DNA from: a virus | Taxonomy: Duplodnaviria; Caudoviricetes | Reading direction: 5' to 3' (one strand) | Length of the DNA: 38,493 nucleotides | Virus record (IMG/VR): IMGVR_UViG_3300037307_000164 | Span: 1-38,493 of that record | Shown here: positions 1 through 38,493 of the stretch, one piece after another | Layout: the number at the start of each line of letters is the position of its first letter | Position numbering within the stretch: position 1 is the first letter of the stretch | Made by a program: the position numbers and the translations under genes | Notes under the pieces: model-generated | The model's input: the letters and a program-made list of their open reading frames with translations, nothing else | Told to the model about the DNA's origin: nothing | Database searches by the model: none

Positions 1-2
1 TG

Positions 3-1781
3 GCGGGTGTCGCGCCGACGGTCGCACGCACCGAGAACCAGTCGATTCAGGTGCCAGCCGGGGCGGTCACGCTGACTGGCACGGCCCCGCAGATCAACCG
101 TCTGCTGACGGTGCCTGCCGGCGCGGTCACGCTGACCGGCACTGCGCCAACGCTGGCGTATTCGTGGTTCGTGCAGCCTGCCGCTGGCGTGGTTGCGCTT
201 GCTGGCGTTGTTCCGACGGTCGATGTTACCAACGCGCAGACGATTTCGGTGCCTGGGGCGTCGGTTGTTCTGGCTGGCGTTGTGCCGACCGTATCTCGCA
301 CGCAAAACCAGAACCTTACGATTCCCGCTGGAGCGGTGACGCTGGCTGGTGCAGTTCCCCTGGCTGGCCAAAGCTTCAGCATTCAGCCTCCTGCGGGTTC
401 AGTGCTTCTCGAGGGATCTGCCCCGACTGCGCGCACGACCCTCAGTGCTACTCCTGACGCTGGATCAGTCGTCATTACCGGGGTCGGGCCGGTTGTTGGG
501 CAGACGCTCTCCGCACATCCTGGTGCTGCGTCCATTTTGCTGGCTGGTACAGCCCCGCAGGTGGACCGTACACAGAATCAAAGTATCCAGCCAGGTGCAG
601 GTGCGGTCACGCTCACTGGCGTCGTGCCAGTTCAAGACACGCAGATCGTCAATGTCCCAGGCGCGCTGCTGGTCACTGGCGCTGTGCCAGCTGCTGGCCA
701 GTCCTTCACTATTCGCCCGACAGCGGGTTCGGTCGTTCTGGCCGGCATCGAACCCTCGGTAAATACCACACAGTCTGGAGAGATCCGCCCCTTTGGTGGC
801 GCACTGACCCTCACTGGTGCAGTTCCCTTGGTTGGGCAGTCGGTCACTGTGCGTCCGCCGGCGGGTTCGGTGCTGCTGGCTGGCGTGGTGCCGCTGGCGG
901 GCCAGTCGGTCACCGTACGCCCGAATGCGGGCAGTGTGCTACTGGCTGGTGCTGCGCCGCTCGCTGGGCAGTCCTTCGTTGCGCAGCCGCCTGCTGGCGC
1001 CCTGTCTCTGACGGCCACCGCGCCGACTTTGGGCGGTGAGTACTTCGTACAGCCTGCTGCTGGCGCGGTCACGCTGGTTGGTGTCCTGCCTACCGTCAGC
1101 CGGACGCAAAATCAAGTGGTGCAGCCGCCGGCTGGCGCAATTGCGCTGGCCGGAGCGCTGCCGACCACACTGTACGACCAGAAGCGCGAGCCTGCAGGCG
1201 GCCACATCCAGATCGCTGGCGTTGCCCCGCTGGCTGGGCAATCGGTCACCATTCGGCCGGCTGCCGGCTCACTCGCTCTAAGCTCTGTTGCGCCCAGCGC
1301 TACAACTTCCGTCGCGGACGAGATCCGGCCGTTGGGCGGCGCACTGCAGTTCGTCAGCGCTACACCTACGCTGGCCTATTCGTGGTTCATCGCTCCAGCA
1401 GCCAGCTCTGTTTCGCTGCTCGGCGGTGCGCCCAGCGTGCGCGAAGATGTCACTGTGCCTGCCGGGGCACTGGCGCTGCAGAGCAGCTCGCCGGAGCTCT
1501 CTCGCACTGAACATCAGTTCATCGAGGCCGCTGCCGCGTCGGTGCGTCTTGATGGCGCATTGCCGACGGTAGATCGTGAGGATCACCGCACCATTGCGCC
1601 GGTTGCAGGCGTCTTGACACTGACTGGGCGGGCGCCGAATCTTACTTTTGGCGGTCAAGCAGTGCAGAGCCGGCGCCGCTCGGCGCACAGTGATCACGGA
1701 CCGCGCTTGCTTGAATCGCAGCGGGGCGCACGTACAGCGACTTTGTCGGCAAGCCGGCGGCGCACGACTACTGGAGGTTGA
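3..1781 (+). CDS. Repeat-rich fibre/filament-like virion protein (5'-truncated)
   Basis: The frame is open from the window start (AGVAPTVARTENQSIQVPAGAV...). It has >25 tandem ~20-aa repeats, consensus P-x-A-G-[SA]-[VL]-x-L-x-G-x-x-P, and an Arg-rich C-terminus. It lies next to the head genes. Confidence 0.6.
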   Translation, partial: AGVAPTVARTENQSIQVPAGAVTLTGTAPQINRLLTVPAGAVTLTGTAPTLAYSWFVQPAAGVVALAGVVPTVDVTNAQTISVPGASVVLAGVVPTVSRTQNQNLTIPAGAVTLAGAVPLAGQSFSIQPPAGSVLLEGSAPTARTTLSATPDAGSVVITGVGPVVGQTLSAHPGAASILLAGTAPQVDRTQNQSIQPGAGAVTLTGVVPVQDTQIVNVPGALLVTGAVPAAGQSFTIRPTAGSVVLAGIEPSVNTTQSGEIRPFGGALTLTGAVPLVGQSVTVRPPAGSVLLAGVVPLAGQSVTVRPNAGSVLLAGAAPLAGQSFVAQPPAGALSLTATAPTLGGEYFVQPAAGAVTLVGVLPTVSRTQNQVVQPPAGAIALAGALPTTLYDQKREPAGGHIQIAGVAPLAGQSVTIRPAAGSLALSSVAPSATTSVADEIRPLGGALQFVSATPTLAYSWFIAPAASSVSLLGGAPSVREDVTVPAGALALQSSSPELSRTEHQFIEAAAASVRLDGALPTVDREDHRTIAPVAGVLTLTGRAPNLTFGGQAVQSRRRSAHSDHGPRLLESQRGARTATLSASRRRTTTGG

Positions 1782-1784
1782 GCG

Positions 1785-2093
1785 ATGAACGAAGTGTTCT
1801 ACAAGAGCCCGCTTGAAGAGGTCTTCGTGACCTTCGACTTCGGGCAGGACCTTGCGACGGATGAACTGGTCAATTCGGCAACCCTGACAGCGCGCTCGGT
1901 GCGGGGGCTCGACTCCTCGCCAGAGGATCGGCTAAGCGGGGCCGTCGTGGTCAATTCGCCCAATGTGCAGCAGCTTTTCGTCGGCGGGATTCTCGGGGAG
2001 CTCTACGAAGTGAGCTGTCTGGCCCAGACCGACGCCGGTCAAACCCTCGAATTGCGCATGATTGTGCCCATTCGAGACCCCGCAGATGCTTGA
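1785..2093 (+). CDS. Small beta-rich virion protein, putative fibre adaptor
   Basis: GGAGG RBS. The N-terminal K-S-P-x-E...FDF and C-terminal G-x-x-Y-x-V-x-C...T-x-x-G-x-T-L pattern resembles phage fibre adaptor proteins. It directly follows the repeat protein. Confidence 0.5.
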   Translation: MNEVFYKSPLEEVFVTFDFGQDLATDELVNSATLTARSVRGLDSSPEDRLSGAVVVNSPNVQQLFVGGILGELYEVSCLAQTDAGQTLELRMIVPIRDPADA

Positions 2094-2118
2094 TTGTCAG
2101 AGGCGGCTGGGGTACAGT
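2090..2118 (+). promoter_or_regulatory. Possible sigma70-type promoter for head genes
   Basis: TTGATT-17 nt-TACAGT in the gap before the protease gene. Confidence 0.3.
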
Positions 2119-2160
2119 ATGAAAAACCTCATAAAATCAAGAACCTAGAGAGGTGCCTCG

Positions 2161-3618
2161 ATGTGGGTGAGTAATCCAAGCGAAGAGCTGTGGACCGGCA
2201 CAGAGGCGAATATCCGCCAGGCGCAGGAACTGGCTGACCGAATCAACGCTACCGAGATCACAGCCGTTGAAGCCGCGGAGGTTGAGCTCACGCCTCCGTC
2301 TCTGATGGAGAAGCAGGGTAACGTCGCTGTGGTCAAGATTCACGGTCCGCTTTTCACGAACGCACCTGCTTTTGCCAAGGCGCTCTTCGGCGTGTCTGAC
2401 TATACCGATATCAGCAACGCACTGGTGCTGGCGGCTAAGGATCCTTCTGTCCATTCGATCATGCTCGATGTCGACTCGCCTGGCGGGGCGGTTGCCGGCG
2501 TGCACGATGTGGCGCAGCTGGTCTCGCGCATCGACGAACAGGTCAAGCCCGTGCATGCGCTGGCCGGCGGAATGATGGCGAGCGCGGCCTACTGGATTTC
2601 CAGCGGTGCCCGGCAGATCACCGGTGGGCCTTTGTCGGCTGTCGGTTCCATCGGTGTGCTGCAGATTCACACCGAGTACAGCAAGCAGCTGGAGAAGGAA
2701 GGCATCACGACGACCGTGTTGCGGGCTGGGCGCTACAAGGCGCTGGGCAATCCCGTTGAGCCGCTGTCTGACTCCGCTCGCGCCGAGGCGCAGTCCCGAC
2801 TGGACTACACCTACGGTATTTTCATGGGGCATGTCGCTGAACAGCGTGGCCTGCCTTACGACCTCGCCGACGCCAAAATGGGCCAAGGCCGGGTGTTCCT
2901 TGGCGAGCAGGCTCGCGGCGCGGGGCTGATCGACAGTGTTGGGACTTTCGAACAGGCGCTTGCCGCAGCTGAAAAAGTAGGTGCGGAGGCGCTTGACACT
3001 CGTAAGTCCTTGATTCAGAATCCGAAAAAACAAGAGAGGGCAACTTCTATGGGCAAGAAAGCTCACCTGTCCGACGCGGAGATCGCCGCCCTGGCGGGCG
3101 TCCCCGCGCAAGACCCCGAGGCTAGGGCTGAAGAGCCCGCACCTGAGGCGCAAGAGCAGCCGGCCGCGCAGCCTGCTGCTGAAGGCCAGCCGGCCGAGGC
3201 GGCCGCTGCCGAAGCACCCCCTGCTGAAACCCAAGCCGATCAGACGGCTGTCGTGGCTCTGCTCGAACGGCAGCTGAAAGACGCGCAAGACGCCGTTCTG
3301 GCGGCACGTGTCGAGCACGCCAAGGCGGCTGATCAACTCAACGATCTGCAGGCTCAGGTGAGCCCGCTGATGGCGATTGCTCGCGACACGACCCAGAAGC
3401 TGTATATCGCTCTTGGTTCAGCTGGCGAGCACGTCAGTTCGTTGGATACCAAGGCGCTGCTCGAAGAGCACGCTAAGGTCAGTGAGACCTTTAAGAACCG
3501 CTTCAAGGTGGGTGGGGTCGCCGCAGCCTCTGCCCAAGCCAAGGACGAAAAGCAGACCCCTCCGGTCTCGCCTATCGCCGCGGCGCGGATCAAGGCTGTG
3601 CGGCTCGCCTCGAAATAA
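2161..3618 (+). CDS. Prohead maturation protease (S49/SppA family) with C-terminal scaffold region
   Basis: S49 motifs LDVDSPGG, MMASAAYWI (catalytic Ser), GSIGV and AGRYK (Lys). The C-terminal part is an Ala/Glu/Pro-rich linker and coiled coil. It lies upstream of the capsid genes. Confidence 0.9.
   Translation: MWVSNPSEELWTGTEANIRQAQELADRINATEITAVEAAEVELTPPSLMEKQGNVAVVKIHGPLFTNAPAFAKALFGVSDYTDISNALVLAAKDPSVHSIMLDVDSPGGAVAGVHDVAQLVSRIDEQVKPVHALAGGMMASAAYWISSGARQITGGPLSAVGSIGVLQIHTEYSKQLEKEGITTTVLRAGRYKALGNPVEPLSDSARAEAQSRLDYTYGIFMGHVAEQRGLPYDLADAKMGQGRVFLGEQARGAGLIDSVGTFEQALAAAEKVGAEALDTRKSLIQNPKKQERATSMGKKAHLSDAEIAALAGVPAQDPEARAEEPAPEAQEQPAAQPAAEGQPAEAAAAEAPPAETQADQTAVVALLERQLKDAQDAVLAARVEHAKAADQLNDLQAQVSPLMAIARDTTQKLYIALGSAGEHVSSLDTKALLEEHAKVSETFKNRFKVGGVAAASAQAKDEKQTPPVSPIAAARIKAVRLASK
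2993..3021 (+). promoter_or_regulatory. Internal sigma70-type promoter inside the protease gene
   Basis: Perfect TTGACA (2993-2998), 17-nt spacer, CAGAAT (3016-3021), in a locally AT-rich patch 28 nt before an internal ATG. Confidence 0.55.
3049..3618 (+). CDS. Nested in-frame scaffolding protein (MGKKAHLSDAEIAALAG...)
   Basis: GAGAGGG RBS at 3034-3040 and in-frame ATG at 3049. The product is acidic/Ala-rich with a coiled coil. Same layout as lambda C/Nu3. Confidence 0.7.
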   Translation: MGKKAHLSDAEIAALAGVPAQDPEARAEEPAPEAQEQPAAQPAAEGQPAEAAAAEAPPAETQADQTAVVALLERQLKDAQDAVLAARVEHAKAADQLNDLQAQVSPLMAIARDTTQKLYIALGSAGEHVSSLDTKALLEEHAKVSETFKNRFKVGGVAAASAQAKDEKQTPPVSPIAAARIKAVRLASK

Positions 3619-3630
3619 GGAGAAGAACAG

Positions 3631-4053
3631 ATGGCGACGTTCTCGTATGGTGAGCATCTCACCCGTTCTGAATTCATCCAGTCCGCCAAGCTCGGTGCGA
3701 CGAATGCGAAGTTCACCGATGCCGATGTTGGCAAGCCGGTGAAGCTCGCGGCCGATTCGCAATTCGACCTGTGCGCCGATGGTGACTACATCGACGGTTT
3801 CTGCACGTCGGTCGAGCCCACCACGGTCCAAGACCACAGCTTCGGCGGGGTCCAGGTCGGCGGTTTCAAGAGCGTGACCGTGACTGGCCCGATTGCCATT
3901 GGCGACTACGTGAAAGCGGGCGTCGGCGGCAAGCTGAAGAAGCACACCATCGTCGCGGACGCTTCGGCGAACCCGGTCAAGATGTGGCGCTACGTCTCGG
4001 GCGAGGTCAACGGCGGCGCGGTTGACTGTGCCGGCGTGGTCCAGCTCGTCTGA
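3631..4053 (+). CDS. Capsid decoration/cement protein
   Basis: AGGAG RBS. 140-aa Gly-rich beta protein between protease and capsid, with a D-V-G-K-P-V-K-L...C-x-D-G-D-x-I-D-G-F pattern. Confidence 0.7.
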   Translation: MATFSYGEHLTRSEFIQSAKLGATNAKFTDADVGKPVKLAADSQFDLCADGDYIDGFCTSVEPTTVQDHSFGGVQVGGFKSVTVTGPIAIGDYVKAGVGGKLKKHTIVADASANPVKMWRYVSGEVNGGAVDCAGVVQLV

Positions 4054-4082
4054 CGCCGAACAAGAATAAGGAGAACCACAAG

Positions 4083-5255
4083 ATGGCCAAGGTTTCGTTT
4101 GTCGACGATAAGGGCGCGTCCCACGAAGTCGAGCTGGAAGTGTCGGTGTACCGGGACGCTGTGGCGAACGGCATGAGCCTGCCCCAGTTCCTGAACCAGA
4201 AGTACCCGACGAATGCCGAGAAAGACGGCACTGCGTTCGAGCAGTTCATGGCCTCCTCCGGCCTGTTCCTGCGTCAGGACAACAAGTTCGGGCTGAAGCC
4301 GCCCTCCGTGCGCGACATCGTCGAGGGTCGTGCCGAGATGCAGGCTGGCCTGATCCAGCGCGAAGCTGCTCCGGCCTCGCGTATCCTGTTCCCGGCGGTG
4401 GTCATCGAGACTGTCGAGAACAAGCTGCGAGAGCAGACGGGCTCGTACGTTCAGCTGTTCAACTCGCTGGTCGCACGAACCGACAACATCGCCGGCCTCA
4501 AGTTCGAGCAGGCAGTGCTGAACTACGCCGGCCCGGAAGCGGCACGCATGCAGCCTATCGCCCAAGGCGCGACGCCGCATACGATGCTGTCGATCACGGC
4601 GTCGGACGTGACCCGTAAAATCCCGGTGTTCTCGCTGGGCATGGAGATTACCCGGGAGGCGATGGAAGCGTCGTCGCTCGATCTGGTGACTCTGGCTCTG
4701 GCGCGGCAAGCCGAGATCGAGCAGGCCAAGATCGTCGATGAGGCGATCAACGTCATGTACGCCGGTGATGTCGATGCTGGTGTGGCTGCGCTGGCCGCTA
4801 CCAAGGCGAAGACTTACGACAGCACCATCGCTGCTAACGGCGTGCTGACCCAGAAGGCGTGGCTGAAATGGCTGCGGCAGAACTGGCGCAAGCGCCAAAT
4901 CGACTGGGTGTTCTGCGATCTCGACGCCGCGATGGCTATCGAAGGTCGTACGGGCAAGCCGACCGTTACGGTCGATGACCCAACTTCGACCCGGATCGAT
5001 GCGCTCGCGCAAGTGTCGAACCCGGCGTGGCAAGGCGTGCGGATCTTCCTGCTCGAGGACGGTGTGCTGCCGGCCAACACGATCATGGGGATCGACTCGC
5101 GCTACGCGATCTGGAAGGCTCAGTCGACCACGGCCGACTATTCGGCAGTCGAGGAGTTTGTGCTGCGCAAGGTCATGGCTCTGCGCTTCGACATGGGCTT
5201 CCAGTACTACCGGCAGTTCGACGAGGCCTTCTCGGTCCTGTCGCTGACGACCTGA
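4083..5255 (+). CDS. Major capsid protein
   Basis: AAGGAG RBS, 390 aa, strongly biased codon usage. It follows the protease and decoration genes and is followed by a stable hairpin. Confidence 0.85.
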   Translation: MAKVSFVDDKGASHEVELEVSVYRDAVANGMSLPQFLNQKYPTNAEKDGTAFEQFMASSGLFLRQDNKFGLKPPSVRDIVEGRAEMQAGLIQREAAPASRILFPAVVIETVENKLREQTGSYVQLFNSLVARTDNIAGLKFEQAVLNYAGPEAARMQPIAQGATPHTMLSITASDVTRKIPVFSLGMEITREAMEASSLDLVTLALARQAEIEQAKIVDEAINVMYAGDVDAGVAALAATKAKTYDSTIAANGVLTQKAWLKWLRQNWRKRQIDWVFCDLDAAMAIEGRTGKPTVTVDDPTSTRIDALAQVSNPAWQGVRIFLLEDGVLPANTIMGIDSRYAIWKAQSTTADYSAVEEFVLRKVMALRFDMGFQYYRQFDEAFSVLSLTT

Positions 5256-5262
5256 TAGGAGA

Positions 5263-5285
5263 GGGGCCCCGGTGAACGGGGCCCC
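5263..5285 (+). terminator. Hairpin after the capsid gene (terminator or mRNA-stabilising stem)
   Basis: GGGGCCCCG-GTGAA-CGGGGCCCC, a perfect 9-bp stem with only a weak U tract. Confidence 0.5.
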
Positions 5286-5332
5286 ACCTACCTTTGGCAC
5301 GTCGTCGTTCTGCACCCGTAGAGGAGGCCGTT

Positions 5333-5581
5333 ATGGCTGATGAATCGCAAGCTCCCCCGGCGGAGGTGCCTGCTGCTGAGGCTCCCCCGGCTGAATCTTC
5401 GGTCGCTGAGGCGCCGGTTGAGCCCGTGGCCGTCGAAGTGATGGCTGTGGTCTCGAAGCGGTACCGGTTGTACAACCCGTTCACGAAGGTGTACTTCAAC
5501 CAGAACGAGCAGGTTGACGAAGCTGTCCTGGATGGCTGGCTGCAGAGTCAGCTCGACGCCGGGTACATCGTCAGGGTTTGA
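5333..5581 (+). CDS. Small acidic Pro/Ala/Glu-rich head-region protein
   Basis: GAGGAGG RBS before ATG 5333. Low-complexity N-terminus and folded-looking C-terminus (WLQSQLDAGYI). Confidence 0.65.
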   Translation: MADESQAPPAEVPAAEAPPAESSVAEAPVEPVAVEVMAVVSKRYRLYNPFTKVYFNQNEQVDEAVLDGWLQSQLDAGYIVRV

Positions 5582-5594
5582 TCGCTGACCCAAG

Positions 5595-5620
5595 AACCCG
5601 GCGAAAGCCGGGTTTCTTCT
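5595..5620 (+). terminator. Intrinsic terminator
   Basis: AACCCGGC-GAAA-GCCGGGTT followed by TCTTCT. Confidence 0.7.
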
Positions 5621-5633
5621 CTGAGAGGCCAGG

Positions 5634-6161
5634 ATGTCACTACTGACGTACGTTGCGTCGTACGAAGAAGTTCGTGCTCTTCTGGGGGTTGAAGACGAGG
5701 AACTCCCCGATGCCAGAATCTCCTTGCGGGTGTTCTTGCGTAGCCTCGAAGAGGGGCTGAACGAGATCGACATTTCAGTCAGCAAGACGTCAGGGACTCT
5801 GCGTACCAAGTTCTTGGAAGTTTCGCAGATCGCCAATGAGACCCGCACTGCCCAAGAGCGGCGGCTTTTCGATAACGTGCAGGCCTACTGTGCCTATCAT
5901 GTCGCGTGCGATATTGCCGGGGCACTGCCGCAGTTCTCGCCCAAGACGATCACTGACGGCAAAGCGATGGTCCAGCGCCACGCCGACAGCCCCTATAAGA
6001 TGGTGCTTGCCGCACTCGAATCGGGCAAGTCCAAAGCTCTTTCTAGACTGGTGCGTGCGTATTCTGACTACTTGGTCGAAACGCTGACTCCGTCGACTTC
6101 GGAGCCCATCTCTTACTTCGTTGTTTCTACACCAGATAGTGATCCGGTGACAGGGACGTGA
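5634..6161 (+). CDS. Putative head-tail adaptor/connector
   Basis: 175-aa helical protein, first gene after the capsid block, starting with Y-x-S-x-x-E-V-R-A-x-L-G. Assigned mainly by position. Confidence 0.55.
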   Translation: MSLLTYVASYEEVRALLGVEDEELPDARISLRVFLRSLEEGLNEIDISVSKTSGTLRTKFLEVSQIANETRTAQERRLFDNVQAYCAYHVACDIAGALPQFSPKTITDGKAMVQRHADSPYKMVLAALESGKSKALSRLVRAYSDYLVETLTPSTSEPISYFVVSTPDSDPVTGT

Positions 6162-6994
6162 AGCTAACTGCCGCTGCCAGCTACTTTGACCGTCTGCCGG
6201 TTTACGACGCCTACAGCAATAGAAAGCTGTTCGAGGCGCAGTTCGACCTGTTCGACGATTCGAAGCGGGACGCGGTGAACATCATGCGGCGCACGCTGAG
6301 CGTGCCGCCGATGACTGTTTTGCCGGCTCGGCAAGCGATCCGTGCCGCGGAACAGTACTGGCTGATCGGCAAGCACCCCAACAGCGATAGTTTCATGGCT
6401 GGCTTGATCCGCACGAAGTACACGTTGCAGATGGCTTACGGGCTAGCCAAGATGCGGACTCCTGGTCAAGTGATCGCCAACGCAGGGGGCACCACCGCCT
6501 ATGCGGGGCTCGCTTGGATGAAGGACTGGAAGGAGATCGAGTATTCCTCCCAGGTCTACCCGTACTACGAGATCTACTTCGCGGCTTACGAGACGATCTC
6601 GTCCGGGCTGTACGTCGAGCTTGAGGATAAGGTTTTTCGGACCCGCTCTACGCACGTTTCAGAAGCGGGGTTCAACGTAGCGGAAGCAGACGATCTGCAA
6701 GGAACCCGTGTCACGGTTACCTACAGTGGTCCAGGGACCTACACCCCATCCACTGACACGATCTCGGGCAGCAGCTCGGCTATCCCGGCGCTGAAGGTTC
6801 GCTATGCGGCGCTTTACGAGTACGAACAGGAGTCAGCCCAAAAGCACCAAGCTGGTGATGTGGTGCTGCTTGTACGCACCGCGGATAAAACCTCACCTGC
6901 AGTTGGTGATGAGGTGACCTTGAGTGGGCGGATTTATCGGGTGACCACTATTGAGGCAGACAGCGATTGCTGGCGCTTGAGTTTGCGGCCATGA
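6158..6994 (+). CDS. Putative head-closure/neck protein
   Basis: GTGA overlap. Beta-rich, with C-terminal P-x-V-G-D-x-V-T-L-x-G-x-x-Y-R-V typical of head-closure proteins. Confidence 0.5.
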   Translation: MKLTAAASYFDRLPVYDAYSNRKLFEAQFDLFDDSKRDAVNIMRRTLSVPPMTVLPARQAIRAAEQYWLIGKHPNSDSFMAGLIRTKYTLQMAYGLAKMRTPGQVIANAGGTTAYAGLAWMKDWKEIEYSSQVYPYYEIYFAAYETISSGLYVELEDKVFRTRSTHVSEAGFNVAEADDLQGTRVTVTYSGPGTYTPSTDTISGSSSAIPALKVRYAALYEYEQESAQKHQAGDVVLLVRTADKTSPAVGDEVTLSGRIYRVTTIEADSDCWRLSLRP

Positions 6995-7545
6995 TCAAAT
7001 TCACCAACTGGCAGGGTGAGTTGAAGCGGCTCACCCGCTCGATCAACAACCTCGGTATCAAGAAGGCTGACGACTATCGCACACTCGTGCGAGAAACGCT
7101 GCGCATGTTGGCTGAGGTTTCGCCTCAGTACAGCGGCTACTATGCTTCGAATTGGCGAATCTCGTTCTCAGGTAGCAGGGCCCTGACCGACGAAGAGCAG
7201 TTCTCTATGGAGGTCACTGCCGAAGCGCTGCGTGAGCAGTACCAAGACGCGCTTTCCTACTTTGGTCCTCTTCAGAGGGGCGATCCAGAAGCGGTGGCCG
7301 TCACGATGGCCGCAAACGAGCCGGCGATTCAGAAGATCAAGAGCATGTATACCCCGGTTGTGTTTTACAACCCGACCAGCTACGCTGAAATCATCGCGAA
7401 GAATAGGGATCCTGACAACCCGAAGTGGCGTCTTCGGCCGGTCAACGTGACCAGCCCGAGTCCGATCCCCATTGGGTACGTAAAAGCTCACTTGCCTGAA
7501 ATCTTGGATAAGCTGCCCCCAGGCGCAAGGGTGGAGCGGGCATGA
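6991..7545 (+). CDS. Neck/tail-completion protein (HK97 gp10-like)
   Basis: ATGA overlap. SPQYSGYYASNW matches the 'TPVDTG...NW' motif, and NPTSYAEII matches 'N...YA..LE'. Confidence 0.6.
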   Translation: MIKFTNWQGELKRLTRSINNLGIKKADDYRTLVRETLRMLAEVSPQYSGYYASNWRISFSGSRALTDEEQFSMEVTAEALREQYQDALSYFGPLQRGDPEAVAVTMAANEPAIQKIKSMYTPVVFYNPTSYAEIIAKNRDPDNPKWRLRPVNVTSPSPIPIGYVKAHLPEILDKLPPGARVERA

Positions 7546-7958
7546 ACATCGAAACAGCTCGGTCCGCCGCGTATTCGGCCATAAATTCGGCGGTCGCCAC
7601 GCTGAACCCGGTTCCCAAGGTGGACTGGGACAACCGTTTCCTGGTTGACCGCAATAACCAAACGGCGCCGTTTCTGGCCGTTGACTTCATGCTGGGCTCC
7701 GGGGTACAGAAGAGCTTGGGCGAGACTAAGGTGGTCCGGTACATCGGACAGCTCGCGATTGCTGCCTACATCAAGGAAGGCGCGGGGATTGCCACGGTTA
7801 CGACGATGATGGACACCCTTGCCCACGCCCTTGGGATGAAGACTTTTTCGGGATTGAACACTCACGCAGCGGTGCCTCAACGCTCGCTGGTGGTTGACGG
7901 TTGGCACATTCAGCCTTTGGCCGTACCTTTTTGGTTCGATGATCTTGTAGTGGGCTGA
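7542..7958 (+). CDS. Tail terminator protein
   Basis: ATGA overlap, 138 aa, directly upstream of the tail tube. V-x-W-D-N and C-terminal V-P-F-W-F-D pattern. Confidence 0.6.
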   Translation: MNIETARSAAYSAINSAVATLNPVPKVDWDNRFLVDRNNQTAPFLAVDFMLGSGVQKSLGETKVVRYIGQLAIAAYIKEGAGIATVTTMMDTLAHALGMKTFSGLNTHAAVPQRSLVVDGWHIQPLAVPFWFDDLVVG

Positions 7959-8008
7959 AAATTGTGCTGTAATTTCAAGTAGTTACGGGGCTAAAAGGAG
8001 AAGAAGAA

Positions 8009-9220
8009 ATGGCTCTCGCATCCGGCGCGCGCACTCAACTGCGCTACAAGTCCGAAGCTTCCTACGGTACTGTGAACACCACGGGAGGCGCTACTAACCT
8101 TCGTCGAACCGACGATAGCCTCATTTTCCGTACTCAGACTCAAGTCTCGCAGGAGATTCGTTCTGACCGGATGACGACTGACCTCGTCCTGGTTGGCGCG
8201 TCAGCTGAAGGCGGCGTCAACATCGAGCTGTCTTATGTCGAGTACGATACTCTGCTCGAAGCCCTACTGCAGGGTACGTGGAACGTCTACGGCACTAACG
8301 GTGTCGGCGCCGCGATTACCACCGGCAACTTCACCTCGCAGACGGCGTTCACCGGCACGGGCATGCCGGTCACGAACCTTAGCAAAGGTCAGTGGGTTCG
8401 CTTGAAGACCACGGTTGACGGCGGCAGCAACGATGGTCGCATTCTCCAGATCTCGCGCACCGCTGCTGCGCCCACTGCAACGGCGATTACGTTCGAGACG
8501 CCGTCACCTTCAGTTACGACTGGGGCGATGCCTTCGTTTAGTTTCCAGACCTCAAGGCTGATCAACGGCACCACGCAGCGCAGCTTTTCCCTGGAGCGCG
8601 AGCACTCGGACATTACGCAATTCGTGATGTTCCGCGGCATGGTCCCTTCGAAACTGTCGATGAACTTCCAGTCTGGCGCTATTGTTACCGGCTCGATGGA
8701 CTTCATGGGCAAGGATCAGTTGTCCCCGACAGGTACGACCGGGTTTACCGGTGGTGCCGCTAGTGCGTCGAAGACTTATGACGTGATGAATGCCGTGACG
8801 GGCGTGGGCAACATCTTGGAAAACGGTACGATCCTTACCGGCACTTATATCAAGTCGCTGAGTCTCGACATCGATAACGCCCTGCGGGGCCGCGATGCTA
8901 TCGGTAATCTGGGTAACGTCGAGATTGCGTCGGGGACCCTTTCGGTGACGGGCCGGATGAGCGTGTATTTCGCCAACGCCACGCTCTACAACAAGTTCAT
9001 TGGTAGCACCGCGACCAGTCTGAGCTTCTCCGCTCAGGACGCCAGCGGCAACGGCTATATGTTCTATCTGCCGAAGGTCAAGTTCAGCGAGGGCAACATC
9101 GTTTCGGGCAACAAGGATTCGGACTCGATGGTTGACATGGGGTTCACCGCTCTGATGGATACCAGTACCGGCACCAACTACATGATCGCTGTTGATCGGG
9201 TGGGTGTCGCGGTGGCGTGA
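8009..9220 (+). CDS. Major tail tube protein
   Basis: AAGGAG RBS. Motifs Y-K-S-E-x-S-Y-G-T, SQEIRSDR, GGVNIELSY and VTGRMSVYF. Followed by a terminator and the chaperone genes. Confidence 0.85.
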   Translation: MALASGARTQLRYKSEASYGTVNTTGGATNLRRTDDSLIFRTQTQVSQEIRSDRMTTDLVLVGASAEGGVNIELSYVEYDTLLEALLQGTWNVYGTNGVGAAITTGNFTSQTAFTGTGMPVTNLSKGQWVRLKTTVDGGSNDGRILQISRTAAAPTATAITFETPSPSVTTGAMPSFSFQTSRLINGTTQRSFSLEREHSDITQFVMFRGMVPSKLSMNFQSGAIVTGSMDFMGKDQLSPTGTTGFTGGAASASKTYDVMNAVTGVGNILENGTILTGTYIKSLSLDIDNALRGRDAIGNLGNVEIASGTLSVTGRMSVYFANATLYNKFIGSTATSLSFSAQDASGNGYMFYLPKVKFSEGNIVSGNKDSDSMVDMGFTALMDTSTGTNYMIAVDRVGVAVA

Positions 9221-9240
9221 TTCTCAGCTGTCTCCTCCTT

Positions 9241-9263
9241 GAGGGCCTTCGGGCCCTCTTTTT
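9241..9263 (+). terminator. Intrinsic terminator after the tail tube gene
   Basis: GAGGGCC-TTCG-GGCCCTC-TTTTT, with a cUUCGg tetraloop. Confidence 0.85.
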
Positions 9264-9321
9264 CGCGGATCGTTGGACAACTTACAACGTCCGCATAGTA
9301 CAACCTGTCAAGAAGGCAATC

Positions 9322-9714
9322 ATGGATATCTTTTCCGCATTTGCTACCGATGAGAAACGTGAAGTCGAGGGGGCCTGGTTCGAGGTTCCTGGCGGCGATG
9401 CGCGGATCAAGGTGGCGCGTTCGAGCAACCAACGCTACGCACAGGCGGTGGTCAAGGCGTACGAGAAGTACAAGAACGCTCCGAAGAACCCCCATACAGA
9501 GCGGCAGCAGGAGGCGGACTATACGCGCCTGCTCGCTCAGTACATCTTGGTGGATTGGGAGAACGTTTCATTCCAAGGCCAAGAGCTGCCGTACTCGGTG
9601 CCCAGCGCCGAGAAGCTACTTTCGATTCGCGATTTCCGGGTCTTCGTGCAGAAGTGCTCGGATGACTTCGATGCGTTTCGTGTCGAGCAGGAGACTGAAA
9701 CGGGAAACTCCTGA
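9322..9714 (+). CDS. Tail assembly chaperone (G-like)
   Basis: AGAAGG before ATG 9322 (the longer ORF call runs through the terminator). Motifs EVEGAWF...IKVARS.N..Y and ILVDWENV. Confidence 0.8.
   Translation: MDIFSAFATDEKREVEGAWFEVPGGDARIKVARSSNQRYAQAVVKAYEKYKNAPKNPHTERQQEADYTRLLAQYILVDWENVSFQGQELPYSVPSAEKLLSIRDFRVFVQKCSDDFDAFRVEQETETGNS
9702..9708 (+). promoter_or_regulatory. Programmed -1 ribosomal frameshift site G GGA AAC
   Basis: X XXY YYZ heptamer in the correct phase, two codons before the stop. The -1 frame (GGG AAA CTC CTG...) is open to 10061. Confidence 0.85.
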
Positions 9715-10061
9715 GCAAGGCCCTCGAGTGGGAGATTGAGTGGGGTGCGCAGTACCAAGTCCTGCTCGACATGCAGATGCAACTGGGGTTTGCTCCTGAA
9801 GCGTTGCAGCGCCGCCCCCCTCTCGATGCGCCTTTGCGCTGGTATCTCGAAGCGTTCTACGACCTGTCGCGCGGCCGGCAGATAACCATGGGTGGAGCCG
9901 GCCCGATCCCGCTGAGCGAGATTCTGGCCTACATGCAGATGTTTGAGATCACGGATCTCGATGAGCGTGCTTCGTTTCTGCGCACGATGGGGCGGCTTGA
10001 TGCGGTGTACTTGGAGGCTCAGCACAAAAAGGCAGAAGCTAGAAAAGTGTCCCAAGATTGA
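9702..10061 (+). CDS. C-terminal (T) part of the frameshifted tail chaperone GT
   Basis: The -1 frame reads LLSKALEWEIEWGAQ...WYLEAFYDLSRGRQITMGGAGPIPLSEILAY...LDAVYL, typical of pre-tape-measure chaperones. Confidence 0.8.
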   Translation, partial: GKLLSKALEWEIEWGAQYQVLLDMQMQLGFAPEALQRRPPLDAPLRWYLEAFYDLSRGRQITMGGAGPIPLSEILAYMQMFEITDLDERASFLRTMGRLDAVYLEAQHKKAEARKVSQD

Positions 10062-10072
10062 CTGCCAAGTCG

Positions 10073-10101
10073 TTGATCTACAACGAGTTTCGCACTACAC
10101 T
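10073..10101 (+). promoter_or_regulatory. Putative sigma70-type promoter for the tape measure gene
   Basis: TTGATC-17 nt-TACACT in the intergenic gap. Confidence 0.45.
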
Positions 10102-10136
10102 GGCAGGACTAGCCAACAACAAGAAGAAGACCTCAA

Positions 10137-13100
10137 GTGGCTGAAGAATTCACACTCTTGCTAGAGGTCAAAGGTCAGCCTGAAATTATTCAGCTGACCG
10201 GGCTGGTGTCTGCCCTGAGTTCTGCCGGGACCACAGCAGAGCGCAAACTCGGTGATGCGGCCAGGCAGGCCGACGCGATCAAGAAGGGCTTCGCGAGCCT
10301 CAGCGCACAGTTCAAATCTTCCTTCGAGCAGCTTTCAGCCAGTGTCAACAACCTGGGCACCGCTCTGGAAGGTTTGGGGCAGAAGACCTCAAGAGCAGGG
10401 CAAGGGGCTAAAACACCCCTTAAGGCAGTCAAGGAAGAAGCCGAGCAGGCGACCAAAACGGTTCGTACGCTCAAATCCGAGATCCAGAAGGCCTATGAAC
10501 AGAGCCTGATCGGTCAAGACAAAGGCATTGGTCGTGGGCGCTCTCCGACCTTGGGCGCTGATCTGCGCCTGTTGCGTGACTACGGCGTCCAACTTTCGCC
10601 TGAAGATCAAGGCCGCTTGAAGCGCTATGAGGCGCATGCCCGCGCCAGGGATGAGCACCTCAAGAGGCTTGAAGCCGACTATCAGCGCGAGCGAGCTTTG
10701 GAGGTTGCGCACAGCCAAGCGCTTGCTGAGAACGCGGCCAGGACGCAGATCTTGGGCAAGCTCCAAGCCGCGGCCCAGCTGGAAGACGCAAATCTCATTC
10801 GTAAGGCTGGCGTAACGCAAGCACAGGCGCTCGAAGACGCCTCCCAGATGCGCCGCCGTATTCTCGAAGCGGACCTTCGCTTCACGAAACTGGCCAAGCA
10901 ATCCGCGATGGATCTGCGCCAGTTCAATATGGCCAAGGGCGCGAAAGAAGCTCTTGCGGCCGGGCTGCCTCTTTCTCAGGTTGAACAGCGCTTTGGTTCT
11001 CTGGCAGTTGCTGCGGCGCGCAGCAACACTGAATTCGCTCGCCTGCAGACGGCCGCTATCGCTGCACTTGAAGCTACTGCTTCAAGGGTGGACAAAGCTC
11101 GCAGCGGTATTAAAGGGCTTACGTCTGACACCGAGCGAGCTCAAACTGCTTTTGATCGGCTGACGGCGAAGCAACGCCTACAGCGCGCGGAGCAGGCTGC
11201 CGCCTTGCTCACCAAGCCCGACGGCGAGGCTCGTGCCTTGCGGTCCTTTGGGCCTCAGATTGTCGGGCTGGCGCAGAGCGCAGATGAGATGACTCGGCTT
11301 CGCCAGTCTGTCTCTGGGTTGCACCCAGAATTGTTCCGGCATGGGCAAGGCGTGGGTAAGGTTGGCGAAGGCTATCAGGCCCTACATACTGGCCTTCGAG
11401 GTGTTGCCGGCTCTATGGGGGCGATCTGGCTTACCTGGGGTCGCCCTCTTGCCACCTTGTGGGCCGGCTTTGCAAGCGCGTCTGTGGTCAAACAGGCCAC
11501 GCTGCTCTTCGTTGAATATGAGAATCAACTTCGGATCATCGAAGCAGTTGCTGGCGCAACGACGGCGGAAATCGAAAGCCTTAACAAGGCGATTGCGGAG
11601 CAAGCCAAAGGAGGGAAGTACAGCAGGCTTGAATTGGCGCAAAGTGCGCGTGTTTTGGCTCAAGCTGGCTTAAGCGTACCCACAGTCGAGACCGCCCTTC
11701 CTACGGTTTCTCGCTTTGCGACGGTTGGTGAAATGCCGTTGGACAAGGCAGGCCAATCGTTGGTTGGTATTGCCTCAGCTTTTGGTGAAAGTACCACCAA
11801 CCTGACCAAGGTTTCGGACACCATCGCGAAAGCAGCCGCGATTTCTCAGACCTCGATTGAGGCAATGACTGCGGCAGTCCGTGTGTCGTCAGTTGTTGCT
11901 GAGCAGTTCGGTGCAAGCATCGCTGAGGTTTCTACGATTCTCGCGGTGCTTGCCAAGCGGAACATTGAAGCTAGTGCAGCCGGTACCGCGCTTCGTAACG
12001 CATATACGGAGCTGTACACGCCTACGGAAAAAGCCAAGCGCGCAATGGATGCGCTTAAGCTTTCTGCATATGACAGCGAAGGAAACCGCAAGCCTTTTCT
12101 CCAGACGATGCTCGAAATGCGCGAGCAGTTGGAGCGGTTCACCCCGAAAAGCCAGGATGCGTTTTTCACGACGTTTTTCGGAGAGAGGGGCGCGAAGGCT
12201 GCTTCAGCTTTGCTTTCTGACCTTAAGGGTTTGCAAGAAGCCTCAGAAAAGGTTGAAAAGTCGGCTGGCTTCGTTGATGACGCTTCGCTGAAGATCGAAT
12301 CTTCATTGAAGAACCGTGCGGTTGCTGCTTTGAACACCTTCAGGGGCGCACTTATTGACGCTGGGAAGGCTGCGGAAGGCCCGATGAGTGCTGTCATTAG
12401 CCAGTTGCAGCGTCTTGCAGCTTCAGAAGAGTTAGCTGAAGCATTAAAGACTGTCGCCATCACCATGGCGAATTTCACGCTGGCTGTGACCAAGGCAAGT
12501 GGAGTTTTGGCGGTTTTCTTTGGGCTGTACCTTGGCTCAAAAACAATTGGGCTCTTCACAGGACTCGTGGCAGCAATCACGAGTGTGACCGGTGCTTACG
12601 GGCTAAAGACGATTGCAGTCACTGCTGCCACTTTGGCCATGCGTGGGCAGGCTGTGACCTTGGCCAGTCTTGCTACTGCCCTGACAACAGTTGCTACCGG
12701 TGCCGGGGCCGCTACGACTACTGTGACCACCCTTTCTGGTGCTTTAGGGCTTTTGAGCACGGCACTGAGCAGGGGTTTTCCCAAGCTTCTCCTGATCGCC
12801 GGCGCTGTTTGGGGGTTGACGACTGCATTCAATGCGCTGTGGAACGCCAAGAACAAGGCCTTGGAGACGGCGCCAGAAACCACCGAAGCCGGGATAGCCC
12901 AGTTGGAAAAGCGTGCGGCAGAGGCTCGCAAGGACTTCGATACTCGCTACAGCCGGATCATGCTAGGCACCAAGCCTGAGCAAGAAGAAAGTAGCTTTGC
13001 CGATAAGCTGATCAAAGAGGTAGAGAATCGCAGGGACGCCGATCTTGCCAACGCGATGAGGGCCGAAGAGCGCGCAAATACAAATTCAAAGCGAGAAGCC

Positions 13101-14642
13101 CGGGAGGCCCTTTACACACGCATCAAGACAGAAGCGCAAGCACAGATTGACCGAATCAACGCGGCTCGAGACGCACTGAACACAATTCGGCCGGGAATGC
13201 GCAGTCTTGATGTGGTCGAGCGAGAGCAGCAAGAGCGGGGGCTTTCTAGCGGTAAAGAGGTGTTCGATCCTTCAGACGGAAGCCGCTCGTACCCCTCTCC
13301 TCTCGGCACGGAGCTCAGCTCAGATCGCGCTGCAGCGCAAGCTCGCTTTGAAGCGGCTAAACGCGGTTTTGAGCGGGAAGAGAAGTACATCGAGCTCTAT
13401 CGGCGCAACCAGTTGATCGATGAAGAGACTTACACTGCCGATTTGCAGAATCTGGCGGAACGGCGGGCAAAGATTCTGGTTGAAGAAGCAGAGGCTGCTT
13501 ACAAGGACCTAGATCGGCAGGAAGCCAAGCGGAGGGAAGACATCCTTGCGCGCGTAAAGGACCCGAAAGATCGGGCCCAGCATTTTGACGCGATGAGGAG
13601 CGAATACAACAAGCTGAGGCAAGCTGGGCGGATTCAGATTGAGGAAGCTAGAGAAAATGCACAGCTGGTTGTCGACCAAGGTGTCGCTAACGCTATCGGG
13701 CGGGCGAAGGCAAAAGAAGACGCACTCGAAGCACTGATCGCCGCACAAGAATCCAAGTTGAACGAGAAGAGCGCCGACTGGATGCGTTCTGTAGAAGACC
13801 TGGAGGGCGGCTTCAACCTGAGCCAACGCCTGCGTGAAGCAAAGGATGGCCTGAATCCGCTTCGTGAGCTTCAGCGACAGTATCGTGAAGACGAACTGCG
13901 GATTAACGAGGCTTACGATAAGAAACTGCGTGAAGCGCGGCAGTCCTTAAATGAGGATTGGGTGAGGGAGGTCGAAGACTCCGCTGCCAGGACCGCGGCT
14001 GCGTTGCGCCAACTCTACGACACGCTGCAAGCCTCGCGTGGTTCCGAAGTTGGTGGAATTCGCAACGCTGCTGTCAAGATGCTCGACGAAATCGAGAATC
14101 GGGCAGCTGCAGTCGGCAATGTCTTCACGAACGCTTTCAATTCCGCGGAAGAAGCGTTCGTTGACTTCGTGCGCACCGGCAAGTTTTCAATGAAGAGCCT
14201 CGTGCAATCGATCATCGCGGATCTGGCCCGCCTGTCTTTCCAGCAGGCTGTGAAAGGACCGATGCTGGCTTCGATCCTGCAAGGGCTTGGTGGGTCTGGG
14301 ATTGCAGCGGCAGCAACCTTTCACGCAGGCGGAATGGTCGGTGCGGGCGGTTCAATGGGTAGCGTGAACCCCTCTTGGTTCGTCGGCGCCCAGAAGATGC
14401 ACAGCGGTGGTCCGGTGCTCGCCGCTGACGAGGTGCCAATCATCGCTCGCAAGGGAGAGACGGTTCTCACCCCAGAACAAAGCCGTTCGATTAACAACGA
14501 CAGTTCGGTCGTTGTTAACAATAATGTTACGGTCAACGGTGGTGCGTCGAAAGCGGACATCCTGAACGCGATGGAAGCAGCCCGACGCTCGACCATCTTG
14601 AGCATCCAGGACGCGCAGCGACGCGGCAGGAGGCGGATGTAA
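10137..14642 (+). CDS. Tail tape measure protein (TP901-type core)
   Basis: 1501 aa, Ala/Leu-rich helical. Core motifs LAQAGLS, AGTALRN and LKLSAYDSEGNRKPF; C-terminal FHAGG...HSGG...EVPII..KGE.VL. It follows the G/GT chaperone. Confidence 0.93.
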   Translation: MAEEFTLLLEVKGQPEIIQLTGLVSALSSAGTTAERKLGDAARQADAIKKGFASLSAQFKSSFEQLSASVNNLGTALEGLGQKTSRAGQGAKTPLKAVKEEAEQATKTVRTLKSEIQKAYEQSLIGQDKGIGRGRSPTLGADLRLLRDYGVQLSPEDQGRLKRYEAHARARDEHLKRLEADYQRERALEVAHSQALAENAARTQILGKLQAAAQLEDANLIRKAGVTQAQALEDASQMRRRILEADLRFTKLAKQSAMDLRQFNMAKGAKEALAAGLPLSQVEQRFGSLAVAAARSNTEFARLQTAAIAALEATASRVDKARSGIKGLTSDTERAQTAFDRLTAKQRLQRAEQAAALLTKPDGEARALRSFGPQIVGLAQSADEMTRLRQSVSGLHPELFRHGQGVGKVGEGYQALHTGLRGVAGSMGAIWLTWGRPLATLWAGFASASVVKQATLLFVEYENQLRIIEAVAGATTAEIESLNKAIAEQAKGGKYSRLELAQSARVLAQAGLSVPTVETALPTVSRFATVGEMPLDKAGQSLVGIASAFGESTTNLTKVSDTIAKAAAISQTSIEAMTAAVRVSSVVAEQFGASIAEVSTILAVLAKRNIEASAAGTALRNAYTELYTPTEKAKRAMDALKLSAYDSEGNRKPFLQTMLEMREQLERFTPKSQDAFFTTFFGERGAKAASALLSDLKGLQEASEKVEKSAGFVDDASLKIESSLKNRAVAALNTFRGALIDAGKAAEGPMSAVISQLQRLAASEELAEALKTVAITMANFTLAVTKASGVLAVFFGLYLGSKTIGLFTGLVAAITSVTGAYGLKTIAVTAATLAMRGQAVTLASLATALTTVATGAGAATTTVTTLSGALGLLSTALSRGFPKLLLIAGAVWGLTTAFNALWNAKNKALETAPETTEAGIAQLEKRAAEARKDFDTRYSRIMLGTKPEQEESSFADKLIKEVENRRDADLANAMRAEERANTNSKREAREALYTRIKTEAQAQIDRINAARDALNTIRPGMRSLDVVEREQQERGLSSGKEVFDPSDGSRSYPSPLGTELSSDRAAAQARFEAAKRGFEREEKYIELYRRNQLIDEETYTADLQNLAERRAKILVEEAEAAYKDLDRQEAKRREDILARVKDPKDRAQHFDAMRSEYNKLRQAGRIQIEEARENAQLVVDQGVANAIGRAKAKEDALEALIAAQESKLNEKSADWMRSVEDLEGGFNLSQRLREAKDGLNPLRELQRQYREDELRINEAYDKKLREARQSLNEDWVREVEDSAARTAAALRQLYDTLQASRGSEVGGIRNAAVKMLDEIENRAAAVGNVFTNAFNSAEEAFVDFVRTGKFSMKSLVQSIIADLARLSFQQAVKGPMLASILQGLGGSGIAAAATFHAGGMVGAGGSMGSVNPSWFVGAQKMHSGGPVLAADEVPIIARKGETVLTPEQSRSINNDSSVVVNNNVTVNGGASKADILNAMEAARRSTILSIQDAQRRGRRRM

Positions 14643-15253
14643 TGCCGACGACCTACACATACCCAAGCACAACGGCCTTCACGGCCAGCAAGTTCGAGAT
14701 CGGCTTACGCTCGAACGTGTTGATGACTACCTCTTCGCACACCGGATCAATCCAAACAATTGAGATGCCGGGCTCGAGGTGGGTGGTGACGATGAGCTAT
14801 GACATTCAGGCTGCCGACGCCCGCGCAGAAGTCGAAGCGTTTTGGGCTAAGGTGCGTGGACAGGTCAACCGCGTGGCGTTGTGGCATCTGCGGCGCCCGA
14901 CACCTCGCGGTACCGCCACGACTTCCGGCATCCAGGTCAACTCAACAGTTTCTGCGGGGCTGAGCACACTGGTATTCAAGAACGGGACCAATGGCACGAC
15001 GTACAAGCAGGGCGATATGTTCAGCGTCAACAGCGAGCTGAAGATGATCATCGCCGATACGACCTTCAACGGGTCTTCGCAGGCTACCGTTGACTTTACT
15101 CCGCCGCTGCGCGCCCAAGCCGCAATCAACACCTCTATTGTTCTTTCCAGCCCGACCGCTCTTTTCGTGCCTACCCAACAAGAGGTAATGGTCCCCTACG
15201 AGGGTTACATTGGGGGCTCGTTTTCGATCAGCCTTGTCGAGGTGTTCGCGTGA
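14642..15253 (+). CDS. Distal tail protein
   Basis: TAATG overlap with the tape measure gene. Motifs S..TG..QT.E.PG.RW and F.PPLR. Confidence 0.7.
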   Translation: MPTTYTYPSTTAFTASKFEIGLRSNVLMTTSSHTGSIQTIEMPGSRWVVTMSYDIQAADARAEVEAFWAKVRGQVNRVALWHLRRPTPRGTATTSGIQVNSTVSAGLSTLVFKNGTNGTTYKQGDMFSVNSELKMIIADTTFNGSSQATVDFTPPLRAQAAINTSIVLSSPTALFVPTQQEVMVPYEGYIGGSFSISLVEVFA

Positions 15254-15840
15254 AGAGTCTGTCAGGCAACCAGACAACGGCGCTTCAGGCGGCGGGGTTG
15301 CCGATCATCCTGTTTGCGGAGTTCGATTTTTCGACCGGGGGTGGCGTTCAACGTTACTGTACGGCAGGGTACGACTTCTATTGGGACCCGTACACTTGGA
15401 AAGGGTTGGGGGGCCTCGTCTCGCTTGAAGCGATACGGGAGTCTTCCGATGTCGAAGCGGTTGGGCTCAAAGCGACTTTGCTTGGATTCGACAACACACT
15501 CTACCCCAGCCCGGTGTCTGTTGCGCTGACTGAGCACGTTCAAGGCAAATCCTGCAAGATCTGGATGGGTGTGCTGAACGACAGTTACCAACTGGTCGAC
15601 ACCCCTGTGCTGGAATTCAGCGGGCGAATCGATACGCTGACGATCACTGAAGATGCTGGTACGGCGACCATGAGCGTAAGTATGGAGAGTCGTTTCGCCT
15701 CGATCCTGCGGCCCAATGTGCGTCGGTACACCGATGCCGATCAGCAGCATTATTGGCCAGGGGACAAGTATTTCGAGTATCTGCCAGATATGCGTGAGAA
15801 GGTGTTGGTGTTTCCAAGCAAGGAAGCGCAGAGGCGATGA
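15250..15840 (+). CDS. Minor tail / baseplate hub protein
   Basis: GTGA overlap. Motifs W.G.G.L..L..I.E, FSGRID and RYTDADQQ...PGD..FEY. Confidence 0.7.
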   Translation: MKSLSGNQTTALQAAGLPIILFAEFDFSTGGGVQRYCTAGYDFYWDPYTWKGLGGLVSLEAIRESSDVEAVGLKATLLGFDNTLYPSPVSVALTEHVQGKSCKIWMGVLNDSYQLVDTPVLEFSGRIDTLTITEDAGTATMSVSMESRFASILRPNVRRYTDADQQHYWPGDKYFEYLPDMREKVLVFPSKEAQRR

Positions 15841-16229
15841 AGCGAACCCGCAAAGGCACTTGGCCGGAAGATCTGTTTCGGTACATCAAGCAGAAGAACA
15901 TGACGCCGTTCGCTTGGGGCACTCACGACTGCGCCACATTTGCGAGTGGTGCAGTTGAAGCGATGACGGGGTTGTGCCTGTTCGAGCCTACCTATGACAA
16001 TGCCAAGGACGCGCTACGCTTCATCGAGGAAGGCGGCGGGCTAGAAGCCATGGTCACTGAGCGTCTCGGGGAACCGGTGCCAGTCGCCATGCGCGGGGAC
16101 GTGGTTCTGATTCCCTTGGAAGACCGCGAAGTGCTGGGTGTCTGTCTTGGGCTGGAGATGGCCGCGCCAGGTGAGGAGCACCTGCTGTACTACCCGACGG
16201 CGCGGGCCTCGAAAGCCTGGAGGGTCTGA
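15837..16229 (+). CDS. NlpC/P60-like tail tip protein
   Basis: PFAWGTHDCATFA (papain-like Cys motif) and RGDVVL, between hub and J. Confidence 0.75.
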   Translation: MKRTRKGTWPEDLFRYIKQKNMTPFAWGTHDCATFASGAVEAMTGLCLFEPTYDNAKDALRFIEEGGGLEAMVTERLGEPVPVAMRGDVVLIPLEDREVLGVCLGLEMAAPGEEHLLYYPTARASKAWRV

Positions 16230-19200
16230 TGCCTCAAGCAATCGGCATGGCTATTGTCTACGCCACTGGCGCTGCTGGCGCTGCGGCGGTCAACGCGCTG
16301 GCGGCAACGGCCGTCGCGCTCGGCACCACGGGCGCCGCTCTTCTTGGGCATGGCGCGATCATGGTGGCTGCGGCGGGTTATGGTGCCTACCAGAAGCGTC
16401 GGGCCAAAAAGGCCTACAACGCGAGTTTGGAAGATCGTACACAGACTGTGCGTGGCTCTGAAGAACCTCGCACGTTCGTTTACGGCACCACAAGGGTTAA
16501 TGGCCTTCTGACTTACGCTGCAACTCATGGGACTGACCGAGACAAGGTCTCGATGATCCTGACCTTGGGTGGCCATCCCTTCGACAGTTACATCGGGTTT
16601 ATGTCGGACGATTACTTCATTGGTCCGACAGTAGCCCCGGATTACTGGGCGCCGGCCGGCTCGGTCCTGTCTCGTACGGCGACCGATTACCGGACTTACG
16701 AAACTGCAACGGTAAGCACCGGCGCAGGCTACCAGATCGACCTGACCAGCCAGATCCCTACAGGCGGATCACTGCAGGGTGTTGATGGTGTTGCTTATCG
16801 CTTCGAGTATGTCTACGGTACGGGGGAAGGTGATCCAATCACCCAGTCGGCTTCTGTAACGCTGGTGCCTCCCGTACAAGCACCAGACACCCGTACGCCA
16901 CAATGGTCTATCTCTGGCAATGTGATCACACTGCTTTCGACAGCAGCTGAGACTGCTGGCTATAAGCTGGTAGTGTCCTTCAGGGTTTCGTTTGTCGACA
17001 AGCATGTGGCTAAGCTGCGTTGGTATCTGGGCAGTGAGAGCGACCCGAACCTGATTGACAGCTATCTGATCAGCGAAACTGCGGCTCTGCGGGGGCCTTG
17101 GACTAGCGCACACCTCGGGCATGAAATTCCACGGGTGCACTGCACTTATACCTGGGACGAGACCGTTTTCGCCAATGGGCTTCCCAATATTTCGGCGATA
17201 GTAAAAGGCAAGAAGGTCTACGATCCGCGGCAAGATTCGACCAATGGAGGGTCTGGGTCTCAACGTGCTGACACTGCTTCGACTTGGCTGTGGAGTTCGA
17301 ATCCGGCGCTATGCACTGCGGACTACCTGCGTGCTGCTTGCGGCGCGACGAGCTCTGAAATTCACTGGCCTACCGTTATCTCGTCAGCGAACGTCTGTGA
17401 TGAGTGGGTACAGTGCCAAGAGACGTTGACGATCAGCGGAATCACGAAAGCAAACCCAGCAAAAGTCACAACCTCGACAGCGCACAAGTTGGTTGCTGGC
17501 CAGGTGGTCTGGATCGACGCTGCCGGCATGACACAGATTGATTCCGACACAGCTGGTCGCCGTACAGTCACTGCAATCGTCTCCGACACCGAATTCACGG
17601 TGGACATCGACTCTACTGGCTTTGGGACCTTCACTTCAGGCACTTGTCACCGTGACCAGCTGCGCTTCACCTGTAATGGCATCCTGTCGTCCGAAGCAGA
17701 TGTGAAGTCGAATCTCGAGGCGCTGCTCAGCAGCATGGGAGGGATGATCTCCTTCTCGGGTGGGCTGTTCTACATCAACGTCGGTGCTTATAAGGCGCCA
17801 GTGCTGACGCTCGATGAAGGCGATCTTGCTGACGGTCAGATCACGCTGCAGGCCCGCTCATCTCGTGCAGACCTGTTCAACTGCGTGCGCGGAACCTTCC
17901 GCAACCCTGCGAAGTTGTACGCAATTGACGAGTTCCCTCCTTACGAGGGGACGTATTACATCACTACTGAGGACAACAACGAGAAGGTCTTCGAGGACTT
18001 CGAATTTCCGATGACCGATGACTCAGTAGCGGCGCAACGCTTGGCAAAGCTGGCGTTGTTCCGCTCCCGTCTGTCGATCTCCTTGGAAGCGACTTGGAAG
18101 ATCTATGCCTATGCTGTACAGCCAGGAGACACTGTTCGGCTGAAGATCCCTCGCTATGGTTGGGATACGATTGACTCGAATCAAGGCAAGGAGTTTCGAG
18201 TCATTGATCGGGAGTTCGTAGATCTGTCGACAGTTCGTCTGTTGCTGCAGGAAGAAGATGCTGATGTCTACAGCTGGACCTATGGTGATGTGGTGGTTTC
18301 GCAGTTGCCCCCCAAGACGAATCTTCCTCGTGGCAATCAGGTTGCACCGCCGACCAATGTTGGGTTGCGTACGGATGCTTCGACGTTCTACATCCAGCCG
18401 AATGGTGGAGTCATCGCGTATGCGGAGCTGACCTGGACTCCTCCAGTCACTACGGATGCTTTCGTCCGAGTTCGTTGGAAGCGGATGATTGACTTGGAGT
18501 ATTGGAAGATCGATACCCCTGTGGGTGCCAAATCTGTGCGGCTGGAGGGCTTGGGTCCCAACGAGTCGATCAAGGTTTACCTATACGCAATCAACAGCAT
18601 CGGTGCGCAAAGCGCGATAGTTGACATCGCTACTTATACGACCAGTCCTGATCTTCCAGTCAGCGGTGAAGTTGCGCCGCCTTCCGCGAACCTCGTCCCT
18701 AATTCGACATTTGAGAACGGCGCACAGCGGTGGTCATTCGAAGGTATTTGGGGTGGCGGAGCTACAGGCACTGGTCGCATCGATCCGCCGTCGTATCACA
18801 ATGCCGCGCTGACGATCCCCGGCCCGGTTCGTAACGCAGTGTGTACGGTGTCGTCAACATACACCGGCAATGACGCCGCAGCCGTGTGGCAGTCCGAGGC
18901 GTTCGCTGTAACGCCCGGCGAAACGATGGTCGCATTCGCCGAGTTGCATTGCGTAGGGACGAACGCTGCGGCTGGCGTGGCGTTTTACACGACTACGGGC
19001 GCGTACATCGGCAATTTGTTCGGCACGTTGGTCGATAAAGACTTGGATGGCAATGCTGCGGAGTGGGCGATTCCCGGCAATTACACAACGTCGCGTGTGC
19101 GAGGCGTAGTTCCTGCTGGCGCGCAGGTTGCGCGATTCACCGTATGGGCGACGACGGGGTGGTGGTCGAATCTACAGAAATACGTTTCTGTTTACCAGCC

Positions 19201-19897
19201 TTTTGCTGGGCGGGTACCCGCAACGGCGACGCTGTATCCGGTGTGGACTCCATCGGGATCGCCGATTATTAGTACGCCGGGGATCAGCAAGGGGGCGATT
19301 ACATTGATTCGTACATCTGTGGCTAACGCCGCGATGGGCATTCATACGTACATTGATAATGACTACCTGCCTAAAATCTCCACGTCTGGACAGCCATTCC
19401 CTCGATATCTTTTCACAGCATCTGAACTTGAGGATATCCCAGACGGAGCGGATCTTCTCGTTTCGTTTGCTGGCACGGTCGAGGCGCAAGCTGTTACGTA
19501 CAGCTATACAGGCACGTGGAAGCCGGTAAACGCGGATTGCAACATCTACATTATCAAGTCAGACAGTGACTATGCGACCACGCCGTTCCCGTATTACGCC
19601 TACACAACAGGGCTGCCCAATGATCTAGTGAGGGCGTCAAATCACGGATACAACGCAATGACCGTTGCTGTACCGCGCGCATCAGTTGAAGGATGGGATT
19701 ACAACAATGGGAGTCCGATAATACGGAGCGAGTATGGACCGCAACGATTCGGTTTTTATGTGTCGGCGACGTTTCCATTCCGCGCCGGATACACTACTGG
19801 AGTAGTCATCGGGGCGGTGACCGGTGGCTCAGACCCATACCACCAGTACACCCTACAGCCCGGCGCAACCCTGCGAATTGAGGTCATCAAGAGGTAA
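16229..19897 (+). CDS. Tail tip / central fibre protein (J-like, host specificity)
   Basis: 1222 aa. Motifs R..VYG..RV.G, GLPNISAIVKGKKVYDPR, WSSNPALC..DYL, FNCVRGTF and AQRLAK. An FN3-like segment and a CBM-like 'NLVPNSTFENG...W' segment follow. Confidence 0.88.
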   Translation: MPQAIGMAIVYATGAAGAAAVNALAATAVALGTTGAALLGHGAIMVAAAGYGAYQKRRAKKAYNASLEDRTQTVRGSEEPRTFVYGTTRVNGLLTYAATHGTDRDKVSMILTLGGHPFDSYIGFMSDDYFIGPTVAPDYWAPAGSVLSRTATDYRTYETATVSTGAGYQIDLTSQIPTGGSLQGVDGVAYRFEYVYGTGEGDPITQSASVTLVPPVQAPDTRTPQWSISGNVITLLSTAAETAGYKLVVSFRVSFVDKHVAKLRWYLGSESDPNLIDSYLISETAALRGPWTSAHLGHEIPRVHCTYTWDETVFANGLPNISAIVKGKKVYDPRQDSTNGGSGSQRADTASTWLWSSNPALCTADYLRAACGATSSEIHWPTVISSANVCDEWVQCQETLTISGITKANPAKVTTSTAHKLVAGQVVWIDAAGMTQIDSDTAGRRTVTAIVSDTEFTVDIDSTGFGTFTSGTCHRDQLRFTCNGILSSEADVKSNLEALLSSMGGMISFSGGLFYINVGAYKAPVLTLDEGDLADGQITLQARSSRADLFNCVRGTFRNPAKLYAIDEFPPYEGTYYITTEDNNEKVFEDFEFPMTDDSVAAQRLAKLALFRSRLSISLEATWKIYAYAVQPGDTVRLKIPRYGWDTIDSNQGKEFRVIDREFVDLSTVRLLLQEEDADVYSWTYGDVVVSQLPPKTNLPRGNQVAPPTNVGLRTDASTFYIQPNGGVIAYAELTWTPPVTTDAFVRVRWKRMIDLEYWKIDTPVGAKSVRLEGLGPNESIKVYLYAINSIGAQSAIVDIATYTTSPDLPVSGEVAPPSANLVPNSTFENGAQRWSFEGIWGGGATGTGRIDPPSYHNAALTIPGPVRNAVCTVSSTYTGNDAAAVWQSEAFAVTPGETMVAFAELHCVGTNAAAGVAFYTTTGAYIGNLFGTLVDKDLDGNAAEWAIPGNYTTSRVRGVVPAGAQVARFTVWATTGWWSNLQKYVSVYQPFAGRVPATATLYPVWTPSGSPIISTPGISKGAITLIRTSVANAAMGIHTYIDNDYLPKISTSGQPFPRYLFTASELEDIPDGADLLVSFAGTVEAQAVTYSYTGTWKPVNADCNIYIIKSDSDYATTPFPYYAYTTGLPNDLVRASNHGYNAMTVAVPRASVEGWDYNNGSPIIRSEYGPQRFGFYVSATFPFRAGYTTGVVIGAVTGGSDPYHQYTLQPGATLRIEVIKR

Positions 19898-19903
19898 CCG
19901 CAC

Positions 19904-21991
19904 ATGGCAAAGACCGTCACAGTCACGCCCGCAAACCCGACACAGGCCGCCGGCAAGACTGGCGTGAAGGCGGTGGTATTCGGCACACCGACCGGCAACA
20001 ACACGGTCGGCACCGTCCACAAGCAGCTTTCGTCGCAGTCGTTCGACGCTAACGGCACGCTGACGCTCGATGTAGACGACGTTGGTGCGTTGTCGGCCGG
20101 CACGGCTGTGCTGGTCTACGCAGAGAACTCGTCAGAGTCGCTGTCTGGGCTGTTCTCTACCGTTGTCGTAACGACTGCGACATCTCTTGACCCGACGCTG
20201 TGGTCGGCGAACGGCAATAGCGTGTCGTCCGTGCCGGTGTCCGTGCCGGGCGGTACGGCCGCGTCCGGTGACTCGCTCTACATCGTCCTCGGCATCGCTG
20301 ACACGGGCGGCACGACACACAATATCACGGCGGATAGCGCGGCCAGTAACGGGTTCACGAAGATCGTTGACGTGCTGTATTCCGGTTCGCGCGGCCGGCT
20401 TTACGTCTATGAAAAGACGCTGTCTAGCACGACCACGACGCTGACCAATGTTTCGCTCTCCGAAACATCTGCTAACTACGTTGTCGCCGTCATCAAGGCG
20501 CGCGGCGGGCGCACGCAGCCTGTCGGATTGCAAACGGCAGAGTTCGCCGAGGCGTTCGTCGCGCCGGGCATTCAAGCGTCCAACGACGACTCGACGTTGC
20601 TGCGGATCGGGTTCGCGCACAACTGGCCGCGCTGGTACGACAGCCCGCCGGCGATGACGGAACTGGCCGAGGTTCGCGGCGCGAGCAACCTGTCGGCGGT
20701 TGTTGCGTGGCAGCGAGTCGACGCGGGCTACCAGCAACCCGGATCGTTTATCCCGCACGATACGTCTGCCTCTGGTCCGGTTACGGGTGACGAATATTCG
20801 GCTGTGTCCATCGTTCTCGACGGGACTGGGGGCGCGCCACCACCAACCAGCCCCAAGTTTCTGTTCGGCTCGCACCAGCACGGTCGGGCTAGCGGTTTTG
20901 AACGACTGAGCGGCGGATCGCATTTCAACTACAGCGTCATTCGGTCGCACAACGTCGAGTACCTGCAACGCAACGGCCAGCACATGGGGTGGTGGGTTGG
21001 GCGCAGCGGCGGCATCAATCAATACGACTGGGGGTTCTTCGACGACTGGTGCGACTACCACAAGGCGAAGGGCCGGCGGTTGCTGTGGAACTGTTTTGGC
21101 AATCCAACGTGGCTGGCGCGGAACACGACCGAGGACGCGTATGGTCTGGCCGGCGGATGCTCATACGTTACACAGGCAAATCGGCCGGCTTATCGCCAAT
21201 TCGTCGCCGACACGGTTGCGCATCTGCTGGCAACGCATGGCAGCGACTTCCTCGTCGGCGTCGAGGCTTGGAACGAGCCAATCGGTGGCGAGACAAGCGA
21301 CAACTCACAATTCCTCAAGGCGTCAGGGTACGACAACGACTGGAGTCTGTCGTCCATCCAGCAGTGCATTGCGGACATCACGAAGGACGTGTATCTCGGC
21401 GTGCGCGCAGTTAGCTCGACGGTCCCGGTAATTGGTTTCGCTCACGCATGGTGGGGGTCGCCAATCGATAAGATCATCGCCGCCAAGACGACCGAGGGTG
21501 AGCCGATCTGGCAATTCTGCGATGCGTTCTCGTTCCACCCGTACGGCATGTCTGATCAGATCGACCCGGACAACGGCGACGGCCGTTCACTCACAGCGCT
21601 GAAGGCGGACATCATCGCCAGCTTGCCGTCATCGCAGCAAAACAAGCCTCTGTGGGCAACAGAGTGTGCGATGCCAGAACTGTGGAGCACCAGCATGGCG
21701 TCCTCGACGTGGTTCATCAATCTGTACGACAGCGACAAGGCCGCGCTCGCGCAGGCACAGTACGACTGGGTGCAGGAGTTCAAGTCGGGCGGCTGGCAGG
21801 CGCTAATTACCTATTCGTGCGATGGTGGATACGACCCGGCGTATAGCAACGGTACGTGGTATACCGGCGGTGACCACGGCAGCGGTTACCAGTTCATGGG
21901 TATCTCCTCCGACGACGATAGCGGCACGCCGCAGACTGTCATTGTCAACGCGTGGACGTCGGCGAACACAGATCTGCATTCGTGGGGGTAA
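19904..21991 (+). CDS. Modular protein with C-terminal clan GH-A glycoside hydrolase (GH39/GH5-like)
   Basis: YDWGFFD, G.P.W, EAWNEP (acid/base), DAFSFHPY and LWATEC (nucleophile). Thr/Ser-rich beta domains at the N-terminus; no signal peptide. Confidence 0.75.
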   Translation: MAKTVTVTPANPTQAAGKTGVKAVVFGTPTGNNTVGTVHKQLSSQSFDANGTLTLDVDDVGALSAGTAVLVYAENSSESLSGLFSTVVVTTATSLDPTLWSANGNSVSSVPVSVPGGTAASGDSLYIVLGIADTGGTTHNITADSAASNGFTKIVDVLYSGSRGRLYVYEKTLSSTTTTLTNVSLSETSANYVVAVIKARGGRTQPVGLQTAEFAEAFVAPGIQASNDDSTLLRIGFAHNWPRWYDSPPAMTELAEVRGASNLSAVVAWQRVDAGYQQPGSFIPHDTSASGPVTGDEYSAVSIVLDGTGGAPPPTSPKFLFGSHQHGRASGFERLSGGSHFNYSVIRSHNVEYLQRNGQHMGWWVGRSGGINQYDWGFFDDWCDYHKAKGRRLLWNCFGNPTWLARNTTEDAYGLAGGCSYVTQANRPAYRQFVADTVAHLLATHGSDFLVGVEAWNEPIGGETSDNSQFLKASGYDNDWSLSSIQQCIADITKDVYLGVRAVSSTVPVIGFAHAWWGSPIDKIIAAKTTEGEPIWQFCDAFSFHPYGMSDQIDPDNGDGRSLTALKADIIASLPSSQQNKPLWATECAMPELWSTSMASSTWFINLYDSDKAALAQAQYDWVQEFKSGGWQALITYSCDGGYDPAYSNGTWYTGGDHGSGYQFMGISSDDDSGTPQTVIVNAWTSANTDLHSWG

Positions 21992-21994
21992 GCG

Positions 21995-22897
21995 ATGGCA
22001 TTCACTAGTGTTGAATGGGTGGCCAAGCCGCCGGTCAATTGGGGGTCGACAGTTTCGACTGGTGCGCCACCAGAGATCCTCACCACGACGCTGGCCGACG
22101 CGGCGGTCAACGATACGGCGACCCAGACAATTGCGTCGACCGGCTCGACGCCGAAAACGCATACCATCACCAGCGGATCGCTACCGCCGGGACGCTCGCT
22201 GGCCGCCAGCACTGGCATCATCTCCGGCACCTACACAACCGCCGGCGTGTACGGATTCACCATTACGGTGACCAATCAATACGGCAGCGACGCGCAGGGC
22301 TACACGCAGACTGTGGTCGCATCAGTAACCGCGCCGACGATCACGACAACGACGCTACCCGGCGCGGTACAGAACGTCGCCTACAACAGCGGCGAGATCG
22401 TAGTCACCGGCACCGGGCCGTTCACGTTTGCGGTTCAGTCGGGAACGCTGCCAGCCGGTCTGTCGTTAATTGGCGCAGTAATCGCGGGCACACCGACCGG
22501 AACAGGCAGCAGCACGTTCACGATTCGCGCGACTGGCCCTAGCGGTGCGTACGACGACCAGTCGCTGACCATTGATGTCACCGCAGCCGCCAACGTCACC
22601 ACGATCACCAGCACCGGCTTGCCGACAGGGACGGTCAATATCGCGTACAGCTACACCGTCACAGCAACAGGTTCGACGCCGAGGACGTGGACGGCGACCG
22701 GCCTGCCGCCGGGGCTGACCATCAACAGCAGTAGCGGTGCAATCACCGGCACGCCAACTCAAGCGGGCGTGTTTTCGGTTTCTGTGACCGCAACGCATAC
22801 AACCGCAGGGACTGACACCGAGACGTTCCATCTAGAGATCCAGTCTGCTGCTGCCACTGTCGCCACGTCGCCATGGTCGCGTTATTTTTCTCCATGA
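21995..22897 (+). CDS. Protein with three putative Ig (He_PIG-like) domains
   Basis: Three repeats of ITTTTLP....G..Y...GSLPPGL.L...TG.ISGTPT..G...FT. Confidence 0.85.
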   Translation: MAFTSVEWVAKPPVNWGSTVSTGAPPEILTTTLADAAVNDTATQTIASTGSTPKTHTITSGSLPPGRSLAASTGIISGTYTTAGVYGFTITVTNQYGSDAQGYTQTVVASVTAPTITTTTLPGAVQNVAYNSGEIVVTGTGPFTFAVQSGTLPAGLSLIGAVIAGTPTGTGSSTFTIRATGPSGAYDDQSLTIDVTAAANVTTITSTGLPTGTVNIAYSYTVTATGSTPRTWTATGLPPGLTINSSSGAITGTPTQAGVFSVSVTATHTTAGTDTETFHLEIQSAAATVATSPWSRYFSP

Positions 22898-22907
22898 GAC
22901 TAACATC

Positions 22908-23240
22908 ATGATTCAAGCCAACAACAGCCGCGAGACCACATGGGAACAACGCATCTGGACTATCGCGCAGATTTCGTTAGTCGGCGCGATGATGTGGGTC
23001 GCATCCACCGTGATGGCGTTGACGCAGGCAGTCACGCGGATCGAGGTGCGGCTTGAGACTGCGGGCAGCCGGCTGTCTGCGCTGGAGACCGCCGCGACCA
23101 CCGGCATGGATGACCGATACCGTGGTCGCGATGCCGCGCGGGACTGGGACATTCAGGACAAGCGCGACAAAACGCAGGACGACAGGCTGAACGCGCAGGC
23201 GGCGGCGATTCAGGATCTGCGCAATAGGATTGGCCGTTGA
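22908..23240 (+). CDS. Single-TM coiled-coil membrane protein (lysis-associated candidate)
   Basis: N-terminal hydrophobic helix (IWTIAQISLVGAMMWVASTVM) followed by heptads. Directly upstream of the endolysin. Confidence 0.55.
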   Translation: MIQANNSRETTWEQRIWTIAQISLVGAMMWVASTVMALTQAVTRIEVRLETAGSRLSALETAATTGMDDRYRGRDAARDWDIQDKRDKTQDDRLNAQAAAIQDLRNRIGR

Positions 23241-23269
23241 GCGGTGCGTGAGGCAATGTGGAGATGACC

Positions 23270-24331
23270 ATGCAGATCTCGGAGTACGGGCTAGAGCAGA
23301 TCCGCAAGCACGAGGGGTTGCGGCTGGTCGCGTATCAGGATGTGGCTGGCGTCTGGACGGTCGGCTACGGGCACACAACGGACGTGTACCCCGGCCAGAC
23401 CATCGACCGGTCGACGGCCGAGGCGATGCTCGCATTGGATGTTGGGACCGCTGCCGATGCGGTGCGGCGTCACGTCCGGGTGCCGCTGAGTCAAGGCCAA
23501 TTCGATGCGCTGGTGTCGTGGGTGTTCAATCTCGGCGAGGGCAAGTTAGCGAGCAGCACCCTGCTACGCAAGCTCAACGACGGCGACTACTCGGGCGCCG
23601 CGGCCGAGTTCCCGCGTTGGGTGCTTGCCGGGGGCGAACAACAACCGGGGCTAGTCAAGCGCCGCAAGTTAGAGCGCACGATGTTTGAATCCGGTGTCGA
23701 TAGTCGCCCCAACGATGCATTCGCCGGCATGGATGTCCCAGTCAATTCACCAGTCACAGCACCGAGGAGCACTCCCGTGTCCCCAGCACTCGTTCCAGCG
23801 TTGCTCAACATTCTGTCGACGTTCGCGCCGCAACTGGTCAGGATCTTCACCGACAAAAACAAGTCGGTGCCTGAGCGCAACGTCGAAGCCGGCATGAAGG
23901 TGCTTGAGATCGCCAAAGAAGTCGCCGGGCTGCCGTCTCCGGCCGCAGCGGTCGAGAAGATCGAATCGTTGCCGGAACTCCAGACCGCGTTCAAGCAGGC
24001 GGTCGAGTCGCGCTGGTACGAACTGACCGAAGCCGCCGGTGGTGGCATCGAGGGGGCTCGCGCGTTCGCTATGCGGCAGTCCGAGGGCAACGACTGGCGC
24101 GCCGTCGGCTACGCGGTGGTCATCGCCGTGCTGTCGCTGCTGATCGTTGGTGGCGGCGGCGCGCTGATCTGGGTGCTGCTGACCGATCCGGCGACCGATA
24201 AGGAACAACGCGGGATGCTGATCGGGGCGGTTGTCGCGCTGATCTCGGCCGTGGTGTCGTTCTTCTTCGGATCGTCGGTGTCGTCGCGGGCTAAGGACAC
24301 CGCATTGGTCCGTGAGTTGGGCAACCGATGA
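23270..24331 (+). CDS. Endolysin (GH24 lysozyme) fused to a holin-like membrane domain
   Basis: HEGLRLVAYQDVAGVWTVGYGHT (E-x8-D-x5-T triad), QGQFDALVSWVFNLG and GLVKRRKLE. The C-terminus has two TM helices ending in FFFGSS...KD. GGAG before ATG 23270. Confidence 0.88.
   Translation: MQISEYGLEQIRKHEGLRLVAYQDVAGVWTVGYGHTTDVYPGQTIDRSTAEAMLALDVGTAADAVRRHVRVPLSQGQFDALVSWVFNLGEGKLASSTLLRKLNDGDYSGAAAEFPRWVLAGGEQQPGLVKRRKLERTMFESGVDSRPNDAFAGMDVPVNSPVTAPRSTPVSPALVPALLNILSTFAPQLVRIFTDKNKSVPERNVEAGMKVLEIAKEVAGLPSPAAAVEKIESLPELQTAFKQAVESRWYELTEAAGGGIEGARAFAMRQSEGNDWRAVGYAVVIAVLSLLIVGGGGALIWVLLTDPATDKEQRGMLIGAVVALISAVVSFFFGSSVSSRAKDTALVRELGNR
23777..24331 (+). CDS. Nested in-frame holin-like protein (MSPALVPALLNIL...)
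   Basis: GAGGAG at 23764-23769, 7-nt spacer, in-frame GTG at 23777, exactly at the end of the Pro-rich linker. Confidence 0.55.
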   Translation: MSPALVPALLNILSTFAPQLVRIFTDKNKSVPERNVEAGMKVLEIAKEVAGLPSPAAAVEKIESLPELQTAFKQAVESRWYELTEAAGGGIEGARAFAMRQSEGNDWRAVGYAVVIAVLSLLIVGGGGALIWVLLTDPATDKEQRGMLIGAVVALISAVVSFFFGSSVSSRAKDTALVRELGNR

Positions 24332-24441
24332 AGCGGGTGCTTGCATGGCTCGTGATCGTGCTGTTCGGTGCCGTGGCCTTCGCCGGCGTGTTCCTGCTCG
24401 CCGACATCATGGTTGCATTGATCTATGGACACCTGCGATGA
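24328..24441 (+). CDS. 37-aa single-TM peptide (not in ORF track)
   Basis: MKRVLAWLVIVLFGAVAFAGVFLLADIMVALIYGHLR, with ATGA overlaps at both ends. Confidence 0.6.
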   Translation: MKRVLAWLVIVLFGAVAFAGVFLLADIMVALIYGHLR

Positions 24442-24629
24442 AACGGCGTGATGCGTGGATCGGGATTGCACTGGTTTTGTTGTCGTGGGTCGCGGCGTTC
24501 CTGCTCGTTACGTACCTGTCCAGTTATCTGACACAATTGCATTACGATTCCTGCCGCAAGTGGAACCAGCGGCCGTTATGGGCATTCACCTGCCCGCACT
24601 CAACCAAGCACGGAGCCAAACGCACATGA
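24438..24629 (+). CDS. 63-aa single-TM protein with two Cys in its soluble tail
   Basis: MKRRDAWIGIALVLLSWVAAFLLVTYL...SCRKW...TCPH, with ATGA overlaps at both ends. Confidence 0.6.
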   Translation: MKRRDAWIGIALVLLSWVAAFLLVTYLSSYLTQLHYDSCRKWNQRPLWAFTCPHSTKHGAKRT

Positions 24630-25105
24630 GCAACATCGTCGCAATCCTCGGCGCGCTTGCCGCACAAGCAACGGCGCACGCAGCGGAAGCCGCGCAACGC
24701 CACACCGATCTCACCGCACAACTCGCGGCTCTTGCCGCACGACTGGAGAACCTCGACATGGCTGGAATGACCCCGGAACAGACCGCTGCACTCGCGCAGG
24801 CCACGGCCGACGTGGCGGACCTCAAAACCAAGCTCGCGGCATTGGAGAACGACCTCGCCTCGTCGCGCAGCGTCGTCGGCGCGCTGAACGAGTCTGTCGG
24901 CACCGCCGGCAGCAACATCGCCGCGCTGCAGGCGACCGCAGCCTCGTTGCAGCAGCAGATCACCGACGTGGTGGCGCAGGCGCAGTCGGCCGCGTCGGCA
25001 CACAGCGCGCTAGAGCAGGCGGTGAACACGCTGACCAGCGAGGTCAACGTCCTGAAAGCGGGCGTTGGCGACATCGGCGCGCTGCCCCCGCTGCCGACGA
25101 TCTGA
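24626..25105 (+). CDS. Ala-rich long coiled-coil protein
   Basis: ATGA overlap at 24626. Continuous heptads (LAALAARLENL...LQQQITDV...LTSEVNVLKA). Confidence 0.7.
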   Translation: MSNIVAILGALAAQATAHAAEAAQRHTDLTAQLAALAARLENLDMAGMTPEQTAALAQATADVADLKTKLAALENDLASSRSVVGALNESVGTAGSNIAALQATAASLQQQITDVVAQAQSAASAHSALEQAVNTLTSEVNVLKAGVGDIGALPPLPTI

Positions 25106-25107
25106 TC

Positions 25108-25296
25108 GTGGCTGCGTGGTGGCTGAATCGGGCGACGACGTTGGGCCAGCCAGCGTCGAAGCCGGCTGCCGACCCGACGCTGACCGCTCGCGTCGAGCAA
25201 CTGGAGCGTCGGGTGGCTGCGCTGGAAGCCGCGCTCGGCGATGTGTCGAAACTCTCAACCCTAGAGGTGGTCAATGGAAAAGTCGTGCTGCGGTGA
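25108..25296 (+). CDS. Small coiled-coil protein
   Basis: LTARVEQLERRVAALEAAL heptads. Packs tightly after the previous gene. Confidence 0.55.
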   Translation: MAAWWLNRATTLGQPASKPAADPTLTARVEQLERRVAALEAALGDVSKLSTLEVVNGKVVLR

Positions 25297-25453
25297 CAAG
25301 CCGCACTGCCCGTATTGGGAGCGCGGCGACCGCGACAATTCGATGGTCATCGTAGCCCTAGAGCGCATGGCCGCCGACATGCTCAAAGCCGCAGCGGAAC
25401 TTGCTGCCGCCGCCCAGTCCCTACGGCGCAACGATGACCGGTGCCGCCGATGA
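25274..25453 (+). CDS. 59-aa protein with Cys/His-rich N-terminus (not in ORF track)
   Basis: GAGGTGG RBS. MEKSCCGDKPHCPYWERGDRDNSMVIVALERMAADMLKAAAELAAAAQSLRRNDDRCRR. ATGA overlap with the next ORF. Confidence 0.5.
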   Translation: MEKSCCGDKPHCPYWERGDRDNSMVIVALERMAADMLKAAAELAAAAQSLRRNDDRCRR

Positions 25454-25587
25454 ACATCACCACGAAGATCACGCCGTGGTGGAAAACCATGCCGAAACCG
25501 GCCAAGCAGTTCACGCTGGCTGCGTTGCAGGCTTCCGCGAGCAAGGCGCTCGCATTGCGCCACAAGGCGCGTCGTCCTAACCAGTGA
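25450..25587 (+). CDS. 45-aa basic peptide (not in ORF track)
   Basis: MNITTKITPWWKTMPKPAKQFTLAALQASASKALALRHKARRPNQ. ATGA overlap; fills the gap up to the next RBS. Confidence 0.45.
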   Translation: MNITTKITPWWKTMPKPAKQFTLAALQASASKALALRHKARRPNQ

Positions 25588-25594
25588 GGTTCCA

Positions 25595-26113
25595 ATGCCC
25601 GCCAATGCATCTGATCGTCAAGCCACGTCCACCTACAACACGGACATCCACTCGATCTGCCGCCGGTACAATCGGTTTCTGGTCGAGGTGACCAAGAGCC
25701 AGTCCAGCGGCATCAGCTACACGCTGCCGTTCGACATGAATCGTCTGTCGACGTACATCTCGTCGATGCGCGCGTATCTCGCGTTCATCGTGTCGCAGCC
25801 GTTGCTGGACTGCCCCGAAACCGGCCCGACCGAGATGGCGCTACCCGAGAACCCGACCCTGCCCGTGCTGGAGAACGAGTCGGCCGCCGACGTGCTGCAA
25901 CTGATCGAGATCGCCCGCGACGAGATCAGCAACTCGCAGTCTAGCCGGATGCCGACGAACCTGATCCGCTTCGACTACGAGCGTCAGGTCAGCTACCTCG
26001 ACAAGATCGACGCGCTGATTGCGTACATCCTCGCTCAGGAGCCGCTCGATCTGCCCGAGTCGTCGCCGCAGGCCGCCGTCACGGGTCCGGGCAATCGTGG
26101 CGTGAACATCTGA
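25595..26113 (+). CDS. Hypothetical protein with internal two-fold duplication
   Basis: GAGGT RBS and strong codon bias. Two copies of E..[KN]SQSS......FD..R...Y.........[FY]I..Q..LD.PE..P. Confidence 0.75.
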   Translation: MPANASDRQATSTYNTDIHSICRRYNRFLVEVTKSQSSGISYTLPFDMNRLSTYISSMRAYLAFIVSQPLLDCPETGPTEMALPENPTLPVLENESAADVLQLIEIARDEISNSQSSRMPTNLIRFDYERQVSYLDKIDALIAYILAQEPLDLPESSPQAAVTGPGNRGVNI

Positions 26114-26123
26114 GGTCGCCACG

Positions 26124-26306
26124 ATGGACCACGCCACCTTGATCGCCGCGATGCGCGACCTGCTGATGGAGTCGTTGGAGCGGGAGCGCCGGTTCATGCC
26201 GATGCCGTACCGCGACAACGGCTACGAATCACGCGCGTATCGAGCGGTCGAGGCGGCGGCGGTTGAACTAGTCAGGCTCAACGATCCTCGTGAGGAACGA
26301 ACATGA
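26124..26306 (+). CDS. Hypothetical protein
   Basis: GAGGT RBS and ATGA overlap with the next gene. Confidence 0.55.
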   Translation: MDHATLIAAMRDLLMESLERERRFMPMPYRDNGYESRAYRAVEAAAVELVRLNDPREERT

Positions 26307-26671
26307 TCAAGCTATTCGCGGTCGGCGCTGTCGCGCTGGCGCTTGGCGGTATCAGTGACGCTGCGCAGGCACAGACCTCGACGCAGTGGTCGCAACTGGT
26401 CAATTACGTCGGCCAGCAGTCCAAGCTGATTCTCGACCAGCGGTCGCGGATCGAGCGGCTGGAGGCTGAGAACGCGCAGCAGCGCACGACGATCAATGCC
26501 GCCATCGCTGCGCTTGATCAGGAACGGTGCCGGGTGTCGCGACTGACCGGCGTGATCAAGGACATGCTCAAAGACCCGCCGATCCTGCCGACGTGGGTCG
26601 AAAACGTGGCGTGCATCGATCTGAAGTCTCCCGTTCCGCCGTTCCCGCAGCCGTTGCCAGCGCCGCAGTAA
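26303..26671 (+). CDS. Exported coiled-coil protein
   Basis: GAGGA RBS. Sec signal MIKLFAVGAVALALGGISDAAQA, heptads, two Cys and a Pro-rich tail. Confidence 0.65.
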   Translation: MIKLFAVGAVALALGGISDAAQAQTSTQWSQLVNYVGQQSKLILDQRSRIERLEAENAQQRTTINAAIAALDQERCRVSRLTGVIKDMLKDPPILPTWVENVACIDLKSPVPPFPQPLPAPQ

Positions 26672-26682
26672 AGGCTGGCACG

Positions 26683-27276
26683 ATGTTGCAAGTCGGTGGC
26701 ACCAACGGTGCGCGCGTTGAGTCGGTGACGGTTACGAGATCAGTGCTGCGGGGGTGCGTCGATCAGTGCCTCGCCACTGACCTGAGCGGATTGGCGGTAG
26801 ACGCAACGGATCTGCACCGAGTCTCGCGCAAGGTTGTGATGTCTTTAGAGCGCAATGACCCTAGCACTGCCGCTCGGATGTTGCGCGCGTGGGCTTCGAT
26901 GGCGCTCGCGATGGTCGGTCGAATCGAATGGTCGAGGGCTTATCAGTCTGGTGTCGCTGACGCAATCACGAAGATGAACGAGCCGATCGATCTACCGCCG
27001 TTGCGCGGAACGACGAAGACGTATTCGGGAGGCAAGCGAGGCCGCAAACACTATGTCCACGACTGCGGATCGTTTGGTCGCTTGACGCTGCCTCAGATGG
27101 CGTCGACGGCCGGATGTTCAGAGCCAGCGATTCGCAATCGGCTGAGGTCTGGGTTAACCCCAGAGCAGTCGATCGTTGCGGGCGCTGTGCTGGCTAGACA
27201 GAAAGCTGCCGCGTGGCGCGAACTGCGCAGGCAGGAACTACGGGATCCATTCGGACTGCACTCACAGTCCGATTGA
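26683..27276 (+). CDS. Hypothetical protein with C-terminal HTH-like DNA-binding segment
   Basis: GRLTLPQMASTAGCSEPAIRNRLRSGLTPEQ resembles phage HTH modules. The start codon is uncertain. Confidence 0.5.
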   Translation: MLQVGGTNGARVESVTVTRSVLRGCVDQCLATDLSGLAVDATDLHRVSRKVVMSLERNDPSTAARMLRAWASMALAMVGRIEWSRAYQSGVADAITKMNEPIDLPPLRGTTKTYSGGKRGRKHYVHDCGSFGRLTLPQMASTAGCSEPAIRNRLRSGLTPEQSIVAGAVLARQKAAAWRELRRQELRDPFGLHSQSD

Positions 27277-27336
27277 GGCCGGTGCCCGTGGCCGGCTCGC
27301 TCTTAGGCCTTTAAACAGGCAACGGTACAAAGGTTC

Positions 27337-27375
27337 GCCCCCCGCGAGTTACGGCTCCCGGGGGGCTTTTTCTTT
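27337..27375 (+). terminator. Intrinsic terminator ending the late region
   Basis: GCCCCCCG...CGGGGGGC stem followed by TTTTTCTTT. Confidence 0.85.
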
Positions 27376-27414
27376 GGCTGTATTCGTCAACCCAACCCCG
27401 ACCCCGGGGGAGGC

Positions 27415-27442
27415 TTGCGCCATATGACAAATGTGCTATACT
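27415..27442 (+). promoter_or_regulatory. Strong sigma70-type early promoter
   Basis: TTGCGC-16 nt-TATACT with an extended -10 (TGc), directly after the terminator. Confidence 0.75.
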
Positions 27443-27448
27443 AAAATC

Positions 27449-27710
27449 AAGTCGCAATGCATCGCGATGATCACCGGCTAAGGCCAGTACCCGATGGGCG
27501 GATGCCCGGGACGCGAAAGCGAAGGGGAACGAGATGGGAGCCGGGACCGCTAGGACTCCGGTGGTGGCAGCCCGGACGAGTGCGAAGCCCGAGGGTGCAG
27601 AGAGCACGGCGCACCCTCTGACGCGAACCGCACAGGTTCGTATCAGCAGCACAAGAGGTTGCAAGACAAAGCGCGTTCGGGGCATCGAGCGCGCTTGATC
27701 GTGCAACCGC
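27449..27710 (+). ncRNA. Candidate structured RNA / long 5' leader
   Basis: Non-coding stretch after the promoter with about 8 consecutive stem-loops, e.g. CGC-GAAA-GCG, GAGGGTGC/GCACCCTC, and GGTTGCA/TGCAACC enclosing AAGCGCGTTCG/CGAGCGCGCTT. Confidence 0.5.
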
Positions 27711-27740
27711 ACGGAACCAACCAACTAACAGGGGAACAAC

Positions 27741-28751
27741 ATGAGAATCGAACAGGCTGTCCGCACGATCAAGCTGGCGGTGCGGATGCGGGAGCCGGTC
27801 TTGCTCGTAGGGGCACCCGGGGTCGGCAAGTCAGACGTGGCGACCCAAGTAGCCGAGTCGCTCGGCTACGACATGATCCTGTCCCACCCCGTTGTGTCCG
27901 ACCCGACCGATTTCAAGGGGCTGCCGTTCGCATCCGAGGACCGGGCAAGTGCGTCGTTCCTGCCGTTCGGCGACTTGAAGCGGGCGCTCGACGCGGACCG
28001 CCCGACAATTTGGATGTTCGACGATCTCGGGCAGGCACCACAGGCGGTGCAGGCTGCGCTGATGCAACTGTTGCTGGCCCGCGAGGTCAACAGCAAGCGG
28101 ATCAGCGACCGCGTGACGTTTGTGGCAGCGACTAACCGCCGGCAGGACCGCGCCGGAGTGGGCGGGCTGTTGGAGCCGGTCAAGTCGCGATTCGCGTCGA
28201 TCATCGAGATCGAGGCGCACCGTGACGACTGGTGCCGGTGGGCTGGCTCGGCCGGTGTCGCGCCGGAGGTCATCGCGTTCATCATGCTGCGCCCCGAGGC
28301 GTTGCACGAGTTCGTGGCGACCGCCGACATGACCAACAGCCCGAGCCCGAGGGCGTGGTCGAAGGTCAGCAAGTGGCTGCAGGCCGGGATCGAGGAGCGG
28401 GACATGCTCCAGACGTTCACGGGAACGATCGGTCTTGGCCGCGCGTCCGAGTTCGTCGGGTTCATCAAGATGTTCCGGGGGCTCGTCAAGCCGGATCAGA
28501 TCCTGCTGAACCCGGAGACCGCCCCGGTGCCGGAGGATATGTCGGCCCAGTACGCGGTCGCATCGGCGTTGGCGCACATCGCCAACGACCGGAACTTCGG
28601 GCGGATCCACCGGTACGCGCTGCGCCTGCCGCGCGACATCGGCGTGTTGCTCGTGAAGCAGTGCGAGCGTCGCAACCCGAAGATCGTCGAGTCGCCCGAT
28701 TGGAACGAGTACGTGCTCGGGCCGATCGGTCAGGAAGTTCTGGGTGCCTGA
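27741..28751 (+). CDS. MoxR-family AAA+ ATPase
   Basis: Walker A GAPGVGKS, DPTDFKGLP, Walker B WMFDDLGQA, sensor-1 AATNRRQDRAG, R-finger KSRF and sensor-2 SPRAW. Confidence 0.9.
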   Translation: MRIEQAVRTIKLAVRMREPVLLVGAPGVGKSDVATQVAESLGYDMILSHPVVSDPTDFKGLPFASEDRASASFLPFGDLKRALDADRPTIWMFDDLGQAPQAVQAALMQLLLAREVNSKRISDRVTFVAATNRRQDRAGVGGLLEPVKSRFASIIEIEAHRDDWCRWAGSAGVAPEVIAFIMLRPEALHEFVATADMTNSPSPRAWSKVSKWLQAGIEERDMLQTFTGTIGLGRASEFVGFIKMFRGLVKPDQILLNPETAPVPEDMSAQYAVASALAHIANDRNFGRIHRYALRLPRDIGVLLVKQCERRNPKIVESPDWNEYVLGPIGQEVLGA

Positions 28752-28874
28752 AGTACACTCTGGCGGAATGAACAGCAGCGTGGGCGACTGCAACCGGTGG
28801 ACGTGCAATCTCCACCCGTGACCGCCCCGCCGCCAGCGTCCATTCGCAGTAATCACCACACAAGGGGAAGCAAC

Positions 28875-29792
28875 ATGAACGCCAATATCGCCGGCCTTGC
28901 CGAGAAGGCCATCGTCATCAACCTCACGATTCACCAGTGGGGAGCGGTTCGCTCGGATGAACGCGCGGATAGCGCGGTGCAGCGCGAGTTCGGCAACGAC
29001 GCACGCGCAGGAGGCTGGCGCAAGAATTTGCTGCCGCAGAACCCGCCCGAGTGGCAGGCGGTGAAGGCGGCGGCCAACGAGATCCGAAAGCTGCACTACT
29101 GGTACACGCAGCCGTGGTCGGAGGGCGGTCGGGTGCTGGCGAGCGCCATGTACCCGGAGTACTCCGAGAAGATGCGCGGCGCGATCCGGTCGTACGACGA
29201 GGCGTGCGACAAGTTCGCCGCCGAGTTCGATCGGCTCAAGGCCGAGGCGATCGTGCTGCTCGGCGGGCTGGCCCGAGAAGACGACTACCCGGTCGCACGG
29301 GTGGTCCGCCGCAAGTGCGCGGTGACGATCGGGACTTCGCCCCTGTCGGTCGGTGACTGGCGGGCGAAACTGTCCCGCGAATCGATCGAAGAACTGCAGC
29401 GCGGCTACGAGCAGATGATCGAGTCTGCGTTGCAGACGTCCACGGCAGACCTGTGGAGCCGGCTGCGCGAGGCGGTCGAAGATCTGCGCACAAGCGTGGC
29501 GACGTACCAGAAGCGTATCGACGAGCAGCAAGCCGGGGTGCCCGTTCGGGCCGTGCTGAAGAACGGCACGTTCGACACGCTGGCTGAGTTGGTCGAGGTG
29601 CTGCCGACGATGAACATCGCCGGCGACCCGTCGCTCGACGGTCTGGTCGAGGCGGTAAAGCAGTCGCTGTGCTCGGTCTCGATCGAGGACGCGCGCGTCG
29701 ATGCGGAAGGCAGTGAGTCGCTCAGGGCCGACCTGATCAAGTCGGCGGATGACATCGTCAGCCAGATGGCTGCATTCATGGGGGCGCAGTAA
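28875..29792 (+). CDS. Helical partner protein of the MoxR/vWA module (DUF3150-like)
   Basis: AGGGG RBS before ATG 28875. Pattern L.I..W....D...K.LL...HY..T.PW...G.R.L...DYP...L..MNIAGDP.L. Sits between the ATPase and vWA genes. Confidence 0.65.
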   Translation: MNANIAGLAEKAIVINLTIHQWGAVRSDERADSAVQREFGNDARAGGWRKNLLPQNPPEWQAVKAAANEIRKLHYWYTQPWSEGGRVLASAMYPEYSEKMRGAIRSYDEACDKFAAEFDRLKAEAIVLLGGLAREDDYPVARVVRRKCAVTIGTSPLSVGDWRAKLSRESIEELQRGYEQMIESALQTSTADLWSRLREAVEDLRTSVATYQKRIDEQQAGVPVRAVLKNGTFDTLAELVEVLPTMNIAGDPSLDGLVEAVKQSLCSVSIEDARVDAEGSESLRADLIKSADDIVSQMAAFMGAQ

Positions 29793-31060
29793 TGGACAAG
29801 CGTGAGCAGGCAGCGCGTCGGGTGATGGACGCGCGGATCGACGTGATGTTGACGGACGTGTTTTTCGGGGCGCTGCTGGCCCGGTTGAAGATGGAGCCGT
29901 CGGCCGACGTGGGCTATATGTCGACCGACGGTGTCCGGGTCAGGTACAACCCGGAGCGGGTCGCCGAGGCACCGATCGCGGAGTTGCGGTCGGTGCTGAG
30001 GCACGAGGTGCTGCACTGCGCGCTCGGGCACGTCTGGCGCAGGGAGGGTCGCGACCAGCAGGTGTTCAACGCGGCCTGCGACCACGTGGCGAACCTGCTG
30101 CTGAAACAGCACGGGCACTACGTGGGCAGCGACTGGCTATGCGACCAGAGGTTCTCCGGCATGTCGGCGGAGCAGGTCTACAGCATCCTCCGGCAGGAAG
30201 CGGCGGACCAGCAGCAGCAGGAGCAGCAGCAGCAGCAGGAGCAGGACGGTCAGGACGGTCAGGACGGGGCTCAGGAGCCGCCGCAGGAAGGGGCGGGCAC
30301 CCCGGGGGCCGGTGAGCCCGAGCAGGGGCAGCAGGAGCCGTCTGGTGGCAAGCCGGACCTCGGGCCGGGCGGGATGGACGACCCGGTCGATGGGGAAGGC
30401 GACGGCGAGGCGGACGTGTCGAGCGAGTGGGAAGCCGCCACGGTGCAGGCAGCGATGCAGGCGTCGAGGCAGGGCGAGGACCCGGGGATGTTCAAGTCGG
30501 CGGTCGAGCAGGCCCGCGCGTCGGGCTCCGATCTGCCGGCAGAGCTTCGCCGGTTCATCGCTCAGGTCACCGCGAACGACTACACGTGGACCCGGCCAAA
30601 CGTCCGGTACGCGGCGAGCGGGTTTTACCTGCCCGCGCTGCGCGACGAGTCGCTCGGCCCGATCGTGATCGTCCGCGACACGTCCGGGTCGATCACCGAC
30701 CGGGTGATCGGCCAGTTCAACGCCGAGATCGCGTCCGTGATCGACGAGGCCCGCCCGAGCCGCATCATGGTGCTCGACGCGGACACGGCGGTCGCTGGGG
30801 TGACCGAAATCGAGCGCGGCGACAGCCTGCCGGCTACGCTGCGGGAAGCGTACGGGCGCGGCGGCACAAACTTCCGGGCTGCGTTCGACTGGGTCGAGCA
30901 AAACATGACCGGCGAGCCACCCGCAGCGCTGGTCTACCTGACCGATCTGGACGGTCGGTTCCCGAAGTCGGCACCGGAGTACCCGGTGCTGTGGGTCTCG
31001 ATCGCCGGGATCAAGGCAGTACCGTTCGGCGAGGTGATCGCCTGCGCTGACACGCAGTAG
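29792..31060 (+). CDS. Zincin-like metallopeptidase + vWA domain protein (DUF2201-like)
   Basis: STDG...YNP, HEVLH (HExxH) and N.ACD..AN. A Gln/Gly/Glu-rich linker follows, then MIDAS DTSGSI, GRGGTNF and YLTDLDG. Confidence 0.9.
   Translation: MDKREQAARRVMDARIDVMLTDVFFGALLARLKMEPSADVGYMSTDGVRVRYNPERVAEAPIAELRSVLRHEVLHCALGHVWRREGRDQQVFNAACDHVANLLLKQHGHYVGSDWLCDQRFSGMSAEQVYSILRQEAADQQQQEQQQQQEQDGQDGQDGAQEPPQEGAGTPGAGEPEQGQQEPSGGKPDLGPGGMDDPVDGEGDGEADVSSEWEAATVQAAMQASRQGEDPGMFKSAVEQARASGSDLPAELRRFIAQVTANDYTWTRPNVRYAASGFYLPALRDESLGPIVIVRDTSGSITDRVIGQFNAEIASVIDEARPSRIMVLDADTAVAGVTEIERGDSLPATLREAYGRGGTNFRAAFDWVEQNMTGEPPAALVYLTDLDGRFPKSAPEYPVLWVSIAGIKAVPFGEVIACADTQ
30207..30268 (+). repeat. CAG-rich and CAGGACGGT repeats encoding the poly-Gln/QDG linker
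   Basis: gac cag cag cag cag gag cag cag cag cag cag gag cag gac ggt cag gac ggt cag gac ggg. Confidence 0.8.
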
Positions 31061-31242
31061 GGAATCACGGACCCCAGCGCACCGTGGGGCTAATAACGGG
31101 CGCAGGTTCATGCGTTGAGTCGGGCGTTGTTTGAGAAAGCGACCTCCGTAGTTTCCGCCGCAAGGTGCTCGACGGTTTGGACCCGCGATGCCCGGGGCGC
31201 GTAATCCCCGGGCACCACCACAATCAACGAGGGAGTGTGATC

Positions 31243-31494
31243 ATGTCGAGAGCCGTCGGATCCGAAGAGCTTATGCTGCTGCAGGAGCGTCTGGCGCAGG
31301 CCAAGCGCAGCGTGCGCGTCTACTCGCAGGCCGGGTTCGTGCCCCGGTCTTACCGGTGGCCGTGCCCGATCGAGTACATCGAGGCCCGCAAGAACGCGGA
31401 AGGGCTGTGGGAGATGAGAGTCGGCATCAGTGACGCCAAGCGCGCCCACGGCAAAGGGGCGCTGGTTGTCGTCGATGGGAGAGGTGTGTCATAG
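31243..31494 (+). CDS. Hypothetical protein
   Basis: GAGGGAG RBS before ATG 31243, 83 aa, typical codon usage. Confidence 0.65.
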   Translation: MSRAVGSEELMLLQERLAQAKRSVRVYSQAGFVPRSYRWPCPIEYIEARKNAEGLWEMRVGISDAKRAHGKGALVVVDGRGVS

Positions 31495-31533
31495 ACCAAT
31501 CTGTGACATGATGGTCATTCACTGGGGGAAACC

Positions 31534-31704
31534 ATGAACTTCAATCAAGGTTGGCGAGACCTGCTCGACGAGCAGGCGCGCCGGGAGGAGCGTCGCGACC
31601 GCGCCGAATGGAGATCACTGGCCGTCAGGCTGGTGATCGGCACGTGGATAGTGGTCTGCGTGCTCGTGTTCGCTGGATGGATTTTGTACGGGTGGCCGGC
31701 GTGA
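31534..31704 (+). CDS. 56-aa membrane protein (not in ORF track)
   Basis: GGGGG RBS. MNFNQGWRDLLDEQARREERRDRAEWRSLAVRLVIGTWIVVCVLVFAGWILYGWPA. GTGA overlap with the next gene. Confidence 0.6.
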   Translation: MNFNQGWRDLLDEQARREERRDRAEWRSLAVRLVIGTWIVVCVLVFAGWILYGWPA

Positions 31705-31946
31705 AAATCAGCGACAAAAACGTGGCCGAGATTGTGAGGGAGGTCACGTTGCACGGGTGGGCGATCGAAAAAGGCCGTAACCACTTCAAACTGCGGCCGC
31801 CTAGTGGAGCGCAAATGGTTGTCGTCAGCAATACGCCGAGCGATTGGCGAACCGTTGCGAACACCATTGCGCGAGTGCGACGGATCGATCCGTTGTGCTT
31901 CGCACGACAACAGAAAAAGCAGGGCGGCAAGCCGCCCGGCTCGTAG
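31701..31946 (+). CDS. HicA-like (dsRBD-fold) RNase/toxin
   Basis: GWAIEKGRNHFKLRPPSGAQMVVVSNTPSDWR matches the GW.....H.....P.G......TPSD.R pattern of phage HicA-like proteins. Confidence 0.65.
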   Translation: MKISDKNVAEIVREVTLHGWAIEKGRNHFKLRPPSGAQMVVVSNTPSDWRTVANTIARVRRIDPLCFARQQKKQGGKPPGS

Positions 31947-31955
31947 AGTCGGCAA

Positions 31956-31983
31956 CGGGGAGCCCCTGCTCTGGGGCTCTCCG
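31956..31983 (+). other. Intergenic hairpin
   Basis: CGGGGAGCCCC-TGCTCT-GGGGCTCTCCG, with no adjacent U tract. Confidence 0.5.
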
Positions 31984-32023
31984 GTGAGCGTCGTTACACC
32001 ACCACTTACTTTTAAATGAGGGC

Positions 32024-34006
32024 ATGATGTTTAAAGATCCTGTTTTTACTCGTTTGCATTACCCGACTGAGGACGAGGCAAGTCGCTTTATTTCACGCGA
32101 GATTGATACGGTCGGCAACAAGGCCAAGCAACTCTTGTTTCGTGAATTCATCCAGAACGCTGCGGAAGCTAATTCCAATAAGATTCATATCGGCATCGAG
32201 CCGGATCATAATGGGCAGGACAGGCTGACCATCTGGAACAACGGGGAAGGGTTTGAACCGAGCAAGTTCAACGATTTTCTTCAGTGTTTTGGGCGCACTC
32301 ATCGGAGTGTAAACGTCAATCACGGTATTGGCGCGAGGTTGATTGGGCTCGCAGTATCACCGGCGGGGATGATCGTCGACACGTGTCGTAACGGGACTGT
32401 GCTTCGCGGCAGGATTGAAAAGCGTGATGAAGTATACGGTGCTGAACCGTTCTCAAATGTGTCAGCCGAATTCGCTGCTGACATTCGCTCGCATGACTGG
32501 ACGCGCACGCAGTTTGTTGGCGTTACGCCGACCAGTACCCCGAAAGAGGTAATCGGGTCGATCGTCAACATTACCGATCTTGACAACAGCGAGTCTTTCC
32601 GAGTTGGTGGCATCGCTGAATCGGTGATGCATCGGTATTTTCGCAAACCGCATGGTCTGCGCATCTTCATCGACAACGAGTTGTCATTGATGAGGCAGGG
32701 CACCGGAAACGCTGCCGCGCGCGAGCTTGGCGATATGTTGTCATTCATTACGCTCAACGACGGGCGCGTAAACCCCCCCGAAATTGCACCAACGTACGAG
32801 TGTGTCGTAAGTGGTGACCTGAAAATCCACTATTCGATGTTCCCGAAACGCTCGTTCGACACGGACTCTGGATCGACAAGGCTGGGGCGTTTGGTTTACA
32901 ACGTCGAATTTAATCAGGCCGCCGGCGGTGTGGTGCTCGACAACGAGATTTTGCGACTTGTTAAAAACAATGCCCGTCGTGGCAACAACGCGTGGCTTTC
33001 GTTTGCAAACAGTGCGCGATTCGGCACTGTGGCTCGTCGTACTTTCGTGTTTGTTGAAGTGGTCGGTAATCTGCGCGATCGCATAGTGTGGGCAAACGAT
33101 CGCACTTCCGCCAATTGGAAAAATGGCCGTGAGGTCACATTGGAGTTTTTCGCGAAGGAAGTCGCTTTAAATCTGCCCAATTTTATTACAGCAGAAATTG
33201 CCAAGGAACACCTTGAAAATCAGCGACAGGCAAGTTATACGCGATACCTGATCGACATGATGCATCGGCTTGGGTTCCGGCCTCGCTCCAAAATAGCAAG
33301 CAAGGACGGAGAAGAAATTGGCGGCGGCAATGTCGTTGTGGATATTGAGCGCAACAACACTAATGCAATTACGCGGGGGAAGCGCAATCCCGTGGACGGC
33401 GGGTCGGAAAGTAACAAGCCTGCGAGTTACCGGAAGTCGTTGCCGTTGCCGAAAATATTCGTGTATTTTGACCCAAACGCCGAAGATTACTTATCAAAGC
33501 CTTGGCGCAACGCCGGCTCTCGCCATTCGCCAGTGTGCCTCACGCACAATGCGTTGTATGCCGGCGAAGGGATTGTGACCGAAATTGAGATCCATGTTGA
33601 TTGCACGAAAAAAAATAATCGCTACGTTGAAGACTTGTACAACGAAATGTACACGCGGTTTTTTTGCGAGGGTCCGCCGCGTCCGGGGTGGTGTAAGACG
33701 GATCTCGATCGGGCGATGAAAGAAAACGCAATGTCGTTCGATACGGTGTACGAAAACGCGGTTTGCAATTTTATGCAAAGGTACATTGGCGGCAATATCC
33801 TTTATGAGCTTGCGGCTGCACGGGACTATGCTGCGAATGAAGCGGATTACGTTCGTATGCTTGTAAGCAACCCGGCCATGTGCGCGAAGCACATGATCTC
33901 CGCAACAGACTCCAAAATCAGCAACATCAACGCGGCGATCTGGAAGGAGATTGCGTCATGCTACAACGGCCGTACGACATCGAATAGCGATGCAATCTAT
34001 GAATGA
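32024..34006 (+). CDS. GHKL-superfamily ATPase (Hsp90/MORC-like N-domain) with unknown C-terminal region
   Basis: N box REFIQNAAEA, G1 box IWNNGEGF, G2 box HGIGAR and T box WTRTQF. Visibly lower GC than its neighbours. Confidence 0.7.
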   Translation: MMFKDPVFTRLHYPTEDEASRFISREIDTVGNKAKQLLFREFIQNAAEANSNKIHIGIEPDHNGQDRLTIWNNGEGFEPSKFNDFLQCFGRTHRSVNVNHGIGARLIGLAVSPAGMIVDTCRNGTVLRGRIEKRDEVYGAEPFSNVSAEFAADIRSHDWTRTQFVGVTPTSTPKEVIGSIVNITDLDNSESFRVGGIAESVMHRYFRKPHGLRIFIDNELSLMRQGTGNAAARELGDMLSFITLNDGRVNPPEIAPTYECVVSGDLKIHYSMFPKRSFDTDSGSTRLGRLVYNVEFNQAAGGVVLDNEILRLVKNNARRGNNAWLSFANSARFGTVARRTFVFVEVVGNLRDRIVWANDRTSANWKNGREVTLEFFAKEVALNLPNFITAEIAKEHLENQRQASYTRYLIDMMHRLGFRPRSKIASKDGEEIGGGNVVVDIERNNTNAITRGKRNPVDGGSESNKPASYRKSLPLPKIFVYFDPNAEDYLSKPWRNAGSRHSPVCLTHNALYAGEGIVTEIEIHVDCTKKNNRYVEDLYNEMYTRFFCEGPPRPGWCKTDLDRAMKENAMSFDTVYENAVCNFMQRYIGGNILYELAAARDYAANEADYVRMLVSNPAMCAKHMISATDSKISNINAAIWKEIASCYNGRTTSNSDAIYE

Positions 34007-34559
34007 CCTCGTGATTGCTCGTGAGCATCCTGACATGATGCAATACGTCGATGCATTGCAAAAAAAGTTCAACGCAATGATCGCGTTTATTCCAAAGGCT
34101 GGGATCGAGAAGGGCATTGCGAATCGTCAGATTTTAATCGCAATAGTGAACGGGTGGCCTGCGGGCTATCTGTTCCACGGAGCGTTTCGGCCTGACATGG
34201 TAATCACGCAGTGCGCTATCGAATTCGACTTGCAACGCCAAACGTACGGGCTGTCGCTTGTTCAGGCGTTGATGCAAGAAGCCGCCGCTCGTGGCGTTCG
34301 TTCAATGAAAGCGCGATGCGGGTCAGATCTGGACGCTAATCGCTTTTGGTCTGCCGCAGGGTTTGTATGCATTGCGCACTTGCACGGCGCATCAACCCGT
34401 GGGAGGGTGCTTAACGTCTGGGAAGCTAGGATAACGCCGGGATTGTTCGTGCCCGAGCAAATCGTCCCGTTCGATAAGCGCAGCAAAAAATCATCTGGGC
34501 ACTTTTCACGGTTCGCTCGCCCGAAAAAACAACTTTTGCGAATCGGCGATCTTAAATAG
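33999..34559 (+). CDS. GNAT-family acetyltransferase
   Basis: Motif A variant LQRQTYGLSLV and motif B ANRFWSAAGF. Overlaps the end of the GHKL gene. Confidence 0.8.
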   Translation: MNDLVIAREHPDMMQYVDALQKKFNAMIAFIPKAGIEKGIANRQILIAIVNGWPAGYLFHGAFRPDMVITQCAIEFDLQRQTYGLSLVQALMQEAAARGVRSMKARCGSDLDANRFWSAAGFVCIAHLHGASTRGRVLNVWEARITPGLFVPEQIVPFDKRSKKSSGHFSRFARPKKQLLRIGDLK

Positions 34560-34622
34560 CAAAGTTACGTCGTGCGAGCGGACGTTAAACGCTCGCACCA
34601 ACATCAACCGGGAGGGGGGATC

Positions 34623-35441
34623 ATGGAACAGGCGACCGTTCGGTTCGGGATGCCGGACGTGGATTACCACGCGGTGCCCGCGTTCAGCGCGAGCGCTGCA
34701 CGAATGATTGCGAAAGCACCGGCTCTCTATCGCGAGTTCGTAAATGCTCCCGAGGCTCCATCCCCTGCGATGCGGTTCGGGACTCTTGTTCACGCGATGG
34801 TGCTTGAGCCGGACAGCGCGGCCGATCGGTACGTGGTGGCGAAGCAGTTCGGTCGCACGAAGGCCGAGGTCGAGGCACGGCAGGCGTGGACCGCAGAGTG
34901 CGAGTCCCGCCGGCTGACGATTGTGGCCGAGGACGACTGGGCTCGCGCGCAACGTGCTGCGGCATCGGTGATGGCTCATCCGTCAGCGTCGAGGCTTCTC
35001 GCGCATATGGTTCGCGAGGTGTCAGTGTTCTGGACCGACCCCGAGTTCGGGATTCCATGCAAGGCAAGGCTCGATGCGTGGGATCGTCGCAGGCACATCG
35101 TTGCGGACCTGAAGACCTGCCGTGATGCGAGCCCGGAAGGGTTCGGAAAAGCGGCGTGGAATTTCGGGTACTTGATGCAGGCGGCGCACTATCGGGACGC
35201 GTCGGTGGCAGCCTACGGTGATCCTCTGGCCGCGTTCGTGTTCATCGCTGTCGAGACCGAGCGCCCGCACCTGTGCGCAGCGTACGAGGTCGGGCAGCAG
35301 GAGATGGAGATCGGCGCTGCGGCTCTGCGCAAGGCGAAAGCCGCATACGCGGACGCGTTGCAGACGGGGATCTGGGCAGGCTACAGCCAGTTCGTTGAGC
35401 CGCTCAGTCTTCCGGGGTGGGCGTATCGGGGGGACGAGTGA
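34623..35441 (+). CDS. recE: Exonuclease VIII / RecE-like PD-(D/E)XK nuclease (DUF3799-like)
   Basis: YHA....SAS, AMRFGTLVHAMVLEP, EVSVFW.D, CKARLD, DLKT, Y.MQAAHY and FVFIAVE. Confidence 0.88.
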   Translation: MEQATVRFGMPDVDYHAVPAFSASAARMIAKAPALYREFVNAPEAPSPAMRFGTLVHAMVLEPDSAADRYVVAKQFGRTKAEVEARQAWTAECESRRLTIVAEDDWARAQRAAASVMAHPSASRLLAHMVREVSVFWTDPEFGIPCKARLDAWDRRRHIVADLKTCRDASPEGFGKAAWNFGYLMQAAHYRDASVAAYGDPLAAFVFIAVETERPHLCAAYEVGQQEMEIGAAALRKAKAAYADALQTGIWAGYSQFVEPLSLPGWAYRGDE

Positions 35442-35902
35442 GGCCGACCTACGAAACTGAAGAAACGCGACGCGCTGAGTGGGTCGTCGCGTCGGCGCTC
35501 GCGAGGATCTGGAATTGCGACATGGTCCGTACAGAGAAGTACTCGGCCGCTGACTGCGTGGCTCGTTGTGCAGGCACCACGCTGGCAGTTATCGAAATCA
35601 AGTGCCGGTCTCACTCGTTCGGCCATTTCCCGACTTTGTCTATCTCGCACAGCAAGTGGAACGAGTTGCTTGTTTGGTCACTAGAGGCGAAAGCTCCGGC
35701 GCTTTTAGTGATTCAGTGGCAGGACAGGCTCGGCATAGTTGTCGTCGAACCAGCGGAGGGGAAGTATGAAATCTCATTCGAAGGGGCACGAAGAAATCGC
35801 GGCGATCCAAACGATCTTGAACCGATGGTTCAAGTCACCCTGTCTAGTTTTCTAATCATCGACGAGGTACAACATGAGCAACGTAGCAACTCTTCGCTCT
35901 GA
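35438..35902 (+). CDS. PD-(D/E)XK nuclease-like protein
   Basis: ADC...IEIKCR motif, LVIQWQD and RNRGDPNDLEP. GTGA overlap with recE. Confidence 0.65.
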   Translation: MRPTYETEETRRAEWVVASALARIWNCDMVRTEKYSAADCVARCAGTTLAVIEIKCRSHSFGHFPTLSISHSKWNELLVWSLEAKAPALLVIQWQDRLGIVVVEPAEGKYEISFEGARRNRGDPNDLEPMVQVTLSSFLIIDEVQHEQRSNSSL

Positions 35903-36656
35903 CCTGACCGCCATGCGTGCTCAGGTGCAGGCGGCACTCCCCGAGAACGTCAGTGTTGATCGGTTTATCCGCACCGTGATGACCGCAGTGCAGGTCAACC
36001 CGACGCTGATGGAGGCGGATCGGTCAAGTGTTCTGGCAGCAAGCCTTGAAGCGGCCACTGACGGGCTGATCCCCGACGGTCGCGAGGGCGCGATCGTTCC
36101 GTACCGCACCAAGGGCGGAAAGGTGCGCGCCCAGTGGCAGCCGATGGTCTGGGGTCTGGTGGCGCTGGTCCGCAGATCTGGGGAACTGCTGGAGATCAAC
36201 CCCGGGACCATCTACGATGGCGAGGAGTTCGAACACTGGGTCGACGAAGATGGGGTCCACTTCAAGCACCGCCCGACGTTCGTCGGTCGCGGCAGCCCGG
36301 TCGCCGTGTACGCGTTCGCTCGCACTCGCGATGGCGGCCGGTATCTGGAAGTGATGGGGTGGGACGAGATCGAGAAGTTTCGGTCCAAGTCCAAGGCGAC
36401 CGCAGAGGGCACTCCGTGGGCCGAGTGGACCGAGCAGATGGCTCAGGCTCGTGCGATCAAGCGGCTGTGCAAGCGGCTGCCGATGCGTGCTGATGCAATC
36501 GATGCGATCCGTCGTGACGACGAGCGCGAGGCGGGTATCATCAGCGGATCGGTCGCGGAGCCCAAGCGCAGCCCCATCTCGATGATCAACAGCGAGGTCG
36601 CCGGCGAGCCCGTCAGCGACGAACCGACAGAGCAGGAGGCCACCAATGGAAATTGA
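35874..36656 (+). CDS. recT: RecT-family single-strand annealing recombinase
   Basis: ALPENVSVDRFIR, GLIPDGREGAIVPY, GLVALVRRSG, PWAEWTEQMA and IKRLCKRLP. Confidence 0.92.
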   Translation: MSNVATLRSDLTAMRAQVQAALPENVSVDRFIRTVMTAVQVNPTLMEADRSSVLAASLEAATDGLIPDGREGAIVPYRTKGGKVRAQWQPMVWGLVALVRRSGELLEINPGTIYDGEEFEHWVDEDGVHFKHRPTFVGRGSPVAVYAFARTRDGGRYLEVMGWDEIEKFRSKSKATAEGTPWAEWTEQMAQARAIKRLCKRLPMRADAIDAIRRDDEREAGIISGSVAEPKRSPISMINSEVAGEPVSDEPTEQEATNGN

Positions 36657-36987
36657 TGATCTGTCGAGCAGGTTTGGATCGCTGTCCCGGTTGTCGATTC
36701 TGCTAGCGGTGTCGCAGAGCAACATGTCTCACTGGCGACGTCGTGGCAGCATCCCGATCGTTCAGCAGATGAGGATTGAGGTGCTGACCGGCGGGCAGCT
36801 TAAAACCGACCGGACCCTGCTCGCCAAGGTCGCGCCAGAGTTGGCCGCTTTGCTCGCAGCGTACGAGCGTATGAGCGCAGAGGAGAAAGCGGCCGCCTTG
36901 AATGCGGTTGACGGGATGAGAACCAAACGGTCGAGATCGATCGCCGACTCGATCGTAGATGTCACTCGCGATTCGCTGGTCGGGTGA
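36646..36987 (+). CDS. Cro-like HTH regulator
   Basis: FGSLSRLSILLAVSQSNMSHWRRRGSIP..QQMRIEVLTGGQLK. AGGAGG RBS. Confidence 0.8.
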   Translation: MEIDDLSSRFGSLSRLSILLAVSQSNMSHWRRRGSIPIVQQMRIEVLTGGQLKTDRTLLAKVAPELAALLAAYERMSAEEKAAALNAVDGMRTKRSRSIADSIVDVTRDSLVG

Positions 36988-36990
36988 TGG

Positions 36991-37026
36991 AAAAAAGCGC
37001 CCCGGGGAGGGAGGGCCCCGGGGCGC
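36991..37026 (-). terminator. Intrinsic terminator on the minus strand
   Basis: Perfect 11-bp stem GCGCCCCGGGG/CCCCGGGGCGC preceded on + by AAAAAA (U6 on the minus strand). Confidence 0.7.
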
Positions 37027-37214
37027 ACCACCACCACCTGACCTAGTCGCTGGGGGCGACCATCCCGAAGGGGAGCGCGGGGGAGAAGCCGCGCTGCAGG
37101 TTGTTCACACGAGGGGAGGGCGCGCGAACAGCGCGATTGTACATGGACAAAATCAACCAGCGAATATCGTGTCGGCCGATTGGTTAAATGAACAGTGTTT
37201 AGGGGAAGAGAAAA

Positions 37215-38198
37215 ATGCCTGATCGCATTATCCGCGACGAGTTGCTTGATTCCGAAAAATACCTCGACCTGCCGTCCGATTCACACCGACTGCTATTTAT
37301 CCACTTGATTTTACTGGCCGACGATTTGGGAAATACCGAAGCGGGGACAGGGTTTTTGCGCCGCCGTGCAATGTGCGGCTCTACGCCTGCTGCGATTGCC
37401 GCTTTGATCTCCCATCTGGTCGACGTCGACCTCATCCGCCTGTACTCGGTAGGCGATAAACAGTACGTACACATACCAAAGTTCCGGCAACGCTTGCGGT
37501 ACATGACTAGACTTCGGCATCCACGGCCACCTGAGCATGTAGAGTGCAATGAAATCAAGGACTTAATATTGAAAAAGTCCGACTACAGTCTGACTACAGT
37601 CAGACCAGAGTCAGACTACAGTCAGACTGTAGTCGGCAAATACGAAGAGAAGAGAAGAGAAGAGAAGAGAAGAGAAGAAGAACCCCCCAGACCCCCCGCC
37701 GACAAGTCGCCGGGGGGATCGGTTGTCGGGGTGGCCGGCAAGGAGCCGGGGTTAGCCTCTGCAAGCCCCGGCCGTTGCGCTGGCACCACACTGCCGGAGG
37801 GAGAAAGTCAGGAGAGCCCGCCGTCGGGGACCCTGCCCATCAAGGATGCCCCTGCAAGCCACCAGAAGGGGCCTAGAAGCGATCGCCGGGGTGGGGTGGC
37901 TACCCCCGGTGCTCCCGGGGCCGCCAATCGATCTGAGGCCGTTCTGCTGCCCGACTGGATCAGCCCGGAGACGTGGGGCGAGTTCCTGCGGTTTCGGAAG
38001 GGGGCGAAGAGCCCGATGACCGACTTCGCGCAGAAAAAGGCGATCGGCGTTTTAGGAAAATTGAGGGATCGTGGATTTAATCCCGATGCCGTCATTGAGC
38101 AGTCGATTATCAACGGGTGGAAAGGGTTTTTCCCGATTCGGGAGAACAACGACAAAAGGGGGAAGCGGTATGAGGAAGACGAGAAATACGATGCGTGA
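37215..38198 (+). CDS. Phage replication initiator protein
   Basis: N-terminal wHTH-like MPDRIIR...LILLADDLG. C-terminal LPDWI..E.W.EF..FRK....PMT...IEQSIINGWKGFF. Contains an internal iteron array. Confidence 0.82.
   Translation: MPDRIIRDELLDSEKYLDLPSDSHRLLFIHLILLADDLGNTEAGTGFLRRRAMCGSTPAAIAALISHLVDVDLIRLYSVGDKQYVHIPKFRQRLRYMTRLRHPRPPEHVECNEIKDLILKKSDYSLTTVRPESDYSQTVVGKYEEKRREEKRREEEPPRPPADKSPGGSVVGVAGKEPGLASASPGRCAGTTLPEGESQESPPSGTLPIKDAPASHQKGPRSDRRGGVATPGAPGAANRSEAVLLPDWISPETWGEFLRFRKGAKSPMTDFAQKKAIGVLGKLRDRGFNPDAVIEQSIINGWKGFFPIRENNDKRGKRYEEDEKYDA
37576..37636. repeat. Iteron array (putative replication origin)
   Basis: Five tandem 11-bp units AGTCnGACTAC (agtccgactac, agtctgactac, agtcagaccag, agtcagactac, agtcagactgt) plus a partial sixth. 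Confidence 0.8.
37644..37678 (+). repeat. (GAAGA)7 purine microsatellite
   Basis: Seven perfect copies immediately downstream of the iterons, encoding EEKRREEKRRE. Confidence 0.9.
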
Positions 38199-38493
38199 TT
38201 CGGACCCGATATTCGAATTGCGTAAAAGCGGAAAAGCGCCGGCAGCGATCTTCATCGTGGTTGGCAGCAGGCCGACGGCAGCCATTGCCTGCTACCCGGG
38301 GGATCCGCACCCGGTCGTCTGGACAGATGGAGCGAACCCGTTCCTGACCGACCTGCGGTTCGTGGTCGGCATGAGGGTCCACCTGAACGCAATGGGGGCG
38401 GATGATCCGATCGGTTACGCGTCGTGGTTCGATGCTTTGTCGGACGCTGGTGCTGCCGAGATCGTCGGCGTTGTCTTCGCAGGGGAGGTGTCG
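38191..38493 (+). CDS. Hypothetical protein (3'-truncated, not in ORF track)
   Basis: ATG 38191 overlaps the end of the initiator gene. MRDSDPIFELRKSGKAP...DLRFVVGMRVHL... stays open to the window end. Confidence 0.6.
   Translation, partial: MRDSDPIFELRKSGKAPAAIFIVVGSRPTAAIACYPGDPHPVVWTDGANPFLTDLRFVVGMRVHLNAMGADDPIGYASWFDALSDAGAAEIVGVVFAGEVS

Follow-up and report, generated by a model that had tools for sequence, protein, structure and literature searches.

Hexameric ATPases of the MoxR class, such as those of RavA-ViaA, CbbQ-CbbO and NorQ-NorD, dock on a partner with a vWA domain, whose MIDAS site takes hold of an acidic residue on the client. The characterised pairs are chaperones of partner proteins, with CbbQ-CbbO and NorQ-NorD each serving their own clients, and these cellular remodellers are housekeeping systems, not systems of mobile elements. 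To our knowledge, none of them combines the motor with a conserved active zincin on the adaptor or with a DUF3150 partner. The MoxR-class motor and MIDAS adaptor, which they and midasin have in common, are also found in the three consecutive genes described here, which we call the trio and which lie in a 38,493-nucleotide stretch of phage DNA (the window).

Among phages, the closest described relatives are gp24 and gp25 of coliphage N4, which belong to the same two families as genes 1 and 3 (PHROG 1297 and 1314; AAA_5 and DUF2201_N/DUF2201) and match their profiles with E-values of 2.7e-55 and 9.7e-68, respectively. They are adjacent and located in a non-structural region, but differ from the trio in having a DE Walker B motif and no DUF3150-like gene; we found no function for them in print. 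Phage Bas54 (MaxBurger) encodes proteins of the same PHROGs, bas54_0063 and bas54_0055, with HExxH and MIDAS intact. Its pair is unlinked (3.7 kb apart, on opposite strands), and lacks a DUF3150-like gene; a further small gene, bas54_0140, is needed as well. Genes 1 and 3 share their domain plan with a MoxR and peptidase-vWA pair in group 2.2 jumbo phages (Iyer et al. 2021, PMC7824862), the ATPase of phage Atu_ph07 matching gene 1 with an E-value of 1e-11. The parts of that article covered here propose a role in virion assembly, by analogy to Acidianus two-tailed virus, and mention no third gene.

A system with all three components is found in the host-defence-evasion region of IncC plasmids, where the hde operon (vcrx089-093; Roy et al. 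2020; vcrx numbers assigned here from gene order) and the genes downstream encode an AAA_5 ATPase, a DUF3150 protein, a vWA protein with HExxH, linker and MIDAS, and a recombinase pair. Loss of vcrx089-090 leaves the plasmid open to type I restriction (Roy et al. 2020); the tested deletion includes vcrx090, which lies outside the sister trio, and the phenotype maps to the ATPase plus vcrx090. The IncC trio is of CobS/CobT-type sub-families and Vcrx089 is, unlike gene 1, a phrog_249 protein with CbbQ_C. Comparisons of the IncC proteins with the profiles of genes 1, 2 and 3 gave no significant direct match, and Vcrx090 matched none of the three; we therefore reject orthology of gene 1 and Vcrx089.

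The trio had been put forward in an earlier note as an undescribed system. We indeed found no characterised trio in the open-licence PMC and bioRxiv literature, but genes 1 and 3 form a pair of the N4 gp24/gp25 family, this pair was noted by Iyer et al. (2021), and the trio is widespread. What is new here is the functional evidence from Bas54.

Families and domains of the three proteins

Gene 1 is a member of Pfam AAA_5 and matches PHROG 1297 with an E-value of 1.8e-68. It has the complete set of AAA+ motifs claimed for it, comprising Walker A (GAPGVGKS, residues 24-31), Walker B (IWMFDD with D94 and D95, 28020-28025), sensor 1 (AATN) and a VKSRF arginine finger, as well as a PSPR motif. The FDD in Walker B, which had been singled out as a deviation from the canonical DE, is present but not unusual, with DD in 114 of 116 rows of the family alignment and DE in the homologues from N4, Bas54 and the trio phage MinM2. 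Judged from this alignment, DD is a marker of the sub-clade; it may also lower the ATPase activity. Gene 1 is 28% identical to N4 gp24 and 30% to bas54_0063 (E 6e-20). Its matches in cultured phages number 495 records, at identities of 32% or less, and its best matches, about 47-50% identical, are on plasmids (92 records, 31 of them typed conjugative). The only solved structure matched by sequence was midasin (E 8e-14). No viral loci were found with gene 1 alone as query, and the PADLOC defence models yielded no full-length match, just a P-loop fragment match to IetA. A quick ATPase tree placed N4, Bas54, MinM2 and Vcrx089 on long branches and was uninformative.

Table 1. Features of the trio and its upstream region, in window coordinates
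Feature	Position	Strand	Basis or remarks
Gene 1, MoxR-class AAA+ ATPase, N4 gp24 family	27741..28751	+	336 aa; Pfam AAA_5; phrog_1297
Gene 2, DUF3150-like accessory protein	28875..29792	+	305 aa; AF2, Atlas, BFVD, PF11348 matches of relatives
Gene 3, zincin metallopeptidase-vWA, N4 gp25 family	29792..31060	+	422 aa; DUF2201_N + DUF2201; phrog_1314
HEVLH of gene 3 (residues 71-75)	30002-30016	+	H80 and D97 also conserved
Low-complexity linker of gene 3	about 30191-30406	+	links zincin to vWA
MIDAS vWA domain of gene 3	about 30644-31057	+	DTSGS/T359/D385
Hairpin and T-tract resembling an intrinsic terminator	27353..27375	+	terminator scan; candidate
Candidate promoter	27415..27442	+	sequence; weak -35 TTGCGC, 16-nt spacer, extended -10 TGcTATACT (27434)
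TAATG stop/start overlap of genes 2 and 3	29790..29794	+	would couple translation

Gene 2 was started at GTG 28797 by the ORF caller; we prefer ATG 28875, which has a GGGGA ribosome site. The resulting length agrees with the helical protein of about 305 residues described earlier, but the AF2 model (pLDDT 92) predicts an α/β fold for the N-terminal half (1-156), followed by a C-terminal helical bundle. The protein itself has no match to PF11348 at E<=0.01 and belongs directly to no Pfam or PHROG family, a scan of both giving only a sub-threshold coiled-coil motif; because it misses the Pfam model, we call it DUF3150-like. PF11348 is matched at E<=0.01 by 41 of 100 relatives, gathered from the neighbourhoods of ATPase genes (best E-value 6.1e-9), and the model resembles a DUF3150 cluster in the Atlas (TM 0.82) and a DUF3150 protein in BFVD (E 9.5e-15). 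The label, already proposed in the earlier note, holds through the relatives and the predicted structure. At E<=0.001, the family takes in 11,114 cluster representatives. A direct sequence search with gene 2 recovered only itself and nothing in cultured phages. A Foldseek search of the PDB gave no match at E<=0.001, and the VIA matches were to generic helical bundles over residues 166-305 (best Z-score 11.3, rmsd 3.5, 130 residues aligned), which is under the tool's bar for bundles and barely covers the N-terminal domain. Profile matches to apolipoprotein A-IV were discarded as helical noise.

In gene 3, DUF2201_N for the zincin part (E 5.7e-39, 134.8 bits, cut-off 23.2) and DUF2201 for the vWA part (E 3.6e-25, 88.9 bits, cut-off 26.4) are both matched well above threshold. 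The protein also matches PHROG 1314 (E 1.2e-89), whose label 'HNH endonuclease' we reject since the domain content does not support it. The identity to bas54_0055 is 23% (E 5e-23). Fold searches gave a vWA match with a Z-score of 13.4 (rmsd 2.5, 137 residues aligned) and lists filled by vWA domains, NorQ-NorD and the midasin MIDAS among them; sequence matches to M48 and MJ1213 were weak (E 0.015-0.15). H71, E72, H75, H80 and D97 are present in 101 of 111 relatives and the MIDAS in all 111. HExxH is degenerate in about 10 of the 111, so cutting is not required in all. The HExxH, linker and MIDAS vWA domain reported earlier are thus recovered, but not the emphasis on glutamine: with 25% Q against a family median of 8%, Gln-richness is private to this protein, and the conserved part is merely a low-complexity linker. 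The TAATG overlap with gene 2, likewise reported, is present, and 29 of 75 adjacent gene-2/gene-3 pairs of relatives overlap by 1 or 4 bases.

Linkage and genomic settings

The survey of co-occurrence that the earlier note had called for links the three genes. Loci having enough flank contained all three in 112 of 115 cases (53/55 viral, 59/60 genomic), and in 138 of 160 when flank was disregarded, always on a single strand and in three orders. Well-flanked loci seeded with gene 3 had the ATPase in 36 of 37 cases and gene 2 in 21; in these loci, gene 2 never occurred without the ATPase. It was missing from 15 of the 36 pair loci, and we found no relative of it in N4 or Bas54, where the small Bas54 genes 0051, 0052, 0140 and 0150-0152 were compared as possible DUF3150 fragments and rejected. 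Gene 2 is accessory to the pair of ATPase and zincin-vWA protein.

Since thousands of mobile elements carry the trio, it is not peculiar to the phage of the window; its settings are non-structural arms of phages, conjugative plasmids and ICE-like loci. Of the 15 loci that show a gene for the large terminase subunit, 13 have it upstream and on the opposite strand, and the same holds for a small-terminase-like gene in 12/12 and the portal gene in 7/7, in agreement with the non-structural location surmised earlier. The trio thus sits outside virion modules, including on elements that have no virions.

This location bears on the proposal made for the jumbo phage pair, namely that it serves virion assembly as chaperone and maturation protease (Iyer et al. 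2021). The presence of the pair in many N4-like phages and the 495 phage records matching gene 1 would fit it, beside the published analogy. However, plasmids and ICE-like loci hold the nearest relatives, the module lies outside the structural arms, the phage of the window encodes its own S49 head protease, and insertions in either of the Bas54 homologues are tolerated on K-12 and on another host, CFE303. We consider a role in virion assembly very improbable.

Genes co-oriented with the trio encode SNF2 helicase, sigma factor, ParB and DnaB, and in bacterial loci TraM or VirB4; on one conjugative plasmid the trio lies amid recT, ssb and a methylase. Overall, the neighbouring gene clusters are patchy and show no client in common. 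Eukaryotic zincins of the Wss1/SPRTN type work with Cdc48/p97, and the trio might by this model be a protease of DNA clearing or host takeover, which strips restriction complexes or nucleoid proteins off incoming DNA for replication or recombination and protects from defences as a by-product. The SNF2, ParB, DnaB, RecT, ssb and methylase neighbours, the RecE/RecT-like genes downstream in the window, the IncC sister operon, which contains ssb-bet-exo and gives protection from type I restriction, and several arginines kept in gene 2 (R71, R86, R196, R274, R284) are all consistent with such a role. It accords poorly with the dispensability of the Bas54 pair on K-12 and CFE303 and with the annotation of DS-28, the defence discussed below, as a HEPN nuclease system; further, domain and fold searches found no DNA-binding domain in any of the three proteins. 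We therefore regard it as improbable.

Insertion data from Bas54 and counter-defence

The homologue of gene 1 in Bas54, bas54_0063, is dispensable on K-12 and needed against DS-28, a system annotated as a hypothetical protein and a HEPN nuclease (HIDEN-SEQ, PMC13716836). Knockouts of bas54_0063 and of the small unlinked bas54_0140 are sensitive to DS-28 (PMC13716836). On CFE311, which carries DS-28, the ATPase gene has a log2FC of -7.23 (PMC13716836), whereas on CFE303 its insertions were kept at 27/30 of the sites listed. The homologue of gene 3, bas54_0055, was graded 'Non-essential' in the reference library, with 81 of 86 sites hit (PMC13716836). On re-reading the supplement of that study, we found zero reads on CFE311 at 81 of 82 internal sites of bas54_0055, with insertions retained in the flanking 0054 and 0056, whereas on CFE303 internal insertions persist at 75 of 82 sites. 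This depletion is masked by reads at the 3' end and the text of the paper is silent on it. From the raw insertion data, bas54_0055 is thus probably also needed only on the host carrying DS-28. As CFE311 carries other defences besides DS-28 and 27 genes were significant there (PMC13716836), the link of bas54_0055 to DS-28 itself is one that we infer; a search of the published strain and plasmid files for a knockout or a cloned-DS-28 assay gave 0 occurrences of bas54_0055.

These data argue against virion assembly and for a counter-defence machine. The role against host defences suspected in the earlier note is borne out for the ATPase homologue by knockout and probably applies to the peptidase-vWA homologue. 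Because the Bas54 homologues are distant and have a DE Walker B, and because Bas54 and N4 are without gene 2, the functional data cover the pair and not the trio.

We lean towards the view that the trio acts early, as a counter-defence machine whose ATPase and zinc-peptidase/vWA protein would grip, remodel and cut a bacterial defence protein, with the DUF3150-like protein as an optional subunit. By analogy with the cellular systems, the MoxR hexamer would bind its vWA partner, with the client held at an acidic residue by the MIDAS site. The long linker of gene 3 could then let the zincin reach and cut the substrate as it is pulled, small fast-evolving genes may choose the defence protein attacked, and the DUF3150-like protein might serve as scaffold or as delivery arm for targets. 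Expression would be early in infection.

The same observations allow the effect on defences to be indirect, with the ATPase-vWA pair folding, maturing or clipping small anti-defence proteins of its own element, for example bas54_0140. The characterised pairs are chaperones of their partners, NorQ-NorD and the midasin MIDAS are among the fold matches of gene 3, the joint need for bas54_0140 and the ATPase equally fits a client and its chaperone, and it is the MIDAS that is invariant (111/111), while about 10 of 111 relatives have lost HExxH. Yet the protease residues are retained in 101 of 111, and the same pair recurs across unrelated phages and plasmids without a visible common client. Such an activator seems to us rather unlikely.

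Returning to the counter-defence machine, a wider version of it is possible, if doubtful: a programmable ATP-driven protease common to thousands of phages, plasmids and ICEs, built on a core of MoxR and zincin-vWA proteins, with DUF3150 in many lineages and small swappable adaptors that aim it at defences. Tentatively, the targets so chosen might be the HEPN nuclease for Bas54 and, for the IncC sister system, type I restriction. If true, mobile elements would have their own equivalent of adaptor-guided proteolysis, and with it a general platform for counter-defence. Most anti-defence proteins known to us are small single inhibitors, a strategy unlike that of an ATP-driven remodeller-protease with exchangeable specificity. 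The gp24/gp25 pair is present in hundreds of cultured phages and gene 2 in more than 11,000 clusters, yet we came across no published mechanism. Thanks to the overlooked insertion profile of bas54_0055, the question can be put to a direct test, since phage, host and cloned defence already exist.

Surroundings of the trio in the window

The trio had been placed far from the morphogenesis genes and right behind an early promoter. It does lie beyond the lysis cassette and a candidate terminator (27353-27367), but starts only 4.8 kb past the last tail-type gene, on the same strand. The hairpin, which would divide the late and lysis genes from the trio, is a candidate only, since the region has 6 terminator-like sites against a shuffle mean of 3.2. 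A scan for the sigma-70 consensus returned 0 promoters and missed the candidate in Table 1; the extended -10-like TGcTATACT is the one match to its pattern on either strand of the window, with the pattern picked after the site was seen. No upstream DNA is conserved across the loci of relatives, and Rfam gave no family near the trio, just three weak matches far below their gathering scores.

The GC content of the trio (0.66-0.69) exceeds, as claimed, that of tail genes (0.56-0.58 in four of them), but head, tail-fibre and lysis genes have 0.61-0.65, which makes the core tail genes the exception. An antisense ORF of 566 aa (27831-29531) was taken as a shadow of the high third-position GC (0.86-0.90). 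There is no small gene within the trio in the window, and RecE/RecT-like genes lie downstream of it.

The three genes and their families

All three genes described in the earlier note are confirmed by the sequence, as are their motifs and the TAATG overlap, with gene 2 starting at ATG 28875. Gene 1 belongs to PHROG 1297, the family of phage N4 gp24, and has 2,489 relatives at E<=1e-10 among 7,995 candidates scored. The FDD reading of its Walker B motif is present but no peculiarity, DD being a trait of the clade (114 of 116 rows); N4 and MinM2, both of which are in the set and read DE, probably account for the two DE rows. Gene 3 combines DUF2201_N and DUF2201 and belongs to PHROG 1314, the N4 gp25 family (2,237 relatives among 7,998 candidates). 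In its structure model, a linker of low confidence connects an α/β N-terminal domain with a vWA fold. The linker is Gln-rich as noted, yet this richness is private to the window phage. About 10 of 111 non-redundant gene-3 relatives (loci L004-L163) deviate from the H-E-H-H-D pattern, while the MIDAS is kept in all. We rejected the label 'HNH endonuclease', which RefSeq and PHROGs (PHROG 1314) give to N4 gp25 (L002:5188-6330, the N4 locus), as its domains are DUF2201_N and DUF2201.

Gene 2 is DUF3150-like by its relatives and structure. Its family is large (11,114 representatives at E<=0.001), though gene 2 itself has no close relative, and fold searches found no solved structural counterpart of the family. 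Since Arg, Asp, Asn and aromatic residues are conserved but no His or Cys, the residue pattern suggests a binding or scaffold protein rather than an enzyme.

Layout of the window and of related loci

The window record is a full IMG/VR virus entry of 38,493 bases, classed as linear and 43% complete by CheckV estimate, with every assigned gene on the + strand. Downstream of the head and tail genes, which extend to 22,897, come lysis genes, small ORFs, a terminator-like site and the trio. The trio in turn is followed by three small genes, by a GHKL ATPase and a GNAT gene that are both low in GC, and by RecE/RecT-like, Cro-like and replication-initiator genes. Among the 44 window ORFs scanned, none matched a terminase, an integrase or CI. 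The early promoter proposed previously is a plausible candidate with an extended -10 but falls short of a demonstrated promoter, and the GC contrast of the trio exists but is due mainly to tail genes low in GC. The GHKL and GNAT genes have a GC content of 0.51-0.52 versus 0.66 for the trio and are therefore likely a recent insertion, possibly of defence or counter-defence cargo. The two orphan genes next to the trio are candidate specificity factors.

Features of the window outside the trio
Feature	Position	Strand	Remark
576-aa ORF	51-1781	+	5' of head genes; no match in Pfam, PHROG, NCBIfam
198-aa ORF	26680-27276	+	5' of terminator; no match in Pfam, PHROG, NCBIfam
Two small orphan genes, 83 aa and 56 aa (latter with hydrophobic stretch)	31243-31704	+	directly 3' of trio; without family match
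HicA-like protein, 81 aa	31701-31946	+	PADLOC E 2e-14; near 3' side of trio; no HicB partner matched among ORFs scanned
GHKL ATPase, 660 aa, overlapping GNAT acetyltransferase gene	32024-34559	+	C-terminal part of ATPase without assignment
RecE-like exonuclease, PD-(D/E)XK nuclease, RecT, Cro-like, replication-initiator genes	34572-38198	+	same orientation as trio

A co-occurrence survey, as the earlier note had advised, covered the best 80 ATPase loci in each of two sets, one of 184 viral and one of 169 genomic loci (about 104 groups in all). The trio was complete in 138 of these 160 and, after exclusion of 45 loci with <2.5 kb upstream or <3.5 kb downstream, in 112 of 115. The order was ATPase-DUF3150-peptidase in 115 complete loci, ATPase-peptidase-DUF3150 in 13, and DUF3150 came first in 10. 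Among the best 80 of 550 loci seeded with gene 3, 37 had 5 kb on each side; 36 of these contained the ATPase and 21 gene 2, always accompanied by the ATPase. This indicates a core made up of the pair of genes 1 and 3, with gene 2 as an accessory that is nearly fixed in the window's clade. Of the cultured phage records, 495 matched gene 1 and only 3 the single gene-2 family member that served as query; for plasmids, the numbers were 92 and 62. One Cloacimonadales contig carries three similar trio copies, far apart (L094, L095, L096).

The pair has been proposed to act in virion assembly (PMC7824862). In most cases, packaging genes inside the fetched loci are located upstream and run on the opposite strand (TerL 13/15, TerS-like 12/12, portal 7/7), whereas SNF2, sigma, ParB and DnaB genes are oriented with the trio. 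Bacterial trio loci carry TraM, DUF4138 or VirB4, and the best plasmid match is conjugative, its trio lying amid recT, ssb, small ORFs and a methylase. As an assembly factor would be useless to virion-less elements, the proposal is weakened, and we consider it very improbable.

A sister system on IncC plasmids

The IncC plasmid pVCR94 has a series of genes that begins with an AAA_5 gene, one unknown gene, ssb, bet and exo and continues with a DUF3150 gene and a HExxH-linker-MIDAS gene. We matched the series to vcrx089-095 by gene order; vcrx094 belongs to the same transcript. Deletion of vcrx089-090 lowered transfer against a type I system 25-fold (PMC7498323) and raised restriction 424-fold (EcoBI) and 906-fold (EcoKI) (PMC11602122). 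The three-part design is that of the trio, but the sub-family is of the CobS/CobT type, and profile comparisons yielded no significant direct match. A preprint (10.64898/2026.02.22.706922) correlates 'vcrx089' annotations in Pseudomonas phages with infectivity, a link by annotation label. In the IncC hde region and a Simplicispira plasmid, a recombinase accompanies trio-type genes, as in the window; that the trio clears proteins from DNA nevertheless seems unlikely to us.

The earlier note considered the trio the best candidate for an undescribed system. The pair is already catalogued, and PMC5735904 lists the domains; in the open-licence literature we found no paper on the three-gene form or its mechanism. 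The window locus is typical of this unexplained variant, and its interest lies in a functional lead from Bas54 and a ready test.

Host-specific requirement for the distant pair in Bas54

The E. coli phage Bas54 encodes a distant pair, bas54_0063 (PHROG 1297, 30% identity with gene 1) and bas54_0055 (PHROG 1314, 23% identity with gene 3); no gene-2 relative was found in Bas54. Knocking out either bas54_0063 or bas54_0140 makes the phage sensitive to DS-28 of strain CFE311 (PMC13716836), a system composed of a hypothetical protein and a HEPN nuclease (PMC13092281 supplement). The accessible main text of PMC13716836 makes no mention of bas54_0055, which its supplement classes as non-essential in the reference library and gives a gene-level log2FC of only -2.20 on CFE311. 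Tabs S8 and S9 of supplement file 9 (CFE303 and CFE311) have identical rows for both genes, although the per-site data differ; S8 may be a duplicate, and we therefore used the per-site tabs. On CFE311, all but 16 counted bas54_0055 reads fall at four sites within 19 bases of the gene's 3' end, with zero reads at 81 of the 82 remaining sites. Polarity does not account for this, since the flanking genes 0054 and 0056 retain insertions. On CFE303, 75 of the same 82 sites persist (counted by eye), as do 24 of the 25 internal sites inspected for K-12. The two unlinked pair members, both needed on CFE311, thus share one host-specific requirement. With 27 significant genes on this host, the requirement for bas54_0055 refers to strain CFE311, not to cloned DS-28.

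The analysis of the trio establishes its genes, motifs, linkage and setting, and published data show that the distant pair is required in a host-specific way. That the trio proteins bind and cleave a target, when they act and what gene 2 does are inferred. We slightly favor a mechanism in which the ATPase ring, together with the MIDAS adaptor, would take hold of a defence protein, which the tethered zincin would then cleave. Alternatively, the trio might mature the element's own anti-defence proteins, which appears doubtful, though less so than an action on DNA-bound proteins. Under the favored attack on a defence protein, DUF3150 and small variable proteins may deliver the target, an adaptor idea with which bas54_0140 is consistent.

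In the same data, bas54_0051 (L165:30885-31334, the Bas54 locus) lost all internal insertions on CFE311 and not on CFE303, a loss that 3'-end sites hide in the gene-level value (adjusted p 0.195). It lies in the same cluster and on the same strand as bas54_0055.
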